A stretch of 64,000 nt of DNA, taken from positions 213,445-277,444 of the IMG/VR virus record IMGVR_UViG_3300034072_002211; one strand, given 5' to 3'. Numbering within the stretch: the stretch's first letter is position 1; each line of letters starts with the position of its first letter. Positions 1 through 64,000 of this stretch are shown here, piece by piece. Under the pieces are notes generated by a model. It ran no database searches. It was not told the DNA's origin and was given only the letters and a program-made list of their open reading frames with translations. A program made the position numbers and the translations under genes.

Positions 1-85
1 TTCAGCACGAACGTGAGCCGCTTGGCCGTAGCCATGAACTCGATAGGCGCGAGAGGATCACGGCCGGGATAGAGAAGGTGGTCCA

Positions 86-280
86 TCAGTCGAATAGACA
101 GCAGAAATCAAGGTCTCCGCCGGTCCAGACCAGTAGGCCGAGAACCACGCCGATGATGGCCGGAAGCCAATACCAGAAGCTGGCAGTTCCAAGCGTGACG
201 CTGGCGCTGATGCCGATAGCAATCAGCGAGATCATGATACCGACTACCATACAGAATAGTCCGCCGAGAAACTGTCCCAT
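86..280 (-). CDS. small membrane protein, two TM helices
   Basis: Hydrophobic MGQFLGG... ORF directly after the oxygenase; start moved to ATG at 280. Confidence 0.6.
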   Translation of the reverse strand: MGQFLGGLFCMVVGIMISLIAIGISASVTLGTASFWYWLPAIIGVVLGLLVWTGGDLDFCCLFD

Positions 281-281
281 G

Positions 282-1061
282 TTATGCCCTCTCGAATACG
301 ATATCAGTGCGGATGATGATCTTCTCCTTGTCCCACTCCTGAGAGCCCTGCTGGAAGGGCTCCCCATCGTGAAGCAGCCGATGGTCGAACAATAGCGCAT
401 GACCAGCGCGTGGCTTGTTGGCGAAGATGACTTCGTCATCGTGACCTGCTCGGTCCCAATCACTGAAGTCCATTTCGTCCATACGCTTGCCGACTTGTGG
501 ATCCCTGAGGAAGCGTGTGGCCCCATACTCGTTGGTCGTCAGGTAGATGACCAGGCTCATGAGGGTCCGCTGGGTCTCTGTCTTGGCATAGGTGCCATCA
601 TAGTGGGCGACCAGCTGTCCGCCATCCTCATAGCGGATAAAGCGCATCAGCGGATTGACGCCAATAGGCCGCCAGAGGCTGTGGTTGTCGTGGTCCGTGG
701 GCGTGAATGGGTCACAGACTCGCACGTCGGGAAGGAAGGGCTTGAGGCGCCGCCAGAGGACGTCTGCGAAGGCTTCGTTGAAATTGCTCAGACGGAAGTT
801 GCCGATCTGCTCATAGGGCTTGTTCGCGTAACCGTCCAGTCCTACCGCCTGCCATGCGTTGCGACGGAGCCCGTCGAGCAGAACGCTGACGATGCTCGGT
901 GGGAGCAAGTTGCTCGCTGTGAAAGCCTTGGCACCATTCTCGAGGTCATGAGCCTTGTACGACCACACGGGATCGCAGAGGTAGTCGCCGCCGAAATACC
1001 CAGCAGAGATAATCTTGTTGGCGTAGTCCGAATAGTCGAAAGAGTTGACGAATCCGCTCAT
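282..1061 (-). CDS. 2OG-Fe(II) oxygenase, prolyl-hydroxylase-like
   Basis: HYD...HDG facial triad and C-terminal IIRTD. Confidence 0.8.
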   Translation of the reverse strand: MSGFVNSFDYSDYANKIISAGYFGGDYLCDPVWSYKAHDLENGAKAFTASNLLPPSIVSVLLDGLRRNAWQAVGLDGYANKPYEQIGNFRLSNFNEAFADVLWRRLKPFLPDVRVCDPFTPTDHDNHSLWRPIGVNPLMRFIRYEDGGQLVAHYDGTYAKTETQRTLMSLVIYLTTNEYGATRFLRDPQVGKRMDEMDFSDWDRAGHDDEVIFANKPRAGHALLFDHRLLHDGEPFQQGSQEWDKEKIIIRTDIVFERA

Positions 1062-2056
1062 GCTGCCCTCCAGGCCGGGTTATCCCAACCACCCTTAACA
1101 CCAGCTTGCATGACGTCAAGATGGACAGCGGGCGACCGCCCCAGATACTTGTGCGCGTTGTAGCGATGCATCCGCTCCAAGTTGCCCACGTATTCGTCAT
1201 ATTGACGATAGTCATCCTCGCTGCCCTTTTCGTCGAGGATTTGATCGACCATGATGCGGGCATTGGTATGCCACTTCATGTGCGTGAACAACTCCACGAA
1301 ATCGTAGGGCGCACCGAAGACGACCTCATCCGTGGTCGCGTCGAACATATCACCCGTGGGCGCACGTTCCAGCACCTCGCGCGGCACGCCGAGGAACTCG
1401 CCGATCGCATAGACCTCGGACTTGAACATATCGCTGATCAGCTGGAGATCGACCATACCGTCGCTGGCCTTGCCGAAATAACCCAGGTAACCACCCTCGC
1501 TGAGGTTGGTCGTGCCGATGACCAGGCCGGGCTGACCCTGACCGGCCAGGACGCTGGTGATGTAATAATAGGTCGGAGTGCGGGCGTAGCTGGTGACCTG
1601 TCCGCGGCACCAGTAATACTTCTCCTCGACCGCCGATCCCAGCACGGCCTCCACGCTGTTGATGATTGCCTCGCTGATCGGGGAGATGTCGATCTCCAGC
1701 GGGTTGACTGCGAATGCCTCGCAGACTTGCTTGGCCAGATTGGCCGCCTTGGTCTGCCCCGTTACGCCGAGGTTGGTGTGATCAGGCATGGTGACTGCCA
1801 CGATACGCTCGATAGGCGAACCCGGTTCCTGCTGAGCCCGTGCGACCAGACCGAGAACCACAGCACTGTCGATGCCGCCGGAAACCGCGACCACTGCGCT
1901 CTTGAGCCCGCTCTGTCTGTAATAGTCGTTGAGCAGCTTGACCTTGGCCTCAACGACTCGCTCTACGTTGAAGCCTCGCTGAAGCCGACACATCTCAAGG
2001 GCCTCCTTGAGTGGCTGAGACATCTGCATGTTCGTTGCGTGATTACGAATTTCCAT
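1058..2056 (-). CDS. nadE: NAD+ synthetase-like N-type ATP pyrophosphatase
   Basis: SGGIDSAV PP-loop, GTTNLSE, DLQLISDMFKSEV, APTGD; AGGA RBS before ATG 2056. Confidence 0.85.
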   Translation of the reverse strand: MEIRNHATNMQMSQPLKEALEMCRLQRGFNVERVVEAKVKLLNDYYRQSGLKSAVVAVSGGIDSAVVLGLVARAQQEPGSPIERIVAVTMPDHTNLGVTGQTKAANLAKQVCEAFAVNPLEIDISPISEAIINSVEAVLGSAVEEKYYWCRGQVTSYARTPTYYYITSVLAGQGQPGLVIGTTNLSEGGYLGYFGKASDGMVDLQLISDMFKSEVYAIGEFLGVPREVLERAPTGDMFDATTDEVVFGAPYDFVELFTHMKWHTNARIMVDQILDEKGSEDDYRQYDEYVGNLERMHRYNAHKYLGRSPAVHLDVMQAGVKGGWDNPAWRAA

Positions 2057-2067
2057 GTTGCTATTCC

Positions 2068-2274
2068 TTAGCAGGTGGACTGGAGGACGACCGAACCATC
2101 TGCCCGTTCGCAAAGGACGACGCTGACCATGTGAGCCTGGCTCTTGCGCGGCTTGAAATGCTCGGTAGCCTTGACCTTGGCCTGGTAAAGCGATGAAGCG
2201 TAGAGCTCAATCTGCTTGCCGTTGAAAAAACCCATGTAACCGCAGTCGCCGGGGGTCTTTTCGTTAATTGTCAT
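2068..2274 (-). CDS. hypothetical protein
   Basis: ORF with GGAGATC RBS and TTGAC promoter. Confidence 0.7.
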   Translation of the reverse strand: MTINEKTPGDCGYMGFFNGKQIELYASSLYQAKVKATEHFKPRKSQAHMVSVVLCERADGSVVLQSTC

Positions 2275-2354
2275 GTCCGATCTCCTTTGTGCCTATGTCC
2301 TGGTTGTAACACCTAACTTGTGGGCGTCAACCAGTTTGGAACACAGGATTCAGA

Positions 2355-3125
2355 TTAGCGGCTCAGCTTCATGAGCATTGCGGTGTCTCGGAGGCTGTTG
2401 GGCATCCGCATGATCTTCTTGGTTGCGTTGTTCTCAAGCGGGATGCGGTCCCGCTCACCGGTGTCCACGCTCTCGATGACCACGCGGCGTTCGTCCGCAA
2501 AGCCCTTGACCATACAGATGTCCAGCCCTGCCCCATAGTTCAGGGCCACCACGACCAGATCACCGATTGTGACTTCCTGATCCAAACGGTCGGTGAAAGT
2601 CAGCGGACGCTTCGCTTCATTGATCTGGAAGACACGATCGCCCTGATAGTCGAGCAGAACGCTCAGATTGTTGTCCACCTCATTGCCGAAGAACTCAGGG
2701 TAGATGGTGGCTTCCTTAAACACGATCGGCTTGGTCCCGCTCAGGGTATAAATCCATGCTGCTCGTTTGGACCATGCCCAGCCCTTGTTCTTGTCAAAGT
2801 CCTTGACGAAGAAGCTCAGGGGAGTGCCACCGCCCTTGGTCAGACGCACATCGTTCTTGGGCTCGACCGTTGCCGCGAAGCTTGGACCATAGTCACCAAA
2901 GTTGGAACGCGGACCCTCTACCATTGCGGGAAAGATGCTGCCGCGGAAGATGCCGTTGTTGATCTTGATCCAGACCTCGCCCTTGAGAGTAGCCAGGCGA
3001 TCCAGCAAAGCATCACGCTCTGCGATCTGCTTGACTTCCTTGGCTGTGAGGTTCTGAGTGGGCACGAAGTTAGAACTCACATGCCACCAGTGATCCATGT
3101 TGGTCTGGCGACGAAGCTCAATCAT
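2355..3125 (-). CDS. hypothetical protein with C-terminal SH3-like module
   Basis: C-terminus resembles that of 38874..39665. Confidence 0.7.
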   Translation of the reverse strand: MIELRRQTNMDHWWHVSSNFVPTQNLTAKEVKQIAERDALLDRLATLKGEVWIKINNGIFRGSIFPAMVEGPRSNFGDYGPSFAATVEPKNDVRLTKGGGTPLSFFVKDFDKNKGWAWSKRAAWIYTLSGTKPIVFKEATIYPEFFGNEVDNNLSVLLDYQGDRVFQINEAKRPLTFTDRLDQEVTIGDLVVVALNYGAGLDICMVKGFADERRVVIESVDTGERDRIPLENNATKKIMRMPNSLRDTAMLMKLSR

Positions 3126-3430
3126 ACAAAGAACTCCACATTGGGATACATAGCCCGACGATACGCGATTGCCTCGCCGTTGAGCCAGGGTGCGTGACTG
3201 GTCAACGCGGGAGCCAAATCAGGTCTCCTAAACGCCCGAGCCCAGCTGTATTGGACGTGGGGTTGATCTTCATAGAAGGCGATAAAGCGGCGATCACGCA
3301 CCTGCTTCGAAAACGATTTGGACCAGCTCTTCCTCGCATGGAGGATCACCAGCGGGTGAACGTGTGGACTGGCATTCCGGCGCATCGCTGCGACCAGTCC
3401 CAAGCTTTGCCCTCTTAGCTGTTTCCTCAT
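3122..3430 (-). CDS. hypothetical basic protein
   Basis: ORF overlapping the next start by 4 nt. Confidence 0.5.
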   Translation of the reverse strand: MRKQLRGQSLGLVAAMRRNASPHVHPLVILHARKSWSKSFSKQVRDRRFIAFYEDQPHVQYSWARAFRRPDLAPALTSHAPWLNGEAIAYRRAMYPNVEFFV

Positions 3431-3770
3431 TGAACTTCCGTAGCATCACTGAGTCCTGTGTCAAACCCAGATAGTTGCGAATTGATTGGTTCCCGGCCAG
3501 AGCCTTCTCCAACTTGCTTGTGGGAAGACAGCTCAGGAACCCGTTGACTTTGGAGCAATATAGGGCGAGGATCTTTGCGTTCTTCCAGCGCACGATCCAC
3601 CATGTCTTGGTATTGGATTTGCGGCCCACATAGTTGCTCTTGTGGCCGTTCTTTATCTGATCACGCAGGGCTAGCCACTCATGGTGTTCCATATTGTGGA
3701 TGCCATATCGTTCACCCAAGCGAGCGCGGAAGTGTCTCCAAGCGCCGCGCTGGGTTTTCTGAAAGTTCAT
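3294..3770 (-). CDS. hypothetical protein
   Basis: ORF with RBS; 3' end overlaps the neighbour by ~135 nt. Confidence 0.55.
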   Translation of the reverse strand: MNFQKTQRGAWRHFRARLGERYGIHNMEHHEWLALRDQIKNGHKSNYVGRKSNTKTWWIVRWKNAKILALYCSKVNGFLSCLPTSKLEKALAGNQSIRNYLGLTQDSVMLRKFNEETAKRAKLGTGRSDAPECQSTRSPAGDPPCEEELVQIVFEAGA

Positions 3771-3895
3771 TCCTTAGCTCTGGTATAACGATATCGCGGA
3801 TCGCTATAAAGCCAAATGCCAAAGTGAGCAATGTGCCGACCATGTTTCACCCCAGAAAAGTGACAGAACAGGTGTCTTTCCAGTAAACTGACATC

Positions 3896-4456
3896 ATGGC
3901 CAACTGGGAATATATTCTGTTCGATCTGGAGTGTAATGGGTTCAAACCTGACAAGATCTGGGTGATCTCGATGGTTGATCTCATTTCACGCGAGAAGGCA
4001 AGCTTCGTCGGTGCTGAGGCCATAGCAGAAGCCATCCTGCGACTGCAAGACGCAAAGCTGCTCGTGGGTCACAATATCAAGACCTTTGATATCAGGGTGA
4101 TTGAGAAGATCATGGAGGGTGCCGTGACGTTCGATCGCAATCGTGTCCTTGATACTCTCCACATGAGCAAGGCGCTTGTGAAGATGGACAATCACAAGCT
4201 TGAGGGCTGGGGTGAACTGCTGGGCAAACCCAAGCTGGACACACCATTCAGCTTCTACAGGTATGACCCCAGGATGGTTCCCTACTGTGAGCGGGACGTG
4301 GAACTCAACTTGGATGTGTTCTTGGCTCTCTGGAGCATCATGGAGCAACGCCACGGAGAGAAGATTCCTCCCAAGTGGCAGATGCTCACTGAGTATAGGC
4401 AAAGCCTGCCTAGCGCGACACCAAGCCCAGACCTCCCTGGATCCGGCCATCTTTGA
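3896..4456 (+). CDS. stand-alone 3'-5' exonuclease, PolA/T7 gp5 proofreading type
   Basis: FDLECNG ExoI, GHNIKTFD ExoII, DTL, YCERDVELN ExoIII. Confidence 0.85.
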   Translation: MANWEYILFDLECNGFKPDKIWVISMVDLISREKASFVGAEAIAEAILRLQDAKLLVGHNIKTFDIRVIEKIMEGAVTFDRNRVLDTLHMSKALVKMDNHKLEGWGELLGKPKLDTPFSFYRYDPRMVPYCERDVELNLDVFLALWSIMEQRHGEKIPPKWQMLTEYRQSLPSATPSPDLPGSGHL

Positions 4457-4808
4457 TGTTGAGGTCCTGGAGGCGCGCATTGCGCCATTTGTTCGCCTGG
4501 TAAGCGCCATCGCATACTTGTAGAACCAGACACCAACCAAATAGTTTACGGCGGGGTTTGAAGCAAGTCGGCAGGGCATCACTGTCACGAGGACTGATAA
4601 GGCTCTGAAGACTCATATTGGTCAGATCCTGTAGTGTGACATCACACCATTCAGAGCCTTTGAACACCCACCGAGGACTCACGTATCCTTTTACTACTTC
4701 AATCCGCATTTCCATTTGCAGGACGATCAACGGATCTCGGAACAGACGACCCTGCAGTCTGAAACGAAACTGATCCGTTCGAATACGGCGGATATCGCCC
4801 TCTTGCAT
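4410..4808 (-). CDS. hypothetical protein
   Basis: ORF coupled to upstream stop. Confidence 0.55.
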   Translation of the reverse strand: MQEGDIRRIRTDQFRFRLQGRLFRDPLIVLQMEMRIEVVKGYVSPRWVFKGSEWCDVTLQDLTNMSLQSLISPRDSDALPTCFKPRRKLFGWCLVLQVCDGAYQANKWRNARLQDLNIKDGRIQGGLGLVSR

Positions 4809-5353
4809 TAGGGAATAATCTCCACAAAGGCCCGCTTCTTCTTGGGACCCAGTTCGTGACGGCCGAGCTCAAGAGGCTTGTCCCAGCCGTTCTTACGTGC
4901 TTGGCTCACGCTGGGGAAGAAGCCCAGATCCACCATCAGGTGGGCCATGAGGGGCTTGTTCTCGGCTTCCATTTCAGACTTGCTGATCTTCTGCGCGGGC
5001 TTTTGTGGATTGCCGTCGGGACCAATGTCCCACCAGCCCATAGCAGCGCCACGCTGGATACCTTCCTCATTGCGCCGCTTCAGATCCTCGAGGAACTCTG
5101 CCTTGGTCTGTCCACCCCAGAACTCCAGGTCATCGTCACGAACAATCGTGAACTCATGATCACCGAAGAAGAATGTGCCACGAAAGCCTTCGCCGGGCAT
5201 GGGAACGTCCACCCCATGAGTTTCGTGGATCTGATGGATCTTGGTCTCGATGAGGTTGCCCATCCACCAGATCTCTTCCTCTTCCTCGCGAACCGTCTGA
5301 ATGGTCTGGAAGCCGGGGCCTATGAAACGGCCAGTTGGGAAAAGAACTTTCAT
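4808..5353 (-). CDS. hypothetical protein with C-terminal S4-like motif
   Basis: LMVDLGFFPSVSQARKNGW resembles the TyrRS S4 motif; GGAG RBS before ATG 5353. Confidence 0.6.
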   Translation of the reverse strand: MKVLFPTGRFIGPGFQTIQTVREEEEEIWWMGNLIETKIHQIHETHGVDVPMPGEGFRGTFFFGDHEFTIVRDDDLEFWGGQTKAEFLEDLKRRNEEGIQRGAAMGWWDIGPDGNPQKPAQKISKSEMEAENKPLMAHLMVDLGFFPSVSQARKNGWDKPLELGRHELGPKKKRAFVEIIP

Positions 5354-5385
5354 GTCACCGCTCCTAAGCGAGGACTGGTGAGTTG

Positions 5386-5778
5386 TCAACCAGAAACTTC
5401 ATCGCTCACCATAAGTTCCATCAGCTTGGTGCGCTCCTCGGCGGACATCGTGTTGTCACGGACCAACTTGGTCATCCGATCCCAGATGTCGCGCTGGACT
5501 GCCGAGACGCCGTTGACGAACCGACCCTTGTCATCGTGGATGATGGTCTTCCACCACAGGTAGTCGGTCACGGTGAGCTCAAGCCGATAACCGTCGGCGA
5601 GCTTGCCCTTGATCAGCGTGGGCACCTCGATGGAACCAAACTCTTTGGCCGTCTCATCGTCGATGATCTTGACAAGAGCCTGGTAGAACTGAAGGAAGAC
5701 ATCATGCTCCCGTGCTTCGCGTTCACGCGAGCCGGTGATGATGGAAGTAAGCGTCTCGAATGCGCGGAAAGAAATCAT
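5386..5778 (-). CDS. hypothetical protein
   Basis: ORF with GGAG RBS. Confidence 0.7.
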   Translation of the reverse strand: MISFRAFETLTSIITGSREREAREHDVFLQFYQALVKIIDDETAKEFGSIEVPTLIKGKLADGYRLELTVTDYLWWKTIIHDDKGRFVNGVSAVQRDIWDRMTKLVRDNTMSAEERTKLMELMVSDEVSG

Positions 5779-5823
5779 GGTTTGCTCCTTTGAGCCACCA
5801 TATATGCGGTGATTGGTGAGAGA

Positions 5824-6117
5824 TCAACTCTCCAGGCTGCGGCGAATGATGTTCTTGCCGGCCTGGCGCTGCTTGCGCTGGGGTTCCTTGACCTGGCTCT
5901 TGCGGTAGATATAATCGTGACCGTTGAGCTTGAAGCCGCCCTCGTTGTCGATGGTCGCAGTCTGGCACTTGTCCATCTGGATGGCACCGTCCTGACCGCG
6001 GAGGATCGCGTCGTCCTTGCGACCGCGCCAGGCCCAAAGACCGGCCGCATCGCGCTGACGGTTGCGGTGAATGGCCTTGATGAGACCAGCGTCACGGTTG
6101 CGGTAGGTGCGAGCCAT
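5824..6117 (-). CDS. small basic hypothetical protein
   Basis: GGAGATC RBS, host-like codon bias. Confidence 0.7.
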   Translation of the reverse strand: MARTYRNRDAGLIKAIHRNRQRDAAGLWAWRGRKDDAILRGQDGAIQMDKCQTATIDNEGGFKLNGHDYIYRKSQVKEPQRKQRQAGKNIIRRSLES

Positions 6118-6234
6118 CGTCGATCTCCTAAAAGAGGTTGGGGAATGGCGGATGCTTAACTCAGCTCTTCGAGCCTATTTCAACACCCGGGCTCCACGCC
6201 CCGTATCACCTAATTAGCAGAACTGGTGACTCTG

Positions 6235-6741
6235 TCAACCAGAAAGTTTGTCCAGTTTGTCACAAAGTGTCTGGAAACGTTCTGAGGTCAATTCCCACTC
6301 TTCCCCGGTGGGCTTCAGAGATAGAACGGTGCGGACCGCGTGTTCGCGTTCTTCATCCACGATAGCGCCGCGCTTCTCTTGGATGATGCGCGATGTCTCG
6401 TTCTTCTTGTTATAACCGCTGCGAAGCTCGTCATAGAGCCCCTCGCCTCGCCAGAGGTTGATCATCTCGCGCATCAGCGTCTGATAGATTCCAAGGCGCC
6501 GCCAAGACGGAAGCGTATAGGCTCCTGTGATGTAGACTTTTCGATGGGCTTCGATAGGTGCGAAGATCACCATAGAAATCGGTTGGCCATTATAATAGAT
6601 GGCTGCGAAATGGTATAGTTCGGTGTTGGGCCAGTTGCTGGCCATTCCCCGCCGTGCCATTTCATTCTTATACCAGAGGTTCATCTCCGCGATCTCGGGA
6701 GCATTGCCTATCTGGCTCATTCGGAACATGATTTCACCCAT
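6235..6741 (-). CDS. GNAT family acetyltransferase
   Basis: YTLPSWRRLGIY acetyl-CoA motif A and N..SR motif B. Confidence 0.75.
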   Translation of the reverse strand: MGEIMFRMSQIGNAPEIAEMNLWYKNEMARRGMASNWPNTELYHFAAIYYNGQPISMVIFAPIEAHRKVYITGAYTLPSWRRLGIYQTLMREMINLWRGEGLYDELRSGYNKKNETSRIIQEKRGAIVDEEREHAVRTVLSLKPTGEEWELTSERFQTLCDKLDKLSG

Positions 6742-6779
6742 GTGCCTACTCTAACATAGACACATGGGAGGTCAACACC

Positions 6780-6917
6780 TTACTTGAGTTTGCTGAGTAG
6801 GTCCAGCATGTCCGAGGGGATGGTTTCCTGGACCCGGAAGCGAGACTGAAGGGTTTCACCGATCATGGCCATTTGCTGCTCCTCTTTTGTCTTTGGAGCC
6901 AGTTTAACGCACCTCAT
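6780..6917 (-). CDS. NepR-like anti-sigma peptide, 45 aa
   Basis: Not in ORF track; MRCVKLAPKTKEEQQMAMIGETLQSRFRVQETIPSDMLDLLSKLK matches the IG..L...F...E..P....LL..L pattern; ATGA overlap with upstream gene. Confidence 0.55.
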   Translation of the reverse strand: MRCVKLAPKTKEEQQMAMIGETLQSRFRVQETIPSDMLDLLSKLK

Positions 6918-7291
6918 ATGGAATCGTTGCGAGTTTTCACCACAAACCTCTCCGGCTCTGAATCTCCCAACTTGACCAGCGCCGCTATGTCAGATGGGAC
7001 GATCACATAAAACTCAACACGTCGGAGCGAATCATCGTCCGATCCTGCCACCCTCATCATAGGACCAACCGGTCTCCATTCAAAGCCCAGAATGGCATTG
7101 TGCTTAAGGAATTCTCCTAACCTAAGTAAGGCAATTCCCGTGGCTCCTCCCTCAACGAGCCAGCGCAAATGCCGGTGCTCTGTCTCCCAGTCGCTCGTGT
7201 CCGTGTAGATGCCGCTGTAACACACTGTAGTCGCACACAAGTGGACCCGCGTGTGACCCTCTGAGAGCTCTGCCAGGGTGCTCATATCCAC
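6914..7291 (-). CDS. hypothetical protein
   Basis: ORF in operon. Confidence 0.6.
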   Translation of the reverse strand: MDMSTLAELSEGHTRVHLCATTVCYSGIYTDTSDWETEHRHLRWLVEGGATGIALLRLGEFLKHNAILGFEWRPVGPMMRVAGSDDDSLRRVEFYVIVPSDIAALVKLGDSEPERFVVKTRNDSI

Positions 7292-7650
7292 GGACGCAGA
7301 CCCTTGAGGATCTCTTCGCGTTCGTTGACGTCAATGGGCCCAATGCCAAGAGCCGTGATCATAGGACGCGGGAACACGGTCTTGCCTGCATCCTTGATCA
7401 GAGCCGTGCCGCACTTTCCCTTGTAGAGACGGCTCAGCTGATGGAGCGTCTCCTCGCTGGCGTGTAGGCAAACCTTGCCCACGATACCAGTGTCGCGATA
7501 GGCTTTGACCTGCTCTGGATGGTTGTCCATTGCGTCGAAGATAGCCTCGGTGAATGCGTGACCGATCTGGGCACCCATCTTTCCGCGGTTACCGCCTGCG
7601 GCTTTCACTGCTTCGTCGCTCACGATACAGTAGAGTTTGATATCAGGCAC
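7282..7650 (-). CDS. peptidyl-tRNA hydrolase, PTH2 family
   Basis: GKMGAQIGHA, IKDAGKTVF, TALGIGP. Confidence 0.85.
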   Translation of the reverse strand: MPDIKLYCIVSDEAVKAAGGNRGKMGAQIGHAFTEAIFDAMDNHPEQVKAYRDTGIVGKVCLHASEETLHQLSRLYKGKCGTALIKDAGKTVFPRPMITALGIGPIDVNEREEILKGLRPWI

Positions 7651-8023
7651 TGTTCAGTCTTTCCCACATGAGTTCTTGTTTAATACGAGGATTCTTTGCT
7701 CCATAGTAGGCAACGCCTGCCCTAAAGAGCTTGATTTCCAATGCATGCCTGGGTTCTGGATCAAAAGGCCTCATGCCTTTGTCGCAGGCTTGCTTGTAGA
7801 TCTTTGCTAAGTTCCAGAGTTGTCGCATATTGATTCTCTGGTAGATTTTGAGGACTTCAAGCGAAGAGGATAATCGCACCACATCACCCAACTGTAGGGC
7901 GGTGTTCACCGCAAGCTTTTGCTTGGTGACTAGATGATTCTTAAGGGCGAGGAAATGGACCGCTGCTTCGGCTCGCAGGTCCTTGATCTTTTTAGATCGC
8001 TGGTGGGTTTCCTCGAATGTCAC
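7643..8023 (-). CDS. hypothetical protein
   Basis: ORF in operon. Confidence 0.55.
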   Translation of the reverse strand: MTFEETHQRSKKIKDLRAEAAVHFLALKNHLVTKQKLAVNTALQLGDVVRLSSSLEVLKIYQRINMRQLWNLAKIYKQACDKGMRPFDPEPRHALEIKLFRAGVAYYGAKNPRIKQELMWERLNSA

Positions 8024-8053
8024 TCCTCAGAGTAACAGGAGGTTGATCCTAGA

Positions 8054-8209
8054 TCAACCCTTTAGGATGACGCAAGCTTCCTTGCAGCAGGTGCCGCACT
8101 TGACCGCGCAGCCTAGGAACTGGTAAGCTTGGTGGGGAGATTTCGCGCCGGCCTGCTTGGCCTTAAGGATCTTTCCCTCGTTCAGGTTGTTACAAACACA
8201 GATGACCAT
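8054..8209 (-). CDS. bfd: Bfd-like [2Fe-2S] protein, 51 aa
   Basis: Not in ORF track; MVICVCN...CGTCC; GGAGG RBS and TAAATA upstream. Confidence 0.85.
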   Translation of the reverse strand: MVICVCNNLNEGKILKAKQAGAKSPHQAYQFLGCAVKCGTCCKEACVILKG

Positions 8210-8257
8210 AAACCCTCCACCAGTATCGCACCTATTTAAGCGATCAGGTGAGAGTTG

Positions 8258-8536
8258 TCAAATGCGTTGTAGCTTGAGCATCATGGCGCTCGCCATGCCG
8301 TGCTTCTTGGCGTGATAGTAGATCTCGCCTTCTCGATAGAACTGGAGGAGAGGGCTGGGGATAACCTTTGTGGCATCAGCGCCAGCTACGATAAAGGCTT
8401 CAAGAGTTGAAGCCGTTTCCTCCCATGCTTGTCGCATGTTGAGACCTTCGAACCGCCGCTTCCCAGGGCTGATATAGACTTGGCGGGCCTCGTGACAGGC
8501 CCGCTTTGTCCGTTCCCTGAGGTCTTTGAGAGTCAC
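8258..8536 (-). CDS. hypothetical protein
   Basis: ORF ending AMMLKL. Confidence 0.6.
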   Translation of the reverse strand: MTLKDLRERTKRACHEARQVYISPGKRRFEGLNMRQAWEETASTLEAFIVAGADATKVIPSPLLQFYREGEIYYHAKKHGMASAMMLKLQRI

Positions 8537-8814
8537 GCCTTGCCGAAGGTCTTGTCGAGCAGGCCGGTCAGCACCGCGCGCGGCTCATCGTCGGTCGCGC
8601 CGGTGTCGCTGAACTGGACCATCACATCGACCACAGCCGTTTCCACGGTGTCCCGGTCCATGCCGGCGTTGACGCAGTCGGTGAACTTCTCGTTCAGGCG
8701 GAATGCCGCACGAGCGAGCCGCGTTTCGGATTTGCGGTCGGCAGCAACGAGCTCCCAGTCATCCGCCGAGAGGTTCGGGTTCTCGATTTTCGTGCTTGCG
8801 GTCAGTGCGGGCAT
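8533..8814 (-). CDS. hypothetical protein
   Basis: ORF with RBS. Confidence 0.7.
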   Translation of the reverse strand: MPALTASTKIENPNLSADDWELVAADRKSETRLARAAFRLNEKFTDCVNAGMDRDTVETAVVDVMVQFSDTGATDDEPRAVLTGLLDKTFGKA

Positions 8815-8832
8815 TTTGTGTCTCCCCTCGGG

Positions 8833-9126
8833 TTATGCGGTTTGGTTAGCAGGTTGTGACTTTGCGTCAACCGCTTCGTTGAGAACAGCGCGGAACTTCA
8901 TGAAGTCCTCGCCGATGTTGTCACCGAGCAACCCCTTAGCGATCTCCGCCAAGTTGCTGCCCTGAACGTTGGGAGCAAGAGTGAGCACCTTGCTCATGCG
9001 GCCCCACTGGATCGGCGCAACGCTGGCAAAGTGACCCCGATATTTGAGGTAGCCGAGGACGCTGGGGTCCAGTTGCTCCCTGAGGGCCCACTCGAACCAC
9101 TCGTTGAAGTCTGCTTCGATACGCAT
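8833..9126 (-). CDS. hypothetical protein
   Basis: GGAGG RBS before ATG 9126. Confidence 0.65.
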   Translation of the reverse strand: MRIEADFNEWFEWALREQLDPSVLGYLKYRGHFASVAPIQWGRMSKVLTLAPNVQGSNLAEIAKGLLGDNIGEDFMKFRAVLNEAVDAKSQPANQTA

Positions 9127-9136
9127 GGAGCCTCCC

Positions 9137-9598
9137 TTATTCCGAAACCCAGCCGCCGGCCACAAAGCGCGTCTTCGTTGCCTTTGCTGCCTGGGCGGCC
9201 TCGATCTTCTTGACCTTCTCGGCTGCGCGGTCACGGCGCGCCGTCAGGGTGCGGATAACGCTGGGAGCCTTCTTCTCGCGCTGCGCTGCCCAGAGGATGT
9301 TACCGGCCTCACGGACCTTCTCGCGCGCTGCGAGCAGTGGCTTCGTTTCGCGAATGACCTTGACCTGGGCCAAGTAGCCGTCATTCTTTTCCTTGTTCTC
9401 GAGGAACTTCTCGAAATCTTCGACCGAGTTGAACACGGTGTTGACGAAACGCAGGCTACCCAGCATCCCGTAGGAGCCGCTGTAGGAGTGGCCGTTCTCA
9501 TAACGGTCCTGCTCGGCGCGCTTGTCGAAGTCCTTGCGGGCCTGCTCGACCGTCTTGATCGAGTCCTTGAAGCCGATGATCTGGAGGTTAGCGCCCAT
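9137..9598 (-). CDS. hypothetical protein
   Basis: Promoter/RBS cassette, strong codon bias. Confidence 0.75.
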   Translation of the reverse strand: MGANLQIIGFKDSIKTVEQARKDFDKRAEQDRYENGHSYSGSYGMLGSLRFVNTVFNSVEDFEKFLENKEKNDGYLAQVKVIRETKPLLAAREKVREAGNILWAAQREKKAPSVIRTLTARRDRAAEKVKKIEAAQAAKATKTRFVAGGWVSE

Positions 9599-9670
9599 TT
9601 CCGATCTCCTGTCTGCGTTTCCGTATCACCAGTTCTATAGCAAACTGGTGAGCAGTCAACCAGAATCTGG

Positions 9671-9955
9671 TTAGGCGGCCAACTTTTCTGGGGCGAAGAT
9701 CATCCATTCAGGGGATCTGACCATTTCACCCTTGATGGGCTCGAACACGATTTCCCGCAGCACGTCGTCGAAGCGCACATTGAAGCGCCGATCCTTGCTG
9801 TCGCTGTCCCTGATGATCTCGAGGGTTTTGCGGGCGCGTTCGATGTTGGCGAGGTTGCGCGCATTGAGACGCAATTCGATCCCACAGGAGCCGTAGACGA
9901 GAGCCAGATTGGACTCGAGAAAATAGATGTCACCTGCGGCGGTGCTAACGTCCAT
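9671..9955 (-). CDS. hypothetical protein
   Basis: GGAGATC RBS before ATG 9955. Confidence 0.65.
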   Translation of the reverse strand: MDVSTAAGDIYFLESNLALVYGSCGIELRLNARNLANIERARKTLEIIRDSDSKDRRFNVRFDDVLREIVFEPIKGEMVRSPEWMIFAPEKLAA

Positions 9956-10016
9956 TGCCGATCTCCTAGTTATTGCCCACCAATTTAATACAAAGAGGTG
10001 AGGTGTCAACCAGAAA

Positions 10017-10256
10017 TCAATCCTCTATGGGACGAAGCGCGTTGGCTTGTTCGGCGAGGTTCTCAGCGCCCCGCTGGGTCCAGAGAGCAAGCTTGAGCAG
10101 CTTGTCGAACGGTTCCCCGCCCATGCTGTCTATGACGCCGGGCGGCATGTCTCGCAAGCGCGCAAGCACCGAGCCATCAGGCTCAAGGAACAGGTCGATT
10201 GATGCCGCGAACTTACCCTGCGGTTGAGGAAATTGAATGATTTTTGCCACGCTCAC
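10017..10256 (-). CDS. hypothetical protein
   Basis: ORF in operon. Confidence 0.6.
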   Translation of the reverse strand: MSVAKIIQFPQPQGKFAASIDLFLEPDGSVLARLRDMPPGVIDSMGGEPFDKLLKLALWTQRGAENLAEQANALRPIED

Positions 10257-10506
10257 GTGCCTTCTGATCTTCTTCGACTGCGATCACGATAGCGTGGTAG
10301 AGAAACTTCTCCAAGCCCTCGCGTGGAGCATCTTGGAAGCCAGTGCTGATCGCGTCTTTGACTTCCTGCGGGATACCATCCTCGCCGAACTTGGCGCCCT
10401 TTGCGACCCAAGCCCCATAGTCGATCTGAGCGATAGCAGCTTCGATCAGCTCACTGTCAGGCTTGTCTCGGAAGCCCTCGAGGAGAGGATGGTCTCGGTA
10501 GTTCAC
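10213..10506 (-). CDS. hypothetical protein
   Basis: ORF in operon. Confidence 0.6.
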   Translation of the reverse strand: MNYRDHPLLEGFRDKPDSELIEAAIAQIDYGAWVAKGAKFGEDGIPQEVKDAISTGFQDAPREGLEKFLYHAIVIAVEEDQKARERGKNHSISSTAG

Positions 10507-10775
10507 TCTTCTTCCTCGTCCTCGTCGTCAGCATCGACGCTGAACTCGATATCGCGGTTGAGGTCCTCGAGCTGCTGGTGGATGTCGCCCGCTGCCGAGA
10601 ACTCCCGATCATGCTCCGAGGATTCACCCTCAAACTCAAGGTCGCGCATTTCACCCGAGACGCCGCCGCTGCCGCACATATCGTAGCCGGCCTCGTTCAT
10701 GATCTTCTCGATCGCGTCTTCCAGGACTTCGTCGGGTTCCTGTCCTTCGGTGAGCGGATACTGGATCAGAATCAT
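10503..10775 (-). CDS. highly acidic hypothetical protein
   Basis: GGAGG RBS; D/E-rich with EDEEEE tail. Confidence 0.7.
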   Translation of the reverse strand: MILIQYPLTEGQEPDEVLEDAIEKIMNEAGYDMCGSGGVSGEMRDLEFEGESSEHDREFSAAGDIHQQLEDLNRDIEFSVDADDEDEEEE

Positions 10776-10831
10776 TGGTGCCTCCTTTGTTAAACTCTGG
10801 ATAGCACCAATGTTCTAAGCGTCAACCGCTA

Positions 10832-11464
10832 TCAGACTAGATCCCAGTCGGGATCCTTGACGTCCTGACGGGCATCGAAACGTGCGAACATGGCGCGCAT
10901 GTCCTCGTAGAGCTTGGGATCGCCCTTGGTGAAGCCGACCCACTGCTCCTTCTTCTCCTGGACCCACTTGACCGCGAAGCCAGGATCCTGCGCGACGATG
11001 CTGGGCATGTTGGACTTCATATCCGCCAGCTTGACCGTCTGCTGCTCAGGTTCAGCGAGCCAGGAATGCTCCTTGTCCATGTTCTTTCGGAACTTGCGGT
11101 TGCCATCCTCGGGCTTCGAGACGTCAGTGACCTGATAGACGCCGGCGACGACCTTCTGGGCCACTTCGCTGCCGAATTCTGCGAATGCCGCACCCACATC
11201 GCTGAGCGTCTTGTGAGTGTCCTCGACCACATCGTGGCAGATGGCGACTGCCACCGTGATCGCATCACCGTGGATCGACCGTGCGACCATCTTGGCCACC
11301 TGGATCGGGTGAACCATGTAGGGCGCCTTGCTATACTTGCGGCGCTGCCCACCCAGCACAGGGTCAGGCTTCAGCGCATGGTTCTCATGCGCGTCTGTGG
11401 CGAACTCGATTGCCCGCAGGACAATCGGATCCTTCATCACGTCATAGGTTGCTTCTTCTGTCAT
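10832..11464 (-). CDS. HD-domain small alarmone hydrolase, Mesh1/SpoT-hydrolase-like
   Basis: AIEFATDAH, RK...PYMVHP, HDVVEDT, VKLADMKSN; no synthetase domain. Confidence 0.85.
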   Translation of the reverse strand: MTEEATYDVMKDPIVLRAIEFATDAHENHALKPDPVLGGQRRKYSKAPYMVHPIQVAKMVARSIHGDAITVAVAICHDVVEDTHKTLSDVGAAFAEFGSEVAQKVVAGVYQVTDVSKPEDGNRKFRKNMDKEHSWLAEPEQQTVKLADMKSNMPSIVAQDPGFAVKWVQEKKEQWVGFTKGDPKLYEDMRAMFARFDARQDVKDPDWDLV

Positions 11465-11504
11465 ACCCGTGCTCTAACACAGGCAAACCAGAAGTCAACA
11501 CCAA

Positions 11505-12167
11505 TTAGATTGTGACGAGGATACGCTCGGGATCAGTCTCGAGGATGGTGCGTTCCAGATCCAAGTTCGCACGGGCATGATGAACCAGCGCCTTGGCCTG
11601 GTGCGTGTAGAACATCGTGTCCGGGTCTACCGTGCTCAGGAAGTGTAGACGACCCGTCAAGTAGGCGTCACGTCCAAAGCTATGGTATTCACGCCAGATG
11701 TTGCGCGCATACTCAAGATAATGTTCGTCCGGACAAAGGAAGATGCTCATGTCCGCGTCGCTCATGATCCTGAAGCTGAGCGTAGCATTCTCCTCGACCT
11801 TGTGCTTGGCCGTCATGCGGATCAGCTCTGCGACTTCTTTGACCTTGAGGCTCTTGTGTCGGTGGAGACTGCGGGTCATCGCGTAGGTTTCCCACACGAT
11901 TGCGCTCTCTTCCTCGTTGAGCTTGCTCTTCACATTGTAGATGACGTCATGGTAGATCAGCGCCAGAATAACAAGCGGCTGAAATCCATAATGTCGGCGC
12001 ACGAACAGGCACGTTTCGTAGATGTGCTGCCACGTATGATAGTGGCGATCGGGACCCTTGTAGATGGTCCTGATACGCTTGAATTCACGCCAGTCAGGCC
12101 AAAGGCCTAGCGCACGGTGCGCTAGGAACCATTCCTTGGCAAGAAAGATGTCGTGTTTCAGGCTCAT
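11505..12167 (-). CDS. HD-superfamily metal-dependent phosphohydrolase
   Basis: RHYHT..H, YHDVIY, NEEESA, DADMS. Confidence 0.8.
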   Translation of the reverse strand: MSLKHDIFLAKEWFLAHRALGLWPDWREFKRIRTIYKGPDRHYHTWQHIYETCLFVRRHYGFQPLVILALIYHDVIYNVKSKLNEEESAIVWETYAMTRSLHRHKSLKVKEVAELIRMTAKHKVEENATLSFRIMSDADMSIFLCPDEHYLEYARNIWREYHSFGRDAYLTGRLHFLSTVDPDTMFYTHQAKALVHHARANLDLERTILETDPERILVTI

Positions 12168-12190
12168 TACATCATCGTAAAGCTTTTTGT

Positions 12191-13885
12191 CTAAGCGTCA
12201 ACCTGTTCGTATTGACGTAACAGCGCAATGGTGTTTCTGAGCCCGTAAGCCACTGTGAAAGCACCGAAACGTGGCCCATCGCTTGAACCCAAGAGACATT
12301 CGTAGAGAGCTTGGAACCATGACCGCAACGGCTCAAACTCATGCTTCTTGCCGACCTCATAGACCTGATACTGATAATGCTCGGCGGTCATGTTTTCGAG
12401 CATCAGAGAGAAACGGGTCGCAAGCTCACTGAATGCTGCCCGCTCCTTCTCGGTGGGTTCTCGGCGAGAACGCTCAAACAGCCCCTTGTCGGTTGCGTAG
12501 GCGATGACCTTGGGAGCCATTTCCCGCGCATAAGCCGCGGTCGCGTCGGCGAACTCACGACCCTGCATCAAGTAAGCGAGCAGGTTCTCTGGCTGCTTGG
12601 CCTGAGCCACAACAGCCAAGTTGAGCATGAGTCCATGGGAGATGTCAGAGCTCAGTGGCTCAGGCAATTCCACGCGGAAGTGCCACGTGGCGTCATCGGG
12701 CGTCGTCTCAGCCTTCTGCCGCAACTTGACATACTGGTCTTCCAGCTGGGGCACGATCTCTCTGTAGAGCTTCTTTGCCGCGCGTGGGTTCTGAAACATG
12801 AACAGCATCAGGGAGCCAGTCGACCCATAGGTCAACCACTGCTCGACCGTAAAGCCGTTGCCCTTGCTCTTGCTGATCTTTGCGCCGTTTTCGTCCAGGA
12901 ACAGTTCATAGGTCAGGTTGAGCGGAGGGGTTCCGCCGAGGATCCGACAGATCTGGTTGGAAGCCTTGACGCTGTCAATGAGGTCCTTGCCAGACATCTC
13001 ATAGTCCACGTCAAAGTAGACCCAGCGCATCGCCCAGTCGACCTTCCACTGAAGCTTGGCATTGCCGTTGTGGCTCATCTGGCCACAGTGCTCACCGTCG
13101 TCCGTGACCCAGCCGATGTATCCACGTGCGCCAGTTGCCTCGGCCTTGACCTGCAGAACAGGGCCCTTGCCACACCAACGCGGCATAAACGGACTGTAGG
13201 TCGCCTTGCGATCATCCCCCAGCGTGGCGAGCATGATCTCCTGAATCTTGTCGAAGTTGTCCCAGACGCGGTTCAGCATCTCGTTGAACTTGCCGGACTT
13301 GTAATAGCGCGAGGAGCTCACAAAGCTCACAGTGCTGCGGTCGGGCGATGCTCCCACTTGGCCGCCATTGTAGTCCTTGAGGATGCGATCCACAAACTCG
13401 CAGAGCTTGTCGTTGTTGGCTTCGGCAAAGGTCATGGGATCAACCATGACTTGCGTGACACCCGGATCGTTGGAATAGGGCGAAGGAACCTCACTGAGCG
13501 GCAGGCCCAGATACTCGTTCATCCACTCGGGCATGTCGTCAGGGACCTTACGCATTGCGTCATAGTCATCCGAGAACATGATCAGACGGGTCTTGTAGGC
13601 GTTCTGCGTGAGCTCATTGAAAGCGCGCATCACCCAGAGGGTGCGGACCACCTCACCAAAGGTGCCGATATGCGGAGCGCCCGAGGGACCATAGCCGGTC
13701 TCAAAGGTCACCACATCACCAGGCTTCTTGCCCTTCTTCTCGATATGAGCGAGAAGGCTGCGGGCCTCCTGGAAGGGCCAAGACTTTGCCTGGTCGAAAA
13801 TGGTAGCCTCCTTTGCCTGCTCTGCTTTGATGGCACGGATCCGCTCGATGAGGGCTTCCTCTTCCCAGCGGTTCATCATAGCCAT
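12191..13885 (-). CDS. lysS: lysyl-tRNA synthetase, class I
   Basis: GYGPSGAPHIGT HIGH, KLQWKVDWAMRW, KISKSKGN, GPRFG. Confidence 0.95.
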   Translation of the reverse strand: MAMMNRWEEEALIERIRAIKAEQAKEATIFDQAKSWPFQEARSLLAHIEKKGKKPGDVVTFETGYGPSGAPHIGTFGEVVRTLWVMRAFNELTQNAYKTRLIMFSDDYDAMRKVPDDMPEWMNEYLGLPLSEVPSPYSNDPGVTQVMVDPMTFAEANNDKLCEFVDRILKDYNGGQVGASPDRSTVSFVSSSRYYKSGKFNEMLNRVWDNFDKIQEIMLATLGDDRKATYSPFMPRWCGKGPVLQVKAEATGARGYIGWVTDDGEHCGQMSHNGNAKLQWKVDWAMRWVYFDVDYEMSGKDLIDSVKASNQICRILGGTPPLNLTYELFLDENGAKISKSKGNGFTVEQWLTYGSTGSLMLFMFQNPRAAKKLYREIVPQLEDQYVKLRQKAETTPDDATWHFRVELPEPLSSDISHGLMLNLAVVAQAKQPENLLAYLMQGREFADATAAYAREMAPKVIAYATDKGLFERSRREPTEKERAAFSELATRFSLMLENMTAEHYQYQVYEVGKKHEFEPLRSWFQALYECLLGSSDGPRFGAFTVAYGLRNTIALLRQYEQVDA

Positions 13886-13931
13886 CCTCCTTTGGGGCTA
13901 GACTACAGCCTAGCCCCACGGAGTCAACCAA

Positions 13932-14357
13932 TTAGAAGATCTCGCCGGCGAAGATGCTGCGCGGGTTCGTGGGGTTGGGCTTGGGCTCTTCCCACTTCGT
14001 GAAGGGAAGGTGGACTCCGCGCTCCTTGAGGTAAACGCAGAAGTCGAAATCACAGTATTGCGGATAGAGCCGCTTGTTGGGAACCAGCTCGTCGAGCGAC
14101 TCGATACCGTCGCCTGAAACGTCCGCCTTGCGGATGCTCGTTTCCGGCTTGTCCAGGTTGTTCCGGTAGACGTAGATGTAGATGTGACCGTAGTGGTCCT
14201 GGAAGACGTGGTGCGTCTCACGGTCGCAGGTGTAACCGTAAAGGAGCGTCTTGGGATCGCGAGTCGCGTTCGATGTGTAGTCCTTGGCCTGGAGATAGAT
14301 GGCCGTGCGGACCGTTTCCTCATGCCGCGTCAGCGCCTCGAGCTGCTTCTGATCCAT
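13932..14357 (-). CDS. hypothetical protein
   Basis: Promoter/RBS cassette. Confidence 0.75.
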   Translation of the reverse strand: MDQKQLEALTRHEETVRTAIYLQAKDYTSNATRDPKTLLYGYTCDRETHHVFQDHYGHIYIYVYRNNLDKPETSIRKADVSGDGIESLDELVPNKRLYPQYCDFDFCVYLKERGVHLPFTKWEEPKPNPTNPRSIFAGEIF

Positions 14358-14414
14358 TTTCGATCTCCTGTTTTCGTTTCCGATAACCAGGTGATAGCAG
14401 AAACTGGTGAGGCG

Positions 14415-14870
14415 TCAACCTAAAACCTGAACTCTTTTCTTGCCCCGCTTCATGCGCTTCTTGAGCACCTTGTTGACCAGCTCATGGTCAGGCTTTTGGC
14501 GCAGCGCCTTGGGGTCGAGGTTCAGGTCAGGCCACTTGTCCACCTTGCGCTCCATCTGTCGAGCGGTGCGCTTCAAATAGCCACGAGCCACGATGATGGT
14601 GCGATTATATTCCGCAATGCTCTTATAGTTGCGGCGAACATTCTCGGGATCGGGCTTTGCGTTGGGGAAACGAAGCCGCCTTTCCTCTGACTGATGAGTG
14701 TAGGTGCGATCCTTCTCCAAGCGGTCAAAATACCGCTTCATGGAAAAGTGCTCAGCAAGCTTCTGCATCATGGCCATGACCTTGGCCTGAGCATTCTCAA
14801 CGCCAGCTTCGTTTAGCGCCTCGATGATCAGAAGTGGATTGCAGTAAATCTGGTGTAGCGTGGGGCGCAT
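14415..14870 (-). CDS. hypothetical basic protein
   Basis: ORF coupled to upstream stop. Confidence 0.6.
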   Translation of the reverse strand: MRPTLHQIYCNPLLIIEALNEAGVENAQAKVMAMMQKLAEHFSMKRYFDRLEKDRTYTHQSEERRLRFPNAKPDPENVRRNYKSIAEYNRTIIVARGYLKRTARQMERKVDKWPDLNLDPKALRQKPDHELVNKVLKKRMKRGKKRVQVLG

Positions 14871-15166
14871 TACTCAACTCGGGTCAGGATGCCAAAGACA
14901 TTCTTTCGAGGAGTCCACCCATTCACATGACCATGGTTGTTGGAGATCTGATATTGATCAGGCCTCACACCGGTCACGAGATGTAGGTATTGAGCACCGC
15001 GCACCTTACAGAGCACGATGTCACCCTTCTGTGGATCTCGATCTAGTGGTGCGATAGTGCAGAGTTGGCCTGACGAGATCCTTCCCGTCATGCTATTGCC
15101 CTTGGGCCGACACTGGACCGTCTTGCCTTCTTGAAGTTCTTTGATAAGATGTGTGGCCCAACTCAT
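14870..15166 (-). CDS. S24/S26 peptidase-fold protein
   Basis: GNSM, GDIVLC, YLHLV. Confidence 0.7.
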   Translation of the reverse strand: MSWATHLIKELQEGKTVQCRPKGNSMTGRISSGQLCTIAPLDRDPQKGDIVLCKVRGAQYLHLVTGVRPDQYQISNNHGHVNGWTPRKNVFGILTRVE

Positions 15167-15306
15167 AGATCCACGTTACAGATCCTTGTCTGTCTTGTCA
15201 ACTTTGGATCGGGAGACATCTTTGGCTCTCACCTGTAATCCTTTTTATTGAGGAACCGTAACCAGATTCTGTATAAAGGTGGTTAGATATCACAGACGGA
15301 AACCAT

Positions 15307-16239
15307 ATGCTCGTTGCACCAAAGCAACTCGACACTAGCAAAGACATAAAGATGAAAGGAGGAAAGATCCTCCTGGTTTCTGGTGATGTCTTGACCCCTA
15401 GTCTAAGCTTCACGGATGATCCGTCGACTGGCTTCTACAAAACGTCGTCTGTTGCTTTGGGATATGCTTATCAAGGGAACAGCATTCTAAGCATTGGAAC
15501 CAACGGGGTCACCAGTGGTTCGTTCAGCGGCTCACTGAGTGGTAATGCTTCCACTTCAACCAAGTTGGCCACTCCTCGGACCCTAACTTGGTCTGGTGAT
15601 GCGAGTGGATCACTGACCTTCGATGGTTCAGCAAATGCTACCGCTACCCTTACTTTGGCTAATTCTGGCGTGGCCGCTGGCACATATTCTACCGTCACTG
15701 TAGATGCTAAGGGACGGGTCACTGGCGGCTCAAAGTCTGCCTATCGTTCCTCAATTTTATTTGCTGGTAACTTCTTCTCTCCCAACAATACAGATTGGGT
15801 TTGTCCCAATCTGGCTCCTGCTAGTGCGGATCCGGCCTCTCCTTCTTTGAACGTGAGAGCATTTGATGACACCATGGAGACAGGTGTTGGATTCTACCAA
15901 TATATCCCACCACTGGCTACCACGCTGACGTTGGTCATCAAGGCTCGTCCTACAACCAATCCTAGTAGTTCTACCAAGTCAGTTATGCGCCTCTATCATA
16001 GAGCAATTCCGGATGGCACGGCCATGCCAGCGTGGTCTGCTCCTATTCAGCTAACTGACTTGAGCTTCCCGTCTGGCGTGAATTATTATAAGACCTTCAC
16101 CCAGACAATATCATTGGCTTCAGGCGGATGGGCCCCAGGGAACACCTATTTGTTTGAACTAACTCGTTTTGGCAGTTCAACAGCTGATACTTTGCTGGGA
16201 GATCTTTTGATCATTGAAGTTCAGGCTATTTGGTCATGA
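15307..16239 (+). CDS. tail fibre / virion protein
   Basis: TPRTLTWSGDASGSLTFDGSAN and GTYSTVTVDAKGRVT tail-fibre repeats; S/T/G-rich. Confidence 0.7.
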   Translation: MLVAPKQLDTSKDIKMKGGKILLVSGDVLTPSLSFTDDPSTGFYKTSSVALGYAYQGNSILSIGTNGVTSGSFSGSLSGNASTSTKLATPRTLTWSGDASGSLTFDGSANATATLTLANSGVAAGTYSTVTVDAKGRVTGGSKSAYRSSILFAGNFFSPNNTDWVCPNLAPASADPASPSLNVRAFDDTMETGVGFYQYIPPLATTLTLVIKARPTTNPSSSTKSVMRLYHRAIPDGTAMPAWSAPIQLTDLSFPSGVNYYKTFTQTISLASGGWAPGNTYLFELTRFGSSTADTLLGDLLIIEVQAIWS

Positions 16240-16940
16240 CGGTTCTTTTCAATGGCAGCAATCAATATCTAACTCTGGATACCTCTAGTATTCTAGACTT
16301 GAGAGATTTCACGCTGACTTGTTGGATTAATCAAGCCACTGTCACATCGAGCACTAGGGTTGTTTTTGCCAGCAATTCAGCAGAAAACAACTATCAAGCG
16401 CCAATAGCTTTTTACATCCAGAACGGTCGACTAGGCCTCCAGATTACCAGGACTAGAACTATCCTTTGGTTTTGGACTATTACAGAAACGGATACTCTTC
16501 TGGGTAATGCTACGATCCCTGTGAATCACTGGACCCATGTTGCTGCGTCATATGACGGTAATACGATGAGAGTTTTCGTAGATGGTGTGCCTGACGGAAG
16601 TCTGGTATCTGGTTACCAGCCAATAACAGGCAACATCAATGCTACCGTGGGGGCAGACTTGACAGGGTCTTCTTCGGCGCAGGGTTTTTGGAGTGGCCAG
16701 CTGGCTGACTTCCGTCTTTATAATCGAGAGCTACATCCTGGGGAGATCAAGACCATTGCCACTTTGGGTGGGGCTGATGAGATCCTCTATGGACTCCGGG
16801 GACGCTGGGGAATGAATGAAGGGGTAGCTAACTCTACGGTGTCTTCTGGCGTTCTAGATTACAGTATCAACAGAAACAAGGCAAACGCAAGAAACAATCC
16901 CAAGTTTCTTCCTGGTGTCTACGCGAATGGTGAGGACTAA
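16236..16940 (+). CDS. LamG/concanavalin-A-like jelly-roll protein
   Basis: FTLTCWI, WTHVAASYDG..MRVFVDG, GQLADFRLYNREL. Confidence 0.85.
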   Translation: MTVLFNGSNQYLTLDTSSILDLRDFTLTCWINQATVTSSTRVVFASNSAENNYQAPIAFYIQNGRLGLQITRTRTILWFWTITETDTLLGNATIPVNHWTHVAASYDGNTMRVFVDGVPDGSLVSGYQPITGNINATVGADLTGSSSAQGFWSGQLADFRLYNRELHPGEIKTIATLGGADEILYGLRGRWGMNEGVANSTVSSGVLDYSINRNKANARNNPKFLPGVYANGED

Positions 16941-17518
16941 TGGCTGCAGTATTCAACCGAACGACAAAACAATACCTGATATCAGTTAACACTCCAGATT
17001 ATAGCCCAAGTGAGTGGTTGATTAACCCTGACATCACTCCAGTTCGAGGCCATGATCCTCGAGTCTGGGTCATCAATCCGGATGACACTTTGCGGCTCAT
17101 GACCGATGCTGAAATGGATGCTGAGTTCCTAGAGGGATATAAGCTCACATGGTCTAACAAGGTCAATGAACACCGGGAACGAGTTATTGGTAATGGTATG
17201 TGGTATATGGGTTATCTCTTTGATACTGATAATACTGCTCGAGACAATATCGTGGCAACAGTGAGCGCAATCAATGCGGGCATGGTGTTGCCTCCTGATT
17301 TTGTGTGGCGTGATGGATCAAATCACAACGTGCCTATGACTGCCCAGCAGGTAACAACTATGGGTATTATGATGCTAGGTTACATCAATCAGATTTATGC
17401 TCATTCCTGGACTCTGAAGGCTCAGATCTCTGCTTGCGCTACTCGTGCGGAAGTCAGGGCTATTGACGTCACACTGGGCTGGCCTTCCAACAACGTAGAC
17501 GGTTCGCAACCTACTTGA
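16940..17518 (+). CDS. tail fibre assembly protein, DUF4376-like
   Basis: FDTD...DNI, WRDGSNHNVPMTAQQV, AHSWTLKAQI. Confidence 0.7.
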   Translation: MAAVFNRTTKQYLISVNTPDYSPSEWLINPDITPVRGHDPRVWVINPDDTLRLMTDAEMDAEFLEGYKLTWSNKVNEHRERVIGNGMWYMGYLFDTDNTARDNIVATVSAINAGMVLPPDFVWRDGSNHNVPMTAQQVTTMGIMMLGYINQIYAHSWTLKAQISACATRAEVRAIDVTLGWPSNNVDGSQPT

Positions 17519-17557
17519 CTGTCAATAAATATGGCTGGATCCTAATGGAGAACAGCC

Positions 17558-18094
17558 ATGGCGTATGTCGTTTTTCGTTTTGTAAAACCAAACAGCTTGA
17601 CTGGAAAGTTGATCTGCTGGAGACTGGGAGAACCATGGAGTCATGTTGTGGTCCTCTTCGATGAAGCCGCGTTTAGCTCTGAAATTCCAAAGGTTGTAGA
17701 AAGGCCACTGATCCATAAATCAGTAGCAATGCCACCCCGCGAAGGGAGAGATGTTATCCTTGAAGTCACTACTTCCGATTATGAAAAGATGAAAGATTGG
17801 TGTGAGTCCCAGCTTGGAAAGACCTACGACTTTGCAAGCATTCTCGGATGGCTTTTTGGATGGTCTTGGCTACAATGTCGCAAGAACACCTATTGTTTTG
17901 AATATGTGAGAGAATGTCTAGAGCACATGGGTTGGCTCAAGCCCAATGACGCTTTGATCAAAGGCAATCGTCTAATTCAAGACATTGAAGCTCTTATTGA
18001 AACCCATGTGACCTCACAGGCCCAATCTCAGATTATGGGCATTGGCTCAACTGTTGATACCCGTGACGATGATCAGACAGACAAGGCAGGATAA
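17558..18094 (+). CDS. permuted papain-like amidase, YaeF/YiiX-like
   Basis: WSHV His, GKTYDF, YCFEYV Cys after His. Confidence 0.65.
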   Translation: MAYVVFRFVKPNSLTGKLICWRLGEPWSHVVVLFDEAAFSSEIPKVVERPLIHKSVAMPPREGRDVILEVTTSDYEKMKDWCESQLGKTYDFASILGWLFGWSWLQCRKNTYCFEYVRECLEHMGWLKPNDALIKGNRLIQDIEALIETHVTSQAQSQIMGIGSTVDTRDDDQTDKAG

Positions 18095-18182
18095 GAGAAA
18101 CAGCTTCTCCCATCCCGCCAGTTTTTCTATGGGCTCAGGAAGTCTCATGCTGCGAAGTTTTGCGACGCAGCATGAGGTCCAG

Positions 18183-18455
18183 TCAAATGGTTATTGTGAT
18201 GTCCCGCTTGATGGGATCTTTGACCATGTATGAGACGGAGTGAATCTCGATCTCCCGATGGAAGTTCTCTTCCAAGCGGTGGAGATTCTCTTGCGCCATC
18301 TCACATGCCAGCGACGTGGTAACGCCGCCGCGGGTGCGAATGCCCTTGTAGCTGGATCCCTTGGTCACAGTCTTGGTCCAGCGACCCAGCCGAAAGTTCC
18401 AGACTTCGTTGTTCCTGACGTCAATGACGACGTAGCGGGGAATAGGCTGGGTCAT
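18183..18455 (-). CDS. hypothetical protein
   Basis: ORF in operon. Confidence 0.6.
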   Translation of the reverse strand: MTQPIPRYVVIDVRNNEVWNFRLGRWTKTVTKGSSYKGIRTRGGVTTSLACEMAQENLHRLEENFHREIEIHSVSYMVKDPIKRDITITI

Positions 18456-18869
18456 TCAGGCCTCCGCGCTCTCAGATGCGCTCTCAGGGAGCATGGGCTT
18501 GTGGACGAGTGCGACATACACGAACTTGATATAGGGACTCTCGAGGGCCCGCAGGGCTTCAGCGAGTCCTTCGAAGCGGTCCAGCTGATCTGCTTCGTCG
18601 ACGATCACGATGCCGCCATTGTTGAGCTCGATCTGGACCGCTTCCTTGCCGCTGTCCAGGCAGGCCAGTCGAATATCCGTCACGGGGAAGGGATACTTGG
18701 CTTCCTTGCTGGTTTCTTCGAGGCGCGCGGTGGTATAGGTGACCACGCCGTTACCGACCGAACGATTGATGAACACCGAGGTCTCGTCGCCGTAGAGTAG
18801 CGCCAAGAGAGCCTGGTCGATAGCTTCGAAGCGCGAGTCCTGATATCCGGTTGCGTCAACGAGCAGCAT
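18456..18869 (-). CDS. hypothetical protein
   Basis: GGAGATC RBS before ATG 18869. Confidence 0.65.
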   Translation of the reverse strand: MLLVDATGYQDSRFEAIDQALLALLYGDETSVFINRSVGNGVVTYTTARLEETSKEAKYPFPVTDIRLACLDSGKEAVQIELNNGGIVIVDEADQLDRFEGLAEALRALESPYIKFVYVALVHKPMLPESASESAEA

Positions 18870-18932
18870 ATTTCCGATCTCCTGTTGTTGTGCCACCAGT
18901 CCTAGCAGAAACTGGTGGCATGTCAACACCAA

Positions 18933-19451
18933 TTAATATTCGCGGTCGCTGTCTGCGATCACATCCGAGGCCCAAATGCGAGCACGGTAGATGCCGGCCT
19001 TGCGGGTGGGGTTCGTGAACGTGATCCGGTCGGCCGCAGAGTAGCGACGGCCCGCGGGCAAGCTGATTACCACGCGATGGTTGAAACGGCTCACGTAGTC
19101 GCACGAGCTGAGCGGCTGGCCCAGCGTGTCGCAGCGGTAGAGCTCGCCGTTGAGCTGGAAGGTTTGGATAAATTCACGGCTCTTGTTCTCGAACGTCCAG
19201 TTCATGTCGAACATAGGGCTGAACTCTGCGGGGCGATCGCCGCTCATTTCGTTGAGGATCGGTTCATCGACCGAGAACTCGTATTGGCTCTCAGGAAGAG
19301 TCGATTGGCTGATTACCTTGTCCCAGAGGAACATGGCCAGGCTCACGCCGATAATGAGAACCATGAGGAGCCGGAAAGTCCGGAACATCGACAGGATTCC
19401 AACAATAGCGCCGACCGCGATGGGCGTCGCCCAATCCGACTTGTGTGCCAT
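18933..19451 (-). CDS. membrane-anchored hypothetical protein
   Basis: Two N-terminal hydrophobic segments; RBS. Confidence 0.7.
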   Translation of the reverse strand: MAHKSDWATPIAVGAIVGILSMFRTFRLLMVLIIGVSLAMFLWDKVISQSTLPESQYEFSVDEPILNEMSGDRPAEFSPMFDMNWTFENKSREFIQTFQLNGELYRCDTLGQPLSSCDYVSRFNHRVVISLPAGRRYSAADRITFTNPTRKAGIYRARIWASDVIADSDREY

Positions 19452-19527
19452 GACCGATCTCCTCTGTTGTCACCTCCAATAAACTGACCTTAACACCAGT
19501 TTGGGAGACGTCAACCAGGATTTCGAC

Positions 19528-19902
19528 TTAGAGGAGTTTGAAGGAAACTGTGATAAAGAGATCAGCAGATCCCTGGATCTGTAGATCTGAGCCGATGCTG
19601 TTCTTCGCAAGAGCATTCGCAAAGTGTAGGAGGTGCGACAGTGGCATACCCGAACCCGTGTCGATCTTGACCTCACAATCATCCCCGTCGATGTAGACAG
19701 GATAATTGTCCCAAAGCTCAACGCCAGTCTGGCGAGCAATGAGCTGAATGTTCTTTTCAATGCCACGCTCACGAGTCCAGCGGGCTTCCTCTTCGGCATC
19801 ACGAGCATCATCGGCATCCTGCTGTTCACGCTCAGCCACGATCTGTTCGATCATTTCCTCTGCGATTCCTGCGAGCTTTAGCATCCTGCGATAATCCGTC
19901 AT
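19528..19902 (-). CDS. hypothetical protein
   Basis: ORF with promoter. Confidence 0.65.
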   Translation of the reverse strand: MTDYRRMLKLAGIAEEMIEQIVAEREQQDADDARDAEEEARWTRERGIEKNIQLIARQTGVELWDNYPVYIDGDDCEVKIDTGSGMPLSHLLHFANALAKNSIGSDLQIQGSADLFITVSFKLL

Positions 19903-19980
19903 AGTGTTGTCCTTGTCACCAGTTTCTTCTACTTATCTGGCTACTAGAGTCAACACCAGTTTTGGATTTTAGTCAAAAAG

Positions 19981-20006
19981 AAAGCGGGCCGTTTCCAGCC
20001 CGCTTT
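19981..20006 (-). terminator. intrinsic terminator
   Basis: AAAGCGGGC/GCCCGCTTT hairpin with U-run on minus strand. Confidence 0.7.
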
Positions 20007-20033
20007 CCCTTACCCCTCTAGGGTATGTAGCGA

Positions 20034-20387
20034 TTACTCGCTCTTTTCGGCGACCGTGACCTCGGCACCTTCGACGGCCAGCTTGTCGTCGGCCGACGCT
20101 TCACCGGTGGTCAGGGCGAACCAGCCATACTTGTCGGCGCGCAGGCCGAACTGAGCGGTCGCGCCGAGGATGCCGGCCGCGCCCAGCTTCTCGAGCTGCT
20201 TGTCGGTGATCTCGACCTGGACGCCATTCTTGCCCTTGGTCTGGAGCTCGCTCAGGACGTGAGGGCCGGCCTTGCGGTCGGTCGGACGAACCATCAGGGT
20301 CCCGTCCTTGACGTCCATACGAAGCTTGGCGCCGTTGCGCCCGTGAATTGCCGAAGTTGCCTGGGTGTTGAAAGTCAGAATACGCAT
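20034..20387 (-). CDS. hypothetical protein, paralog of 23394..23687
   Basis: Shared RPT.RK and GLRADKYGWFALT; extreme codon bias. Confidence 0.8.
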   Translation of the reverse strand: MRILTFNTQATSAIHGRNGAKLRMDVKDGTLMVRPTDRKAGPHVLSELQTKGKNGVQVEITDKQLEKLGAAGILGATAQFGLRADKYGWFALTTGEASADDKLAVEGAEVTVAEKSE

Positions 20388-20643
20388 TTCGATCTCCGTG
20401 TTACACAACATAGCCGCCGCCGTGCTGTTGTGGACACATTTAGCGGTCCTGTCCTAAACGTCAACACCTCTGGAAAGGATTTATCGAAGTTTTTCAAACA
20501 GGTGTCACCAAAGTCAAGCAAAAATTGCTGTTTCCTGCGGCAAATGTGCTACTTCATAGGTAGCAAGAAAGGACCAAAAAGTTGGCTCTGGTGGACAGCC
20601 TATTGAACCAAAGGTAAGTGGATTATGTAGCCAGGACCTAAGT

Positions 20644-21084
20644 TTAGGCGGGCTGGAGGGCGCAGTGCTCTGGCCACGGTAGAACGCGGTAGCCTTCCTC
20701 GAAGTCACCGACGCGGAAGATGTTGCTGTTGGGAAACGGTCCGCGGGAATTGCCGTAGACATCCACGAACTCCGTGCGATAGAACGAATCCTCGCTGGGA
20801 ATCTGGCACTCGAAATCACTGTAGATGATCAGAGTGTCGTGATGCGAAATGAAGCGATTGTCCATCCACCGGAACACCTCCATGAGGTCGGTGCCGCCGA
20901 AGACATTCTGAAACAGAGCTTCATGGCCCGCCGCCTTGACATCACGCCAGCGCCGTGGCTTGCTGACTTCTGTGCCAAACATGATGATCATATCATCATC
21001 CTTGGCGTAGGTCCTGAGCGCGCAAAAGACCTTCTGCCTGACCACGTAGAAGCTGCCACTGTTGTCGATCGCATGGATTCTCAT
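20644..21084 (-). CDS. VWA-domain protein
   Basis: IDNSGS MIDAS, GGTD, IIYSD. Confidence 0.7.
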   Translation of the reverse strand: MRIHAIDNSGSFYVVRQKVFCALRTYAKDDDMIIMFGTEVSKPRRWRDVKAAGHEALFQNVFGGTDLMEVFRWMDNRFISHHDTLIIYSDFECQIPSEDSFYRTEFVDVYGNSRGPFPNSNIFRVGDFEEGYRVLPWPEHCALQPA

Positions 21085-21311
21085 CGACTATACTCCAGTG
21101 ACTTGTCGGCTATCCACAGGACCAATCGGTCCCATTCAAAGGACTTGTTCGGGCGATAGCGATCCACCCATGTCTTGTCGATGGTCACTTGGTCCACTGC
21201 CCTGCTGAGCAGCTGGTTGTCCGTGGGATCTATGACAGAACCCCAAGGAACCATAAAGCTGTAGACTTTCTCTTCGCCAAGAAAGACCTCTACTGGAAAG
21301 CGGACGCTCAC
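21081..21311 (-). CDS. hypothetical protein
   Basis: GGAGATC RBS. Confidence 0.65.
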   Translation of the reverse strand: MSVRFPVEVFLGEEKVYSFMVPWGSVIDPTDNQLLSRAVDQVTIDKTWVDRYRPNKSFEWDRLVLWIADKSLEYSR

Positions 21312-21360
21312 ATCGATCTCCTTCTAATACTACCCAGAGTTAGCACTAGAAGGAAATCTG

Positions 21361-21846
21361 TCAACTAGGATGTGCTTCAGCTTCTCCATTACCCTGCGCC
21401 TTGGGTTCGAGGTCAGGGCGAGTCACACCCTCGTCGAAACGCTTCTTGACCAGATAGGCATGGACCCCGGCGGCCATGATGTGCTGTTCACCCGGAGCGA
21501 GATTCACGGCGCCTTCCCTGAGCTGTTCCTGGCAGCGTGGATCATAGTAAGGAAGCGGAATGTCGTCGGAGGTCCCACGACCCTCTTCCTGCATATCGAA
21601 CCCGTCATCGAGTATCACGTAGGTAGCATTGACTTCATCATCGCCCGGATGGGCGAGAGCCATCCCTACCTTACACCCCATATTGGCGGGATTCCAGTCG
21701 CCGTTGAGGGCTTCGTCAATCGCAGCGCGCAGAGCCAGAAGACCCTTGCGCCCGCCGATGATATAGGCATTGTGGTGGTAACGCTGCTGGGGAAAGACCG
21801 CCAGGAGACGATCTTCAGCACCCTCGTAGAATTCTTCCTTGTCCAT
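21361..21846 (-). CDS. hypothetical protein
   Basis: ORF from ATG 21846. Confidence 0.6.
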   Translation of the reverse strand: MDKEEFYEGAEDRLLAVFPQQRYHHNAYIIGGRKGLLALRAAIDEALNGDWNPANMGCKVGMALAHPGDDEVNATYVILDDGFDMQEEGRGTSDDIPLPYYDPRCQEQLREGAVNLAPGEQHIMAAGVHAYLVKKRFDEGVTRPDLEPKAQGNGEAEAHPS

Positions 21847-21859
21847 AATGCCTCGAATA

Positions 21860-21888
21860 TTGATCTGGTATCCAAGTCCGTATATAAC
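21860..21888 (+). promoter_or_regulatory. sigma70-type promoter
   Basis: TTGATC-N17-TATAAC. Confidence 0.65.
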
Positions 21889-21894
21889 GAGAAC

Positions 21895-22195
21895 AGTTGG
21901 GCAGCAATGCCTAACTTGACTAGCTTCCCTGCTCAGTGGGTCCCTCACTTCCTGGGGTTACGCGGAAGAGCTGGGTGCCGGGAATGACGGAGGCGCAGTA
22001 GGGTTGGCCGACTACACTGGAGCCAAGGGACTGCGGGGAACCTGACAGAACCGTGGGAATACGAGAGCCCGCCCGATAGGGGCTTCTGTGGTTGCTGGAC
22101 CACGTAAAACTTGGAACCAGCGCGGGGTAATCCGCCGAGGGCAACGCACCCTCAAGAGCCGGGCAATGGTCTAGTCAACCGTGCGCCCGGCTCAA
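21895..22195 (+). ncRNA. unassigned ~300-nt structured RNA with group II D5-like hairpin
   Basis: GCAA and GTAA tetraloop hairpins, H-type pseudoknot, GAGCCGGGC/GCCCGGCTC stem; no credible ORF. Confidence 0.65.
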
Positions 22196-22215
22196 TACCC
22201 TCGCTAAATAGGAAT

Positions 22216-22307
22216 GGAGGAGACGCCTAATGGGTATGGGCATTCTCGCATATGGGCAGGCGTAACCAGCGAGAAATGGGAAGCGGGTTCAAATCCCCGC
22301 CCCTCCA
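22216..22307 (+). ncRNA. tRNA-like element with enlarged anticodon domain
   Basis: GGAGG/CCTCC acceptor, D-like arm, 7-bp stem with 19-nt loop, GGTTCAAATCC T-loop. Confidence 0.55.
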
Positions 22308-22646
22308 CTATACCGAGAAGTCCTCGGTCGGCACATAGCCACTGCCAGGCGATTCCTGTGCCACAGTAATCATCACCAGCGGATCACGATCCACGGGCTG
22401 ACCCATGCGCTCAGGCAGCGCAAGGGACCACGTGATGTCCTTGATCCGATACTGCGAACCGTTGAGGAACACATAGGATCCCTCGGCAGGCAGGGTGACC
22501 AGCATTGTGTCGCCCATGATGTGCCAGCGATCCACGTCCTTGGGATCGAGACGCTCGCCCTTCTCCATGGCCTTCTCGACTTCCTGCTGGACTTCGAGAT
22601 AGTTCTTTTCGCGCCGGAAGATGACTCCCGTGAAAGCCTCGATCAC
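22308..22646 (-). CDS. hypothetical protein
   Basis: ORF in operon. Confidence 0.65.
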   Translation of the reverse strand: MIEAFTGVIFRREKNYLEVQQEVEKAMEKGERLDPKDVDRWHIMGDTMLVTLPAEGSYVFLNGSQYRIKDITWSLALPERMGQPVDRDPLVMITVAQESPGSGYVPTEDFSV

Positions 22647-22843
22647 GACGCGAAGTCCGGATCCAGAACGCTCGGAGCCTCGCGACTGGCATCGAACCCC
22701 ATGCGGTAGTCCGCTGTGCCAGTTTCATATTTGGTATAGAGTTCCATGTGACCCTGACCGTAAAAGCGCGTTCCATCGCGCAGTCCGGTCTGGTATTCAG
22801 CCTGATTGGTAGGCTGGGCGATCTGGGCGAGAAGCTGTGTCAT
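22643..22843 (-). CDS. hypothetical protein
   Basis: ORF with RBS. Confidence 0.6.
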   Translation of the reverse strand: MTQLLAQIAQPTNQAEYQTGLRDGTRFYGQGHMELYTKYETGTADYRMGFDASREAPSVLDPDFAS

Positions 22844-22874
22844 ACGCTTATGATGTTTCCTTTATTGGAGTTCG

Positions 22875-23204
22875 TCAAGCGACCAAGCGAATGTCCGCTC
22901 GGTTCTCGGTAATGCGCTCGCCGCGGACATTGCCGCGCCAGAGGGAAGCGCAACCCCAGATCTCGAAAGTGTCCCAGTGGCCTTCCTTGGGATCGCTGTT
23001 GCGGCGGTTCAGGCCAGAATTCTGCATCTGCTGGATCTTGGCAAAAGCAATCCGGAAAAGATCGTCGTCCTTGACGAAGCGCGGATCAGCAGCAGGAAAG
23101 GAGAAGTGGCCTACCTGCTCACCCTTGAGGAAGAGTCGGACCACGTGCGGTGGGAGACTGGGCCCACGACCGATGTTGCGAAAAACGGGATAATCATGTG
23201 CCAT
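22875..23204 (-). CDS. hypothetical protein
   Basis: GGAGG RBS. Confidence 0.65.
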   Translation of the reverse strand: MAHDYPVFRNIGRGPSLPPHVVRLFLKGEQVGHFSFPAADPRFVKDDDLFRIAFAKIQQMQNSGLNRRNSDPKEGHWDTFEIWGCASLWRGNVRGERITENRADIRLVA

Positions 23205-23340
23205 ATTGTCCTCCTACCGGGCACCAGCGCATTGTGCTTCTGGTTTCTGCCCCGCTGTCTACTTCACCTGGTTCTATATTCAGGCTGTTAACAGTCAATC
23301 GCTGAGTAGGGTTAATGTAATTCTTTTCTTCCAGAGACTG

Positions 23341-23366
23341 GAACGGCGCCCCGCAGGGCGCCGTTC
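23341..23366 (-). terminator. terminator-like hairpin
   Basis: GAACGGCGCCC/GGGCGCCGTTC. Confidence 0.6.
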
Positions 23367-23393
23367 TCTATCGGCCTAGCCGACGATCGAGCG

Positions 23394-23687
23394 TTACGCG
23401 CTGATCTTGACCGAGGCGCCGCGGCCCTTGTGGTCGGGGGTCAGGGCGAACCAGCCATACTTGTCGGCGCGCAGGCCGTAGTTGCCGGCCGGATGCTCCA
23501 TGCCCTCGATCGAGACCTTGCCGCCGACGACGTCGACGAGCTGCTCGTCCTTCTTGAGGTTGACGCGCGCCTTGCGCTCGGTCGGGCGGATGAACATGAT
23601 GCCGTCGCGAACCTGGGCACGAATCTTGGAAGCACCCGAGAAACGGTCGAGACCACGGGCTGCGGTATTCAGCGTGAGAGTTGCCAT
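23394..23687 (-). CDS. hypothetical protein, paralog of 20034..20387
   Basis: GLRADKYGWFALT shared. Confidence 0.8.
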   Translation of the reverse strand: MATLTLNTAARGLDRFSGASKIRAQVRDGIMFIRPTERKARVNLKKDEQLVDVVGGKVSIEGMEHPAGNYGLRADKYGWFALTPDHKGRGASVKISA

Positions 23688-23976
23688 TGTCGATCTACCT
23701 TCTATTGCTGTTCACTTCGAAGGACGTTAGTTGCCTACCGCCCTGGGTTGTGAACAGCGGGATTGCCGTCCACAGCTCAGAACATAAGTATGCGAAACCA
23801 AACGTCAACCGTAAAAACACGCTTTTCTGCGGTTTTCTCCTTGGAATTGGGTGTGTCAAGCACTTTTTCCGCAGATTTGCGTGGTTTATGACACCAAAAA
23901 AATTCACATTTTTCTTGTCCTATACAACAGATGTAGTACGCTGTCCTTTGTATTTGAGCTGGTTGAAAGCAGGTTA

Positions 23977-24495
23977 ATGACCAAAGATCGATCCGAATCG
24001 GACAGCACTTCTCCAGTGAAACCAACCCTTCCGGGTCTCATGGGGAATTACTCAGACGAGGAACTCAACGCTCATGTGGTAAAGCACGCCAAGTATTTTA
24101 CGGTGGTGCAGGTTACCCGAGGTGGGTTCGTGGGTGGCGGTAAGAACTATGATCGCCATCAAGTCGACACGCTCGAGGATGCCCGAGCAAAGGCCAAAGA
24201 GCTCTATGATACAGATCCCTCAAAGCGCGGCATTCTGATCTATGCGGTCGCCGACTTCGCAGGAGCGAATGGTTTCAGCCGACCGGTGGAGAACTATCCA
24301 CCGACCACGTATATGACAAAGGGCGACAAGGCCAAGCTTGAGAAGAAGCAGAAAGCCGAAGCTCGTCAGCGACTGCGCGATGCGCGAATGAACCTCGGGG
24401 AAGGACGCATCAACAAGCGCCCAGCGAAGCCCGCTGAGATGTCAGACGATGAGTTTATGAACAACCCCGAGCCCATGGTGCGGGTGGAGCCTTAG
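23977..24495 (+). CDS. hypothetical protein
   Basis: ORF from ATG 23977, convergent with next gene. Confidence 0.65.
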   Translation: MTKDRSESDSTSPVKPTLPGLMGNYSDEELNAHVVKHAKYFTVVQVTRGGFVGGGKNYDRHQVDTLEDARAKAKELYDTDPSKRGILIYAVADFAGANGFSRPVENYPPTTYMTKGDKAKLEKKQKAEARQRLRDARMNLGEGRINKRPAKPAEMSDDEFMNNPEPMVRVEP

Positions 24496-24866
24496 GGCTT
24501 AGAGAGCTTCTTAGCCGTGTCGTAATCGCGCTTCAGCTTGAGCATTGCCTGCGTATCCTCCGCCGTGAGCTTACCCTCGCGGTCGAGTTCCATACACTGG
24601 TGCTCAGCATCCTGCCAACGAGTGTGGAGAGCATGGAGGAGAGTTTCTTCCTCCGTGGGCTGAGCTTCAAGCTTGAGCCCAGAGCTACAAATAACTTCAT
24701 ACCAAGGAACGCCTTTGAGCTCCTCGCCCAAGAGTCCCTGGTCGATGATGTGCTGGAAACCCTTGTCCAAGCGCATATCTGCAGCCGCTCCAAGCTGCTT
24801 GAGCGTGAACGCCTTGTCACCAATGTAGATGAACAGATGATCCAACAGTGGGTCGCGCTTTGCCAT
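24492..24866 (-). CDS. hypothetical protein
   Basis: ORF with RBS. Confidence 0.65.
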   Translation of the reverse strand: MAKRDPLLDHLFIYIGDKAFTLKQLGAAADMRLDKGFQHIIDQGLLGEELKGVPWYEVICSSGLKLEAQPTEEETLLHALHTRWQDAEHQCMELDREGKLTAEDTQAMLKLKRDYDTAKKLSKP

Positions 24867-24914
24867 GATTCACCTAAATTGACTGATAAGCCATATTGAG
24901 CATACCGTTCTGGT

Positions 24915-25247
24915 ATGTCAAATGAGAACAGCCTCACCAGTATTTACGTCATTGGACCTGAGGGTGGTCCCTACAAGATTGGTTATGCCCAGGACCCCAA
25001 GGCTCGTCTGAGCAATCTACAGGTGGGGCAGGCTGTTGAGCTCAAGCTTCACTATGAGGAAGCCACGGAGACAGCGACCGCCAAGGTTATTGAAAAGCTG
25101 ATCCACAAGCAGATAGCCCATAAGCGAGTGCGTGGCGAATGGTTTGATGTTTCGCTTGAGGAAGCCATAGGTGAGGTCAGGTTCGCATTCATCCGTTGGG
25201 AGGACGAACCGAACCTGACCTTTAGGTATAAGAGGAAGTTGCTTTAG
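24915..25247 (+). CDS. GIY-YIG superfamily T5orf172/MUG113-like protein
   Basis: IYVIG...YKIGY...RL..LQ, E..IH, GEWF. Confidence 0.8.
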   Translation: MSNENSLTSIYVIGPEGGPYKIGYAQDPKARLSNLQVGQAVELKLHYEEATETATAKVIEKLIHKQIAHKRVRGEWFDVSLEEAIGEVRFAFIRWEDEPNLTFRYKRKLL

Positions 25248-25696
25248 GCGCTGAGCAGCGCCTTCACAACACCGCTGGCCTTGCCCTTGTCGAGCGAGGT
25301 GCCGAACGTCGCAGCCAGGTGCGCCATGACGCCGCCCATCTGCTTCATGTTGCGCTCCGGCAGAGTTGCGATGAAGCTCTCGGCCTCGCCGCGAATCTCA
25401 TCCTCGCTGGCCATCTGCGGCAGCAGACCCTCGAGGATCTCGAGCTCGCGCAGGCTGTCGGCGTGGTCGGGCTTGTGGCTCAGGGTGTCCTGGACCTGCT
25501 TGATGCCCTTCTGGATGGCGCGCAGAGCGTCCTCGTCGTCGGCCTTGACCGTCGACAGATCCTGCTTGGCCTTGACCGCGCGCTCCTTGGCGTTTGCGGT
25601 CGCTGCGCTCTGAACACTCAGGAGGGCACCGGCCAGCGGGTCACGCGACTTCCGCAGTTCGAGGGTTTTCGCGTTCAACTCGGCGAGCACACTCAC
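25244..25696 (-). CDS. yqeY: GatB/YqeY domain protein
   Basis: E..IL..LLPQM.SE.EI, KQMGGVM, DKGKAS.VVK.LL. Confidence 0.8.
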   Translation of the reverse strand: MSVLAELNAKTLELRKSRDPLAGALLSVQSAATANAKERAVKAKQDLSTVKADDEDALRAIQKGIKQVQDTLSHKPDHADSLRELEILEGLLPQMASEDEIRGEAESFIATLPERNMKQMGGVMAHLAATFGTSLDKGKASGVVKALLSA

Positions 25697-26172
25697 AAGG
25701 ATTCTCCCTTCACATATCCGACGCTAACCTTGACGTCCAGTCCCTCATAGCAGGTTCTGAGTCGTTCGCAAGCGGAGTCTACCCTATCTCGACGCCTGAA
25801 TTGCTTGGCCAGTTTGAGCTCATCCACAAGCTTGGGCGACTTGCGTCCGGTGAGCTCGTTCTTGATCGTCTTCTCAGGGCGCGGCCTTGGCTTCATATAG
25901 GTGGGAACCGTGCCTTTGCGATGATCTCGCGCTGAACGATTACCACGGCGCCAAGAATTTGAAAAGTATCCATCCCGGTAGAGCCGGGCATTGTAGCCCG
26001 GCTTCTTGGAACCGTCCTTGTTGAAGAAACCCAGGAAGGGCTCTTCATTGGAGACCTCGACCTCTATGGTTTCGGCGACTTCGCCCGCATAAAAGCGATG
26101 CCCTACCTGGATGTAGAAGTAGGAACCCCTTGGTAGCTTTTCATCGCTGCGAAGGACTGGTAATTGTGACAT
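25693..26172 (-). CDS. hypothetical basic protein
   Basis: ORF in operon. Confidence 0.65.
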   Translation of the reverse strand: MSQLPVLRSDEKLPRGSYFYIQVGHRFYAGEVAETIEVEVSNEEPFLGFFNKDGSKKPGYNARLYRDGYFSNSWRRGNRSARDHRKGTVPTYMKPRPRPEKTIKNELTGRKSPKLVDELKLAKQFRRRDRVDSACERLRTCYEGLDVKVSVGYVKGESL

Positions 26173-26203
26173 GGCGCCAGCTTAGAACACTGGCGCCAAT
26201 ATG

Positions 26204-26458
26204 TCAAATCAGGGCCCAGGGCGTTCCGTTCTCATCACGGATGCGGGGAAGAGATCGGTCCCAGATCTTTTCCGCATAGACCGTTGCGTAGGGGTCGCCG
26301 AGGTCGATCAGTAATTCGAGGTGCTGGGTTTCAGGATCTTTGCTGGCCTGCCACTGATAACCAGCGACGATGACCCAAGCAATGAACGTGAGCCAGATAC
26401 CAAACGCTATCAACATAGACTTCCCCTTTTTACCTTCGATAAAATCTAGATATAGCAC
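26204..26458 (-). CDS. small membrane protein
   Basis: Single TM segment. Confidence 0.55.
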   Translation of the reverse strand: MLYLDFIEGKKGKSMLIAFGIWLTFIAWVIVAGYQWQASKDPETQHLELLIDLGDPYATVYAEKIWDRSLPRIRDENGTPWALI

Positions 26459-26471
26459 AACGCCTTGCTAA

Positions 26472-26780
26472 TCAAGACTCCAGATTATCGACATAAGTGA
26501 GCTTTGTCAACAACATATCCCGGCCACAATCCAACCAGCATTGAAGCATAGCCATGAAATCCTTAGAGAGAAGGATCTTCACGACCTCATCTCCTACGAC
26601 GTCCTCGTTGTCGTTGGCCGCTTTGCGCGCGAAGAGTATGTCCTCGAACAGCTCGTTATAGCTCTTGCCCGCTAATCTCAGGGCCGCAAGCTCACGAGCC
26701 TCATCGCTGAGTGCTTGAAAATCCTTGAAGCTGTCGCGGGCTCTCTGGGGTTCTCCCGCGGACCAACCAAAGGGAAACAT
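26472..26780 (-). CDS. hypothetical protein
   Basis: ORF; ends QCWLDCG, similar to RCYVDHG of neighbour. Confidence 0.6.
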   Translation of the reverse strand: MFPFGWSAGEPQRARDSFKDFQALSDEARELAALRLAGKSYNELFEDILFARKAANDNEDVVGDEVVKILLSKDFMAMLQCWLDCGRDMLLTKLTYVDNLES

Positions 26781-27172
26781 CAGTAATCCTCATGCCATGC
26801 AAGCTTTGCGGCCAGCATATTACACCCGTGATCCACATAGCAGCGAACCATCTGACAACGCACAGGACTATCAATGAAGCGCGATAGTCTCAATGAGAGC
26901 TCACCAATGCTAAGAGTCTGGTCCACATCGTAGCGATTGACCATGAATTGGGTGGCGGTAGTCTCGTCGGGCCAACGGCCGCCCTCCACCCAAGCATCCT
27001 GTTGCTTGGTCACATAGACCAGAGCCCTCCGAACTAGGTCCGGAAGGTCCTGGAATACTTTGAAGGACTCACCACGCGGTTCACCCACTTGTGAGATGAA
27101 GCCGCTGACGCAAGGCATTACTTGCCATACCAGTGAGGGGTGCGGAGCCGCGGGTCGAACTGGCCAACCCAA
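26780..27172 (-). CDS. hypothetical protein
   Basis: ORF; start uncertain. Confidence 0.55.
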   Translation of the reverse strand: MGWPVRPAAPHPSLVWQVMPCVSGFISQVGEPRGESFKVFQDLPDLVRRALVYVTKQQDAWVEGGRWPDETTATQFMVNRYDVDQTLSIGELSLRLSRFIDSPVRCQMVRCYVDHGCNMLAAKLAWHEDY

Positions 27173-27669
27173 TGGTCCCTGAACTTTGCCACCGTCAAGT
27201 GGAGACCAAAGTTGTAGGGCAGGTTGAACTCTTCGGCGCGGAGATCAAGAAGCCAGGGGCACTTGACGTCCACAAAGAAGAACTCACCCTTGGCGCACTG
27301 AACATGCGGGCTGTAGAGGAAATCAACCTCACGGCCCTGATACTTGCCCCACAGGGCCTGCCGGTGGTGCTTGGGCACATTGCGGAGATCACCCTCGCCG
27401 CGCAAGATGCTGATGTGCGCGTCGTAGCTGGGCTGAAGAACACCGTGGCCCTCAACGCCAGTCATGTTGATGAGCTCACGGTCGATGAACCAGCGGAACA
27501 GCCGCGTGATCTCGCGGTCCACTTCCAGAACCAACCAACCTGTGGTGTTGCTCTTGTTGGCCCGCTTGGGATCATAGACCAAGCGACCCCGTGACTTGAG
27601 CCAGCCGGGCTCGCTCATCATGAGCTTGGGGCGCTGAATCTCGCGCCGAGCGGGAGAAAGAATCGTCAT
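27118..27669 (-). CDS. 2H phosphoesterase superfamily protein
   Basis: Two HxS/T motifs: AHISI and LHLTV. Confidence 0.7.
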   Translation of the reverse strand: MTILSPARREIQRPKLMMSEPGWLKSRGRLVYDPKRANKSNTTGWLVLEVDREITRLFRWFIDRELINMTGVEGHGVLQPSYDAHISILRGEGDLRNVPKHHRQALWGKYQGREVDFLYSPHVQCAKGEFFFVDVKCPWLLDLRAEEFNLPYNFGLHLTVAKFRDHWVGQFDPRLRTPHWYGK

Positions 27670-27714
27670 GTCACCTGTTTAGCACAGGACTGGTGTGAGT
27701 CAACCAAAGAAAAA

Positions 27715-27739
27715 GGAGAGCGGGACAAGCCCGCTCTCC
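27715..27739 (-). terminator. intrinsic terminator
   Basis: GGAGAGCGGG/CCCGCTCTCC with U-run. Confidence 0.7.
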
Positions 27740-27764
27740 ACCCTGGTGCGACCCTCAGGGTAAC

Positions 27765-28139
27765 TTATGCGGCTTCGACAAACTTGCGCTTGCCATGATC
27801 CCAGTCGTAGGACTTGCCGCCCATACGGAGCGCCACGAGCGCCTCGAGGTTGATGTTGCGGAACGCGCCCTTCTCGAGCTCATCCTCGCTCTTGCCGGCG
27901 TTGTGAGGCGCCTTGGGATCCAGCTTCTGCATATCGAACACAGTGAGCAGGTTGTGCTTCGCGGGATCGTAGCTCTGACCGACTCCCTTGACACCCTTCT
28001 TCACGCCCCGGCGGCAGTTCATCGTGCGGAGGCTGGGCTCACCGGGCTTTGCGGTGCGCTTGACGAAGTCCACGGTGAAGAGCTGACCGCCCTTGGTGTT
28101 CTCGAGGAACTGATCCAGCGTCATTTCGGCGCGTGCCAT
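27765..28139 (-). CDS. conserved phage protein, WYL/SH3-like fold
   Basis: FTVDFVKR, RTMNC, TVFDM, FRNINL pattern. Confidence 0.6.
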   Translation of the reverse strand: MARAEMTLDQFLENTKGGQLFTVDFVKRTAKPGEPSLRTMNCRRGVKKGVKGVGQSYDPAKHNLLTVFDMQKLDPKAPHNAGKSEDELEKGAFRNINLEALVALRMGGKSYDWDHGKRKFVEAA

Positions 28140-28206
28140 TGTGCGATCTCCCTAAAGTTGATACAGATCAAATAACAGGGAAATCGCACCTTGTCAACCG
28201 CGCATC

Positions 28207-28614
28207 TTACTTCGATCTGCGAGCAGCCTTGCGAGCCGCTGCTCTTGCCCCTGCTCCCTTGATCATCGCTGCGGGCCGCTGAGCCCTCAAGAGGCGGGAA
28301 ATGCGAGGAGTTGTGCCTGACGTGCTTGTTTCCTTGGGAGGCATTGAGACGTGCTCTGCGCCCTCGGGATTGATCCGCTTGATGCGGTCGGAACCCTTGG
28401 GAGCAATGGTGAGCTCATGGTCACAAGCCTTCAGCATAGCTCGCACGGTAGCAAGCTGCGGGAACATCGTTTCCCTGTAGAGCCACTTGCTGATCGTCTG
28501 TGGGGTTGGACCCCCGCGTTCATGAACCCGCTTGAAGGAGTGGCCCGAGTTGAGGACCACCGCCACACAGTCGTCCCTCAGATCCTCGAGGTCCGTCAAA
28601 GGTTCACGCTTCAT
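28207..28614 (-). CDS. Cro/CI-type HTH protein
   Basis: PQTISKWLYRETMFPQLATVRAML. Confidence 0.7.
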   Translation of the reverse strand: MKREPLTDLEDLRDDCVAVVLNSGHSFKRVHERGGPTPQTISKWLYRETMFPQLATVRAMLKACDHELTIAPKGSDRIKRINPEGAEHVSMPPKETSTSGTTPRISRLLRAQRPAAMIKGAGARAAARKAARRSK

Positions 28615-28643
28615 TGGTACTTTTCGTGCCACCGGTCGATCTC

Positions 28644-29978
28644 CTAGAGTTGCGGCAATTCCCACTTGACCTTGATCGTGCCGCCCTTTGTGGGCTTACG
28701 CTTGCGGAAAGCAAGGAAGCCCCTAAAGAGCAATTCGATCTTCTGTTCCCTCACAATACCACTGAGGTCCATCAGCTTCTCGCGAGTAATGTAGGCCGCG
28801 CTGTCAGCTGCGATGTTCACGCCAGTGATGACCTGCTCCAGGAATTCCTTGGCGTCCTTCTCGTCCACCTTCATGAATTCATAATAGCAGAATCCCACCA
28901 CACTCGGCGGAGCGAGACGCTTGGCCTTGTTTCCAAACTTGTAGGGAAACTGAGCGGCTTCGTCGATCAACCGATCGTCTTTGGCCCGCTCATAAACATC
29001 TGGTCCCGAGATGCGATTGAGGTTCGCAAATCCTCGTCCCTCGTTGCGCTCATAAGAGAGCACAAAGCGGCTGATAGCTGCCATCGTGGTGGGCTGAGTG
29101 AATCCATCTGCGCTCAACTGATCGTGTGGACCACGGTTGGCACCAGTGTCCACGGTCTTGCGCGTTTGCCGCTCAACACCAAAGACGAACAGCACGGGAA
29201 TGCCAATGCCAGTTTCGAGGACCGCATAGCTGCGATGCTGGCCATTGTTCATCAGCCCTTCCTTGCTGATGATGATCGTCTCGCCGTTGAACTCCCAGCG
29301 GTTGTTCGCAATGTCGTCCACATATTGAGCCAACTTTGCGATGCGGATCGGCCGGTTGCCCTCATTGTTGTCGATGAGCACCTGAGCCAGAGCCGGCGTG
29401 AGAATTGCCTGCTCAGTGTGGACTTGCCGATTGCCCATCTTGACGCGAGTGTTGAACCACGCCGTTGCGACCTCGGGATCGTTGAGGTCTCCTGCGTCAG
29501 CAGTCTGTTCCTCGAGAATGTCTTCCTGGAAGTGGGTGGCGGGGAAGTGATGCTCAGGATCAGCTTCTCGCTTCAACGCTTCCACATCCATGAACGCGTC
29601 GGTCACATTGTCGGGAAGATCTCCCTTGAATGCGATCCGATTGTGCTCAGGATCATATTCACCCATGAGCTTTTGCGCCGTCATCTCTGTCTCTGGCGTC
29701 TTGATGCCAGAGAGATGATGCTCGCCCAGGCTTGATGCCCAGGCAAAATTACCCCGCACCGCATGGCTAAGCTTGACGCCCTCTTGCCCCAGCTGAGCGG
29801 TCAGGACACCCGACTGCTGACTGAGCCGGACCTTCTGGTAATCCTCAGGAACGTGCTCGAGGAACTCTTTGCTAACGCCCAGGCTCCAGACCAGTCGGGG
29901 CGTTGCTTTGCTGCCCATTCGCAATGCGCTCAAGCGCATGTCAACTGGGATTGTTCGTTCTGCCGTGATGCTAGTCAC
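28644..29978 (-). CDS. ParB/Srx-like domain protein
   Basis: NRPI, WEFNGETI, NNGQHR..AV. Confidence 0.7.
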   Translation of the reverse strand: MTSITAERTIPVDMRLSALRMGSKATPRLVWSLGVSKEFLEHVPEDYQKVRLSQQSGVLTAQLGQEGVKLSHAVRGNFAWASSLGEHHLSGIKTPETEMTAQKLMGEYDPEHNRIAFKGDLPDNVTDAFMDVEALKREADPEHHFPATHFQEDILEEQTADAGDLNDPEVATAWFNTRVKMGNRQVHTEQAILTPALAQVLIDNNEGNRPIRIAKLAQYVDDIANNRWEFNGETIIISKEGLMNNGQHRSYAVLETGIGIPVLFVFGVERQTRKTVDTGANRGPHDQLSADGFTQPTTMAAISRFVLSYERNEGRGFANLNRISGPDVYERAKDDRLIDEAAQFPYKFGNKAKRLAPPSVVGFCYYEFMKVDEKDAKEFLEQVITGVNIAADSAAYITREKLMDLSGIVREQKIELLFRGFLAFRKRKPTKGGTIKVKWELPQL

Positions 29979-30219
29979 GAGTCTTCTCCGATCTCACAAA
30001 TGCGACCATGCGGTCGGTAAAAGACTTCTCCACGGATTCACGCTCCGTGGTGAAGTGTTCAAGGGCTTCAGCGAGGTTGGGGTTCAGTTCTGGGTCAAAG
30101 AAAAGCAGAATTGCTCGACTTGCCAGAACTTGCTTCGTCATCCCCGTTCGCTTGCTCACCACATCGAGGGCACTACTGGCCTCTCTGGTGATGGCTACAC
30201 TGGTATGGGTTGACGTCAT
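29971..30219 (-). CDS. ribbon-helix-helix DNA-binding protein
   Basis: TSVAITRE...L...SKRTGMTKQVLASRAI. Confidence 0.65.
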   Translation of the reverse strand: MTSTHTSVAITREASSALDVVSKRTGMTKQVLASRAILLFFDPELNPNLAEALEHFTTERESVEKSFTDRMVAFVRSEKTRD

Positions 30220-30274
30220 GTGGGCCTCTCGTTTGGCCCACAGAACTTATAGAGCTGCTATAACGTGTCAATAG

Positions 30275-30712
30275 TCAAGCTATAGACGAAATCTCGCGCT
30301 CCAAAATGTCATCAGCAACTGAGAAAAGTTGTGCTTTTTGAACGAGTTGTAGAGCTATCGGTGTGGAACGGGTAGGATGATTGAGTTCAAGACTGATGAG
30401 GCAGGTCCTATAACTGAACAAGTCAGTAGCCTCAACATTACCGAGGTTTATCAGCAAATGAAAGTGCCTGAACTCGGCTTTGCGAGCCTCAAGAACATCC
30501 TTGAACCGCTGTATAAACCACGGTCCACCAGCCCTCGCGATCATGCCTTTGTCAGCAAAGAAGCGACCCTTGGGCTCATGCTTCATGAGTTCAAAACCCA
30601 ACATGGGTGTGGTGAGGCAGATGCTTGTGTGATTGTTGGAGAACCTGCCCAGGAACTCCTGTCCCCTGAATATGCGGGCAGTATCAACGACGTTAGGAAC
30701 TAGCTTGCTCAT
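30275..30712 (-). CDS. hypothetical protein
   Basis: ORF. Confidence 0.6.
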   Translation of the reverse strand: MSKLVPNVVDTARIFRGQEFLGRFSNNHTSICLTTPMLGFELMKHEPKGRFFADKGMIARAGGPWFIQRFKDVLEARKAEFRHFHLLINLGNVEATDLFSYRTCLISLELNHPTRSTPIALQLVQKAQLFSVADDILEREISSIA

Positions 30713-30980
30713 GCGCCTAAGCTACAGATAATGACGGGGAGGACAAGCCTGAGCCTCTCCTCCCCGTCACCGTTAGCCTGTTTACCTAGCACGTCTATGT
30801 CGGGTCGCAAGTCAACATAGACGCTACTATCCCGCACTCCTCTGCGCCAGGCCAAGAAACTCTAGAGCCCCCGACGCTGGCCTGTTCGTTCACTGTGGCA
30901 AACGACACCCTCAACAGGCCACAAGGACACCGTAGAGCAAGATCCACAGATTTCAAGCGGTAATTGGCGAAATGCTTTGG

Positions 30981-31475
30981 TTATTGCGACGAGTCGTGCA
31001 CTTTGGCAGATGAGTGTGTGATAATTGCGACACACGTGAGCACAAAGCCCAGGGGCAAAAACGACCACAATCCGACTCGGACAGCAAGGCTTCCTACCGC
31101 CTCGAGGTCTCGGAAAGTCAGATAGCCGGCCATGTGGAACACGAACGCGACAATGAATGCCACGAACACTAGCGCCACTGGAATCAGCAGAGCACCCAGC
31201 CAGGCTTCGCCGATCTTGCCCATGAGAGTCGTGGGAGCCGGCGGTGCCTGTTCGAGCACCTTCCAGCCCAACTTCGACGCGGCTTCATCGGCGTAGCGGT
31301 CAGCTGATACCTTGTTGCTTGTGAAATATGTGAGGCGCACGTGGACCCCTTCAGGGGTCTCTAAGTGGCTTTCATAGGACTCTGGCTGCTCCGGCGCGCT
31401 GGGCGTCGGAATGAACATCGTGGTCATCTGAGGCCCGTTGGGCCCTTGCGTCACGCCGAAAGCAATCTGTGTCAT
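30981..31475 (-). CDS. membrane protein
   Basis: Two C-terminal TM helices. Confidence 0.6.
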   Translation of the reverse strand: MTQIAFGVTQGPNGPQMTTMFIPTPSAPEQPESYESHLETPEGVHVRLTYFTSNKVSADRYADEAASKLGWKVLEQAPPAPTTLMGKIGEAWLGALLIPVALVFVAFIVAFVFHMAGYLTFRDLEAVGSLAVRVGLWSFLPLGFVLTCVAIITHSSAKVHDSSQ

Positions 31476-31510
31476 GTGCCCAAAGATAAACCCTGGGCTC
31501 AGAATGTCAA

Positions 31511-31810
31511 CTACATGAAGGTGACACGGAGGTAGGTTGTTTCTTCGGCACGTCTCGGACCCTGATCTACCACGGGACCCGTGATAGTCTCGAGGTAAGC
31601 GAACTCATAGGTGCCGTCCTTGTCCTTGACGGTAGAGAAGAGAAGCTCACGCATCTGCTTCTTGTTGAGTTCGTTGTCGATGATCATGCGGAAGATTCGC
31701 CTACCGTCGTGATCCACAAAGTGGGCGACATTGACATAGATGCCTAGCTTCTCAGCCACGGCTTCAGTGAGGAGGTGACCAACGGGATAGTCACGCGCGT
31801 CTAGGTGCAT
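31511..31810 (-). CDS. hypothetical protein
   Basis: ORF. Confidence 0.65.
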   Translation of the reverse strand: MHLDARDYPVGHLLTEAVAEKLGIYVNVAHFVDHDGRRIFRMIIDNELNKKQMRELLFSTVKDKDGTYEFAYLETITGPVVDQGPRRAEETTYLRVTFM

Positions 31811-31850
31811 AGAGACCTCGTAGGAGAGGGGTTGCTCTCCTACTTAGTCC

Positions 31851-33383
31851 TCATGCGGCGTAACTGACCTGCCCTTCCCAGTTGCCAACATACTTGTTAC
31901 CAACCCGCTTCTTGCTGGTCTCGTAAACTGCCAGGACGTCCGGAAGGATGCTGTAGAGGACATTGATCTGTCCGTCCTGGAAGATCTGCTTACCCGTCTG
32001 CCGGTTGACCATTGCGTGAAGGCTGGGGTTGTCAATGGCCATGCGAATCTTGGGAGCCATGACCTCGAACTCCTTAGCGCCCATCCCGAACCATTCAAAG
32101 ACCATAGTGGAGATCGTAGCGTTGACCATCACGCCGTGGCCCTTACGGCAAAGTGGGCAGGTGCTGTTCTGCTTGATGTTGTAAACGTGACCGCAAGGAT
32201 CGGAGCAGCGAGTCCAGACGTTGTCCTGCTTTGCGTAGGTCTTTGCGCTGATCTCACGGTCCTCGCCCTCGAGGACCAAGCCCTTGGCCGCGCGGGGCCA
32301 CTCGATGGCTTCCACGTAGCCATGCTCCTTGAGGTTGCCCTCGAAGTCGTAGATAAAGCCTTCGGGCTTGCCCTCACACTTGCGAAGCACTCGGCCGCAC
32401 ATTTGCTGGTAGAACGCAATGTTGCCGACCTTGCGAGTGAGGAAGCAGAACTTGGCCAGCTTCTCGTCAAAGCCCTCGCAAAGAGCGTCAACGCTGATCA
32501 GCACCTCAGTCTCGCCCCGGTGGAAGCGCGCGAAGATTTCCTCACGGACCTTAGCAGCCTGACGGGGCACATAGTCGACATCACCAACCACACCCTTGCC
32601 TGCCGTGACCACCTCGCACTTGATGCCCTCACCCAGGAACTGCGCTTCCAGCATCTTGCTATGGTTGGTGTCGTCGGTGAAAACAATCGTGCGCTTGTTG
32701 GAATGACCAGCAGTGGCGAGCAGCCAGGTCTTCGCCACGTGGGCACCGGGGGTTTCAAAGTAGCGGGGACGGGCAAGATCACCGCGCGCGATCAGCTCGC
32801 TCATTGTGGCCGCGATCACAATGCGATCACCATACCATTCCTCGAGGCTCTCACCCGGATCGTTCTTCTCACGGTAAGGAGTTGCGGTGAAGCCGACCAC
32901 CTTTGCGTTGGGCCAGTTCTTGCGAATCTTCTGGAACTCAGCAGCCGTTGCCTTGTGGGCTTCGTCGAAGAGGATCATTGTGGGAACAAACGAGGGGTCA
33001 AAATAGAGATCGTTCGTGACGTTGATGTCCAGGGTGTTGGTCATCGTCTTGGGGAGAGTCACAAGCAGGTTGCGCTTATAATCACACACAAGCGGATGGC
33101 TTTCTGCGCCAACGAGGTAGCTCTCAATTTTGTCGTGGAGGGCGGAGGTCTCAACTCCAAAGCCATGCTCCATGGTTGCGACCGTCTGGCCCAGGAGGAC
33201 CTGAAGGTTCACAATAACCAGCACCCGGCCGCCGCGCTGAATTTCCTCATGCGCGACATCGCCCATGACCACAGTCTTGCCATAGCCCGTTGGAGCCACC
33301 ACCAGAGCAGACGGATTTTTCTCTAGCAAGCTAAACACTTGCTTAGTTACGTTGCGCTGTTCCTCGCGGGGCTTGATTCGCAT
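31851..33383 (-). CDS. SF2 helicase, RadD/UvsW-like, with C-terminal Zn finger
   Basis: APTGYGKT, DEAH, TATP, EGFD, QMCGRVLR, C..C...C..C. Confidence 0.9.
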   Translation of the reverse strand: MRIKPREEQRNVTKQVFSLLEKNPSALVVAPTGYGKTVVMGDVAHEEIQRGGRVLVIVNLQVLLGQTVATMEHGFGVETSALHDKIESYLVGAESHPLVCDYKRNLLVTLPKTMTNTLDINVTNDLYFDPSFVPTMILFDEAHKATAAEFQKIRKNWPNAKVVGFTATPYREKNDPGESLEEWYGDRIVIAATMSELIARGDLARPRYFETPGAHVAKTWLLATAGHSNKRTIVFTDDTNHSKMLEAQFLGEGIKCEVVTAGKGVVGDVDYVPRQAAKVREEIFARFHRGETEVLISVDALCEGFDEKLAKFCFLTRKVGNIAFYQQMCGRVLRKCEGKPEGFIYDFEGNLKEHGYVEAIEWPRAAKGLVLEGEDREISAKTYAKQDNVWTRCSDPCGHVYNIKQNSTCPLCRKGHGVMVNATISTMVFEWFGMGAKEFEVMAPKIRMAIDNPSLHAMVNRQTGKQIFQDGQINVLYSILPDVLAVYETSKKRVGNKYVGNWEGQVSYAA

Positions 33384-33469
33384 TTGTTGACTCCGGTTAT
33401 ATCCGATCTCTTGCCACCTGTATAAAGAGGTGAGGCAAGCGAGTCAACTCTGGTTTTCACCTTTTTTTG

Positions 33470-33755
33470 CTCGATCTAGATTCACCGGTGACTCTATCCC
33501 AGCCGAGCCACACCATCCTCCACGAGATCCCGAACCAACCGGGGTACCGCTTCATCGGACCTCACCGCGCCAGACTACTTTGCTTGGGTCTCGAGCCCCG
33601 CCCGTTTCATCTCAGTGAATCGATCTCTGCTGGAGGGGGTCCTCATTCCCTCACCGAACGGAAGCACCCATGAAAGCAGGATAGGCCGTAGCTAAAGCCG
33701 CCGTTCAAAGCACCAAGAACCTGCGGGCTTTCCCCACCTGTTCCTCAGCAGTTAT
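33470..33755 (-). ncRNA. candidate structured ncRNA
   Basis: TTGACA promoter at ~33789; CTGCTG/CAGCAG and GATTCAC/GTGAATC closing stems; GAAA hairpin; no ORF. Confidence 0.45.
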
Positions 33756-33794
33756 GGTGATGTTAAGGTGAAACTGCGGTGCTTGTCAAGCTGC

Positions 33795-34245
33795 CAAACA
33801 GAAAAGTTTTGGGTTGCAAGACCGGTTTCCCCTCAATCCCGGCACCGCCCCGTCCCAGGGCCTCACTGATGCGTCCTTGTTGTCGGGCTCAGGCTTTGTC
33901 ATCATCCCATTTGGCCTAACACGGAAAGCCCTAAGGCTATACCGATGCCGCTGGGCGTCTTCCTTCCATCTCGCCAGACCACTCATTAGAAAAACACCTG
34001 AGCAGTCCCAACGGGGTACGATCCCGTTGCACAACTTGCAACCCAAAACTCCCGATTCAATGTCTGGCGTCCACACTACCAGCACCGGCTTGACAGGGCT
34101 ATTCAAGAACCCCTGGGGACTCCATCCCCTTGCCTAAAGCACCATAGGTGAGCACACACTCAACAGGGAATTGAACCCCGCGCCGCTTGAGGATCTGCTT
34201 CCACGTCCGGCCGGACCGCTTCCACAGGGCCACGGCCCCATCATC
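33795..34245 (-). ncRNA. candidate ~450-nt structured ncRNA
   Basis: TTGACT-N17-TAGAAA promoter; 16-bp GTTTTGGGTTGCAAG helix; crossing CGCCAGAC/GTCTGGCG pairing; T-loop-like GGTTCAATTCCC. Confidence 0.5.
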
Positions 34246-34316
34246 GAATCGTCCTCTTTCTAAAAGAAAGCCGCGTTCAAGTCAAGAAGGGTGGCTAGAA
34301 GCCACCCTTCTTGATA

Positions 34317-34913
34317 TCAGCCGACCTTGACGGTGAGCTGGGCTTCGAGGTAAATCTTCTCGCTATGGCCGAGCGAGACGCCATCGGAACCACCGCCCTT
34401 GGACGTGCTCTCCAGCATCATTGCGGATGCTGCATAGCTGGCACCACGCGCGTTGCTCATGATGTCGCGAGCGATTGCCTCACCGAACTCGATGCGCGTC
34501 ACAGTGCCGCTCAGCTTCTCGGCTTCGGCCTTGGCCTTCTCGATGAGTGCAACACGGAGATCGCTCTCGGCCTTGCGCTTCTCATGGAGCGGGATGCTGG
34601 CGTCGATGTTGTTGATTGCGATGGTCAGCTTGCCCTGCTCGCTCAGCTGGTCGCACTTCAGTGCCAGCTGGTCGTTCTGCGTGGCGTCGATGCGGGTCGA
34701 AGCCTGAACACGGAACGTGAAGCCATCGGGCTGGTAGGTGAAGTTGCTGAAAGCCCAGCTGACTTCCGGGAAGAGCTTCTTGGCCAGTTCGAGGGCCGCA
34801 GCTTCGAGGGCCGGACGATCCTGGCCATTGACGACGCCCTGGATCCAGGCGCTGATCTTCACGGTGGTATTGGTGATCGTGACCTCGTCGGTCATGTTGA
34901 ATTTGATCTTCAT
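34317..34913 (-). CDS. SIMPL/DUF541-like protein
   Basis: ALIEKAKAEAEKL...I...A.M...V pattern. Confidence 0.5.
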   Translation of the reverse strand: MKIKFNMTDEVTITNTTVKISAWIQGVVNGQDRPALEAAALELAKKLFPEVSWAFSNFTYQPDGFTFRVQASTRIDATQNDQLALKCDQLSEQGKLTIAINNIDASIPLHEKRKAESDLRVALIEKAKAEAEKLSGTVTRIEFGEAIARDIMSNARGASYAASAMMLESTSKGGGSDGVSLGHSEKIYLEAQLTVKVG

Positions 34914-35006
34914 GGATTGCTCCCGCGCGTGATTGCGACTTCGTCTATGCGCGAGCTCATGCCGAAAAGTCAAGGAAATGGCGGCGTTTCCGCCGCCATT
35001 ACCGTC

Positions 35007-35318
35007 TTACTTTTTGATCTTGCCGCCGCAACCAATGATGCCAGCTTCCAGGGCAATGATGTATGCCTGTTGCTGAGCAATGGTTTCCCTCATAGCAGCC
35101 GTCTGTTCTTCCAAGGGCTTACCCTGCTCCATGGAATCCAGTTTGACCTTTGCGCGTTCGATTTCGACCGTGCAGAGAACTGGGACGGGAATGTTCTGAG
35201 TTACGACTTCGGTGTTCTTTGGTGGATTAGGGAGCCTTATGTCTTCCTTCTGACCACAAGCTGCCAAGGACATCAGGACAGCGATAGCTAGAATCTTCTT
35301 CACTTTGCTTTCCTCCAA
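35007..35318 (-). CDS. o-spanin, Rz1-like lipoprotein
   Basis: LAAC lipobox, Pro-rich, overlaps i-spanin end. Confidence 0.7.
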   Translation of the reverse strand: MEESKVKKILAIAVLMSLAACGQKEDIRLPNPPKNTEVVTQNIPVPVLCTVEIERAKVKLDSMEQGKPLEEQTAAMRETIAQQQAYIIALEAGIIGCGGKIKK

Positions 35319-35830
35319 TCCTTGATGAACTCGTCGTTCGTAGCCTGCTCACGATCAATACGTTCCTGTGCGGGCTTTGTGTGATCGTTGGCGCGACCAT
35401 AATCGCGACCCAGCTGCTCGAACTTTGCTTTGTCCTTCTCAGCCCTGCGACCCGCAGCTTGTGCGTTTGCGAGGGCACGATCAGCGGCCTTCTTCAGATC
35501 TGCCACTGCTTCGTTGGACCTCTTGATTGAGGTCTGGTGGTTCTTCTTCTCGGTGTCAAGGGCCTGAACGTATTCCTTGAGGATCTTATCCTGGCCCTTG
35601 ATGAAGAGGATCTTCTCTTCAACAATCTTGCGCGTTTCTACGAGCTCCTGGTTTGTGCCGTAAGCATACCAACCAGCGTAGATGAGAGCGAGGGACAGGA
35701 CGATCGTCAGAAACTGGAATGGCTTAGCAACGGCAAACTTGAAGATGCCCTTGATAACGTCCCAGGCAAAGCCCAGAAGCATCTTACCAAATCCCAGACC
35801 CTTGAGCAGAATGCTTAGAGCAATGCCCAT
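35300..35830 (-). CDS. i-spanin, Rz-like
   Basis: TM helix then coiled coil; late promoter upstream. Confidence 0.7.
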   Translation of the reverse strand: MGIALSILLKGLGFGKMLLGFAWDVIKGIFKFAVAKPFQFLTIVLSLALIYAGWYAYGTNQELVETRKIVEEKILFIKGQDKILKEYVQALDTEKKNHQTSIKRSNEAVADLKKAADRALANAQAAGRRAEKDKAKFEQLGRDYGRANDHTKPAQERIDREQATNDEFIKDWRKAK

Positions 35831-35889
35831 GGTGATCTCCTAAATAGAGGTGTGTAGTGTGTCCCCTATTTACCGAGAAGTCATGGAAA

Positions 35890-35913
35890 TGGGGAGAGGT
35901 TTCCCTCTCCCCA
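35890..35913 (-). terminator. terminator-like hairpin
   Basis: GGGGAGAGG/CCTCTCCCC. Confidence 0.6.
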
Positions 35914-35923
35914 CCTTTAACGA

Positions 35924-37639
35924 TTAGCGGCCAGTGTCGCCGGCCTGCTCCTCGTTCGTGAAGTTGCTCGTGCGAGCAATCACGTTGTCGACCAGCGCGT
36001 TGTCGACCTGGTTGCCCTTGGCGCGGGCCAGCTTGATCGCCAGCTTGATCACGTTCTTGATCTGGCGACCGTTGAGGTCGTGCTCTGCGAGCTTGTCCAG
36101 ATCCAGGCCAGTGACGCCAGCCGCCGAGGTCAGGTTGGTCCAGATCGCACGGCGTTTGTCCACCGTCGCGTCGCCGAAGCGCAGACCAATGCTGATACGC
36201 GAGTAGAACGCCTTGTCGATGTTCTTCACGCGGTTGGTGGTCAGGAACAGAACACCCTGGTGGTATTCCAGCAAGCGCAGGAACACGCCGACCATTGCGT
36301 TGCGGACGATGTCCTTCTCGTCGCGCTCCTCGAGGAAGATGTCTGCCTCGTCGAGCAGCAGAACCGCATTCCAGACCGTAGCAACGTCCAGGATCTCGCG
36401 CAGAGTATCCTCGAGCGAGTCTGGCGAAGTGCCCAGCTCACCGACCGAGATGCTGTAGAGCGGACGCTGAAGCTCTTCCGCGATTGCTTCCGCGGTCAGC
36501 GTCTTACCCTGACCCGGCGGGCCATGGAGCAGGAAGATCGAGCCGCCGCCCTTGCCGTCGATGAGATCCGAGAAGTCGCCACCCTCGTCCTGGACGATAG
36601 CCTTGACGAGCTCCTTGTCCTCCTCAGGGAGAACCAGCTTCTCGAACGCATCAGTGCGGAACGCGATGTCCGAGAGGCCCGATACCGCCATGCGACCCCA
36701 CTGCTTCGCCGACAGGCTGAAGCCGTAGAGGTATGGGTAGGTGCGCCACAGCTGGTCCTCAGGGATCAGCATATCGGTCTTCTTGTTGCCGCGGTCCTCA
36801 CGGTCACGGTCGAGACCCGACGCACTCTGCTCGCTCGAGAACTGGTTGTTGTCCACCTGCGAGAAGCTGCTCACGTCCAGCATGGCACGACCGTCCGCGC
36901 GGAACCGGCGGTTCGACCACCACGAACTGCGGGTCAGCTGGCCCTTATACTGGATATAGTGGGCGCCGGTCGCATACTCGCGGAACTTCTGGCCGCGGAG
37001 CGTCAGCTCAGCCTTTTCCTCTTCGGAGACCGGACGCACGGGCAGCGCGTTGATCTTCTGGAGGCCAGCATAGTAGCCCAGCTGAGTCTCGTAGGTGCCG
37101 TCCTGGATCGAACCGAAGACGTTGCTGATCACCTTCATCTGGATCTTGTAATAGACCCCGAAGAAGCTCTTGACCAGGCGGATGCTCTCGATGACGCCGC
37201 CGAGCGTCTCGCCGTCGTGAAGCGTGGTGACCTCGGTGCCCTTGAGCAGCAGGTAGGGAAGATCGCCGAACTCCACCGAGCCGCGCTCAATCTTCTCGCT
37301 CAGCTGACCCTTAACCTCCTCGATGAACTCATCGAGGATGGTGAGGAACGGCTTATACTTGCTGGCCGCGCTCTCGGTGTCGACGCCGTAGTTGTTGAAC
37401 TCCTGCGCGATCTGGTCGCGGTAGGGCATCAGCTCACTGACGGGGAAGACGTAAGAGAAGCGACGAGCCTCGTGGTAGCCCAGGACGTCGCCCAGCACCT
37501 CGAGGATCTGATACTTCACATCGTCCGGACCGTGGCTGCAATCCAGATAAACGGTGCCACCTGCTTCGAGGCGGTGAATCGGTGCGAGCTTCGGCTTCTT
37601 AGCCGTCTTCGTCTTAGCAGTGGTTGCCTGTGCCGTCAT
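35924..37639 (-). CDS. AAA+ ATPase
   Basis: GPPGQGKT, LLLDEAD, TTNR, AFYSRI. Confidence 0.9.
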   Translation of the reverse strand: MTAQATTAKTKTAKKPKLAPIHRLEAGGTVYLDCSHGPDDVKYQILEVLGDVLGYHEARRFSYVFPVSELMPYRDQIAQEFNNYGVDTESAASKYKPFLTILDEFIEEVKGQLSEKIERGSVEFGDLPYLLLKGTEVTTLHDGETLGGVIESIRLVKSFFGVYYKIQMKVISNVFGSIQDGTYETQLGYYAGLQKINALPVRPVSEEEKAELTLRGQKFREYATGAHYIQYKGQLTRSSWWSNRRFRADGRAMLDVSSFSQVDNNQFSSEQSASGLDRDREDRGNKKTDMLIPEDQLWRTYPYLYGFSLSAKQWGRMAVSGLSDIAFRTDAFEKLVLPEEDKELVKAIVQDEGGDFSDLIDGKGGGSIFLLHGPPGQGKTLTAEAIAEELQRPLYSISVGELGTSPDSLEDTLREILDVATVWNAVLLLDEADIFLEERDEKDIVRNAMVGVFLRLLEYHQGVLFLTTNRVKNIDKAFYSRISIGLRFGDATVDKRRAIWTNLTSAAGVTGLDLDKLAEHDLNGRQIKNVIKLAIKLARAKGNQVDNALVDNVIARTSNFTNEEQAGDTGR

Positions 37640-37714
37640 TAGGTGTTCCCGTATGTTGCCCCACCGCATTAGCGGGTCGGGAACACCTTGTCACTATCTC
37701 AGGTGAGATATTTT

Positions 37715-38167
37715 TTACCGAGCCATCACCGCTCCGACACCGCATTCCTCGGAAGCCCAATACGAAGCCTGGCGCTCGAACGTCACCGGATTGAGGAAGC
37801 GGGAAATGAAAGCCCGGCTGGGATCGACCACGCGACCTTCTTCGCCGAGGTTTTCCTCGAGGGCCACTGCCATCTCAATAGCATCGACGACGCTGGGGAA
37901 AACGAACGCCGGATCATTGAACGGGTCAACGTCCTTGCCCTGGGTCGAGTAGAGGAAACGGTCGCTGGCCTTCATGATGTGGCCGCCGACCGGACCTTCG
38001 ACCAGGAGATGCCAACCGGCGGGACGATCGCGGAACGCGCCTCGCTTGCAGATCTTGATGTTCTTGCCGAAGCGCAGTTCAGAGACGTTCTGCGCGAAGC
38101 GGCGGATTATCGAGCCTTCGACGAAGCTCTTGAGCATTGCTTCGTCCGCGTTGTCATTTGCTGCCAT
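37715..38167 (-). CDS. hypothetical protein
   Basis: Promoter/RBS cassette. Confidence 0.7.
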   Translation of the reverse strand: MAANDNADEAMLKSFVEGSIIRRFAQNVSELRFGKNIKICKRGAFRDRPAGWHLLVEGPVGGHIMKASDRFLYSTQGKDVDPFNDPAFVFPSVVDAIEMAVALEENLGEEGRVVDPSRAFISRFLNPVTFERQASYWASEECGVGAVMAR

Positions 38168-38233
38168 GTCCGATCTCCTTGTGTGTTTCCGTGTCACCAG
38201 TCCTACACGAAACTGGTGACACGTCAACCACTT

Positions 38234-38821
38234 TTAGATCAGACTCCTAAAGGTCAGGCTGATCCTCGACTTGGTCTGGAAGCCGGCCTTGGGGATGCGG
38301 TGCTGATGCGTGGCCTGGAACCCAGCGGGCATCAGGCAGAGCGAACCCTGTTCGAGCGGCAGATCCACGACTTCGCCGTAGGTCATCTTGCCATCGACCA
38401 CACCCAGCTTCTCGCGGAACTGAATGCTCCGCGGCGTATCGACACCTTCGCCGCCATAGAGGGTCACGATAGCAATGGGCCGCTCGTGATTGATGCCAGG
38501 GTCGTCATCCTCGTGCCAGCCTAGCCAGTCGTGCGCGTCCTCATAGCCGTTGAGGAAGCAACCCTCGAAGTCGACCAGCACCTCGGGATGGTTGATGAGA
38601 GCCAGCGCGCATTCGTCGATGGCGTGATGCGAATTCTGGCTGTGGTAGGTCCGGAGGCCAGCACCGCGACCGTAGGAATAATCCCGGCCGAAGATGTTGG
38701 TCCAGTATTCCCGACGAGGAGCATCGCCGCGCCGTTCCCAGCTGAGCCCATTCCAGAGCTCACTGAACATTTCGCCCGCACGATCGGCGCTGACGAAATT
38801 GGGAATATAGATTGCGCTCAT
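38234..38821 (-). CDS. AlkB-family 2OG-Fe(II) dioxygenase
   Basis: N.Y, WHEDD, HRIPK, RISLTFR. Confidence 0.9.
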   Translation of the reverse strand: MSAIYIPNFVSADRAGEMFSELWNGLSWERRGDAPRREYWTNIFGRDYSYGRGAGLRTYHSQNSHHAIDECALALINHPEVLVDFEGCFLNGYEDAHDWLGWHEDDDPGINHERPIAIVTLYGGEGVDTPRSIQFREKLGVVDGKMTYGEVVDLPLEQGSLCLMPAGFQATHQHRIPKAGFQTKSRISLTFRSLI

Positions 38822-38873
38822 GTCGATCTCCTTTCTAGCCTGCTGATAGCACCAGAAAGGAGAACGTCAACCG

Positions 38874-39665
38874 TTAGAGCGTTTTGAGCTTCTCGACCAT
38901 GAGCACGGCCTTGAGGTCATCACTGAGCAGCAAGACCTGATCATCACGAACGTTCGTGATGCTGGCTTCCTCTGTGGAGCCAATGTGCTTGAGCTTGACC
39001 GTCCGCTTGTCCGAGATGCTGGTGATCTTGCCCACCATGAGCATTCCCGATGAGCCACGACCGATGATCGCGAGGTCGCCCTTTTTGACCTCTCGATTGT
39101 AACGATCCTTGATCGTTGGTTCGACCTTGGCTACTGGTCCCTTGTGGAGGAATGTTGGTCCATTGTAGCCGATGAGTAGCACGGGCCGCGCACTCTTCAT
39201 GCTGGCCGTCCGGCAGTTGAATTCCAGGACCACTTTGCCGTCGATCTCACACTGGATCATCTCATAGTCGCTGACCTTGGGCTGGTAGGTGTTCGAGGCC
39301 AGAAAGAGTGATCCGCGAAGCCGCCAGGTCGATCGACCCCAGTTATCCTCATGGATGATCTCGACCTTGCCGGGATCTTTCTCTTGGCGGAGGCGGTTGT
39401 TCTCGATGTTGATCTTGAAGGTTGGAAGCTTGACCACCCGTGCGATGCTGCCTGCGAGCTTTCCCGCAGTGAACTTCACATACATGCTCTTGGTGCCCGC
39501 AATACAGGCTTCCACCTCGCTGCGGATGGCTTGAAGCTTTGCCTGCAGCTCTTCCGCAAGTGCTTTCGCGGCGTCTCGGCTCAGGTCACGCCCATTATAG
39601 GGCACGTTGGTGTTCGACCACGTTTTGCCGTCGCCGAAGGCGTCTGTCCAGAGTATCTCGTTCAT
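38874..39665 (-). CDS. hypothetical protein with C-terminal SH3-like module
   Basis: DRYNREVKKGDL resembles DRLDQEVTIGDL of 2355..3125. Confidence 0.7.
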   Translation of the reverse strand: MNEILWTDAFGDGKTWSNTNVPYNGRDLSRDAAKALAEELQAKLQAIRSEVEACIAGTKSMYVKFTAGKLAGSIARVVKLPTFKINIENNRLRQEKDPGKVEIIHEDNWGRSTWRLRGSLFLASNTYQPKVSDYEMIQCEIDGKVVLEFNCRTASMKSARPVLLIGYNGPTFLHKGPVAKVEPTIKDRYNREVKKGDLAIIGRGSSGMLMVGKITSISDKRTVKLKHIGSTEEASITNVRDDQVLLLSDDLKAVLMVEKLKTL

Positions 39666-39700
39666 GTGTCCTGAGTAACACAGGATGGATACCTGTCAAG

Positions 39701-39796
39701 TGGTAGGGGTGGAGGGATTCGAACCCTCGTCGTCGCCTAATCTGGGCTCTCGCAAGGTATAAGCTTGCCCGCTCTTGACCGCTGAGCTACACCCCC
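39701..39796 (-). tRNA. tRNA-Ile(UAU) with long variable arm
   Basis: Cloverleaf, loop CTTATAC, 23-nt variable arm, encoded CCA. Confidence 0.85.
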
Positions 39797-39799
39797 ATG

Positions 39800-40108
39800 T
39801 CAGAATATGTAGATAGCTTGCTCGGCTATCTCATACCATACGGGCTTGAGCTCATCTATGATCGCGTCTACCTGAAACTGGTGGACTTCGGTGGGGACGT
39901 TCTTTGACATGGCGTCGCGCAGTTCTTCTGCCATGAGTTCTAGTGCCCTGAATGGCCACTTCTTCTCAACCCACAATGGCATCACGTGGCAGACCATGCC
40001 AACCACAATAGCATCAAGTGCTTGATCTGGGGTGAGAAGCTGTTGAGCGCGTTGCTCAACAGTTAGGGCCTTTGGCTCAGGAAGTCGGAACTCTAGGATC
40101 TTCGCCAT
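39800..40108 (-). CDS. hypothetical protein, late promoter
   Basis: TAAATA just upstream. Confidence 0.65.
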   Translation of the reverse strand: MAKILEFRLPEPKALTVEQRAQQLLTPDQALDAIVVGMVCHVMPLWVEKKWPFRALELMAEELRDAMSKNVPTEVHQFQVDAIIDELKPVWYEIAEQAIYIF

Positions 40109-40189
40109 ACAGACTATTTAGTCGGGCGTTAACCTAGAGGAGCCTTAGACTCGTATGCTTTCCTTTAGCATGTGACTTCCTTCAAAACT

Positions 40190-40268
40190 TGGTGGCCGTT
40201 GTGGGGCTCGAACCCACAACTCTCAGGGGTTTAGAATCCCCGGCTCTGCCAGCTTGAGCTAAACGGCC
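40190..40268 (-). tRNA. amber suppressor-type tRNA, anticodon CUA
   Basis: Cloverleaf GGCCGTT/AACGGCC, loop TTCTAAA, CCA. Confidence 0.85.
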
Positions 40269-40308
40269 ATGCTCTCTTTGTAAGCGCAGAGGGCCGTATT
40301 GTCAACCG

Positions 40309-40608
40309 TTAGTCAGCAGAGATTGGCTTCTCAGGCGTGAAATGATCGATACCTACAAAGACCGTGAAGTCGCGAGCCTTGAGGTATTCTTCCACCTGCT
40401 CTGGCTTCCTGAACCTCCTGACGTCGTCTCGGGAGAACCAAGCAATGTAGGCACCATTGCGGAAGAGAACTTCCATGGTGTGATGTCCTGAAGCATCAGT
40501 GAAATGAGCGGAATCACCCTGCTCGTTAGCATGATCCCAATTGGGAACAGTGCGACCGAGGATCATGGGATCACCCATTGCTTCGTTGACGATTTCATTC
40601 CACTTCAT
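40309..40608 (-). CDS. hypothetical protein, late promoter
   Basis: TAAATA and GGAGG upstream. Confidence 0.7.
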   Translation of the reverse strand: MKWNEIVNEAMGDPMILGRTVPNWDHANEQGDSAHFTDASGHHTMEVLFRNGAYIAWFSRDDVRRFRKPEQVEEYLKARDFTVFVGIDHFTPEKPISAD

Positions 40609-40632
40609 ATCAAACCTCCTTGGATCCGATAT

Positions 40633-41175
40633 TTAGCGGTTGTAGCCGCCCCTATTGGGGAAGGAGAGTCCTGGAATCATGATAATCGTGGCATCATACC
40701 AGTCGGTCACGGCCTTCAGCAGTTCGCCGTTGGCGCCAATGACCTCATCCAGGTATTGAGTCATGAGCCGGTTGGGACACATTGCTGGGCTGAGCAGCTT
40801 GACCTTGGCCAGAGCATCCTTGGGGCTCATACCGTGAAGCACCAGCACCGCAATAGCGATTGCCGTGCTGCGGCTCTTTCCCGCTGAACAGTGAATCAGC
40901 ACCTTGCTGTCATCGTTCAACTCCCAGCTCTTTACCTCGTCGATGATGTCCTGCATGTCTTTCTTGGTCGGTGGGACCAAGTCAGCGTATTCCTCAGGAT
41001 CGTCATCCTCGACGTCATGGAAGTTGTAGATCGCGTGGTTGTTGTGTTGGCGGTCAATGGTCGTCGCAGGCCAGTTGGGTCCCGCGTCATTGATAACGCT
41101 GATGATGTGGGTCGGCCAGTCCTGAGCAATCAGGGTCTTGGCTTTGTGGATTCCGAGGACTTTGAGTTCAAACAT
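40633..41175 (-). CDS. protein tyrosine/dual-specificity phosphatase-like
   Basis: IHCSAGKSRS CX5R, PN..M. Confidence 0.85.
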   Translation of the reverse strand: MFELKVLGIHKAKTLIAQDWPTHIISVINDAGPNWPATTIDRQHNNHAIYNFHDVEDDDPEEYADLVPPTKKDMQDIIDEVKSWELNDDSKVLIHCSAGKSRSTAIAIAVLVLHGMSPKDALAKVKLLSPAMCPNRLMTQYLDEVIGANGELLKAVTDWYDATIIMIPGLSFPNRGGYNR

Positions 41176-41215
41176 ATCGATCTCTAGGATGAGCGTTAAC
41201 CCATCCTAGCACGGA

Positions 41216-41578
41216 TTACTCCGCAGGGCTAACGAGACAAATCTGCTTCGCGTAAGCCATGGCGCCAATGGCGGTGTCCCAATCCTTGTTGCTACGCTCG
41301 TAGGCATAGTCCATCAGCTTCTTATGCATGATGTAAGGATTGGAGTCGGCAGTTGCGATAGCATAAAATGCATCGCCAGTTGCCCAAGAAGCTTCACAGC
41401 CCGAGAGCTTGACCACAAAGGTCTTGCCACTGGCGCTGATTGGAGCCTTGTCACCTTCGAGCTTGCCCACAGTGACGGTGATCATCTTCACATGGGCTGG
41501 TGGGGTCACCTGTGCCATCGCAGGCGCAGCGACCAGAGCAGTGAGCGCAGCAAGGGCGCCCAGAACCATCTTCAGCAT
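41216..41578 (-). CDS. secreted hypothetical protein
   Basis: Signal peptide ending AMA. Confidence 0.7.
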   Translation of the reverse strand: MLKMVLGALAALTALVAAPAMAQVTPPAHVKMITVTVGKLEGDKAPISASGKTFVVKLSGCEASWATGDAFYAIATADSNPYIMHKKLMDYAYERSNKDWDTAIGAMAYAKQICLVSPAE

Positions 41579-41659
41579 ATGGTATTCCTCCAGGCGTCAA
41601 CGCCCTGTGCGTTTATTCGCCTTTCACCACTTTACTGAATCTAGTTGTTAAGCGTCTAT

Positions 41660-42082
41660 TTAGATTTCCACCATGTTGCCGTCTTCATCGAACGTGAAGT
41701 GACGGAACGTAATATTGGTCGCCGCGTCGCCGAAGATGCTCTTGATCTCCCGCTCCAGATCGCCGAGGAAGTTGTCCGAGAGGCCAGACATGCGATCCTC
41801 ATTGTCGTCGTGGACGGCACCCAGTTCTTGGGCGAGGCGTGTGAGATCACCCGGCCGGGGATCGAAGGCATCAGGAGCAAAGCCCTGGAAGTTGCTCTCC
41901 TCTCGGAACTCGCGCTTCCGGCTGGGTTCACCAGCGTTGATGTTCTTCATCACGTGATAGTGGAGAAGCTCGCGCCAGTCCCGCTGGGGTGCTTCTGCCC
42001 GACGGGCTTCCTGCTCGCGTAGGAGGAAGAGGGGATCACCGGCCACCGGGCTTTCGACGATTTCGTAAGTGACCTTCCGCAT
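41660..42082 (-). CDS. acidic hypothetical protein
   Basis: GGAGG RBS. Confidence 0.65.
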   Translation of the reverse strand: MRKVTYEIVESPVAGDPLFLLREQEARRAEAPQRDWRELLHYHVMKNINAGEPSRKREFREESNFQGFAPDAFDPRPGDLTRLAQELGAVHDDNEDRMSGLSDNFLGDLEREIKSIFGDAATNITFRHFTFDEDGNMVEI

Positions 42083-42130
42083 ACTGCCTCCTACCGTTGT
42101 GTCACCAAAGTAACACCAAACAGGTGAGTG

Positions 42131-42415
42131 TCAATAGCTCAGGTAGTTGAAATCCTCGATGAGAATCATTTTGTTGGTGAGCATGAACTCCAGGGCTTCC
42201 TTGATGGTGCCGCACCGCGCACCGGTGGTCAGGAGGTTGTGGCGGTCGATGATATCGCCCATGGCCTCGCAATAGTCGTTGCTCGACTGATAGCCCTGTT
42301 CAGCCTCGTCCATCTGTTGCTGGTTGAGGACCCAATAGGTAATGTCCTCACCACACCCGCTGGCCTCGACTGCGATATAGCCGGCCTGAAAGCCAGCGGG
42401 GATGGGGTCGGTCAT
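42131..42415 (-). CDS. hypothetical protein
   Basis: ATG 42415 coupled by TGATG to micro-ORF. Confidence 0.65.
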   Translation of the reverse strand: MTDPIPAGFQAGYIAVEASGCGEDITYWVLNQQQMDEAEQGYQSSNDYCEAMGDIIDRHNLLTTGARCGTIKEALEFMLTNKMILIEDFNYLSY

Positions 42416-42498
42416 CAGAAGATCCAAGCGCCCAGGATGAACGCGCCGACGGCGGTTGCGATGGGATGCTCGGAAACGAAACGCTGAACCTTGTCCAT
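42415..42498 (-). CDS. 27-aa tail-anchor peptide, ElaB/YqjD/DUF883 C-terminus-like
   Basis: Not in ORF track; MDKVQRFVSEHPIATAVGAFILGAWIF, GGAGA RBS. Confidence 0.6.
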   Translation of the reverse strand: MDKVQRFVSEHPIATAVGAFILGAWIF

Positions 42499-42586
42499 GG
42501 TATTCTCCTTGAATGGTTAGCAAAATGCCAATCAGTCAAGGCGATGACTAGGACAGTTTCCCATCCTAGTCAATACCTGTTTGGGC

Positions 42587-43000
42587 TTACTTGCCGCGGG
42601 CTGCGATGATGCGCTCCTTGGCCATCTCGCTGAAGCGGATCTTTTCGCCGGTCGCGACCTCTTCCATGAGGTAGGGGAACTTGCGGGCTTTGGTGTTGAA
42701 GCCGATCAGCTTGTATTGCTTGCCGCGCGACGTGATGACCGCGCCGAAGTCCCGCGGTTCCAGGCCGTAGCTGCGAGCGTAAAGCTCGAAGGTCGTGCGG
42801 ATTTTGTCCTCGACGCCCTGCTCGCCGCCGACCACGAACTGAAGCTTCAGCTGGAGCGCCGAACCATCGCGGTAATACTGCCAGCGACCTTCCTGCTTGA
42901 CACCGAGACCGAGTTCAGCGGCGTAGGCCATCAGCTTTTCCATCGCGCCATCGACGATGGTCTGGCCGTTGCGCGCGTTGATGCTGGTCACCTTGGTCAT
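42587..43000 (-). CDS. hypothetical protein
   Basis: Promoter/RBS cassette, strong codon bias. Confidence 0.75.
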   Translation of the reverse strand: MTKVTSINARNGQTIVDGAMEKLMAYAAELGLGVKQEGRWQYYRDGSALQLKLQFVVGGEQGVEDKIRTTFELYARSYGLEPRDFGAVITSRGKQYKLIGFNTKARKFPYLMEEVATGEKIRFSEMAKERIIAARGK

Positions 43001-43071
43001 GTTTCCGATCTCCTGTTTGCGTTTCCGATAAACAGGTGATAGCAGGAATCAGGATAGGGTCAACCAGAAAA

Positions 43072-43569
43072 TCACCTGATTGTTTGAAGCGCCGCCTGGT
43101 AGATCGCAAAGCGGTGAGCATCCAAGCGTTCCTCTGCCTCGCTGCGGCTCAGCACCACAGGAGCCAGACACTCGTCATTCTCCACGTAGGGCTTGGAACT
43201 CATGACGTCGCCGGTATAGAACTGCTGGAACGAAATGGGCCAAGGATAGCGATAGCCCTCAGGCGCAGGAGCCTCGCAAGTCTGGATCAAATAACCCAGT
43301 GCCTTGATGTGACTAACCCAGTAGCCAGTCTCCTCCACGGTTTCCCGATGAGCAGCCGCGCAGCTGGACTCACCTGGATCAATGTGCCCGCCAGGAAACT
43401 CCAGTCCGCGACGACGGTTCTGCGCCATGACCACACTACCATCGGCCATCAGCGGGACCATGAACGCGGTCGGCGTTAGGTCCAGAGGTGTCAGAGCTGA
43501 GTCCTTGAGGAACTCAACATGGTTAGGCTGTGGAAGGTAGAGAACGTCGCTTTTGCTGTAGAGTTTCAT
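43072..43569 (-). CDS. Nudix hydrolase
   Basis: PGGHIDPGESSCAAAHRETVEETG Nudix box. Confidence 0.9.
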   Translation of the reverse strand: MKLYSKSDVLYLPQPNHVEFLKDSALTPLDLTPTAFMVPLMADGSVVMAQNRRRGLEFPGGHIDPGESSCAAAHRETVEETGYWVSHIKALGYLIQTCEAPAPEGYRYPWPISFQQFYTGDVMSSKPYVENDECLAPVVLSRSEAEERLDAHRFAIYQAALQTIR

Positions 43570-43578
43570 GCGTTCAGT

Positions 43579-43935
43579 TTACGCAGAATGCCTCTTCGCG
43601 TCTAGTTCATACTCGAGAGTCATGATGCGCTCATTCATCTTACGCTGGACCTGCAGGAGAGCTCGCTGGTTTTGGCGGACTTCCCTGAGGATTTCCTTCA
43701 TCTCTTCAGTGTCACGGTTCTGGGTGTTCTGGAGCAGGAAGACCATCAGGAACGTGGCAATGGTGGTGCCAGTGTTGATGATCAGTTGCCAGGTCTGGCT
43801 GAAGCCTGCGAAAGGACCCCAAGCTGCCCAGAGGAACACCGAACTCAATGCTAGGACAAACGCCACGGGTTTACCAAGACTGTCAGCAATCCACTCAGAA
43901 AAGAGGTCGAACTTGCTTCGTAGAATCTTGTTCAT
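43579..43935 (-). CDS. low-affinity iron permease family protein, Fet4-like
   Basis: WQLIINTGTTIATFLMVFLLQNTQNRD. Confidence 0.85.
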   Translation of the reverse strand: MNKILRSKFDLFSEWIADSLGKPVAFVLALSSVFLWAAWGPFAGFSQTWQLIINTGTTIATFLMVFLLQNTQNRDTEEMKEILREVRQNQRALLQVQRKMNERIMTLEYELDAKRHSA

Positions 43936-44011
43936 TGGCGTCACTCCCGCGACTAAGCTGGTGTCATAGGACTCCTGAGGTTGATGGAACTTTGCGAGCC
44001 GAAGCCGCTGA

Positions 44012-45013
44012 TTATTTAGTGGAAAGTTGCTTTTCCCACAGATAAGCGGTCGTGATGATATGCTGGAGATCATCATGCTCCGGCGTCCAGCCAACTATGT
44101 GGCGGATCTCACGAGTGTCAGCAACGAGAATTGCGGGATCACCATCTCTGCGAGGACCTTCGGTGATCTCAAAGTGCTTGATCTTCTGTGCGGTCTCCAG
44201 AACTTCCCTGACACTGAAGCCACGACCATAACCCACGTTGGCTGTGATCGTCCGCCCGTCCGCAATGTAGTGGAGGACATCAACGTGCGCCTGGGCTAGA
44301 TCCGAGACGTGGATGTAGTCACGAATGCAGGAGCCGTCAGGCGTGGGATAGTCTGTCCCTGCGATGCTCAACGAGCGGCGTTTTTCTCCGACCATAGCCT
44401 CGCATGCCAGCTTGATCAGATGGGTGCTCTTGGGGCTTATTTGCCCCGTGCGACCCTTGGGATCGGCCCCTGCGACGTTGAAATATCGCAGGATGCCATA
44501 GTCAATCCCATAAGCCGTGTGACACGCCTGGATCAGCTTTTCGACAGCCAGCTTGCTATCACCATATGGGTTGATGGGCAGGAGGTCATCATGCTCACGG
44601 AGAGGACGGATCAGCGTATTCTCGTCGCCACCATAGGGATCACCATAAACGGCTGCGGTGCTGCTGAAGACCAGCTTGGTTAGTCCTGTGCCTACCATGG
44701 CGTTGATGAGATTGTGGCTGGCAACCACATTGTTCTTCCAATAGACCAACGGCTGCTCCACGGACTCCGGAACCACAATGCTGCCTGCGAAGTGCATGAC
44801 GGCCTCAATGCCATTGTCCTCGAGGTAGGTCTTGAGGTCCAAGGGATCAACGAAGCGGAGGTCGGTGATCCAGAGAGGCACATCGCTGGGAATGAGTCGC
44901 TGATGGCCGGTGCTCAGATCGTCTAGGACAAAGGGCTCATGCCCAGCATCCAAGAGGGCATAGACCACGTGGCTTCCAATGTAGCCACAACCACCAGTGA
45001 CAAGAACTCTCAT
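44012..45013 (-). CDS. galE: UDP-glucose 4-epimerase
   Basis: TGGCGYIGSH, FSSTAAVYG, YGDSK, LRYFNVAGA, RDYIHV.DLA.AH. Confidence 0.95.
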   Translation of the reverse strand: MRVLVTGGCGYIGSHVVYALLDAGHEPFVLDDLSTGHQRLIPSDVPLWITDLRFVDPLDLKTYLEDNGIEAVMHFAGSIVVPESVEQPLVYWKNNVVASHNLINAMVGTGLTKLVFSSTAAVYGDPYGGDENTLIRPLREHDDLLPINPYGDSKLAVEKLIQACHTAYGIDYGILRYFNVAGADPKGRTGQISPKSTHLIKLACEAMVGEKRRSLSIAGTDYPTPDGSCIRDYIHVSDLAQAHVDVLHYIADGRTITANVGYGRGFSVREVLETAQKIKHFEITEGPRRDGDPAILVADTREIRHIVGWTPEHDDLQHIITTAYLWEKQLSTK

Positions 45014-45022
45014 GCGCGCTCC

Positions 45023-45310
45023 TTAATAGCGCGACATCTCATCCTCGAGTTCGCGCATCTCTGACATCTTGTCATAGAGCACATTGCCCACGTTGTCGAC
45101 TATCTTTCCCACACAATCGCCGTAGACGTCGAAGAGATCCTCGGCAAAGGTCTCAGCAGAGGGGAAGGGATCGCCTGACGTGCGCCAGCCCCGATCCATA
45201 ACGCTGTCGTAGGTGGGGAACTTGTGCTCCTCCACGGTGCGAGTTTCGTGGTTCCAGACAGTCACGTGGTAACCGTTGAAACTCAGCTTGTCATAGAGCG
45301 CGTTGGCCAT
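45023..45310 (-). CDS. hypothetical protein
   Basis: ORF in operon. Confidence 0.65.
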   Translation of the reverse strand: MANALYDKLSFNGYHVTVWNHETRTVEEHKFPTYDSVMDRGWRTSGDPFPSAETFAEDLFDVYGDCVGKIVDNVGNVLYDKMSEMRELEDEMSRY

Positions 45311-45687
45311 TAGTCGTGCCGCTCGATGACACGGTGTTTCTTCAGCAGGTCCAGGTCAGCCACTTCGGCGCCCTTGGCCTGCCGGTCTTCTGCGCGGTTG
45401 GTCGCATAGTAGAAGAACGCCTGTTCGTTCTCGACGAGGATGACCTCTCCCCGCTCCAGCGCAGCCTGGATCAGCTTGCCGTCCTCGGGGTCGCTTTCCT
45501 TGCCGGTGGAGATGCTCTTGCCGTAACTGTCCAGCTGACCCTCGGGGTTGAGGTAGAGGAAGCCCGCACGGACGACCTTGTGAGGGCCGCCCACGTAGTG
45601 TCCGAGGGTGGAATGTTCCACGCCCGTGTATTTGCTGACCAGCGCGAATGTGCCGTCCTCGGTGATCACGTATTTGGTGTAGCTCAC
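45310..45687 (-). CDS. hypothetical protein
   Basis: ORF in operon. Confidence 0.65.
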   Translation of the reverse strand: MSYTKYVITEDGTFALVSKYTGVEHSTLGHYVGGPHKVVRAGFLYLNPEGQLDSYGKSISTGKESDPEDGKLIQAALERGEVILVENEQAFFYYATNRAEDRQAKGAEVADLDLLKKHRVIERHD

Positions 45688-45807
45688 GAACGGTCTTCCT
45701 TGATCCAGGTCTTACATTCCCGGCAATGCCAGTGGTAAGCCTTGGGTTCCACGAAAAGGTCGAGGGTGTTGTGCTGACCGAGCCAGCACAACACCTTTCG
45801 GATCCAT

Positions 45808-46503
45808 TCACGCATAGTAGAAGCTGCCAGCGTAGTTGTTGCCGCCGGTGCGGATCGAGAGAATCGAGGCCAGCCCGATCGAGCGCACGATGATCTGGTT
45901 CTCGGCCTTCAGACCGCCCTGGATGTTGGCGCCCTCCTTGAGCTCCTTCTTCTCGAAGCCCTGGATGTCGTCCTCGGCGATCGGCTGACCGTCCAGGAAG
46001 TATTCGACCTCGCCGGCGCGCAGGAAGATCGTGTCCAGGTAATAGTCGGCGTGGACGTTGCCCTTCTTCACGTGCTGGATGAACGGGCTGTTGGGGATGC
46101 GCTCACCCCACTTGCGAGCCGACACTTCGAACCGCTCCTCGGCCGCTTCCTTGCGCTCGGCCTCGCCGGCGATCAGCGCCGCTTCGATCTTCTCCGAAAG
46201 CGCGTCGAGTTCGTCGGCGCTCAGGATGTCGACCAGCAGGCCCTTGCCCTCGTTGGCCTTCGCGGTCGCCTCAGCGAGAAGCTCGCCCGCGATTGCGTTG
46301 CGGACCATGTTCTGGTAGGTGTTGGTGTTCTTGTTCTGGGCGATCAGGACGGTCGAACCGGTCACGCGCTTGGTCACACGACCCTGCATCGGGTTGCCCT
46401 TGCCACCCTTCAGCGGAACCACCGTCTCCATGTCGAGACCGATGAAGCTGACGCCGCGGAGTGCTGCGAGGACCGTCTTCACGTTGTGCATCTGGGTAGC
46501 CAT
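45808..46503 (-). CDS. hypothetical protein
   Basis: Promoter/RBS cassette, strong codon bias. Confidence 0.8.
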   Translation of the reverse strand: MATQMHNVKTVLAALRGVSFIGLDMETVVPLKGGKGNPMQGRVTKRVTGSTVLIAQNKNTNTYQNMVRNAIAGELLAEATAKANEGKGLLVDILSADELDALSEKIEAALIAGEAERKEAAEERFEVSARKWGERIPNSPFIQHVKKGNVHADYYLDTIFLRAGEVEYFLDGQPIAEDDIQGFEKKELKEGANIQGGLKAENQIIVRSIGLASILSIRTGGNNYAGSFYYA

Positions 46504-46561
46504 CTTTTCGATCTCCTTTGTGTTTGCCTATGTCCTCTTTCTATACAGAATAGGTGAGGCG

Positions 46562-46792
46562 TCAACCAGAATTCTTAGGTCTGGTGAAGATTTTGGCAAG
46601 AAAGTTTTTGGGACAGTCGGGGTGACGCATCACGTTGTAGCCGTAACGACCGCCGAACTTCTGCTTCACGTAGCGACGGGCGAGGCGCTTGGTCATCAGG
46701 CCAGATGCGGCCTCAATACCATTGTCAACGTAATACCAGCCACCCTTCAGGGGGTTACGATAGTGCTGGTGATCAGCAATCCGTTTCGACAC
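46562..46792 (-). CDS. hypothetical basic protein
   Basis: GGAGG RBS before GTG 46792. Confidence 0.6.
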   Translation of the reverse strand: MSKRIADHQHYRNPLKGGWYYVDNGIEAASGLMTKRLARRYVKQKFGGRYGYNVMRHPDCPKNFLAKIFTRPKNSG

Positions 46793-46852
46793 TCTAGCCT
46801 CCTGTTTTACTGCGGCGCAGCATAAACCTAAAGGAGGTATCGTCAACCGATA

Positions 46853-46927
46853 TGGTGACCCCAACGGGACTCGAACCCGTGCTGCCGACGTGAAAGGCCG
46901 GTGTCCTAACCGCTAGACGATGGGGCC
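46853..46927 (-). tRNA. tRNA-Glu(UUC)
   Basis: Cloverleaf, loop CTTTCAC, CCA. Confidence 0.95.
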
Positions 46928-46939
46928 ACTTGACTCACA

Positions 46940-48262
46940 TTATGTGACGCGGACCTTATCGTCAAGATATCGCTGACCCATATCCAACTCACTTAGGTAG
47001 TGGCAGTTGAGCATATAGGGGCGAAGAACCTCTGGAATCATGACGTCATCGGTCGTCTGGTAATTCTCCAGAACCGCAACCAAAGTGCGACCAACCGCCA
47101 AGCCAGAGCCATTTAGCGTGTGGGCGTAGAACGTCTCGCCATTGACCTTATAGCGGGTGTTCATACGACGCGCTTGGAAGTCGCCGCAGTTCGAGACGCT
47201 GCTGATCTCGCGGTAGGTGTTCTGGCCAGGAAGCCAGACCTCGATGTCGTAGGTCTTCTGTGCGCTGAACCCCATGTCGCCCGCGCACAATAGCATCGTG
47301 CGATAGGTCAGGTCCAACTTGGCCAGGATCTGCTCCGCGGCGTTGAGCATATAGTCATGCTCATGAGCACTCTGCGAAGGCTCACAGACAGTCACGAGTT
47401 CGACCTTTTGGAACTGATGCTGTCGGATAAGCCCGCGCGTGTCTCGGCCCGCAGAGCCCGCCTCTGAGCGATAGCAATCGGTGAGAGCCACGTAGCGATG
47501 CCGCCCACCCAAAAGGATCTGATCCGCATGAATGTTAGTCAGGCTGACTTCAGCCGTGGGGATCAGGAACTGAGTGGGTTCACTTGCTCCATCCTCATCA
47601 GCAATACCAAAGAGATCCTCTTTGAACTTGGGCAGTTGCCCCGTTCCGTAAAGAGCTTCCTCGTTGACGATGGTGGGAGGGATGACCTCACGGTAGCCGC
47701 GCTTGATCTGTTCATCCAGCATGAACTGTCCGAGAGCACGATGTAGTCGAGCCACCGGACCCTGAAGCATTGAGAAGCGCGAGCCGCTGATCTTTGCCGC
47801 CGCGTCAAAACCCAGATCGACTTGATCCAGTTCATAATGCGGTGTGCCATCCCTTGCGCCGACCTTGCCCCAGCGACGGACTTCCACGTTACTGGTCTCG
47901 TCCGTGCCATCTGGCACATCAGCCGCAGGCACGTTGGGACACATGATCAGGAATGCCTCGAGCATCTCTTCAGCGTGAGTTGCCTGAGCAGCCCACATTG
48001 TTTCATTTTGCTTGAGAAGCTTCACCAACTCCTTGAGGGCGTCAGCTGAAGCAGTATTACCCTCCTTCATGGCTTTGCCAATTTCCTGACTCTTGGCCTT
48101 GATTAGGCTGCGAGTGTCCTGAAGCCTCGTGAGCGCATCGCTACGGCGGCTTGCGAACTGCTGGATCTTGTCGATGTGGGGATCGTGCCCGCGGCGCTTC
48201 ATAGCAGCCACGAACTCATCCGGCTTAGCCAGGATGCCCTTGACGTCAAAGTGATACTTCAT
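46940..48262 (-). CDS. serS: seryl-tRNA synthetase
   Basis: GTGQLPKF, PTAEV, CYRSEAG, HQFQKVE, YREISS, HTLNGSGLAVGR. Confidence 0.97.
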   Translation of the reverse strand: MKYHFDVKGILAKPDEFVAAMKRRGHDPHIDKIQQFASRRSDALTRLQDTRSLIKAKSQEIGKAMKEGNTASADALKELVKLLKQNETMWAAQATHAEEMLEAFLIMCPNVPAADVPDGTDETSNVEVRRWGKVGARDGTPHYELDQVDLGFDAAAKISGSRFSMLQGPVARLHRALGQFMLDEQIKRGYREVIPPTIVNEEALYGTGQLPKFKEDLFGIADEDGASEPTQFLIPTAEVSLTNIHADQILLGGRHRYVALTDCYRSEAGSAGRDTRGLIRQHQFQKVELVTVCEPSQSAHEHDYMLNAAEQILAKLDLTYRTMLLCAGDMGFSAQKTYDIEVWLPGQNTYREISSVSNCGDFQARRMNTRYKVNGETFYAHTLNGSGLAVGRTLVAVLENYQTTDDVMIPEVLRPYMLNCHYLSELDMGQRYLDDKVRVT

Positions 48263-48339
48263 AGTGCCAGCTTGCTTCCAAATTGGAATAGAGTCAACCA
48301 TTCATGGCGAAGCCCCGGAGCGTCCTCCGGGGCTTGCTC

Positions 48340-48576
48340 TTACTTCACGAAGTTGGGCTGACCTTCCTTCACGGTCCAAGTAAGCTGGATCCAACCCGCT
48401 GGAATGTAGTGCGACTTACCGTCGGCGCTGAAGATCCGATGACCTCCCGAGTCGCTGACGCTGAGCTGCTCGGGGTTCTGAATCTTCACGAAACCCTTGC
48501 TGCCGAAGTTGTAGACGCGTTCAGCCTCGCTGCTGATATCAGTGAACTTGAGGCCGCTTTCATTCTTGAATGCCAT
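48340..48576 (-). CDS. conserved hypothetical phage protein
   Basis: GGAGA RBS; flanked by terminator hairpins. Confidence 0.75.
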   Translation of the reverse strand: MAFKNESGLKFTDISSEAERVYNFGSKGFVKIQNPEQLSVSDSGGHRIFSADGKSHYIPAGWIQLTWTVKEGQPNFVK

Positions 48577-48653
48577 AGTAATCTCCTATTCTAGTAATCC
48601 CGTAGGACACCAGAGTTTAACAGAATAGGAGACTGTGGGTCAGTATTCATGGC

Positions 48654-48683
48654 GAAACCCAGACCGTTTCTGGTCTGGGTCTC
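48654..48683 (-). terminator. terminator hairpin downstream of GOLLD-like RNA
   Basis: GAAACCCAGACC/GGTCTGGGTCTC. Confidence 0.6.
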
Positions 48684-48699
48684 ATAATGTGGTCACCCT

Positions 48700-49735
48700 G
48701 AGAATGTCGGGTGACCGTCCCGGTCTCTGCGGATTATTCCCTGGATCCTACTCCAGGTATTCCCGCTCACTCCATCACCCTTGCGGGTGTAACCGGTCGT
48801 GCCGCCGTTTTTAACGTCAGGCAGTAGACGTGTCACCATATGCTTTTCGACAGTTTCCACCACACCTGCCTTCGGGGCAGTTAAGGCTTGCGGGCCCTAT
48901 ATGGCTTTCTCTATCAACAACGTCTGGATTGGGTACCAGCTCGCCGCCCTAGTTAGCTTGCGCCCCAGGGATTAGGCACTTTCGAGGTTTCCCTCATACA
49001 CATGGCCGAGTCAGGCTTTCCGTTTTTGACAGCAATGTCCAATATGCTATTACCTGCTAGGAGGTAACCCAGAGAGAAGTGCTGACTCAGTAGTTCCAAG
49101 GCCTTTTGAACCTCAGAATGCTACACTCCTCGTATCGTTCGGCTTGCGGGCCTACTAAATCGGTTTACAGGACTTGTCTGGCTTTTTACACCAACCAAAC
49201 CCTTTGACCTGCCATGAGCCCTAGGCGCGACCCTCGGACAACATGACTACCTCTTGCCACTCGATAGTAAACCTGTTTGAGTAGAGGACGCTGGGGTTAC
49301 AAGGCCCCATTCACCGGCCGCTCGTCGCCACCGGGATTATCGTGCTTTCGCACGGCAGTCGTTCTCAGGTCGTCCTACCTACTGCCACTGCTCCTTGGGA
49401 GAGCTTGACAGTCCCTCTTTTGGAGGGCAGGTGAGGATGCGTGTATTGATCCGAACCGAAGCCCGGACGGCTGGGGATGGGTCCCTTCACCACTTACTTG
49501 GGTTACCCCAAGCTACCACCACACGCGGTAATCTCTTGAAACTTTCGAGTCTCCAACTTAACACCGAAGTGTTTCGCCGTCAACTAAAAAGTTTCCGATC
49601 GATCCCTCTGCGGCGCCACACTCCCCTCGACCAGCTATCTCTGCTTCACTTAGACTGAGGATCCTTTCGGAAACCCCAGGCCTTGTTCTGCTCCTGCTGA
49701 CCTTCGAGGTGTGTAGCACCGCGTTGGTCTCATCG
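48700..49735 (-). ncRNA. GOLLD-like giant ornate RNA, ~1030 nt
   Basis: ORF-free; TTGACG promoter at 49757-49762; many GCAA/GAAA/CAAAAG hairpins; 3' motifs CGAAAGTGCCTA, CCGCAAG..TTAA, GACCGGTT, GGAATAATCC match my recollection of GOLLD. Confidence 0.7.
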
Positions 49736-49784
49736 TTCTATGTTCAACCAGTGTCTGCGTCAACAACAAAAATGCCATCCCGCA

Positions 49785-49968
49785 AACTTTTTTCTCCTCC
49801 AGGAGAAAACCAGGGTCCATAGACGTTTTGGGCCCCCAAGAGAGTTGAATCTCCTGGGGACCCATCGTGGGAGTTTCCTCCTACGTCCCTCTGCGTCTGC
49901 TCCGGTTCGAGTGTCTGGCTCACGAAGTCCAGCTGACCTTACCTTAGCGTCTGCGTTGGTTCATAACA
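49785..49968 (-). ncRNA. small RNA paralogous to the 5' end of the giant RNA
   Basis: Own TTGACG promoter; four collinear shared blocks. Confidence 0.6.
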
Positions 49969-50034
49969 TCTAGCTTTGCGACCCACAGGACGTCAACAAC
50001 CCTTTTTCAAAGAACTGTGGACAACTCTGTGAGA

Positions 50035-50845
50035 GATGCCATGGGCCCGACACCGAAGTGCCGAGCCCACGAAATGTAATGTGCTTGCCTGTGAAAAACA
50101 AGCTTTACACTGGTGTGTTCACCGAGCCGAGATCAACAGAACGCTGAGGCGCTTGGCCAATGGAACCGTTGTCTTGTGTGGTAGTGGCAGGCGAAGCAAT
50201 GGCGCCGTTGTCGCCGAACAGGAATTTGAATGGTCGGAACAAAAGCTTGCCTTGACCGGACAGCTTGTGGAGCGAGAGTCTAATCATGCTACTATTTATG
50301 CTGATAGGTTTAGAGCTCCTGGAGCCGAAACCCCAGGAGCTCAACCAGTTGACCGAAGTCTCTTGGTATTAGAGTAGGTTTCCAGCATAGGTCCAAAGAC
50401 CACTAAGTTGGTTCCTTGCTCTAACGTCGGTTTAGGGGATAGCTAACCGAAATCAACTATCCCCAACCGACAACAAGCCGAAGCCTGCTGTGGTCTCTGT
50501 GCCAGTGTCTGGAGGTTAGCCGAAGCCACACCATCGCAGTCTTTACACAAAGCCGGTTCTGGGACCCTAGTAGGCCGAAGCTTTCCAGGGTCCCAACCGA
50601 GCAAACCGAAGTTTGCTGGCTTTTGTGTAGGGTTCTGCTGTTGCTATGATCGGGCCCGAAAGCCGTCTCAGGGAGTTCAGCAGTCCTTTCACAAAACTCG
50701 GGTTTAGACCAGCTGGGTGTTCATCCGAAGATTACTAGCGCCAGCTGGTCAACCGATGAAAACCGAAGTCTTCATGGTCTCGAAAGTGTTTTGCCGCTGA
50801 GAACAAAACCGAAGTTCTGCGTCATCATTAGCATCTGCGCTTCCG
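50035..50845 (-). ncRNA. ~800-nt RNA with four tandem UUCG-capped structural repeats
   Basis: About 11 c(UUCG)g or UUUCG hairpins; repeated GGTTG..CTAAACC helix; G-U pairs favour the minus strand. Confidence 0.65.
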
Positions 50846-50911
50846 ATGCTCGCTATGTATGTGACCCGTCCGTGCCGCGCAAGAACTTTTTACAGGACAA
50901 TTACGATTTTG

Positions 50912-50932
50912 TGTGAATAAGATTGTGGATAA
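50912..50932. promoter_or_regulatory. two tandem DnaA boxes
   Basis: TGTGAATAA 50912-50920 and TGTGGATAA 50924-50932; another TTATTCACA at 51303-51311. Confidence 0.5.
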
Positions 50933-50933
50933 C

Positions 50934-51284
50934 TTAGGACGGATCCGTGAAGACCCAGCCTGACTGGCTTGCTCTCTCGACGAGCATTTCGGAGAATCGC
51001 TCCATGACCTCATCTCCGTCCATGTTACAAGGCCAGTGGGCATCAGCATATTCCAGCCCGATAGCATCCATGAGATAGCCGCGCTCATATGTGTCGAGCG
51101 AGGGCGGACCCCATTTGAGAATCAGCGAGCCGCTATAGCCGGTAATGAGAAGACGCATCAGCCGAGGATGCTTCATAATGATCGCTGCGAGCAACGCTCG
51201 ATTGGGCGCGATCAATCCACGCTCTTTGAGGGTGTTGTCACACACCTCCAGGTGCTGGGCGCTCAACGTGGATAATCGCGGCAT
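50934..51284 (-). CDS. hypothetical protein
   Basis: ORF with promoter. Confidence 0.65.
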   Translation of the reverse strand: MPRLSTLSAQHLEVCDNTLKERGLIAPNRALLAAIIMKHPRLMRLLITGYSGSLILKWGPPSLDTYERGYLMDAIGLEYADAHWPCNMDGDEVMERFSEMLVERASQSGWVFTDPS

Positions 51285-51641
51285 CCCTGTTACCTTTTCC
51301 AGTTATTCACAGTTTGTGGTAACATAGGTGGAGAGGCTGTCAACCAGGAATGTCGTCCGGGGCAGGTTGCCCTACCGGCGGCATGGACGGCCATCCTTCC
51401 ACCCCCTCGCGGGCCGGACGTGCTCCCCCGCCGACCCGGGTCGCAAGCGTAATCGGCGGGTTAGATGCTATCTGCTAGAAACCACCGCAACAAAATATGC
51501 GTAAAACCACGTAGCGCGCTCGCAAGGAAACGACCCCGACTTTTTTATCGTCGGGGTCGCCTCTGCAATGGTTCGTTGCTATCTCAGGGAGGTCGGATAG
51601 CAGAAGTGCTATTAAGCGTGACGCGCTTTAGCGTCAAGCGT

Positions 51642-52061
51642 TCACTTCTTGAAATCTGTCCCCGTCCGGCACCCGCGCTGGCCGCCCTTACCGTCAGGGC
51701 GAGGAATGAACACCAGTGCCATGCCGGTCTTATATGAGGAGTCTTCCTTTTCGAGGAACTCACAGCCCGTGGCCTTGTCCCTGTAGATGTAGACTCCGGC
51801 GTCTGCCTCGGACCCCACGACCTCGAAAGGATAGCTGGCTCGTTCTGCTGCTTCGTCAGCCGCCTGCTGGTTCATCATATCCGATGAACTCTGGTCGAGC
51901 TCTTCCTCGGTCATGTTGCCCGTCGGTGACTGGGCGTTGCCCAGCAGCTCTACCTCTTCCTGAGGCAAGAGGGTAGCTTGATCGATCGGCTGGACCGGGT
52001 CGGGTTGCTTGTTACAAGCCGCCAGAGCTACCAGGCCAGCGAGAACAACGATCTTCTTCAT
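51642..52061 (-). CDS. lipoprotein
   Basis: LAAC lipobox; YRDKATGCEFL. Confidence 0.75.
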   Translation of the reverse strand: MKKIVVLAGLVALAACNKQPDPVQPIDQATLLPQEEVELLGNAQSPTGNMTEEELDQSSSDMMNQQAADEAAERASYPFEVVGSEADAGVYIYRDKATGCEFLEKEDSSYKTGMALVFIPRPDGKGGQRGCRTGTDFKK

Positions 52062-52070
52062 GGATCCTCC

Positions 52071-52451
52071 TTAGCCCCGCGGAACAGAGAACGTGATCTC
52101 CAGGCGGGTGCTGGGATCCTCGCAATAGGCTTCATAGTAGGTCTCGGTGTCCACGTAGGACATCACAGCCTCGCCAGCTTCCAAGACGAGCTTGATGCCC
52201 ATGAGCTTCTTCATGTCTTCGCGGTTGAGCGTCGACACGGTGAAGGTCACCTGCGAGGTGCCTACTGACGATGTTTGGATGTAGAGTTCGAGGCGTTCCG
52301 AGAGGTAACGCTTCTGCGCTTCAGCTTGAGTTTGCGGGCGGCGCAGATACATGGAACCGTTGGGCTTCTTAGCCTGCTCCTCGGTCCACTTCGCAAGCCA
52401 CTCCACGGTGGCCTTTGCCATATTGATTTTCATCAACGCCTCCTTTCGCAC
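52071..52451 (-). CDS. hypothetical protein
   Basis: ORF with promoter. Confidence 0.65.
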   Translation of the reverse strand: MRKEALMKINMAKATVEWLAKWTEEQAKKPNGSMYLRRPQTQAEAQKRYLSERLELYIQTSSVGTSQVTFTVSTLNREDMKKLMGIKLVLEAGEAVMSYVDTETYYEAYCEDPSTRLEITFSVPRG

Positions 52452-52486
52452 CTGGATCTAACACCAGGTGAGGAGGTGTCAACCGC

Positions 52487-52867
52487 TTATACGAAGCGAG
52501 CCCGCTGAAGCAGCAAGGCCGTGAGTTCGGCCATATTGGCCACGCCCATCTTGCGATAGATTTTGCTGATGTGGACACGAACAGTGGATATCTGGGTGCC
52601 AGTTGCCTCGCTGATCTTGTCAGCGGTGTTACCATCCACAAGCAGGTTCAAGACCCGATACTCGGCAGGGCTGAGCTTGAATTCACCTTTGACCCACTCC
52701 AGGTCATATGGCTTATCGAAAACAACCAGGACCTCTTTGAGTAGGTCTTTGGTTTCGCGGTCAGGTGCCACCTTTATGAAGGAGGCAACTCTGTCTCGGA
52801 TCCCTGCCATATGCGGAACCTCAGCCGGAGCCATCGATGCCATTTCAACCTTCATGATCATTATCAA
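52487..52867 (-). CDS. LuxR-type HTH regulator
   Basis: LSPAEYRVL.L...G...KI......STVRVHISKIYRKMGV. Confidence 0.9.
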   Translation of the reverse strand: MIMIMKVEMASMAPAEVPHMAGIRDRVASFIKVAPDRETKDLLKEVLVVFDKPYDLEWVKGEFKLSPAEYRVLNLLVDGNTADKISEATGTQISTVRVHISKIYRKMGVANMAELTALLLQRARFV

Positions 52868-52938
52868 TTGTTCATATTGAACAGTTTGGTCACCTTGTCA
52901 AACAGAATTTCAATTTAATCCGTTAGTTTGACGCAGAA

Positions 52939-53958
52939 TTACCAATTACAAGCGATTGCCCATCGCCTGTCATGCAGGATTTTGTTAAGGTCGTGACCAA
53001 AGTCCAGTGCGGTTGCTTCCATTCTCTTGGCTTCTTCTCCTGTCGCAACTCGCCCAGCACTTGCCATAGCCCGGTGACAAAAGCCGATTATCTCACTGTG
53101 ACGCTTGACGAATTCCTCGATTCTGAACTTGGCCCACCATTGCTCGCTATGGAAATATCGCTCAGGGATCCAAGTAGAGATATAAACCGTTGTGGCCCCT
53201 GGCTTGCCATTGAACTCAGAGGACGTTAGCGATTCATATGGCGACTGCTCTACCTTGGTTTCCTTGATGCCATCGACGAATCTGGCATTGTGGAAACCCC
53301 AACCATGCTGATTGACATGCGTTTCTGTGAAGCTCATCTTGGCCAATAGAGCGCCGCCAGAGAAGGGAATGAGCATATTGTGGCCCAGCTCATCGCCCAG
53401 ATAGTGGTGGGCGAGAGCAAACGTATTGGCGTATTGAAGCCACTCTTCGATGTTTTCCGAGAGGTAGCGCAGTGGTTCTCTGTTCACGAGACCACGTTGG
53501 ATCATGCGGTAGAGGGTGTGTTCGTTGACCACCACAAAGCTGCTGAGCCAATCAGCGACGATCTTCTTTCGTCCTACCGTGACATTGGCATGCTTGAGAT
53601 CTAGGTAGTTCTCGCGCCGCTCAGCGATCTCGGGATTGTTGGGCTCGGTCATTGCCATGAGCACATGATCCCAGAAGAACATGGAATCTTGGATGGTGCT
53701 CGGACCATCCTCTTCGATGCGAACTTTTCCCGACGTGACTCCGAAACCGTTCAGCTTGTCTTGTAGCTGCGAAACCAGCTTACGTCGGGTGAGCTTTTGT
53801 TTGGTTTCGCCCAGCGAGCCCCTGGAATAATAGCCGCCACCCGGTGGGCGAATCAGATCTGCGAATGTCTTCTCGATGCGCTCAGGGCGCTTTTTACCAA
53901 GAAGACGCAGTTCCTCTTTGACGAGGCCCCACGCCAACTTGTCATACTCTTCGCGCAC
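52939..53958 (-). CDS. hypothetical protein
   Basis: 339-aa ORF with RBS. Confidence 0.7.
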   Translation of the reverse strand: MREEYDKLAWGLVKEELRLLGKKRPERIEKTFADLIRPPGGGYYSRGSLGETKQKLTRRKLVSQLQDKLNGFGVTSGKVRIEEDGPSTIQDSMFFWDHVLMAMTEPNNPEIAERRENYLDLKHANVTVGRKKIVADWLSSFVVVNEHTLYRMIQRGLVNREPLRYLSENIEEWLQYANTFALAHHYLGDELGHNMLIPFSGGALLAKMSFTETHVNQHGWGFHNARFVDGIKETKVEQSPYESLTSSEFNGKPGATTVYISTWIPERYFHSEQWWAKFRIEEFVKRHSEIIGFCHRAMASAGRVATGEEAKRMEATALDFGHDLNKILHDRRWAIACNW

Positions 53959-54010
53959 CGTTCGATCTCCAATTGCGCTAAAGCTTTAGCACCAAGGAGA
54001 CCCCTGTCAA

Positions 54011-54868
54011 TCAGAACGAGAACGTCTTACCGATCATCCTGGATGCGAGGATTGCCATGCGCTCGTTGACGAGATCCTCGAGACTGGCAAGCATCTCATC
54101 CAAGCGTTCCAACGGAACCTTGCGCTTGGTGAGATCCTGATCAGCACCATAACCCCAGTCCATCTGAACCGCGGGATGGCGCTTAAAGTTCTTGGTGTGG
54201 CCGAGTTCCTCGATACCAGACTCCGACCACTTCTTCAGTCGGAAGCGACCAGTGTGGAGAAACTGCGCGAAGGCTTCAGCGAAAATGTCCAGCTCATTGG
54301 AGATCAGCTTGTCCCGCGCACTCTTCATCGTGAAAAGCCAGTTGGCCATGAAGCCAATGGTATAGCGGTTACCATCGAAGCAAGTGAAGGAACCGTCCTT
54401 GATATATTTGGCGCGGATGCTACCCTGATAGTGAACACCATAGGCCTCAGTCCAGACATCATCCAGGCCGGCGAACAACTCGAATTCAGGACCTTGGTTG
54501 CGAGGGAAGGTGGAATCAAAGGTGCCCACGGCATCCCCCGTGGCCATTGCGTGACTGAGCCGATGAAACATGATCCATGAGGTCATGGGGATCCAGTTCT
54601 TCTCAGTGGTCACGTTGTTACAGAGGACCAGATTGACCTTGTCCTCGTGAACAGGCTGCTCGGAAACCAGTGCCCTCATGTCCCTGAGAGCCCCTACGAG
54701 AACCGTGACGTTGAAGGGGTAAACAGAGCGCTCGAGGTTGCGACGAACCTTCTTCATGGCCTTCTGTGAGTCAAAGAACTCGAAGTCGCCGGGATGCCAG
54801 TTACCACCGGGGCGGCTACGTGCGCGCTCCTTGGGATCAATGATCTTAACTGACAAGCAGGACTTCAA
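54011..54868 (-). CDS. hypothetical protein
   Basis: ORF with GGAGATC RBS; HR..H motif. Confidence 0.7.
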   Translation of the reverse strand: MKSCLSVKIIDPKERARSRPGGNWHPGDFEFFDSQKAMKKVRRNLERSVYPFNVTVLVGALRDMRALVSEQPVHEDKVNLVLCNNVTTEKNWIPMTSWIMFHRLSHAMATGDAVGTFDSTFPRNQGPEFELFAGLDDVWTEAYGVHYQGSIRAKYIKDGSFTCFDGNRYTIGFMANWLFTMKSARDKLISNELDIFAEAFAQFLHTGRFRLKKWSESGIEELGHTKNFKRHPAVQMDWGYGADQDLTKRKVPLERLDEMLASLEDLVNERMAILASRMIGKTFSF

Positions 54869-54930
54869 AGTCGATCTCCTCTGGTTTCCTACGCTCTAAC
54901 ACCAGTTTGGTGTTTGTCAACCAGACACGG

Positions 54931-54960
54931 AGAAGCCCGGCCGTTTCCGACCGGGCTTCT
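54931..54960 (-). terminator. intrinsic terminator
   Basis: AGAAGCCCGG/CCGGGCTTCT. Confidence 0.65.
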
Positions 54961-54963
54961 TAG

Positions 54964-55037
54964 CATCGGGGGATGGACTCGAACCACCGCCTAGCGCAGC
55001 TTCACGCCGCACCGCTCTACCACTGAGCTACCCCGAT
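54964..55037 (-). tRNA. atypical tRNA, identity undetermined
   Basis: Good D and T arms; loop CGTGAAG lacks U33; ends CTA rather than CCA. Confidence 0.65.
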
Positions 55038-55162
55038 ATATTCGGGTAGGGAACTTGCTGTCTTCCGACTCTGGGTCCCTACCCTAGAAAGTGCGTCGCT
55101 AGGCTTGCACAATCTCTGTGTCTGTTGATAGAGGGTTCTGGACCATCCGTCAACAACTATTT

Positions 55163-55852
55163 TCAGTCGTCGTTCGAAACGCCGACAAAGCGCAGGATGA
55201 AGAGGAACATATTCAGGAAGTCGAGGTAGAGGTTCAGAGCCCCCATGACCACGATACGTCCCTGAGTGTCACCGTCCAGGCGGGGCGTGTAGGCTTCCTT
55301 GAGCGTCTGCGTGTCCCACGCGGTCAGACCGGCGAAGATCAGGATACCCGCAATGCCGATGAACAGGTTCAGACCCGTGCTGGGAATGAAGATGTTCAGG
55401 ATCATGAGCGCCAGCAGACCGAACAGCGCGAACACCAGGAACGCACCGATGGGGCCGAGGTTACGCCGGGTCGTATAGCCGTAAAGCGAACAGCCTGCGA
55501 AGCCCACCGCGCTAGCCAGGAAGGCCATGAGGATGGAACCGCCGGTGTAGCGGCTCAGGATCACCGACAGACCGAGGCCCTCGATGACCACGAACGACCA
55601 GTAGAGAGTGTGGAGGGTGGCCAGCTTCATGCGCTCGACACCGAGGCTCATTGCGAGCACCAGACCAAGCGGCGAGAGCGCCACCAGCCAGAACAGGAGA
55701 CCACCCTGCTTGAGGGTATCGACCAGGCCGCTCGCAGTGGCGAACCACGCCGCGCCGGCGCTGACCAGGAGACCCGTGAGCATCAGATTGTAGATGCTCG
55801 TCATATAGTTGCGAAGACCCTGGTCATAGGTCTCGCCGCGAGTGAGTTCCAT
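55163..55852 (-). CDS. Bax inhibitor-1/YccA family membrane protein
   Basis: Seven TMs; FAGLTAWDTQ.LK, ALNLYLDFLNMF. Confidence 0.95.
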   Translation of the reverse strand: MELTRGETYDQGLRNYMTSIYNLMLTGLLVSAGAAWFATASGLVDTLKQGGLLFWLVALSPLGLVLAMSLGVERMKLATLHTLYWSFVVIEGLGLSVILSRYTGGSILMAFLASAVGFAGCSLYGYTTRRNLGPIGAFLVFALFGLLALMILNIFIPSTGLNLFIGIAGILIFAGLTAWDTQTLKEAYTPRLDGDTQGRIVVMGALNLYLDFLNMFLFILRFVGVSNDD

Positions 55853-55910
55853 TTAGTGATTTACCTCCATAAGAACCATGTTGCCATGATAATGGAGGTT
55901 CACCTAACTG

Positions 55911-56294
55911 TCAACCTAGGTTGTTGAGCACCACGATAGCGGCCACGATCCAAGCGCCGTAGATCCAGTTGTTCCACTTCAACCGGCGTTCAATCCGGCT
56001 CCACTCGTTCAGGGAGTTCTGACAACGCTGGCTGTGGTCTAGGTCCTCGCCGCCTTTGATCGTATATTTGCCAGTTGCGCTATTGTAGCTCATGCTGAAC
56101 GATGGACGGCTGAAATGCTTGCGAGAATTCTCACGCGCGGCATTCTCACCATCGGTGTCGTAGCAGATGTTCATCATGATACGCATACCAAAATACATGA
56201 TCGTGCCGATACAGGCAAAGATCAGAACTTCTTGGCGGTCCATACCTTGGAGCCAACCCAGGGCTCCGACGAAGAGGAGGAAGATCACATACAT
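55911..56294 (-). CDS. membrane protein
   Basis: Three TM segments; start moved to ATG 56294, past the Y RNA. Confidence 0.55.
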   Translation of the reverse strand: MYVIFLLFVGALGWLQGMDRQEVLIFACIGTIMYFGMRIMMNICYDTDGENAARENSRKHFSRPSFSMSYNSATGKYTIKGGEDLDHSQRCQNSLNEWSRIERRLKWNNWIYGAWIVAAIVVLNNLG

Positions 56295-56305
56295 CGATCT
56301 GGGAT

Positions 56306-56453
56306 GAGTGCGACGGGCAAGAGATCGTCTATGGATAGGAGCCTGCTGCTCTACCACCTGAGCTACCCGATCCAGCTTGCGGCCTTGACGGGGTGGGGAT
56401 CGAACCCACGACCTTCTGGTTAGTTAACCCACGGACTACGGCCCGTCGCACTC
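56306..56453 (-). ncRNA. Y RNA, YrlA-like with permuted tRNA domain
   Basis: 12-bp terminal stem, GGGCCG..GGGTTA..CTTG; T arm precedes D arm. Confidence 0.8.
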
Positions 56454-56505
56454 ACTATATGGCAGAACGGACGGCTTGTTGTCAAGCCGTCCGTTGAATG
56501 GACTC

Positions 56506-56568
56506 GAGAGCAAGTTGGTTAGCCTGGGGGTTCATCTTCAAAAGGATAACCCAAGCCATTCGGCTCTC
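56506..56568 (-). ncRNA. Y RNA, minimal Ro60-binding stem only
   Basis: GAGAGCCGAATGGCTTGGGTTATC..CAACTTGCTCTC. Confidence 0.75.
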
Positions 56569-56573
56569 AAGTT

Positions 56574-56649
<76 letters not shown>

Positions 56650-56702
56650 GTTGTGCCACCCTCTTAGACGAGGGCTGGTGGGGCGTCAACCGTTTTTCTT
56701 TG

Positions 56703-56785
56703 TAGGGGCGGAGAGATTCGAACTCTCAAAAACCACCGATTTTAAGCCGGCAGGGTGTTCCGGTTTCCCACTAGGTCACGCCCCC
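56703..56785 (-). tRNA. tRNA-Leu(UAA), atypical arms
   Basis: Loop CTTAAAA; long D region and short variable arm. Confidence 0.75.
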
Positions 56786-56788
56786 ATG

Positions 56789-57049
56789 TCAGTTAATGCA
56801 GAACCGCTTGGTTAAGCCGCGGTCCTCGAGGATCTCGACTTTGACGCCGCGATCCCGCATTCCCTGGATCATCCTGTCGAACTCATCGAACCGCTCCGAA
56901 ACAGCACGAGCCTTGAAGCAGTTGGGGCTCTCAGAATAAATTACCACGGGATGCAACTTCCTGCTTTGTTGTGCGTTCGTCAGCCCAATACGTGGTTTCA
57001 CGTAGTCGCGCAAGTCACTCGGATGAATTCTTTGGTTGTGCTTCCGCAA
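56789..57049 (-). CDS. hypothetical protein
   Basis: ORF. Confidence 0.55.
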   Translation of the reverse strand: MRKHNQRIHPSDLRDYVKPRIGLTNAQQSRKLHPVVIYSESPNCFKARAVSERFDEFDRMIQGMRDRGVKVEILEDRGLTKRFCIN

Positions 57050-57548
57050 TGACTTTGAGGAGCGCCTCTTCCATTAGCTGATTGAGCGTGATATCTCGAG
57101 CATGGGCCTGCTTGAACAGTTCAAGAAGAACATCATCTTCTAGATCCAACGGAATCTGGACCCGCTTATCGAAGTCCTCGTTCTTGAGCATCGCAACGCC
57201 CTTTTCCAGCAGGTCTTCAACAAGTTCCAGATCCACGTAGCTGAAGCCTTCCCAGGCTTCATCCTTGGCTACGTTGCGGCTCTCTGCTTCGTTGAAGATC
57301 GCATCCTTGTAATCAGGATTGATCCAACGGTAGGCATAGTCATGCTCAGAATCCAACTCGGTGGTCGCAGTGAGCTCGATGACTTCCTGAGTCTCGCGGT
57401 TGAAGACAATCTTCATAGCCGCAAAACCATTCACATAGCCAAGCACCTGGCCATTCTCATAAGAGCGCCACTGGTGCTCCCAAGCATCGTTGATCCGATA
57501 CTCGACGGCTTCCATGAACTGCTGAAGGATGCTCACACTAGACCTCAC
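57015..57548 (-). CDS. hypothetical protein with C-terminal RHH-like motif
   Basis: LFKQAHARDITLNQLMEEAL. Confidence 0.7.
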   Translation of the reverse strand: MRSSVSILQQFMEAVEYRINDAWEHQWRSYENGQVLGYVNGFAAMKIVFNRETQEVIELTATTELDSEHDYAYRWINPDYKDAIFNEAESRNVAKDEAWEGFSYVDLELVEDLLEKGVAMLKNEDFDKRVQIPLDLEDDVLLELFKQAHARDITLNQLMEEALLKVIAEAQPKNSSE

Positions 57549-58501
57549 TCTTGGGTTCGATCTAGTCCGCTCTCACTAGACTGCCGCTCACCAGAAGTCA
57601 ACCTACTTTCTGCGAATGCGATATACTGGTCATCTACGTCAAAGCCCAAGTAGCTGAGACCCTCAGCTTGAGCAGCTACCGCACTCGTTCCAGTGCCAAT
57701 GAAAGGGTCCAAGAGGGTGCCTGAGACACCCGAGAACTTGATAGCGCGTCTGACTAGCTCAACAGGAAAAGTTGCCGGATGAGTGCCCCTCTGGGCGCCA
57801 CGATCAGCAATCGTTTCGTATGGGATATACCACACGTTTCCTGGGCAATGAAGGTCCTCTACGGGCTTGGCCTTTGCGAGCTTGCGCGCGAGTGCGTCCT
57901 CGAGTTCTTGCTTCTCAGCGGGGCTCGCTGACGCATCAAAGGCGCGCTTGTTCTCGAAGCCCATCTTCTTGATCAGCTTGCCGCGCCAACGAGAACTCTT
58001 ATCCAAGTTGCCCTTGTCTGCGTAGGGAACGCCAATCGCCGTCTTCTGACATGGGACGTTGCCAGTCTTCGTGAAGTGGAAGAGATGCTCCCACGTGGGG
58101 TTCGCGAACCGCTGACTGTTGATGGGCTTATAATGACCCAACTGGACATCGTCGATCGCAATACTCTTGACCCACGTGAAGTTGTTCTGGAGGATCATGT
58201 GCTTGCGCGCAACATTCGCGACATCCATGCCCACCCATGGGTCCACGTTGCTGTAACCCATATTGAGGAAGAAGTGCCCCTCGGGTTTCAACACACGAGC
58301 AATCTGCCCAAAGATATCAGAGAGCCAAGCCAAATAGGCTTCACGTGGTTGATTGTCCTCGTAGGCACCATACTTGATATCGAGGTTATAGGGCGGGCTG
58401 GTCACGCAAATGTCAATGGACTCTACGTCGAGTGCCTTCATGCCCGCGAGGCAGTCCTGGTGGATGATCTTGTTCACCAGATAATTATGCCTAGAAGTCA
58501 T
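57545..58501 (-). CDS. N4-cytosine/N6-adenine DNA methyltransferase, beta class
   Basis: TSPPYN, HPATFP, DPFIGTGTS; start moved to ATG 58501. Confidence 0.9.
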   Translation of the reverse strand: MTSRHNYLVNKIIHQDCLAGMKALDVESIDICVTSPPYNLDIKYGAYEDNQPREAYLAWLSDIFGQIARVLKPEGHFFLNMGYSNVDPWVGMDVANVARKHMILQNNFTWVKSIAIDDVQLGHYKPINSQRFANPTWEHLFHFTKTGNVPCQKTAIGVPYADKGNLDKSSRWRGKLIKKMGFENKRAFDASASPAEKQELEDALARKLAKAKPVEDLHCPGNVWYIPYETIADRGAQRGTHPATFPVELVRRAIKFSGVSGTLLDPFIGTGTSAVAAQAEGLSYLGFDVDDQYIAFAESRLTSGERQSSESGLDRTQE

Positions 58502-58535
58502 GGAAAAAGCGGCACCAGCCGAAGCCAGTGCCACT

Positions 58536-58623
58536 TGGAGGATAGCGGGGAACTCGAATCCCAGTCCCTTGCGGGACCCAACCCGTTTCCAGCGGGTGCC
58601 GCACCCCGTGCGGTTCACTATCC
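58536..58623 (-). tRNA. tRNA-Ser(GGA)
   Basis: Loop CTGGAAA, long variable arm, CCA. Confidence 0.9.
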
Positions 58624-58624
58624 A

Positions 58625-58715
58625 TGGAGGAAGGCTGCGGTCTCGATCCGCAAGCGGCTCATCACCGCTCCAACTGGTTTCGAATCAGTGCCAGGCCCCG
58701 CCTGGTTAACCTTCC
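58625..58715 (-). tRNA. tRNA-Ser(CGA)
   Basis: Loop TTCGAAA, long variable arm, CCA. Confidence 0.9.
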
Positions 58716-58719
58716 ATGT

Positions 58720-58853
58720 ATTTGCGAGCAAGTTAAGGACTGGATGTTTTCGGTGCTACCACTACACTACAGGCCAGTTTCCCGACCTGCTGGGACTCGA
58801 ACCCAGCCTCGCTTTTTTCAAGAAAGATAACCCAAACCATTCGGCTCGCAAAT
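58720..58853 (-). ncRNA. Y RNA, YrlA-like
   Basis: CCGAATGGTTTGGGTTATC..AACTTG; permuted T-acceptor-D with loop-closed acceptor. Confidence 0.8.
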
Positions 58854-58858
58854 CTATT

Positions 58859-59009
58859 TAGTTGAGGGCAAGTTGCCGCCTGGAATCATTTCCGCCGCGT
58901 TTGCCAATTCCGCCACTCCCCGTCATGTGGTCGGGGAGCCAGGACTCGAACCTGGAAGACCTTAGTCAGCAGTTTCCATCAGATAACCCAAACTGTCGGC
59001 CCTCAACTA
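58859..59009 (-). ncRNA. Y RNA, YrlA-like with CCA-bearing permuted tRNA
   Basis: GGGCCGACAGTTTGGGTTATC; CTCCCCG-A-CCA-CATGA-CGGGGAG; CAACTTGCCC. Confidence 0.8.
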
Positions 59010-59012
59010 TTC

Positions 59013-59246
59013 TTACGCATCAGGATTCTTGTTAGCCTTGATAGCTTCAATCCTAGCATTCATCTGGGTTCGCATCTGAATCTTTTGGATCACAGTTGCT
59101 AGACCCTTGGGCATCTTGACTGTGTCTACATTACGAAGGGCACCAAAGAAGTCCCTTACGTCAGTAGCAAGCTCGTTGTGTTCAGCGCGAAGCTTCTCTA
59201 GCTCAGCACGAGTTTCAGCCAATTCTGCCTTCAAATTTTCATCCAT
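59013..59246 (-). CDS. small coiled-coil protein
   Basis: Heptad pattern. Confidence 0.6.
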   Translation of the reverse strand: MDENLKAELAETRAELEKLRAEHNELATDVRDFFGALRNVDTVKMPKGLATVIQKIQMRTQMNARIEAIKANKNPDA

Positions 59247-59272
59247 CGGGTTTTACCTCTGTTATTGGACGT

Positions 59273-59350
59273 TGGCGCCTCATACGGGATTCGAACCCGT
59301 GATCTCTACCGTGACAGGGTAGCGGGGACTCCAGACTCCCCTAATGAGAC
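59273..59350 (-). tRNA. tRNA-Asp(GUC)
   Basis: Loop CTGTCAC, G73, CCA. Confidence 0.9.
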
Positions 59351-59357
59351 GTGGGTG

Positions 59358-60290
59358 TCAGTCGAGCAAGCTGCTGACTGACTGCTCATCCGAGATGCGC
59401 TTGATTGCCTCTGCGAGCAATGGCGCCACGGTGAGCTGCCGGATCTTCTCCGCGCCGTGTTCCAGCGGGATGGTGTCCGTGATGACCAGTTCTTTGAGCG
59501 AACTATTGGCGACTCGTTCCAGAGCCTGCCCACTCAATACACCGTGGGTGCAGTATGCCGAAACGTCGCTTGCGCCAGCCTCTATGAGGGCCTTGGCAGC
59601 ATTGCAGAGCGTTCCCGCGCTGTCCACGATATCGTCGATGAGAATGCAGGACTTGCCCGAAACGTCACCGATGATGTTCATGACCTCCGACACACCGGCC
59701 TTTTCGCGGCGCTTGTCCACAATAGCAAGGGGTGCGTTCTCGAGGCGCTTTGCGAGCGCACGAGCCCGAACCACACCGCCAACGTCTGGGCTTACAACAC
59801 AAAGGTTGTCAATGACCATGCGGGCACGAATGTCTGCCGCGATCACTGGAGCAGCCGCGAGGTTGTCCGTGGGAATATCGAAGAAGCCCTGGATCTGACC
59901 AGCGTGGAGGTCGAGAGCCAACACACGATCCGCACCAGCAGCCGTGATCAAGTTGGCGACCAGCTTCGCGCTAATCGGCGTCCGAGGACCAGGCTTACGG
60001 TCTTGTCGAGCGTAGCCATAATAGGGAGTAACTGCCGTGATCCTGCGAGCCGAAGCGCGCTTGAGCGCATCGACGAGAACCAGGAGTTCCATGAGGTTGT
60101 CGTTGACCGGATTGCAGGTGCTCTGGAGGATGAATACATCCTCACCGCGCACGTTCTCCTTGATCTCCACGAAGATCTCTTCGTCTGCGAACCGACGAAC
60201 ACGGGCGTCAACGAGTGGAACCTCGAGATAGTCCGAGATGTTCTTTGCCAACTCTAGGTTGGCATTTCCGGCCAGCAGCTTCATCGTCAA
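59358..60290 (-). CDS. prs: ribose-phosphate pyrophosphokinase
   Basis: [38 protein letters not shown]. Confidence 0.97.
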
Positions 60291-60339
60291 CTCCCTATTT
60301 GGAAGTTCTTTCTAGCAGCTGGTGTCCGGCTTATCAATA

Positions 60340-60482
60340 TTCAACGGGCAAGTTGCGAAAAGGATGTTTTTCGGCGTCCTAACCACTAGACGAACCCCGC
60401 ATAGATTTTGGAGCGGGGTATGGGATTCGAACCCATGTAACCGGCGTGATAAGCGATAACCCTCATCAGTCGGCCCGTTGAA
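60340..60482 (-). ncRNA. Y RNA, YrlA-like with CCA-bearing permuted tRNA
   Basis: GGGCCGACTGATGAGGGTTATC; ACCCCGC-T-CCA-AAATCTAT-GCGGGGT; CAACTTGCCC. Confidence 0.8.
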
Positions 60483-60484
60483 AC

Positions 60485-60673
60485 TTAGGCGGATTCCAGA
60501 CTGGTTTCTGGAATGCCGAGCATCTTCAATCCCACGTAGAAATTGTCGGTCTTTTCGATGACCTCAATGTCCCAGTGGGTATAGCGTTCGGTGTAGTGAC
60601 GTTGCGCGATGATCCGGCAAAGTGGTTTGCCATGTTGGCTTTTGAACCGCACTTCCTGATCTTCGCTAAACAT
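60485..60673 (-). CDS. small hypothetical protein
   Basis: GGAG RBS before ATG 60673. Confidence 0.55.
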   Translation of the reverse strand: MFSEDQEVRFKSQHGKPLCRIIAQRHYTERYTHWDIEVIEKTDNFYVGLKMLGIPETSLESA

Positions 60674-60723
60674 CAGCAACTCCTTTGTGGCCTTTATAGC
60701 CAGGAGGTTCACCGTTGTCAATG

Positions 60724-60791
60724 CGCTCCAGAGAGGATTCGAACCTCCAAAGGCCGCTTTAGGAGAGCAGCGTCCATCCATTGGCTGAAGC
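60724..60791 (-). tRNA. tRNA-Arg(CCU), truncated D arm
   Basis: Loop CTCCTAA; 68 nt. Confidence 0.75.
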
Positions 60792-60792
60792 A

Positions 60793-60869
60793 TGGCGTTC
60801 CCGAGACGACTCGAACGTCCGACCTTTACCTTCGCAGGGTAACGCTCTATCCAACTGAGCTACGGGAAC
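60793..60869 (-). tRNA. tRNA-Arg(GCG)
   Basis: Loop CTGCGAA, CCA. Confidence 0.9.
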
Positions 60870-60876
60870 ATGGAAG

Positions 60877-60988
60877 ACGACGAGCAAGTGGCGAAAGCCG
60901 ATTGCCCCCAAGGGCGCTTTCCCATAGGGTATATGGTGGGAAAGAGAGGAGTCGAACCTATGATAACGAATTTCAGTCGGCTCGTCGT
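60877..60988 (-). ncRNA. Y RNA, compact YrlA-like with CCA
   Basis: ACGACGAGCCGA..GTTATC; CTTTCCC-A-CCA-TATACCCTAT-GGGAAAG; CACTTGCTCGTCGT. Confidence 0.75.
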
Positions 60989-60991
60989 TTG

Positions 60992-61064
60992 TGGAGAATA
61001 TGGGAATCGAACCCATCGCAGCGATGGTGCGAGCATCGCCTGTGTAACACCCAGCACATTCCCC
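60992..61064 (-). tRNA. tRNA-Ala(CGC)
   Basis: G3-U70, loop CTCGCAC. Confidence 0.85.
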
Positions 61065-61071
61065 AGGAGAG

Positions 61072-61230
61072 TCAAGACCCAAGGCCGGCTTCCGCACTTC
61101 CGGCACCAACATGGAATCCGGCGTTCAGTGGCCGGCCCATCAGCCCAACAAGTCAATCACTAGCCTATGGGGCGAGGGGCCTAGAAACCCAGCCTTCTCC
61201 ACATATTCGGTCATGACCCCATGGGTCTTG
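61072..61230 (-). ncRNA. unassigned small structured RNA
   Basis: CAAGACCCA/TGGGTCTTG terminal stem between tRNAs. Confidence 0.4.
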
Positions 61231-61302
61231 GTGCTTCCACTGAGAATCGAACTCAGGTTTACGGGTTACGAATCCGTTGTCCTACCACTGAACGATAGAA
61301 GC
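61229..61302 (-). tRNA. tRNA-Thr(CGU)
   Basis: Loop TTCGTAA, CCA. Confidence 0.9.
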
Positions 61303-61303
61303 A

Positions 61304-61379
61304 TGGTGCCGGTGAAAGGACTCGAACCCTCAACCTTCTCCTTACAAGGGAGTTGCACTACCAATTGTGCTACACCGGC
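61304..61379 (-). tRNA. tRNA-Thr(UGU)
   Basis: Loop CTTGTAA, CCA. Confidence 0.95.
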
Positions 61380-61427
61380 AGGTTGTCCAAGGACTCAAAC
61401 AACAGTGCATCCGTGCTGTCAAGTCCT

Positions 61428-61503
61428 TGGTGCTCCCGGTAGGAGTCGAACCTACGACCTACGCCTTCGGAGGGCGGCGCTCTATCCACTGAGCTACGGA
61501 AGC
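61428..61503 (-). tRNA. tRNA-Arg(CCG)
   Basis: Loop CTCCGAA, CCA. Confidence 0.95.
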
Positions 61504-61504
61504 A

Positions 61505-61575
61505 TGGAGCCCCTACTAGGATTCGAACCTAGCCTCCAGCGTTCGAAGCGCCGGGTCCTGTCCACAGGCAGAGGC
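61505..61575 (-). tRNA. tRNA-Arg(UCG), short D arm
   Basis: Loop CTTCGAA, CCA; 71 nt. Confidence 0.8.
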
Positions 61576-61582
61576 AAGTTAG

Positions 61583-61657
61583 TGGTGACCCATACGAGAT
61601 TCGAACTCGTGTTAACGCCGTGAGAGGGCGTCGTCCTGACCACTAGACGAATGGGCC
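61583..61657 (-). tRNA. tRNA-Glu(CUC)
   Basis: Loop CTCTCAC, CCA. Confidence 0.95.
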
Positions 61658-61666
61658 GTTAGAGGG

Positions 61667-61936
61667 TTACGCGCTGGGCTTCTTGTCAGCGATTGCCTCA
61701 GTGGTCGCAAAGCGCAACAGGGCAGTCGTGATACCAACGAACGCAAAGATTGGACCATACCACGCATCAGGGATCACACCCTGCATCTGTGGCAAGTAGG
61801 TCTCTGCCGCACCGAAGACAGCAACAGCGCCACCGAACCAAATCGTCTTCGATTTAGCGGTTGCGATGAGCCAGTCCTTGGCGTTGAAGCCAAATGCTTT
61901 GAGCACTTCGAGGGCGGGAGCAACATTGTATGCCAT
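61667..61936 (-). CDS. holin-like membrane protein
   Basis: KSKTIWF followed by two TMs and a basic tail; TAAATA late promoter. Confidence 0.55.
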   Translation of the reverse strand: MAYNVAPALEVLKAFGFNAKDWLIATAKSKTIWFGGAVAVFGAAETYLPQMQGVIPDAWYGPIFAFVGITTALLRFATTEAIADKKPSA

Positions 61937-62225
61937 GGGAAATCCTCCTGGGGTTTCCCATATTTAGCTTGACCAGCGGGTTTCCACTCTTCCCGCACCA
62001 TCGCATGACAGTCCCAACATGAGCTCCGTCCCTCGTCCAAGGAGGGCAGCGACTACAGCACCAGCCCCTATAGCCAATACAGCGTAGGCTTGATCAAGCA
62101 ATTTCACTACCAGTAGGGATCCACATTTCCCTACACCGAAGAGCACCCGGTTTCGCTGACCCGACTTTAACCTGCTTTGCTCTTCACTTGCTCCAGGCGG
62201 TCAGTGCCTTGGCAGTAAATTAGAA

Positions 62226-62288
62226 CATGGGCAAGTTGGCAAGCTTGGGGTTCATCAAAGCAGGATAACCCAAGCCATTCGGCCCATG
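62226..62288 (-). ncRNA. Y RNA, minimal Ro60-binding stem only
   Basis: CATGGGCCGAATGGCTTGGGTTATC..CAACTTGCCCATG. Confidence 0.75.
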
Positions 62289-62291
62289 CGT

Positions 62292-62367
62292 TGGTTGCGG
62301 AGGTCGGATTTGAACCGACGTGCTTCTGGTTATGAGCCAGACGAGATAACCACTCCTCTACCCCGCG
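62292..62367 (-). tRNA. initiator tRNA-fMet(CAU)
   Basis: C1-A72 mismatch, loop CTCATAA, CCA. Confidence 0.9.
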
Positions 62368-62411
62368 TCAAAACTGTTAGTTGGGCTTGCGCTTTGCGTC
62401 AAGACCCTTTG

Positions 62412-62597
62412 TGGAGCCGAGGGGATTCGAACCCCCACAACGCGCTGACCCTAGCATTACCAAGGGCTGGTGTGTAGGTTCAAAGACTCGTCGCGAGCCT
62501 GTAAAAAATATCCCACACCATCTTACGCAGCTCGTCGGATTTTACTCCGAATCGCCCTGTCTTTTGCGACTGCCTGTCCCTCTAGGCGGACGGCCCC
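62412..62597 (-). ncRNA. minimal tmRNA-like RNA, 186 nt
   Basis: GGGGCCG/CGGCTCC-A acceptor with G3-U70, canonical T arm, internal reading frame DELRKMVWDIFYRLATSL-stop. Confidence 0.55.
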
Positions 62598-62605
62598 ATA
62601 GGTAT

Positions 62606-62681
62606 TGGTGCTAAGGGCGGGAATCGAACCCACTTCCTCCGATTTTCAGCCGGGTGCATTGACCACAGTTGCTTCCTTAGC
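62606..62681 (-). tRNA. tRNA-Phe(GAA)
   Basis: Loop CTGAAAA, CCA. Confidence 0.9.
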
Positions 62682-62682
62682 A

Positions 62683-62758
62683 TGGAGGCCCGAGTGGGAA
62701 TTGAACCCACATAGATCCGCTTTGCAGGCGGTCACAATGTCCACTCTGTCATCGGGCC
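62683..62758 (-). tRNA. tRNA-Cys(GCA)
   Basis: Loop CTGCAAA, U73, CCA. Confidence 0.95.
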
Positions 62759-62883
62759 GTGAAAACTTGCGTCTGACTACCACTACGTCAGAACCGGAGC
62801 GTCCGTCATTTGCAGCGACGAGAGCTACCAAGCACCATACTTTCGCCTGACGTTCATGACCGCCCTGCTAGGTATCAACAAGT

Positions 62884-62957
62884 TGGAGCGGGCGAAGGGA
62901 ATCGAACCCTCACTCTCAGCTTGGAAGGCTGATTCGCTACCATTACAACACGCCCGC
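62884..62957 (-). tRNA. tRNA-Gly(UCC)
   Basis: Loop CTTCCAA, U73, CCA. Confidence 0.95.
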
Positions 62958-63060
62958 AAAATGGCTCCCAATGGTCGGCCTTCCTAGGTGCCTTCCATGC
63001 TCCTCGTGCTCGAGATCAGACCATGCAAGCGCGAAGCATTGACAGTGGGTGGAGCCTCTG

Positions 63061-63134
63061 AGCGGGTAAGGGGAATCGAACCCCTCTCTTCACCATGGCA
63101 AGGTGACATAATCAGACCAATATACTATACCCGC
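63061..63134 (-). tRNA. tRNA-Gly(GCC)
   Basis: Loop TTGCCAT, U73; CCA not encoded. Confidence 0.85.
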
Positions 63135-63141
63135 ATGTTCA

Positions 63142-63421
63142 ATCTCGAAGATCCGTAGCCGCGATCCTGTTCTATGCTACAATCTACCTCGCCAGGATTT
63201 CTCCTGACGGCCTCGGCATTACCCGATGGAGACTTACTGCCTCCTGGCTGCACCAACCCGTCCCAATAGCAGGGGAATTACCTAGGACTGTTTGGCTTGC
63301 TGGCTTAATCACGGTGGTCTCTTCCCTTGTGTCGGGGTATCACCCCAACTCCCACTCGTTCCCCACGCCAGTCGCGAACTTCCTCAAAGCTTTCGCCCTG
63401 CTGTAGCTCGACCGTCGAGAT
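63142..63421 (-). ncRNA. rnpB: RNase P RNA with reduced specificity domain, 280 nt
   Basis: P1 ATCTCGA/TCGAGAT, P2 GCTACAG/TTGTAGC, P3 GAAA hairpin, CR-I GAGGAAGTTCGCGA pairing CR-V ACAGGATCGCGGCT as P4 with bulged U, P5 CTGGC/GCCAG, CR-IV CAGCAAG. Confidence 0.9.
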
Positions 63422-63495
63422 TGGTACACCCGGAGGGACTCGAACCCCCATGACTCGGTAATCGGCCGAGCGCCTTGCCATTAGACGACAGGTGT
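63422..63495 (-). tRNA. atypical tRNA, nominal anticodon GAU
   Basis: Cloverleaf with CCA; loop CCGATTA has C33 and U37. Confidence 0.7.
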
Positions 63496-63502
63496 ATGGT
63501 TT

Positions 63503-63682
63503 CAATTCGAGGACTGCGGTCCGGGTGCCCCACCTAGACTCCTCAGGCGACTCTACACTAGCACCGCTTCGTCAGCGGGCCCGGGACGCGACCACCGGCT
63601 CTCCCGAGTTCAAGTCGGGCATGTTGTTCAGCTAACCATGCGAGCAAGGAACAAAGTCCTTGGTGGCATCGCAGCCTCGAAT
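63503..63682 (-). ncRNA. 6S RNA-like
   Basis: ~180 nt closed by a CAATTCGAGG/CCTCGAATTG stem; GGTCGCGTCCCGGGCCCG resembles alphaproteobacterial 6S from memory. Confidence 0.5.
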
Positions 63683-63757
63683 TGGAGCGGGTAGGGGGAT
63701 TCGAACCCCCGACATTCACGTTGGCAACGTGACGCTCTACCACTGAGCTATACCCGC
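63683..63757 (-). tRNA. tRNA-Gly(GCC)
   Basis: Loop TTGCCAA, U73, CCA. Confidence 0.95.
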
Positions 63758-63797
63758 ATGAGTATCACATTACAGACTTTGGAACAGTCTGTCAATA

Positions 63798-63874
63798 TGG
63801 GGTGGCCAACGGGTCACGATCCCGTCCCTTCGGATTCACAGTCCGACATGCTCACCATTAACACAATGGCCACC
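63798..63874 (-). tRNA. tRNA-His(GUG)
   Basis: G-1/C73, loop CTGTGAA, CCA. Confidence 0.9.
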
Positions 63875-63937
63875 ATAAAGACCAGGCAGTTAGCTTCAAT
63901 GCTCGTTAACGGCGAGTTGCAGCCGTCACCTGGTTTG

Positions 63938-64000
63938 TGGATCACTGGGGAATCGAACCCCATGACGACCGCATTGCAAGTGCAGTCCGCTACCCCATAG
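63938..64000 (-). tRNA. tRNA-Ala(UGC), 5' end cut by window edge
   Basis: Loop CTTGCAA, T arm, U70 and A73. Confidence 0.8.

Follow-up and report, generated by a model that had tools for sequence, protein, structure and literature searches.

A tRNA-like gene in a phage tRNA array

Huge phages carry large translation toolkits that include tRNAs, aminoacyl-tRNA synthetases, tmRNA and SmpB. The stretch of DNA analyzed here (64,000 nt, designated the window) forms the last 64 kb of a 277-kb IMG/VR record with an estimated completeness of 60%, and within an array of 21 tRNA genes it contains an RNA gene whose two ends resemble those of an alanine tRNA. A preliminary description of the locus had proposed a half-size tmRNA, either a minimal rescue RNA that adds a non-degron tag or a sponge for SmpB. 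The question is whether this element is a reduced tmRNA, an altered tRNA or an RNA of a different kind.

The element is 186 nt long and occupies positions 62412–62597 on the minus strand, which is also the strand of the array, with G1 at 62597 and the discriminator A73 at 62412. It is located 8 nt downstream of tRNA-Phe(GAA) (62606–62681, minus strand; the same synteny is found in relatives L170 and L231) and 44 nt upstream of tRNA-Met(CAU) (62292–62367, minus strand). Read directly from the sequence, the 5' end GGGGCCG (62591–62597) and the 3' end CGGCUCC (62413–62419) form a 7-bp acceptor stem that includes G3·U70 (U70 at 62415) and is followed by A73; CCA is not encoded, and CAA directly follows the discriminator. 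A T arm (GGGGG-UUCGAAU-CCCCU, 62420–62436) lies just 5' of the acceptor 3' strand. The Ala-type acceptor and T arm reported in the preliminary description are therefore present and are joined by an insert, but the distance from the 5' acceptor strand to the T stem is 154 nt and not ∼120 nt, and a 4-bp D-like stem had been missed. We estimate that a 7-bp complement would occur by chance within 200 nt of a stray T arm in roughly 5–20% of cases. Comparative sequence evidence indicates that the 186-nt unit is a real gene, because its whole architecture is repeated, with compensatory changes, in about 13 independent lineages. The boundaries of the element also agree with those of its homologs, which are separated from adjoining tRNAs by 0–9 nt.

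Standard detectors did not call the element. ARAGORN was negative for tmRNA both in the window and across the whole record, and at gathering thresholds Rfam reported only tRNAs in the window. The model of alpha-type permuted tmRNA (RF01849) had no match in the record, and the element matched neither the Rfam tRNA model (RF00005) nor Rfam introns. The only Rfam family that matched it end to end was tmRNA (RF00023), with 20.9 bits against a cut-off of 47, a score that ordinary tRNAs reach as well. Members of the family described below scored 20.9–31.7 bits with this model, all under the cut-off, and in the alignment of one relative only the acceptor, D-loop and T arm were matched, with 326 model positions skipped. 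The ARAGORN and covariance-model searches proposed as a check of the tmRNA assignment thus gave a negative answer. What stands of that assignment is a non-tRNA gene with an Ala-type acceptor and a T arm, to which tmRNA is the nearest family by model score; its tag reading is not supported (see below).

Several other features of the window were recorded. Genes at 12191–13885, 46940–48301 and 59358–60290, all on the minus strand, encode a lysyl-tRNA synthetase of class I, a seryl-tRNA synthetase and a PRPP synthetase, respectively, and represent a large set of translation and nucleotide functions typical of huge phages. The best tmRNA-model match in the record (28.1 bits) was a tRNA-Ile(UAU) of 96 nt, ∼20 nt longer than normal (39701–39796, minus strand). 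Two tRNA genes with anticodon CUA, labeled "Pyl" by ARAGORN and of the amber-suppressor type, were found at 40190–40268 (minus strand) and at G000:C1:28717–28792; some genes of the phage may use TAG as a sense codon or be translated through it. A non-tRNA block of ∼230 nt within the tRNA array (63135–63361) was 85% identical to L170:2625–2854 and had no T-arm motif; it may represent a further conserved non-coding RNA, or else a small gene. Positions 61505–61576 were 90% identical to tRNA-Arg(UCG) of L170 with no ARAGORN call in the window, and positions 56703–56785 gave a weak Rfam tRNA match (30.5 bits), also with no ARAGORN call.

Distribution of homologs

BLAST searches against cultured phages detected homologous, unannotated copies in seven Brevundimonas pondensis jumbo phages (Dolichocephalovirinae, genomes of 312–357 kb); they fill a gap flanked by two tRNA-Ser genes and are 215 nt long (218 nt with an encoded CCA). 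Scans with the invariant GGUAAUGC loop and the T arm identified four members in IMG/VR contigs of 436–608 kb that CheckV rates as complete; the members in IMG/VR huge-phage contigs are L170, L146, L104 and L201, and further members were present in metagenome contigs. One member was found in an isolate genome, Pararhizobium sp. BT-229, where it belongs to an array of 15 tRNAs with genes for aminoacyl-tRNA synthetase and DNA methylase next to it. About 13 homologous lineages were recognized, and wherever flanks were available the gene was inside a tRNA array and on the tRNA strand. Family members are about 176–218 nt long and occur in a short form of 176–189 nt, which includes the window copy, and a long form of about 212–216 nt before any encoded CCA. 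The family is absent from Rfam 15 and was not found in open-access literature text, and it appears to be previously undescribed.

Other searches were less productive. An exact 22-mer and a strict loop-plus-T-arm pattern had no match in viral contigs, and no copy of the element was present in 80 loci around relatives of the neighboring PRPP synthetase. The pattern AAGATGGT...T arm matched by chance only and was discarded, and a 19-mer HP4 pattern gave four chance matches next to the true ones. A chance pattern match also brought up two unrelated viral contigs, in which ARAGORN predicted a tRNA whose anticodon has four bases (aatc; L016:2908–2981 and L017:8560–8633).

In Pararhizobium sp. BT-229, a region of a 1.6-Mb contig (G005:C3:180001–220000; L260 and L261) contains two dense tRNA arrays with 21 tRNAs, accompanied by Trp/Tyr-type and His-type synthetase genes, DNA methylases and one family member. 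A second copy of alpha tmRNA is located 640 kb away on the same contig. This region may represent a huge prophage or else an island of phage origin.

Conserved fold of the RNA

A common architecture was obtained by folding the 5' parts and by searching for the best duplexes between defined segments of each sequence. From 5' to 3', it consists of the acceptor 5' strand, 2–3 nt, a 4-bp D stem, one purine, hairpins HP2 and HP3, and the 5' strands of helices P5 and Pa, followed by an inner segment (about 20–25 nt in the short form and about 50 nt in the long form), a pseudoknot strand, the Pa 3' strand, hairpin HP4, the P5 3' strand, 2–5 nt, the T arm, the acceptor 3' strand and A73. The coordinates given below are all on the minus strand of the window.

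In the acceptor stem, G2-C71, G3·U70 and A73 are invariant in every member, and G1-C72 is present in all but L227 (U1·C72). Pairs 4–7 covary, with five complementary forms of the 5' strand (GGGGCCG, GGGGGCG, GGGGACG, GGGGAUG and GGGCCUG). G3·U70 is an established alanine identity element, and the combination of fixed pairs 1–3 and A73 with variable pairs 4–7 is what selection for recognition by AlaRS would be expected to produce. The D-like arm (62572–62587) has the stem GCCU/AGGC and an 8-nt loop, AGAGGGAC; its stem covaries, with GCUC/GAGC, GCCA/UGGC and GCAC/GUGC in other lineages. In the T arm, pair 50:64 is G-C in the window and C-G in other lineages.

HP2 (62551–62570) is located at the position of the anticodon arm and has a covarying 5-bp stem and a purine-rich loop of 10 nt; across the family, the stem is 4–6 bp and the loop 8–13 nt. 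U33 and a 7-nt loop are absent. A strand within the HP2 loop, AAAGAC (62559–62564), pairs with GUCUUU (62482–62487) to form a pseudoknot, and the partner strand is always found 12–14 nt before HP4. The two strands change together: AAAGAC/GUCUUU in the window and L170, AAAAC/GUUUU in L231, AGGAA/UUCCU in L237 and L201, GGAAC/GUUCU in the Brevundimonas phages and L146, AGAACAG/CUGUUCU in L104, and AAAACG/CGUUUU in L239.

HP3 (62535–62550) has a covarying 5-bp stem (UCGGA/UCCGA, UCAGG/CCUGA, UCCGG/CCGGG and UUUGG/CCAAG in the family) and the hexaloop GUAAAA, with GUAAAU, GUGACA and GUAACA as variants. P5 is an H2-like closing helix at the position of the class II variable arm; its 5' strand CGAGCUG (62528–62534) pairs with CAGCGCG (62441–62447), which lies 4 nt before the T stem, and its sequence varies between lineages while complementarity is kept in every one. 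In Pa, GGUGUGGG (62512–62519) pairs with CCUACACACC (62469–62478), leaving a 2-nt bulge, and covariation is strong. HP4 (62448–62467) consists of GCCCUU, the 8-nt loop GGUAAUGC and UAGGGU; its loop is invariant in all members, and stem positions 5 and 6 covary (U-A, U-G, C-G and G-C).

Covariation was measured without an alignment because MAFFT alignments misplaced the helices (the D stem, HP2, P5, Pa and pseudoknot in alignments A1 and A3). We compared within-sequence with between-sequence duplex energy in 10 lineages, using 20,000 permutations. All helices, including the pseudoknot, were far more complementary within one sequence than between lineages: the observed value was reached by 0 permutations for Pa, HP2 and HP3, 6 for the acceptor, 9 for the pseudoknot, 18 for P5, 29 for the T stem and 47 for HP4, counts that are not probabilities because shared ancestry among the about 10 independent lineages is uncorrected. 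For the window copy, the proposed fold has an energy of −69.3 kcal/mol and the unconstrained minimum is −73.5 kcal/mol, and in folding the pseudoknot strand has a competitor in a local hairpin. We also considered a kissing interaction of the GUAAAA loop with a U-run; it fitted four of five short-form members and none of the long form, and was dropped.

The proposed reading frame

The preliminary description had placed a short frame in the insert. This frame, DELRKMVWDIFYRLATSL-UGA, is present (GAC ... UGA, 62480–62536, minus strand), but the motif that precedes it is GGAGUAAAAUCC, with four A, and not GAGTAAATCC. It overlies covarying elements of the fold (P5, Pa and the pseudoknot strand), and its coding is not conserved. 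The frame is intact in L170, the closest relative. In L231, UGG is replaced by UAG and there is a 2-nt net deletion; in L237, UGA occurs after 5 codons; and L201 has several stops. Indels of 1, 2 and 5 nt were found among the relatives, and substitutions at codon positions 1/2/3 (5/5/4, 6/10/5 and 8/10/7) showed no third-position bias. The first base of the UGA "stop" is also the last one of the pseudoknot strand, and CAA-type triplets are present instead in 4 of 11 lineages. Examination of all three frames of 16 members revealed no conserved frame, resume site, start context or stop. The in-frame stops, the indels that are not multiples of three, the even distribution of substitutions and the covarying helices suggest a folded RNA domain and not a message. 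Judged by these comparisons, the insert is such a domain and encodes no conserved tag.

Four other candidate coding signals were rejected. A AKDRAIRSKIRRAA-stop frame that starts in the HP2 loop and has a degron-like AA end is not conserved (...GKT in L170 and ...DSE in L231). A likeness around "LRKMV" and indels of 3n between the window and the Brevundimonas copies arose where MAFFT joined non-homologous positions, and the structure places this block elsewhere. A stop right after the pseudoknot strand was considered as a family feature and is found in only 7 of 11 lineages. Finally, every member has an open frame that ends at the UAA of the invariant GGUAAUGC loop, and chance alone is expected to give frames of at least 12 codons about half the time.

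tmRNA, SmpB and AlaRS in carrier genomes

A canonical alpha-type two-piece tmRNA (65–102 bits) was identified elsewhere in three of four complete carrier genomes (G002, G003 and G004), including G003, the closest complete relative of the window. The tags of these tmRNAs are ANDNVAVSEYALAA and ...NDNDVVEALAA, with the ...ALAA degron. Because a canonical tmRNA coexists in the same genomes, the element is a separate gene and not the tmRNA of the phage. Caulobacter phages phiCbK and CcrColossus, which belong to the same subfamily as the Brevundimonas phages, carry an ordinary permuted tmRNA in their tRNA arrays.

ARAGORN found no tmRNA in the Brevundimonas jumbo phages according to their description (PMC10070969). 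At another locus of these phages, the alpha-tmRNA model gave near-threshold matches of 39–46.8 bits with a cut-off of 50 (ON529852.1, 194558–194674; ON529857.1, 154505–154971; ON529850.1, 153967–154173), suggesting that they probably carry a two-piece tmRNA, though they were published as lacking one.

The fourth complete genome, G001 (543 kb, 66 tRNAs), encodes an intact SmpB (176 bits, G001:C1:449907–450335), and neither the three Rfam tmRNA models nor ARAGORN detected a tmRNA in its whole 543 kb. Among nine phage genomes checked, the window record included, it was the only one to encode SmpB, and this single case keeps a link to SmpB possible. AlaRS was absent from all but one of the genomes checked, and charging of the element would therefore depend on the host.

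Contigs in RNA libraries

The phage of the window itself was not detected in RNA runs and was found only in a subsurface DNA metagenome. With the element alone as query, RNA-labeled runs were found, and the four examined contained contigs of a ∼92% identical relative. These contigs cover positions 62410–62599 colinearly and with no joints, in Logan assembled contigs for which DNA carry-over is possible. Three of them are just 159–252 nt long, the contigs reach 20–35 nt beyond the 5' end of the element, and in one run the word depth was about 160. The variant has three compensatory changes in P5, and its T-stem pair 50:64 is also compensatory. Such contigs fit a stable, unspliced RNA, and splicing to an ordinary tRNA, a possibility raised in the preliminary description, was not seen. 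RNA-labeled runs X17, X23 and X24, which contain this relative, are filed under several different organisms; the phage or bacterium that carries it may often accompany or contaminate these samples.

Comparison with known RNAs

The element shares several features with tmRNA (RF00023; permuted alpha forms RF01849 and RF04321): a 7-bp acceptor that starts with GGG and has G3·U70 and A73, with CCA in most members; a T arm of canonical type; a long helix (P5 and helix 2, respectively) whose exit from the core is immediately 5' of this arm; a body folded by pseudoknotting that separates the two tRNA-like halves; and a location in phage tRNA arrays, as in phiCbK. However, the element is half the size of tmRNA or less, and it has a single long-range pseudoknot of another topology instead of PK1 ahead of the frame and PK2–PK4 behind it. 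It also contains no conserved frame, resume site or degron. Whereas tmRNA has a D-loop without a D stem and lacks an anticodon arm, both a covarying D stem and a hairpin at the anticodon-arm position (HP2) are present here.

The closest described analog in context and layout is T4 species 1 RNA (rnaC), as an architectural class and not as a homology family. This small stable RNA of the T4 tRNA cluster is likewise encoded by a non-tRNA gene directly adjoining phage tRNA genes. Its termini form an acceptor-like stem, a canonical T arm (CCGGG-UUCGAAU-CCCGG) is found close to the 3' end, and additional hairpins of about 100 nt in total separate the two. However, rnaC is 139 nt long, has no detectable sequence similarity to the element, lacks G3·U70 and contains U·U mismatches in its terminal stem. 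Class II tRNAs resemble the element in their purine at position 26, in a cloverleaf core built of acceptor, D and T arms, and in extra helices between the anticodon-arm position and the T stem. In contrast to these tRNAs, the element has a loop of 8–13 nt that lacks U33 and is paired internally, a "variable region" of 100–140 nt with two helices, and neither an RF00005 match nor an ARAGORN call. Aminoacylatable viral tRNA-like structures, such as those of plant-virus 3' ends, and the bacterial tRNA-like Y RNA YrlA are also viral or mobile RNAs that copy the tRNA shape to use host tRNA enzymes. Those RNAs are genome 3' ends or circularly permuted mimics with a closed acceptor, whereas the element is a free-standing gene with open tRNA-type termini, and it had no Rfam match of this kind.

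Possible functions

We infer, with a fair degree of confidence, that the element belongs to a new family of alanine-accepting, non-decoding tRNA/tmRNA-like RNAs encoded in the tRNA arrays of huge phages that infect Alphaproteobacteria. From the coexistence of a canonical tmRNA and the comparisons of reading frames, we conclude that it is neither the tmRNA of the phage nor the carrier of a conserved tag. It would be transcribed with the array and excised by RNase P and the 3'-end tRNA processing enzymes; identity elements and context suggest that it would then receive CCA and be alanylated by host AlaRS. It would be unable to decode because it has no free anticodon, the loop at that position being locked in the pseudoknot, and it would most likely act on the translation apparatus as a non-decoding mimic of alanyl-tRNA. 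Identity elements and context point to two live options for its function, a ribosome-directed role with codon-independent entry into the A site and a decoy role.

In the second option, the element would be a tRNA-Ala look-alike that, charged or not, acts off the ribosome by binding AlaRS, a tRNA-directed defense nuclease, SmpB, EF-Tu or a modification enzyme; the SmpB sponge of the preliminary description is one such case. We regard this as possible but rather unlikely. The tRNA-like core and its identity elements are conserved, the anticodon-equivalent loop is sequestered, and two conserved exposed loops, GUAAAA and the invariant GGUAAUGC, resemble binding sites. The genes are located in phage tRNA arrays, which are thought to offset host attacks on tRNA. 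However, no candidate partner or consistently co-occurring protein gene was found, with AlaRS mostly absent and SmpB so rare in the genomes checked, and a decoy for an anticodon nuclease would not need alanine identity.

A more specific form of the ribosome-directed role can be drawn from structure. The exit of P5 corresponds to that of tmRNA helix 2 and of a long variable arm, and in the solved complex of SmpB with the tRNA-like domain, SmpB fills the space of the D stem and anticodon arm. By this structural comparison, the parts that SmpB mimics on tmRNA would be made of RNA in the element, with an internal strand occupying the anticodon-equivalent loop. The element may thus be an analog of the tmRNA-SmpB complex, in which the D arm, the anticodon-arm hairpin and a codon-anticodon-like pseudoknot replace SmpB and which provides tag-less, alanine-donating rescue at an empty A site, or it may be a partner of phage SmpB in genomes such as G001. 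This pair of options is speculative, and we consider it doubtful.

An equally doubtful alternative is a minimal one-piece tmRNA that, once alanylated, would join SmpB on stalled ribosomes and append a short non-degron peptide encoded by an internal frame. Consistent with it are the strictly conserved alanine-type tRNA-like domain, tmRNA as the best Rfam match, a tmRNA-like D-loop (GGUUUCG) in long-form members, P5 at the position of helix 2, some open frame with a stop within ∼20 codons in each member, and G001, in which SmpB is encoded and no tmRNA is detectable. However, the non-degron tag is not supported by a candidate frame that consists of covarying helices, has no bias among codon positions and is broken by stops and frameshifts in relatives, with neither resume site nor stop conserved. 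In addition, model scores are under the cut-off and ARAGORN is negative, the covarying D stem and anticodon-arm hairpin fill the space that SmpB takes in the solved complex, and a canonical tmRNA with an ALAA tag is already present in three of the four complete genomes. It is very improbable that the element is an intron-containing or decayed tRNA-Ala with an insert of ∼110 nt that is spliced out or junk. Its acceptor and its D and T arms resemble those of a tRNA and the gene lies in a tRNA array, but the insert is located in the variable region instead of the anticodon loop, and without it a hairpin remains whose 10-nt loop has neither U33 nor an Ala anticodon. Conservation and covariation of the insert extend over about 13 lineages, Rfam gives no intron or tRNA match, and the RNA-library contigs of the 92% relative are colinear with no joints.

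Implications for phage translation systems

Surveys of phage translation genes use ARAGORN and tRNAscan (PMC7162821, PMC10070969), and these programs miss this gene. Because members occur in cultured Brevundimonas pondensis phages, charging, binding to the ribosome or SmpB, and the contribution to phage fitness are directly testable. The combination of a tRNA core, an H2-like arm and a locked anticodon loop bears on a possible origin of tmRNA from a tRNA with a long variable arm, and if the reading as an SmpB analog or SmpB partner is true, the element would stand between class II tRNA and tmRNA in its structure. A conserved, alanine-type, non-decoding tRNA mimic that exists beside a normal tmRNA would imply a further route by which these phages reach the translation or tRNA machinery of the host.

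What the first reader, a model, noticed from the sequence alone, without database searches (positions are those of the whole stretch)
63142..63421. Phage-encoded compact RNase P ribozyme
Seen: the catalytic domain (P1-P5, P15 with GGU, P18) pairs correctly, while only ~60 nt occupy the specificity domain. Its 5' end abuts the CCA of the upstream tRNA. Known: RNase P RNA matures tRNA 5' ends, and S-domain-less forms occur in some archaea. Inference: the phage brings its own processing ribozyme, perhaps relaxed for its atypical tRNAs and Y RNAs, borrowing host RnpA.
Basis: partly seen in the sequence, partly recalled or inferred. Interest (0 to 1): 0.85.

Follow-up and report, generated by a model that had tools for sequence, protein, structure and literature searches.

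The report
Phage-encoded miniature RNase P RNA
A giant phage carries, inside its own tRNA gene array, a shrunken copy of the RNA enzyme that trims tRNA precursors. The same gene occurs in dozens of other large phages but almost never in cellular genomes, and no paper describing it was found in the searchable library.

Summary
On the minus strand, window 63140-63423 encodes a 284-nt RNA. It starts inside the CCA of tRNA-Ile and ends 5 nt before tRNA-Gly.

It has the complete catalytic-domain architecture of bacterial type A RNase P RNA. This comprises P1-P5, the P4 pseudoknot with its bulged U, the P6 pseudoknot, P15 with the GGU that binds CCA, P16/P17, and the J5/15, J18/2 and CR-V motifs. 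Only 62 nt lie where about 160 nt of specificity domain normally sit.

Rfam does not detect the window copy. It does detect six homologues below threshold, the best being Stenotrophomonas phage DLP6 (RF00010, 54.7 bits, E 6e-14 to 8e-16).

A covariance model built here finds 57 distinct members. They come from IMG/VR contigs up to 519 kb, the 595-735 kb "huge phage" genomes, DLP6, and at least 120 metagenome contigs. Only two were found among 185,579 species genomes, both on metagenome-assembled contigs.

Covariation is strong: 89% of cells pair, against 58% in shuffles, and 42 of 44 pairs show compensatory changes. P6 covaries across at least 15 sequence variants.

Catalysis and use of host RnpA are inferred, not shown. 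I found no prior description. This is a new variant of a known kind, of high interest.

The parts
63140..63423 (-). Whole RNase P-like RNA gene, 284 nt from the first to the last P1 pair. RNA position i corresponds to window coordinate 63424-i.
   Evidence: Family covariance model R1 hits 63139-63425(-) at 149.7 bits, E 4e-38, the only hit in the window. All pairs were checked.
63409..63423 (-). P1 5' strand. Its first two nucleotides are the CA of the CCA encoded by tRNA-Ile.
   Evidence: P1 of 8-19 bp with unrelated sequences is present in all members.
63140..63155 (-). P1 3' strand. It is followed by AACAU and then the +1 of tRNA-Gly.
63402..63407 (-). P2 5' strand, which pairs with 63176-63181.
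   Evidence: 97% of cells pair and all 6 pairs show compensatory changes.
63385..63400 (-). P3 hairpin, 6 bp with a GAAA loop.
63371..63385 (-). CR-I block GAGGAAGUUCGCGAC, made of J3/4 and the P4 5' strand, with bulged U at 63378.
   Evidence: Aligned to the RF00010 consensus GAGGAAAGUCC in the DLP6 homologue. Compensatory P4 variants are seen in L122 and L123.
63155..63175 (-). CR-V block AUAGAACAGGAUCGCGGCUAC, made of J2/4 and the P4 3' strand.
   Evidence: E. coli has ACAGAACCCGGCUUAUC at the same place.
63367..63371 (-). P5 5' strand, which pairs with 63300-63304.
   Evidence: 99-100% of cells pair and 3 of 4 pairs covary.
63359..63364 (-). P6 pseudoknot 5' strand, GGGGAA.
   Evidence: Pairs with UUCCCC in the P17 loop. 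Family-wide duplex energies are -6.3 kcal/mol for own pairs against -1.9 for cross pairs, p 2e-20. On the MAFFT alignment 80% of cells pair and 5 of 5 pairs covary.
63272..63277 (-). P6 pseudoknot 3' strand, UUCCCC, in loop L17.
63305..63366 (-). All that lies between the P5 strands: 62 nt. It holds the P6 5' strand, one helix (63352-63358 with 63312-63317), a GA junction, one hairpin (63331-63349) and a 13-nt purine-rich junction. This is the remnant of the specificity domain.
   Evidence: In the RF00010 alignment of DLP6 about 140 model positions are replaced by about 49 nt.
63297..63301 (-). J5/15 motif AGCAA, the equivalent of E. coli A245-A249 including A248, which contacts N-1 of the substrate.
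   Evidence: GCAA is invariant in the family. Aligned to E. coli AGCAAGGCC.
63252..63258 (-). GGU of L15 (63256-63258), which binds the substrate CCA, plus the P15 3' strand (63252-63254). The P15 5' strand is at 63294-63296.
   Evidence: GGU is invariant. P15 cells pair at 99% and all 3 pairs covary. 17 of 20 window tRNA genes encode CCA.
63260..63288 (-). P16 and P17 stem-loop, whose loop forms P6.
   Evidence: P16 cells pair at 100% and 3 of 3 pairs covary. P17 cells pair at 86-96%.
63210..63248 (-). Lineage-specific three-way insert: a 3-bp stem and two hairpins with loops AGUAA and GUAAUG.
   Evidence: Shared with L057 and L134, with compensatory changes such as UCGG/CCGA to UCGC/GCGA. 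Absent from most family members.
63190..63209 (-). P18-position hairpin, 8 bp with a GAAA loop.
   Evidence: The assignment is by position only. Most compact members have no P18.
63182..63189 (-). J18/2, AGGUAGAU. The family consensus is UAGAUAAAUG and E. coli has UAGAUGAAUG.
63422..63495 (-). Upstream tRNA-Ile(GAU) with encoded CCA. Its 3' processing would set the 5' end of the RNA.
63060..63134 (-). Downstream tRNA-Gly(GCC). RNase P cleavage at its +1 would set the 3' end of the RNA, leaving P1 plus AACAU.

Best explanation
Window 63140-63423 (minus strand) is the gene for a miniature RNase P RNA of bacterial type A descent, carried by a 277-kb jumbo phage.

Shown:
- It belongs to a conserved family that is essentially restricted to phages.
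- Members keep the whole catalytic domain: P1-P5, the P4 pseudoknot with its bulged U, the P6 pseudoknot, P15 with the GGU that binds CCA, P16/P17, J5/15, J18/2 and J2/4.
- The specificity domain is replaced by a single helix-hairpin stub.
- The gene sits co-oriented inside the phage's tRNA array.

Inferred:
- The RNA is transcribed as part of the polycistronic tRNA precursor.
- 3' processing of tRNA-Ile frees its 5' end, and RNase P cleavage at tRNA-Gly frees its 3' end.
- It folds into the type A catalytic core and acts as the catalytic subunit that removes 5' leaders from the phage's own pre-tRNAs, and probably the host's.
- Substrates are held mainly through the acceptor stem, N-1 and 3'-CCA contacts rather than the T-loop.
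- It most likely uses the host's RnpA protein, whose binding surface lies in the retained catalytic domain.
- The benefit would be extra or host-independent tRNA-maturation capacity for a phage that also brings 21 or more tRNAs and two aminoacyl-tRNA synthetases.
For: Homology:
- The DLP6 homologue matches RF00010 over model positions 1-367 at 54.7 bits, E 8e-16.
- Five more members match RF00373 full-length at E from 1e-8 to 3e-3.
- The window copy aligns to DLP6 at 75% mean column identity, with identical CR-I, J5/15-P15, GGU and CR-V blocks.

Structure:
- On 40 sequences, 89% of cells pair against 58% in shuffles and 34-47% when partners are slid. 42 of 44 pairs show compensatory changes.
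- The same holds on a MAFFT alignment not fitted to the structure, pseudoknots included: 85.8% against 63%.
- P6 duplexes average -6.3 kcal/mol for own pairs against -1.9 for cross pairs, p 2e-20.
- P4 shows compensatory variants that keep the bulged U.

Substrate fit:
- 17 of 20 window tRNA genes encode CCA, and 14 of 20 have U at -1. This matches retention of GGU and AGCAA.

Context:
- 34 of 57 distinct members have a same-strand tRNA within 300 nt. 17 abut an upstream tRNA and 18 have a downstream tRNA within 10 nt.
- The window encodes LysRS and SerRS.

Distribution:
- A strict CR-V signature finds 47 IMG/VR contigs, at least 120 metagenome contigs, and only 2 contigs in 185,579 species genomes, both from MAGs.
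- The family is present in the 735-, 635- and 595-kb huge phage genomes.

Experimental precedent:
- The E. coli catalytic domain alone is active. Its efficiency depends on a P6-like pairing, and P18 is dispensable without the S-domain (PMC5839562). The phage family keeps P6 and mostly lacks P18.
- The archaeal type T RNA also lacks most of the S-domain (PMC3579882).
Against: - No activity, expression or end-mapping data exist.
- No Rfam RNase P model reports the window copy, even at E <= 10. All homologue hits lie far below the gathering scores.
- The reciprocal test failed: the family model does not significantly find E. coli rnpB (8.2 bits, within noise).
- J3/4 is one A shorter than in bacteria. 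The P4 sequence (UCGCGA/UCGCGG) differs from the bacterial consensus.
- No T-loop-binding module is recognisable.
- No rnpA gene was found, so the protein partner is unknown.
- About a quarter of members (13 of 57) have no tRNA gene in the fetched flank.
- In two relatives a homing-endonuclease gene interrupts the RNA gene, so the gene may not be indispensable.
Confidence: 0.7

Rival explanations
1. Retargeted descendant of RNase P, analogous to RNase MRP. The RNA is still a ribozyme, but losing the T-loop-reading domain shifted it to other substrates. Candidates are tRNA-like elements, the long non-tRNA spacers of the array, host RNAs, or only CCA-bearing hairpins.
For: The S-domain is gone, yet the stub is itself conserved: a helix, a GA junction, a hairpin and a GUUnnUA junction. 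13 of 57 members have no tRNA gene in the fetched flank. The window array contains long conserved non-tRNA spacers.
Against: GGU, AGCAA and the encoded CCA and U-1 of the neighbouring tRNAs fit ordinary pre-tRNA recognition. The strongest genomic association is with tRNA arrays, always co-oriented. The S-domain-less archaeal type T enzyme is treated as a bona fide RNase P RNA for pre-tRNA 5' maturation (PMC3579882).
Confidence: 0.13
2. Non-catalytic decoy. The RNA binds and sequesters host RnpA, or competes with host RNase P RNA for it, to reprogramme or shut down host tRNA maturation. [quoted passage not shown]
For: The RnpA-binding surface lies in the retained catalytic domain (established knowledge). 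A viral RNase P-like RNA with a proposed decoy role exists in orthopoxviruses (PMC3001073). No phage rnpA was found.
Against: A decoy would not need near-invariant active-site elements. The bulged U in P4, J18/2, J2/4, the substrate-binding GGU and J5/15 are all retained and maintained through compensatory changes. A phage with 21 or more tRNA genes needs RNase P activity rather than less of it.
Confidence: 0.1
3. Decaying captured host rnpB fragment, or a chance fold with no function.
For: Rfam scores are sub-threshold, and the window copy is undetected by Rfam.
Against: There are 57 distinct members with G+C from 33% to 63%. Compensatory changes occur in 42 of 44 pairs and in two pseudoknots. 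The family is essentially absent from cellular genomes. The window copy scores E 4e-38 against the family model.
Confidence: 0.02

Closest known systems
Bacterial RNase P RNA, class A (Rfam RF00010; E. coli M1 RNA)
   Same: Same order and topology of P1, P2, P3, P4 (pseudoknot with bulged U), P5, P6 (L17 pseudoknot), P15, P16 and P17. Same conserved joining motifs: GAGGAA-G-U, AGCAA, GGGU, UAGAUnAAUG, ACAGAA and GGCU-A. The DLP6 member aligns to the model end to end.
   Different: The specificity domain (P7-P14, about 160 nt in E. coli) is reduced to about 50-60 nt. J3/4 is one nucleotide shorter. The P4 sequence is different. Most members lack P18. The genes are in phage genomes, often embedded in tRNA arrays, and members are 199-366 nt long (median 231) against 377 nt. 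Scores lie far below the Rfam gathering threshold, and the window copy is not reported at all.
[quoted passage not shown]
   Same: A natural RNase P RNA that keeps the catalytic domain and lacks most of the specificity domain. It too was missed by the existing Rfam models until a dedicated model was built (PMC3579882).
   Different: Type T has an archaeal-type catalytic domain with a 3-bp P2 and works with archaeal proteins. The phage RNA has a bacterial type A core with a 6-bp P2, P6/P16/P17 and an L15 GGU. No RNase P-T hit was reported at E <= 10 in the window. The resemblance is convergent reduction, not membership.
Engineered E. coli C-domain ('CP RPR') and other minimal RNase P constructs
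   Same: The catalytic domain alone cleaves substrates. Its efficiency depends on a P6-like pairing, and P18 is dispensable once the S-domain is absent (PMC5839562). The phage family retains P6 under strong covariation and has mostly lost P18.
   Different: Those are laboratory deletions with reduced efficiency. This is a natural, evolutionarily maintained form with its own conserved stub.
Diverged, reduced RNase P RNAs of CPR bacteria
   Same: They are detected only below Rfam noise cut-offs and lack P12, P13, P14, P18 or P15 in some lineages (PMC8172020).
   Different: Those are the cells' own essential genes and retain most of the S-domain. The phage family was found in only 2 contigs of 185,579 species genomes, both from MAGs.
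Camelpox/orthopoxvirus RNase P-like RNA
   Same: A virus-encoded RNA resembling RNase P RNA (PMC3001073).
   Different: It belongs to a eukaryotic virus, resembles the nuclear type, and its function is unclear, with a decoy role proposed. It is not associated with viral tRNA genes.
Theta (HDV-like) ribozymes next to phage tRNA genes
   Same: Phage-encoded ribozymes embedded beside viral tRNAs and implicated in tRNA maturation (PMC10879173).
   Different: They are small self-cleaving ribozymes acting in cis at tRNA 3' trailers, with an unrelated fold. The RNA here would be a trans-acting, multiple-turnover 5' processing enzyme.

Membership tests
Bacterial RNase P RNA class A (RF00010) | Scores at or above the Rfam gathering threshold (100 bits) with RF00010. 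| tested here: not met
   The window gives no RNase P hit at gathering or at E <= 10. The DLP6 homologue scores 54.7 bits, E 8e-16, over the full model.
Bacterial RNase P RNA class A (RF00010) | P4 pseudoknot formed by CR-I and CR-V, with a bulged U and flanking conserved A-rich joiners. | tested here: met
   8 bp plus bulged U63378. Compensatory variants in L122 and L123 keep the bulge. The motifs align to the model and to E. coli.
Bacterial RNase P RNA class A (RF00010) | P1, P2, P3 and P5 in the canonical nested order. | tested here: met
   79-99% of cells pair, and compensatory changes occur in 24 of 26 pairs of these helices. P1 is present in all members with unrelated sequences.
Bacterial RNase P RNA class A (RF00010) | P6 pseudoknot between the P17 loop and the strand 3' of P5. 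This is specific to type A and absent from type B. | tested here: met
   In the window GGGGAA pairs with UUCCCC. 39 of 40 members have a duplex, with at least 15 different complementary pairs, p 2e-20. On the MAFFT alignment 5 of 5 pairs covary.
Bacterial RNase P RNA class A (RF00010) | P15-P16-P17 arm with GGU in the P15/16 internal loop, for pairing with the substrate 3'-CCA. | tested here: met
   GGU is invariant (63256-63258). P15 and P16 cells pair at 99-100% and all pairs covary. 17 of 20 neighbouring tRNAs encode CCA.
Bacterial RNase P RNA class A (RF00010) | Specificity domain (P7-P14) with the CR-II/CR-III T-loop-binding module. | tested here: not met
   Only 62 nt lie between the P5 strands, holding one helix and one hairpin. 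About 140 model positions are unmatched in DLP6.
Bacterial RNase P RNA class A (RF00010) | P18 hairpin with a GNRA loop that docks in P8. | tested here: inconclusive
   The window has an 8-bp hairpin with a GAAA loop at the right position, but P8 is absent. Most family members lack P18.
Bacterial RNase P RNA class A (RF00010) | Cleaves pre-tRNA at +1, alone at high salt and with the RnpA protein. | not testable with these tools
No rnpA-like gene was found in the window, in flanks of members, or by tblastn in DLP6 or the huge-phage records.
[quoted passage not shown] | Archaeal-type catalytic domain with a 3-bp P2, a shortened P15 and a 2-nt P5/P15 linker, detected by the type T model. | tested here: not met
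   P2 has 6 bp, the linker is CAA (3 nt), and P6/P16/P17 are of bacterial type. No Rfam hit to any RNase P family was reported in the window at E <= 10.
Other large phage tRNA-array-associated RNAs (GOLLD, ROOL, tmRNA, Y RNA-like) | Match to the corresponding Rfam model. | tested here: not met
   No such hit over 63135-63424 at E <= 10.

The most novel reading that the evidence does not exclude
Large and giant phages carry their own clade of the smallest known bacterial-type RNase P ribozymes, about 200-290 nt. These are catalytically competent without a specificity domain. They are released from tRNA polycistrons by the very processing reactions they catalyse. They make phage tRNA maturation independent of the host rnpB gene. 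This would be the first trans-acting ribozyme of the translation apparatus found in viruses, and a natural experiment on the minimal RNase P.
Probability: 0.6. Interest if true: 0.9.

Novelty: new variant of a known kind. Interest (0 to 1): 0.85.

Why it matters
RNase P RNA is regarded as a cellular and organellar housekeeping ribozyme. Reviews and evolutionary treatments up to 2026 that I could read do not mention phage copies. A phage-borne family matters for four reasons.

1. It extends the known viral 'translation toolkit' (tRNAs, aminoacyl-tRNA synthetases, tmRNA) to a catalytic RNA.
2. It offers dozens of natural minimal variants showing which parts of the type A ribozyme evolution keeps once the specificity domain is lost. 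P6 and the GGU are kept; P18 is not. This matches deletion experiments.
3. It supplies a culturable test system, Stenotrophomonas phage DLP6.
4. It shows that current Rfam models miss this class, so the gene goes unannotated in phage genomes, including the largest ones known.

Tried and rejected
- **Rfam on the window.** No RNase P hit at gathering or at E <= 10, in 297-, 751- and 1501-nt contexts.
- **Context sensitivity of the Rfam tool.** The DLP6 hit appears with 1 kb or more of context but vanishes when only the 263-nt element is given. A negative result from this tool is therefore not strong.
- **Reciprocal search.** The family model run on the E. coli rnpB locus with filters off gave 8.2 bits, within noise. 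Homology to M1 RNA therefore rests on the Rfam hits, the architecture and the motifs.
- **Plus-strand reading.** Rejected. It folds more weakly, all model hits are on the minus strand, and there is no meaningful ORF.
- **Promoter and terminator scan of 61.5-64 kb.** Nothing above the shuffle expectation.
- **Search for a protein partner.**
  - The RnpA 'RNR' motif was found only in the E. coli control.
  - tblastn of E. coli RnpA against phage records returned only bacterial contaminants.
  - Clustering of neighbouring ORFs found no universally linked protein. A PF04308 RNase H-like protein recurs in 7 loci, but not in the window.
- **blastn of the window element against cultured phages.** Only DLP6 was found.
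- **Literature.** Ten full-text searches found no description of a phage-encoded RNase P RNA. The DLP6 genome paper mentions neither RNase P nor tmRNA.
Full report
**1. What is in the window**

All 21 tRNA genes that ARAGORN finds are on the minus strand. The reported interval is the 287-nt gap between tRNA-Ile(GAU) at 63422-63495 and tRNA-Gly(GCC) at 63060-63134.

- The minus-strand transcript folds far better than shuffles (z -5.1), and the plus strand less so (z -2.9).
- No ORF above 66 aa overlaps the gap.
- There are no promoter or terminator matches beyond chance in 61.5-64 kb.
- The window is colinear and identical with locus L010 from IMG/VR contig IMGVR_UViG_3300034072_002211, which is 277,444 nt long.
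- It also encodes a class I lysyl-tRNA synthetase, a seryl-tRNA synthetase, PRPP synthetase, NAD synthase and a DNA methylase.

It is therefore a jumbo-phage fragment rich in translation-related genes.

**2. Rfam result and the first homologue**

No RNase P family is reported for the window at gathering thresholds or at E <= 10.

blastn against cultured and deposited phages finds one relative, an unannotated gap in the tRNA array of Stenotrophomonas phage DLP6 (locus L001). That element matches RF00010 (bacterial RNase P class A) from model position 1 to 367 at 54.7 bits, E 8e-16. The gathering score is 100.

The alignment places P1, P2, P3, GAGGAA-GUUC (CR-I), P5, AGCAA, P15, GGGU, UAGAUAAAUG (J18/2) and ACAGAAUCGCGGCUAC (CR-V) on the model. 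About 140 specificity-domain positions are matched by only about 49 nt. The window RNA and the DLP6 RNA share exactly these blocks.

The tool is sensitive to context: the DLP6 hit disappears when the element is submitted alone. The negative result for the window is therefore weak evidence.

**3. A family**

About a third of them carry the full element.
- I trimmed 25 distinct copies to their P1 helices, wrote a structure on the alignment and built covariance model R1 (215 positions, 44 pairs).
- R1 scores the window copy 149.7 bits (E 4e-38), as the only hit in 64 kb. It finds about 52 elements in the first loci set.
- A CR-V-based signature that does not depend on CR-I gives 47 IMG/VR contigs, and this scan was complete. 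All 17 loci new in this scan are model-positive.
- The same signature gives at least 120 metagenome contigs, a capped count.
- It gives only two contigs among 185,579 species-representative genomes, both MAG contigs: one of 2.3 kb and one of 203 kb.
- blastn with compact members hits the 735,411-, 634,780- and 595,163-nt 'uncultured phage' genomes. R1 confirms them at 162.7, 132.2 and 100.2 bits.
- In all there are 57 distinct RNAs, 199-366 nt long for complete copies (median 231), with G+C from 33% to 63%. Host contigs reach 519 kb.
- A second Rfam pass over 13 family loci gave sub-threshold but significant full-length RNase P clan hits for six of them. These are DLP6 (RF00010), and L124, L107, L017, L018 and L066 (RF00373), with E from 6e-14 to 3e-3.

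**4. Structure and covariation**

On the 40-sequence model-based alignment:
- 89.0% of cells are standard pairs, against 58.1% in column shuffles and 34-47% when partners are slid.
- 42 of 44 pairs show changes on both sides.
- The covariation score is 0.768 against 0.213.

That alignment is fitted to the model, so I repeated the count on the plain MAFFT alignment with both pseudoknots written in. There 85.8% of cells pair, against 63.1% in shuffles and 33-46% when slid.

- P2, P5, P15 and P16 pair in 97-100% of cells, with three to five pair types per position.
- P1 exists in every member as an 8-19-bp helix of unrelated sequence that starts right after GGCUA.
- P6, the type A-specific pseudoknot between the P17 loop and the strand after P5, is found in 39 of 40 members with at least 15 different complementary pairs. 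In the window it is GGGGAA with UUCCCC. Own-pair duplex energy averages -6.3 kcal/mol against -1.9 for mismatched partners (Mann-Whitney p 2e-20).
- P4 is almost invariant. Part of that is ascertainment, since I searched with it. Two divergent huge-phage copies nevertheless show compensatory changes that preserve the bulged U: UCGACG/CGUCGG, and AAC-U-UCGACA/UGUCGG-GU.

**5. Anatomy of the window copy** (RNA position i = coordinate 63424-i)

| Element | Coordinates and details |
|---|---|
| P1 | 63409-63423 with 63140-63155 |
| P2 | 63402-63407 with 63176-63181 |
| P3 | 63385-63400, GAAA loop |
| CR-I and P4 5' strand | 63371-63385, bulged U at 63378 |
| P5 | 63367-63371 with 63300-63304 |
| P6 | 63359-63364 with 63272-63277 |
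| Stub | helix 63352-63358 with 63312-63317, GA, hairpin 63331-63349, 13-nt purine-rich joiner |
| J5/15 | AGCAA, 63297-63301 |
| P15 | 63294-63296 with 63252-63254 |
| GGU | 63256-63258 |
| P16/P17 | 63260-63288 |
| Three-way insert | 63210-63248, shared only with its closest relatives, where it covaries |
| P18-position hairpin | 63190-63209, GAAA loop |
| J18/2 | 63182-63189 |
| CR-V | 63155-63175 |

Sixty-two nucleotides lie between the P5 strands. E. coli M1 RNA has about 160 there.

**6. Fit to its substrates and context**

- 17 of 20 tRNA genes in the window encode CCA, and 14 of 20 have U at -1. These are the features read by the retained GGU and by the A248-equivalent in AGCAA. That link comes from established RNase P biochemistry, as summarised in PMC6582537 and PMC11143913.
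- The RNA begins within the CCA of tRNA-Ile and ends 5 nt before tRNA-Gly. The same arrangement recurs widely. 17 members abut an upstream tRNA, 18 have a tRNA within 10 nt downstream, and 34 of 57 have a same-strand tRNA within 300 nt. Neighbouring tRNAs are essentially always co-oriented.
- I infer co-transcription and release by tRNA end-processing.
- 13 members, including the three huge-phage copies, have no tRNA in the fetched flank.

**7. Mechanism**

Shown:
- homology to RNase P RNA;
- a type A catalytic-domain fold under purifying selection;
- loss of the specificity domain;
- phage restriction;
- tRNA-array linkage.

Inferred:
- the RNA is an active RNase P catalytic subunit that relies on acceptor-stem, N-1 and CCA contacts;
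- it most likely works with host RnpA, whose binding site is in the catalytic domain.

Experiments on E. coli show that the C-domain alone is active, that a P6-like pairing is important for it, and that P18 does not matter once the S-domain is gone (PMC5839562). The phage family keeps P6 and has mostly shed P18, which is the pattern expected if catalysis is the selected function.

No rnpA-like gene was found in the window, next to any member, or by tblastn with E. coli RnpA in DLP6 or the huge-phage records. These are weak negatives. Only 23% of this genome is in the window, and RnpA sequences diverge fast.

**8. Rivals**

- A retargeted ribozyme, analogous to RNase MRP. The evidence does not exclude this.
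- An RnpA decoy, as proposed for the camelpox RNase P-like RNA (PMC3001073). This fits poorly with conservation of the active-site and substrate-binding elements.
- A decaying captured fragment. The covariation data exclude this.

**9. Negative or limiting results**

- The family model does not significantly detect E. coli rnpB.
- All Rfam hits are below gathering.
- The function of the conserved stub is unknown.
- In two relatives (L077, L140) a SegE-like GIY-YIG endonuclease gene replaces 11 nt right after CR-I, namely the P5 and P6 5' strands.

**10. Novelty**

Ten full-text searches gave no report of a phage-encoded RNase P RNA.

- The DLP6 genome paper does not mention it.
- A 2024 RNase P history and review discusses phage only as a source of substrates.
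- A 2026 paper on RNase P evolution does not mention phage at all.
- Rfam 15 has no model that captures the family.

The library does not cover subscription journals, so prior description cannot be excluded.

The nearest known things are bacterial class A RNase P RNA (ancestry), archaeal type T (convergent S-domain loss; PMC3579882), reduced CPR RNase P RNAs (PMC8172020), engineered C-domain ribozymes (PMC5839562) and phage theta ribozymes (another ribozyme in phage tRNA arrays; PMC10879173).

I rate it a new variant of a known kind, with interest 0.85.

Noticed in passing
L077:2853-3466 (IMGVR_UViG_3300034073_003340, 435,856 nt) and L140 (IMGVR_UViG_3300034072_000973): In two close relatives of the window phage the RNase P RNA gene is interrupted right after CR-I by a 612-nt insert. 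The insert encodes a 199-aa SegE-like GIY-YIG homing endonuclease (PF19835, 27.2 bits). It replaces the 11 nt that form the P5 and P6 5' strands. There is no room for a group I intron core. Whether the RNA still works, for example as a split or spliced form, is unknown.
   Followed up: partly
L001:24-245 (Stenotrophomonas phage DLP6, KU682439.2, about 102838-103059): An unannotated permuted tmRNA (RF04321, 136.8 bits, E 1e-26) lies at the start of the DLP6 tRNA array. The DLP6 paper mentions neither tmRNA nor RNase P.
   Followed up: partly
window 40190-40268 (-): A tRNA with anticodon CUA, called 'tRNA-Pyl' by ARAGORN, is an amber-suppressor-type tRNA. A similar one is in L041 (8568-8641).
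   Followed up: no
window 39701-39796 (-); also L001:1924-2015, L078:1028-1122, L031:7425-7519: tRNA-Ile(UAU) genes are unusually long (92-96 nt) in the window phage, DLP6 and two other family-bearing contigs. They may carry an insertion, an intron or an extra arm.
   Followed up: no
window 12194-13885 (-), 46943-48301 (-), 59361-60290 (-), 1061-2113 (-), 55166-55852 (-): The window encodes a class I lysyl-tRNA synthetase, a seryl-tRNA synthetase, PRPP synthetase, NAD synthase and a Bax1-inhibitor-family membrane protein. This is typical 'huge phage' auxiliary content.
   Followed up: partly
window 62368-62605 (-): This 238-nt spacer between tRNA-Met and tRNA-Phe contains a T-arm plus acceptor-like 3' end (GGGGGUUCGAAUCCCC...CUCCA). 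Neither ARAGORN nor Rfam calls it as a tRNA. It is about 80% conserved in L077. Fold z is only -2.2. It could be a split, intron-containing or tRNA-like RNA.
   Followed up: partly
L008:3778-4245, L001:5308-5745 (DLP6 AAY80_173), L078:4113-4628, L092:5115-5564, L007, L097, L137: A PF04308 'RNase H-like' (DUF458/YkuK) protein is encoded on the same strand 1-2 kb from the RNase P RNA, within the tRNA arrays of seven loci. It is absent from the window. It is a possible further RNA-processing factor.
   Followed up: partly
L125 (CAZIWB010000009.1, a 203-kb contig of a Cellvibrionaceae MAG): This is one of only two 'cellular genome' hits. The contig has 14 co-oriented tRNAs around the element, so it is probably a jumbo-phage contig binned with its host. 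That hints at a host lineage.
   Followed up: no
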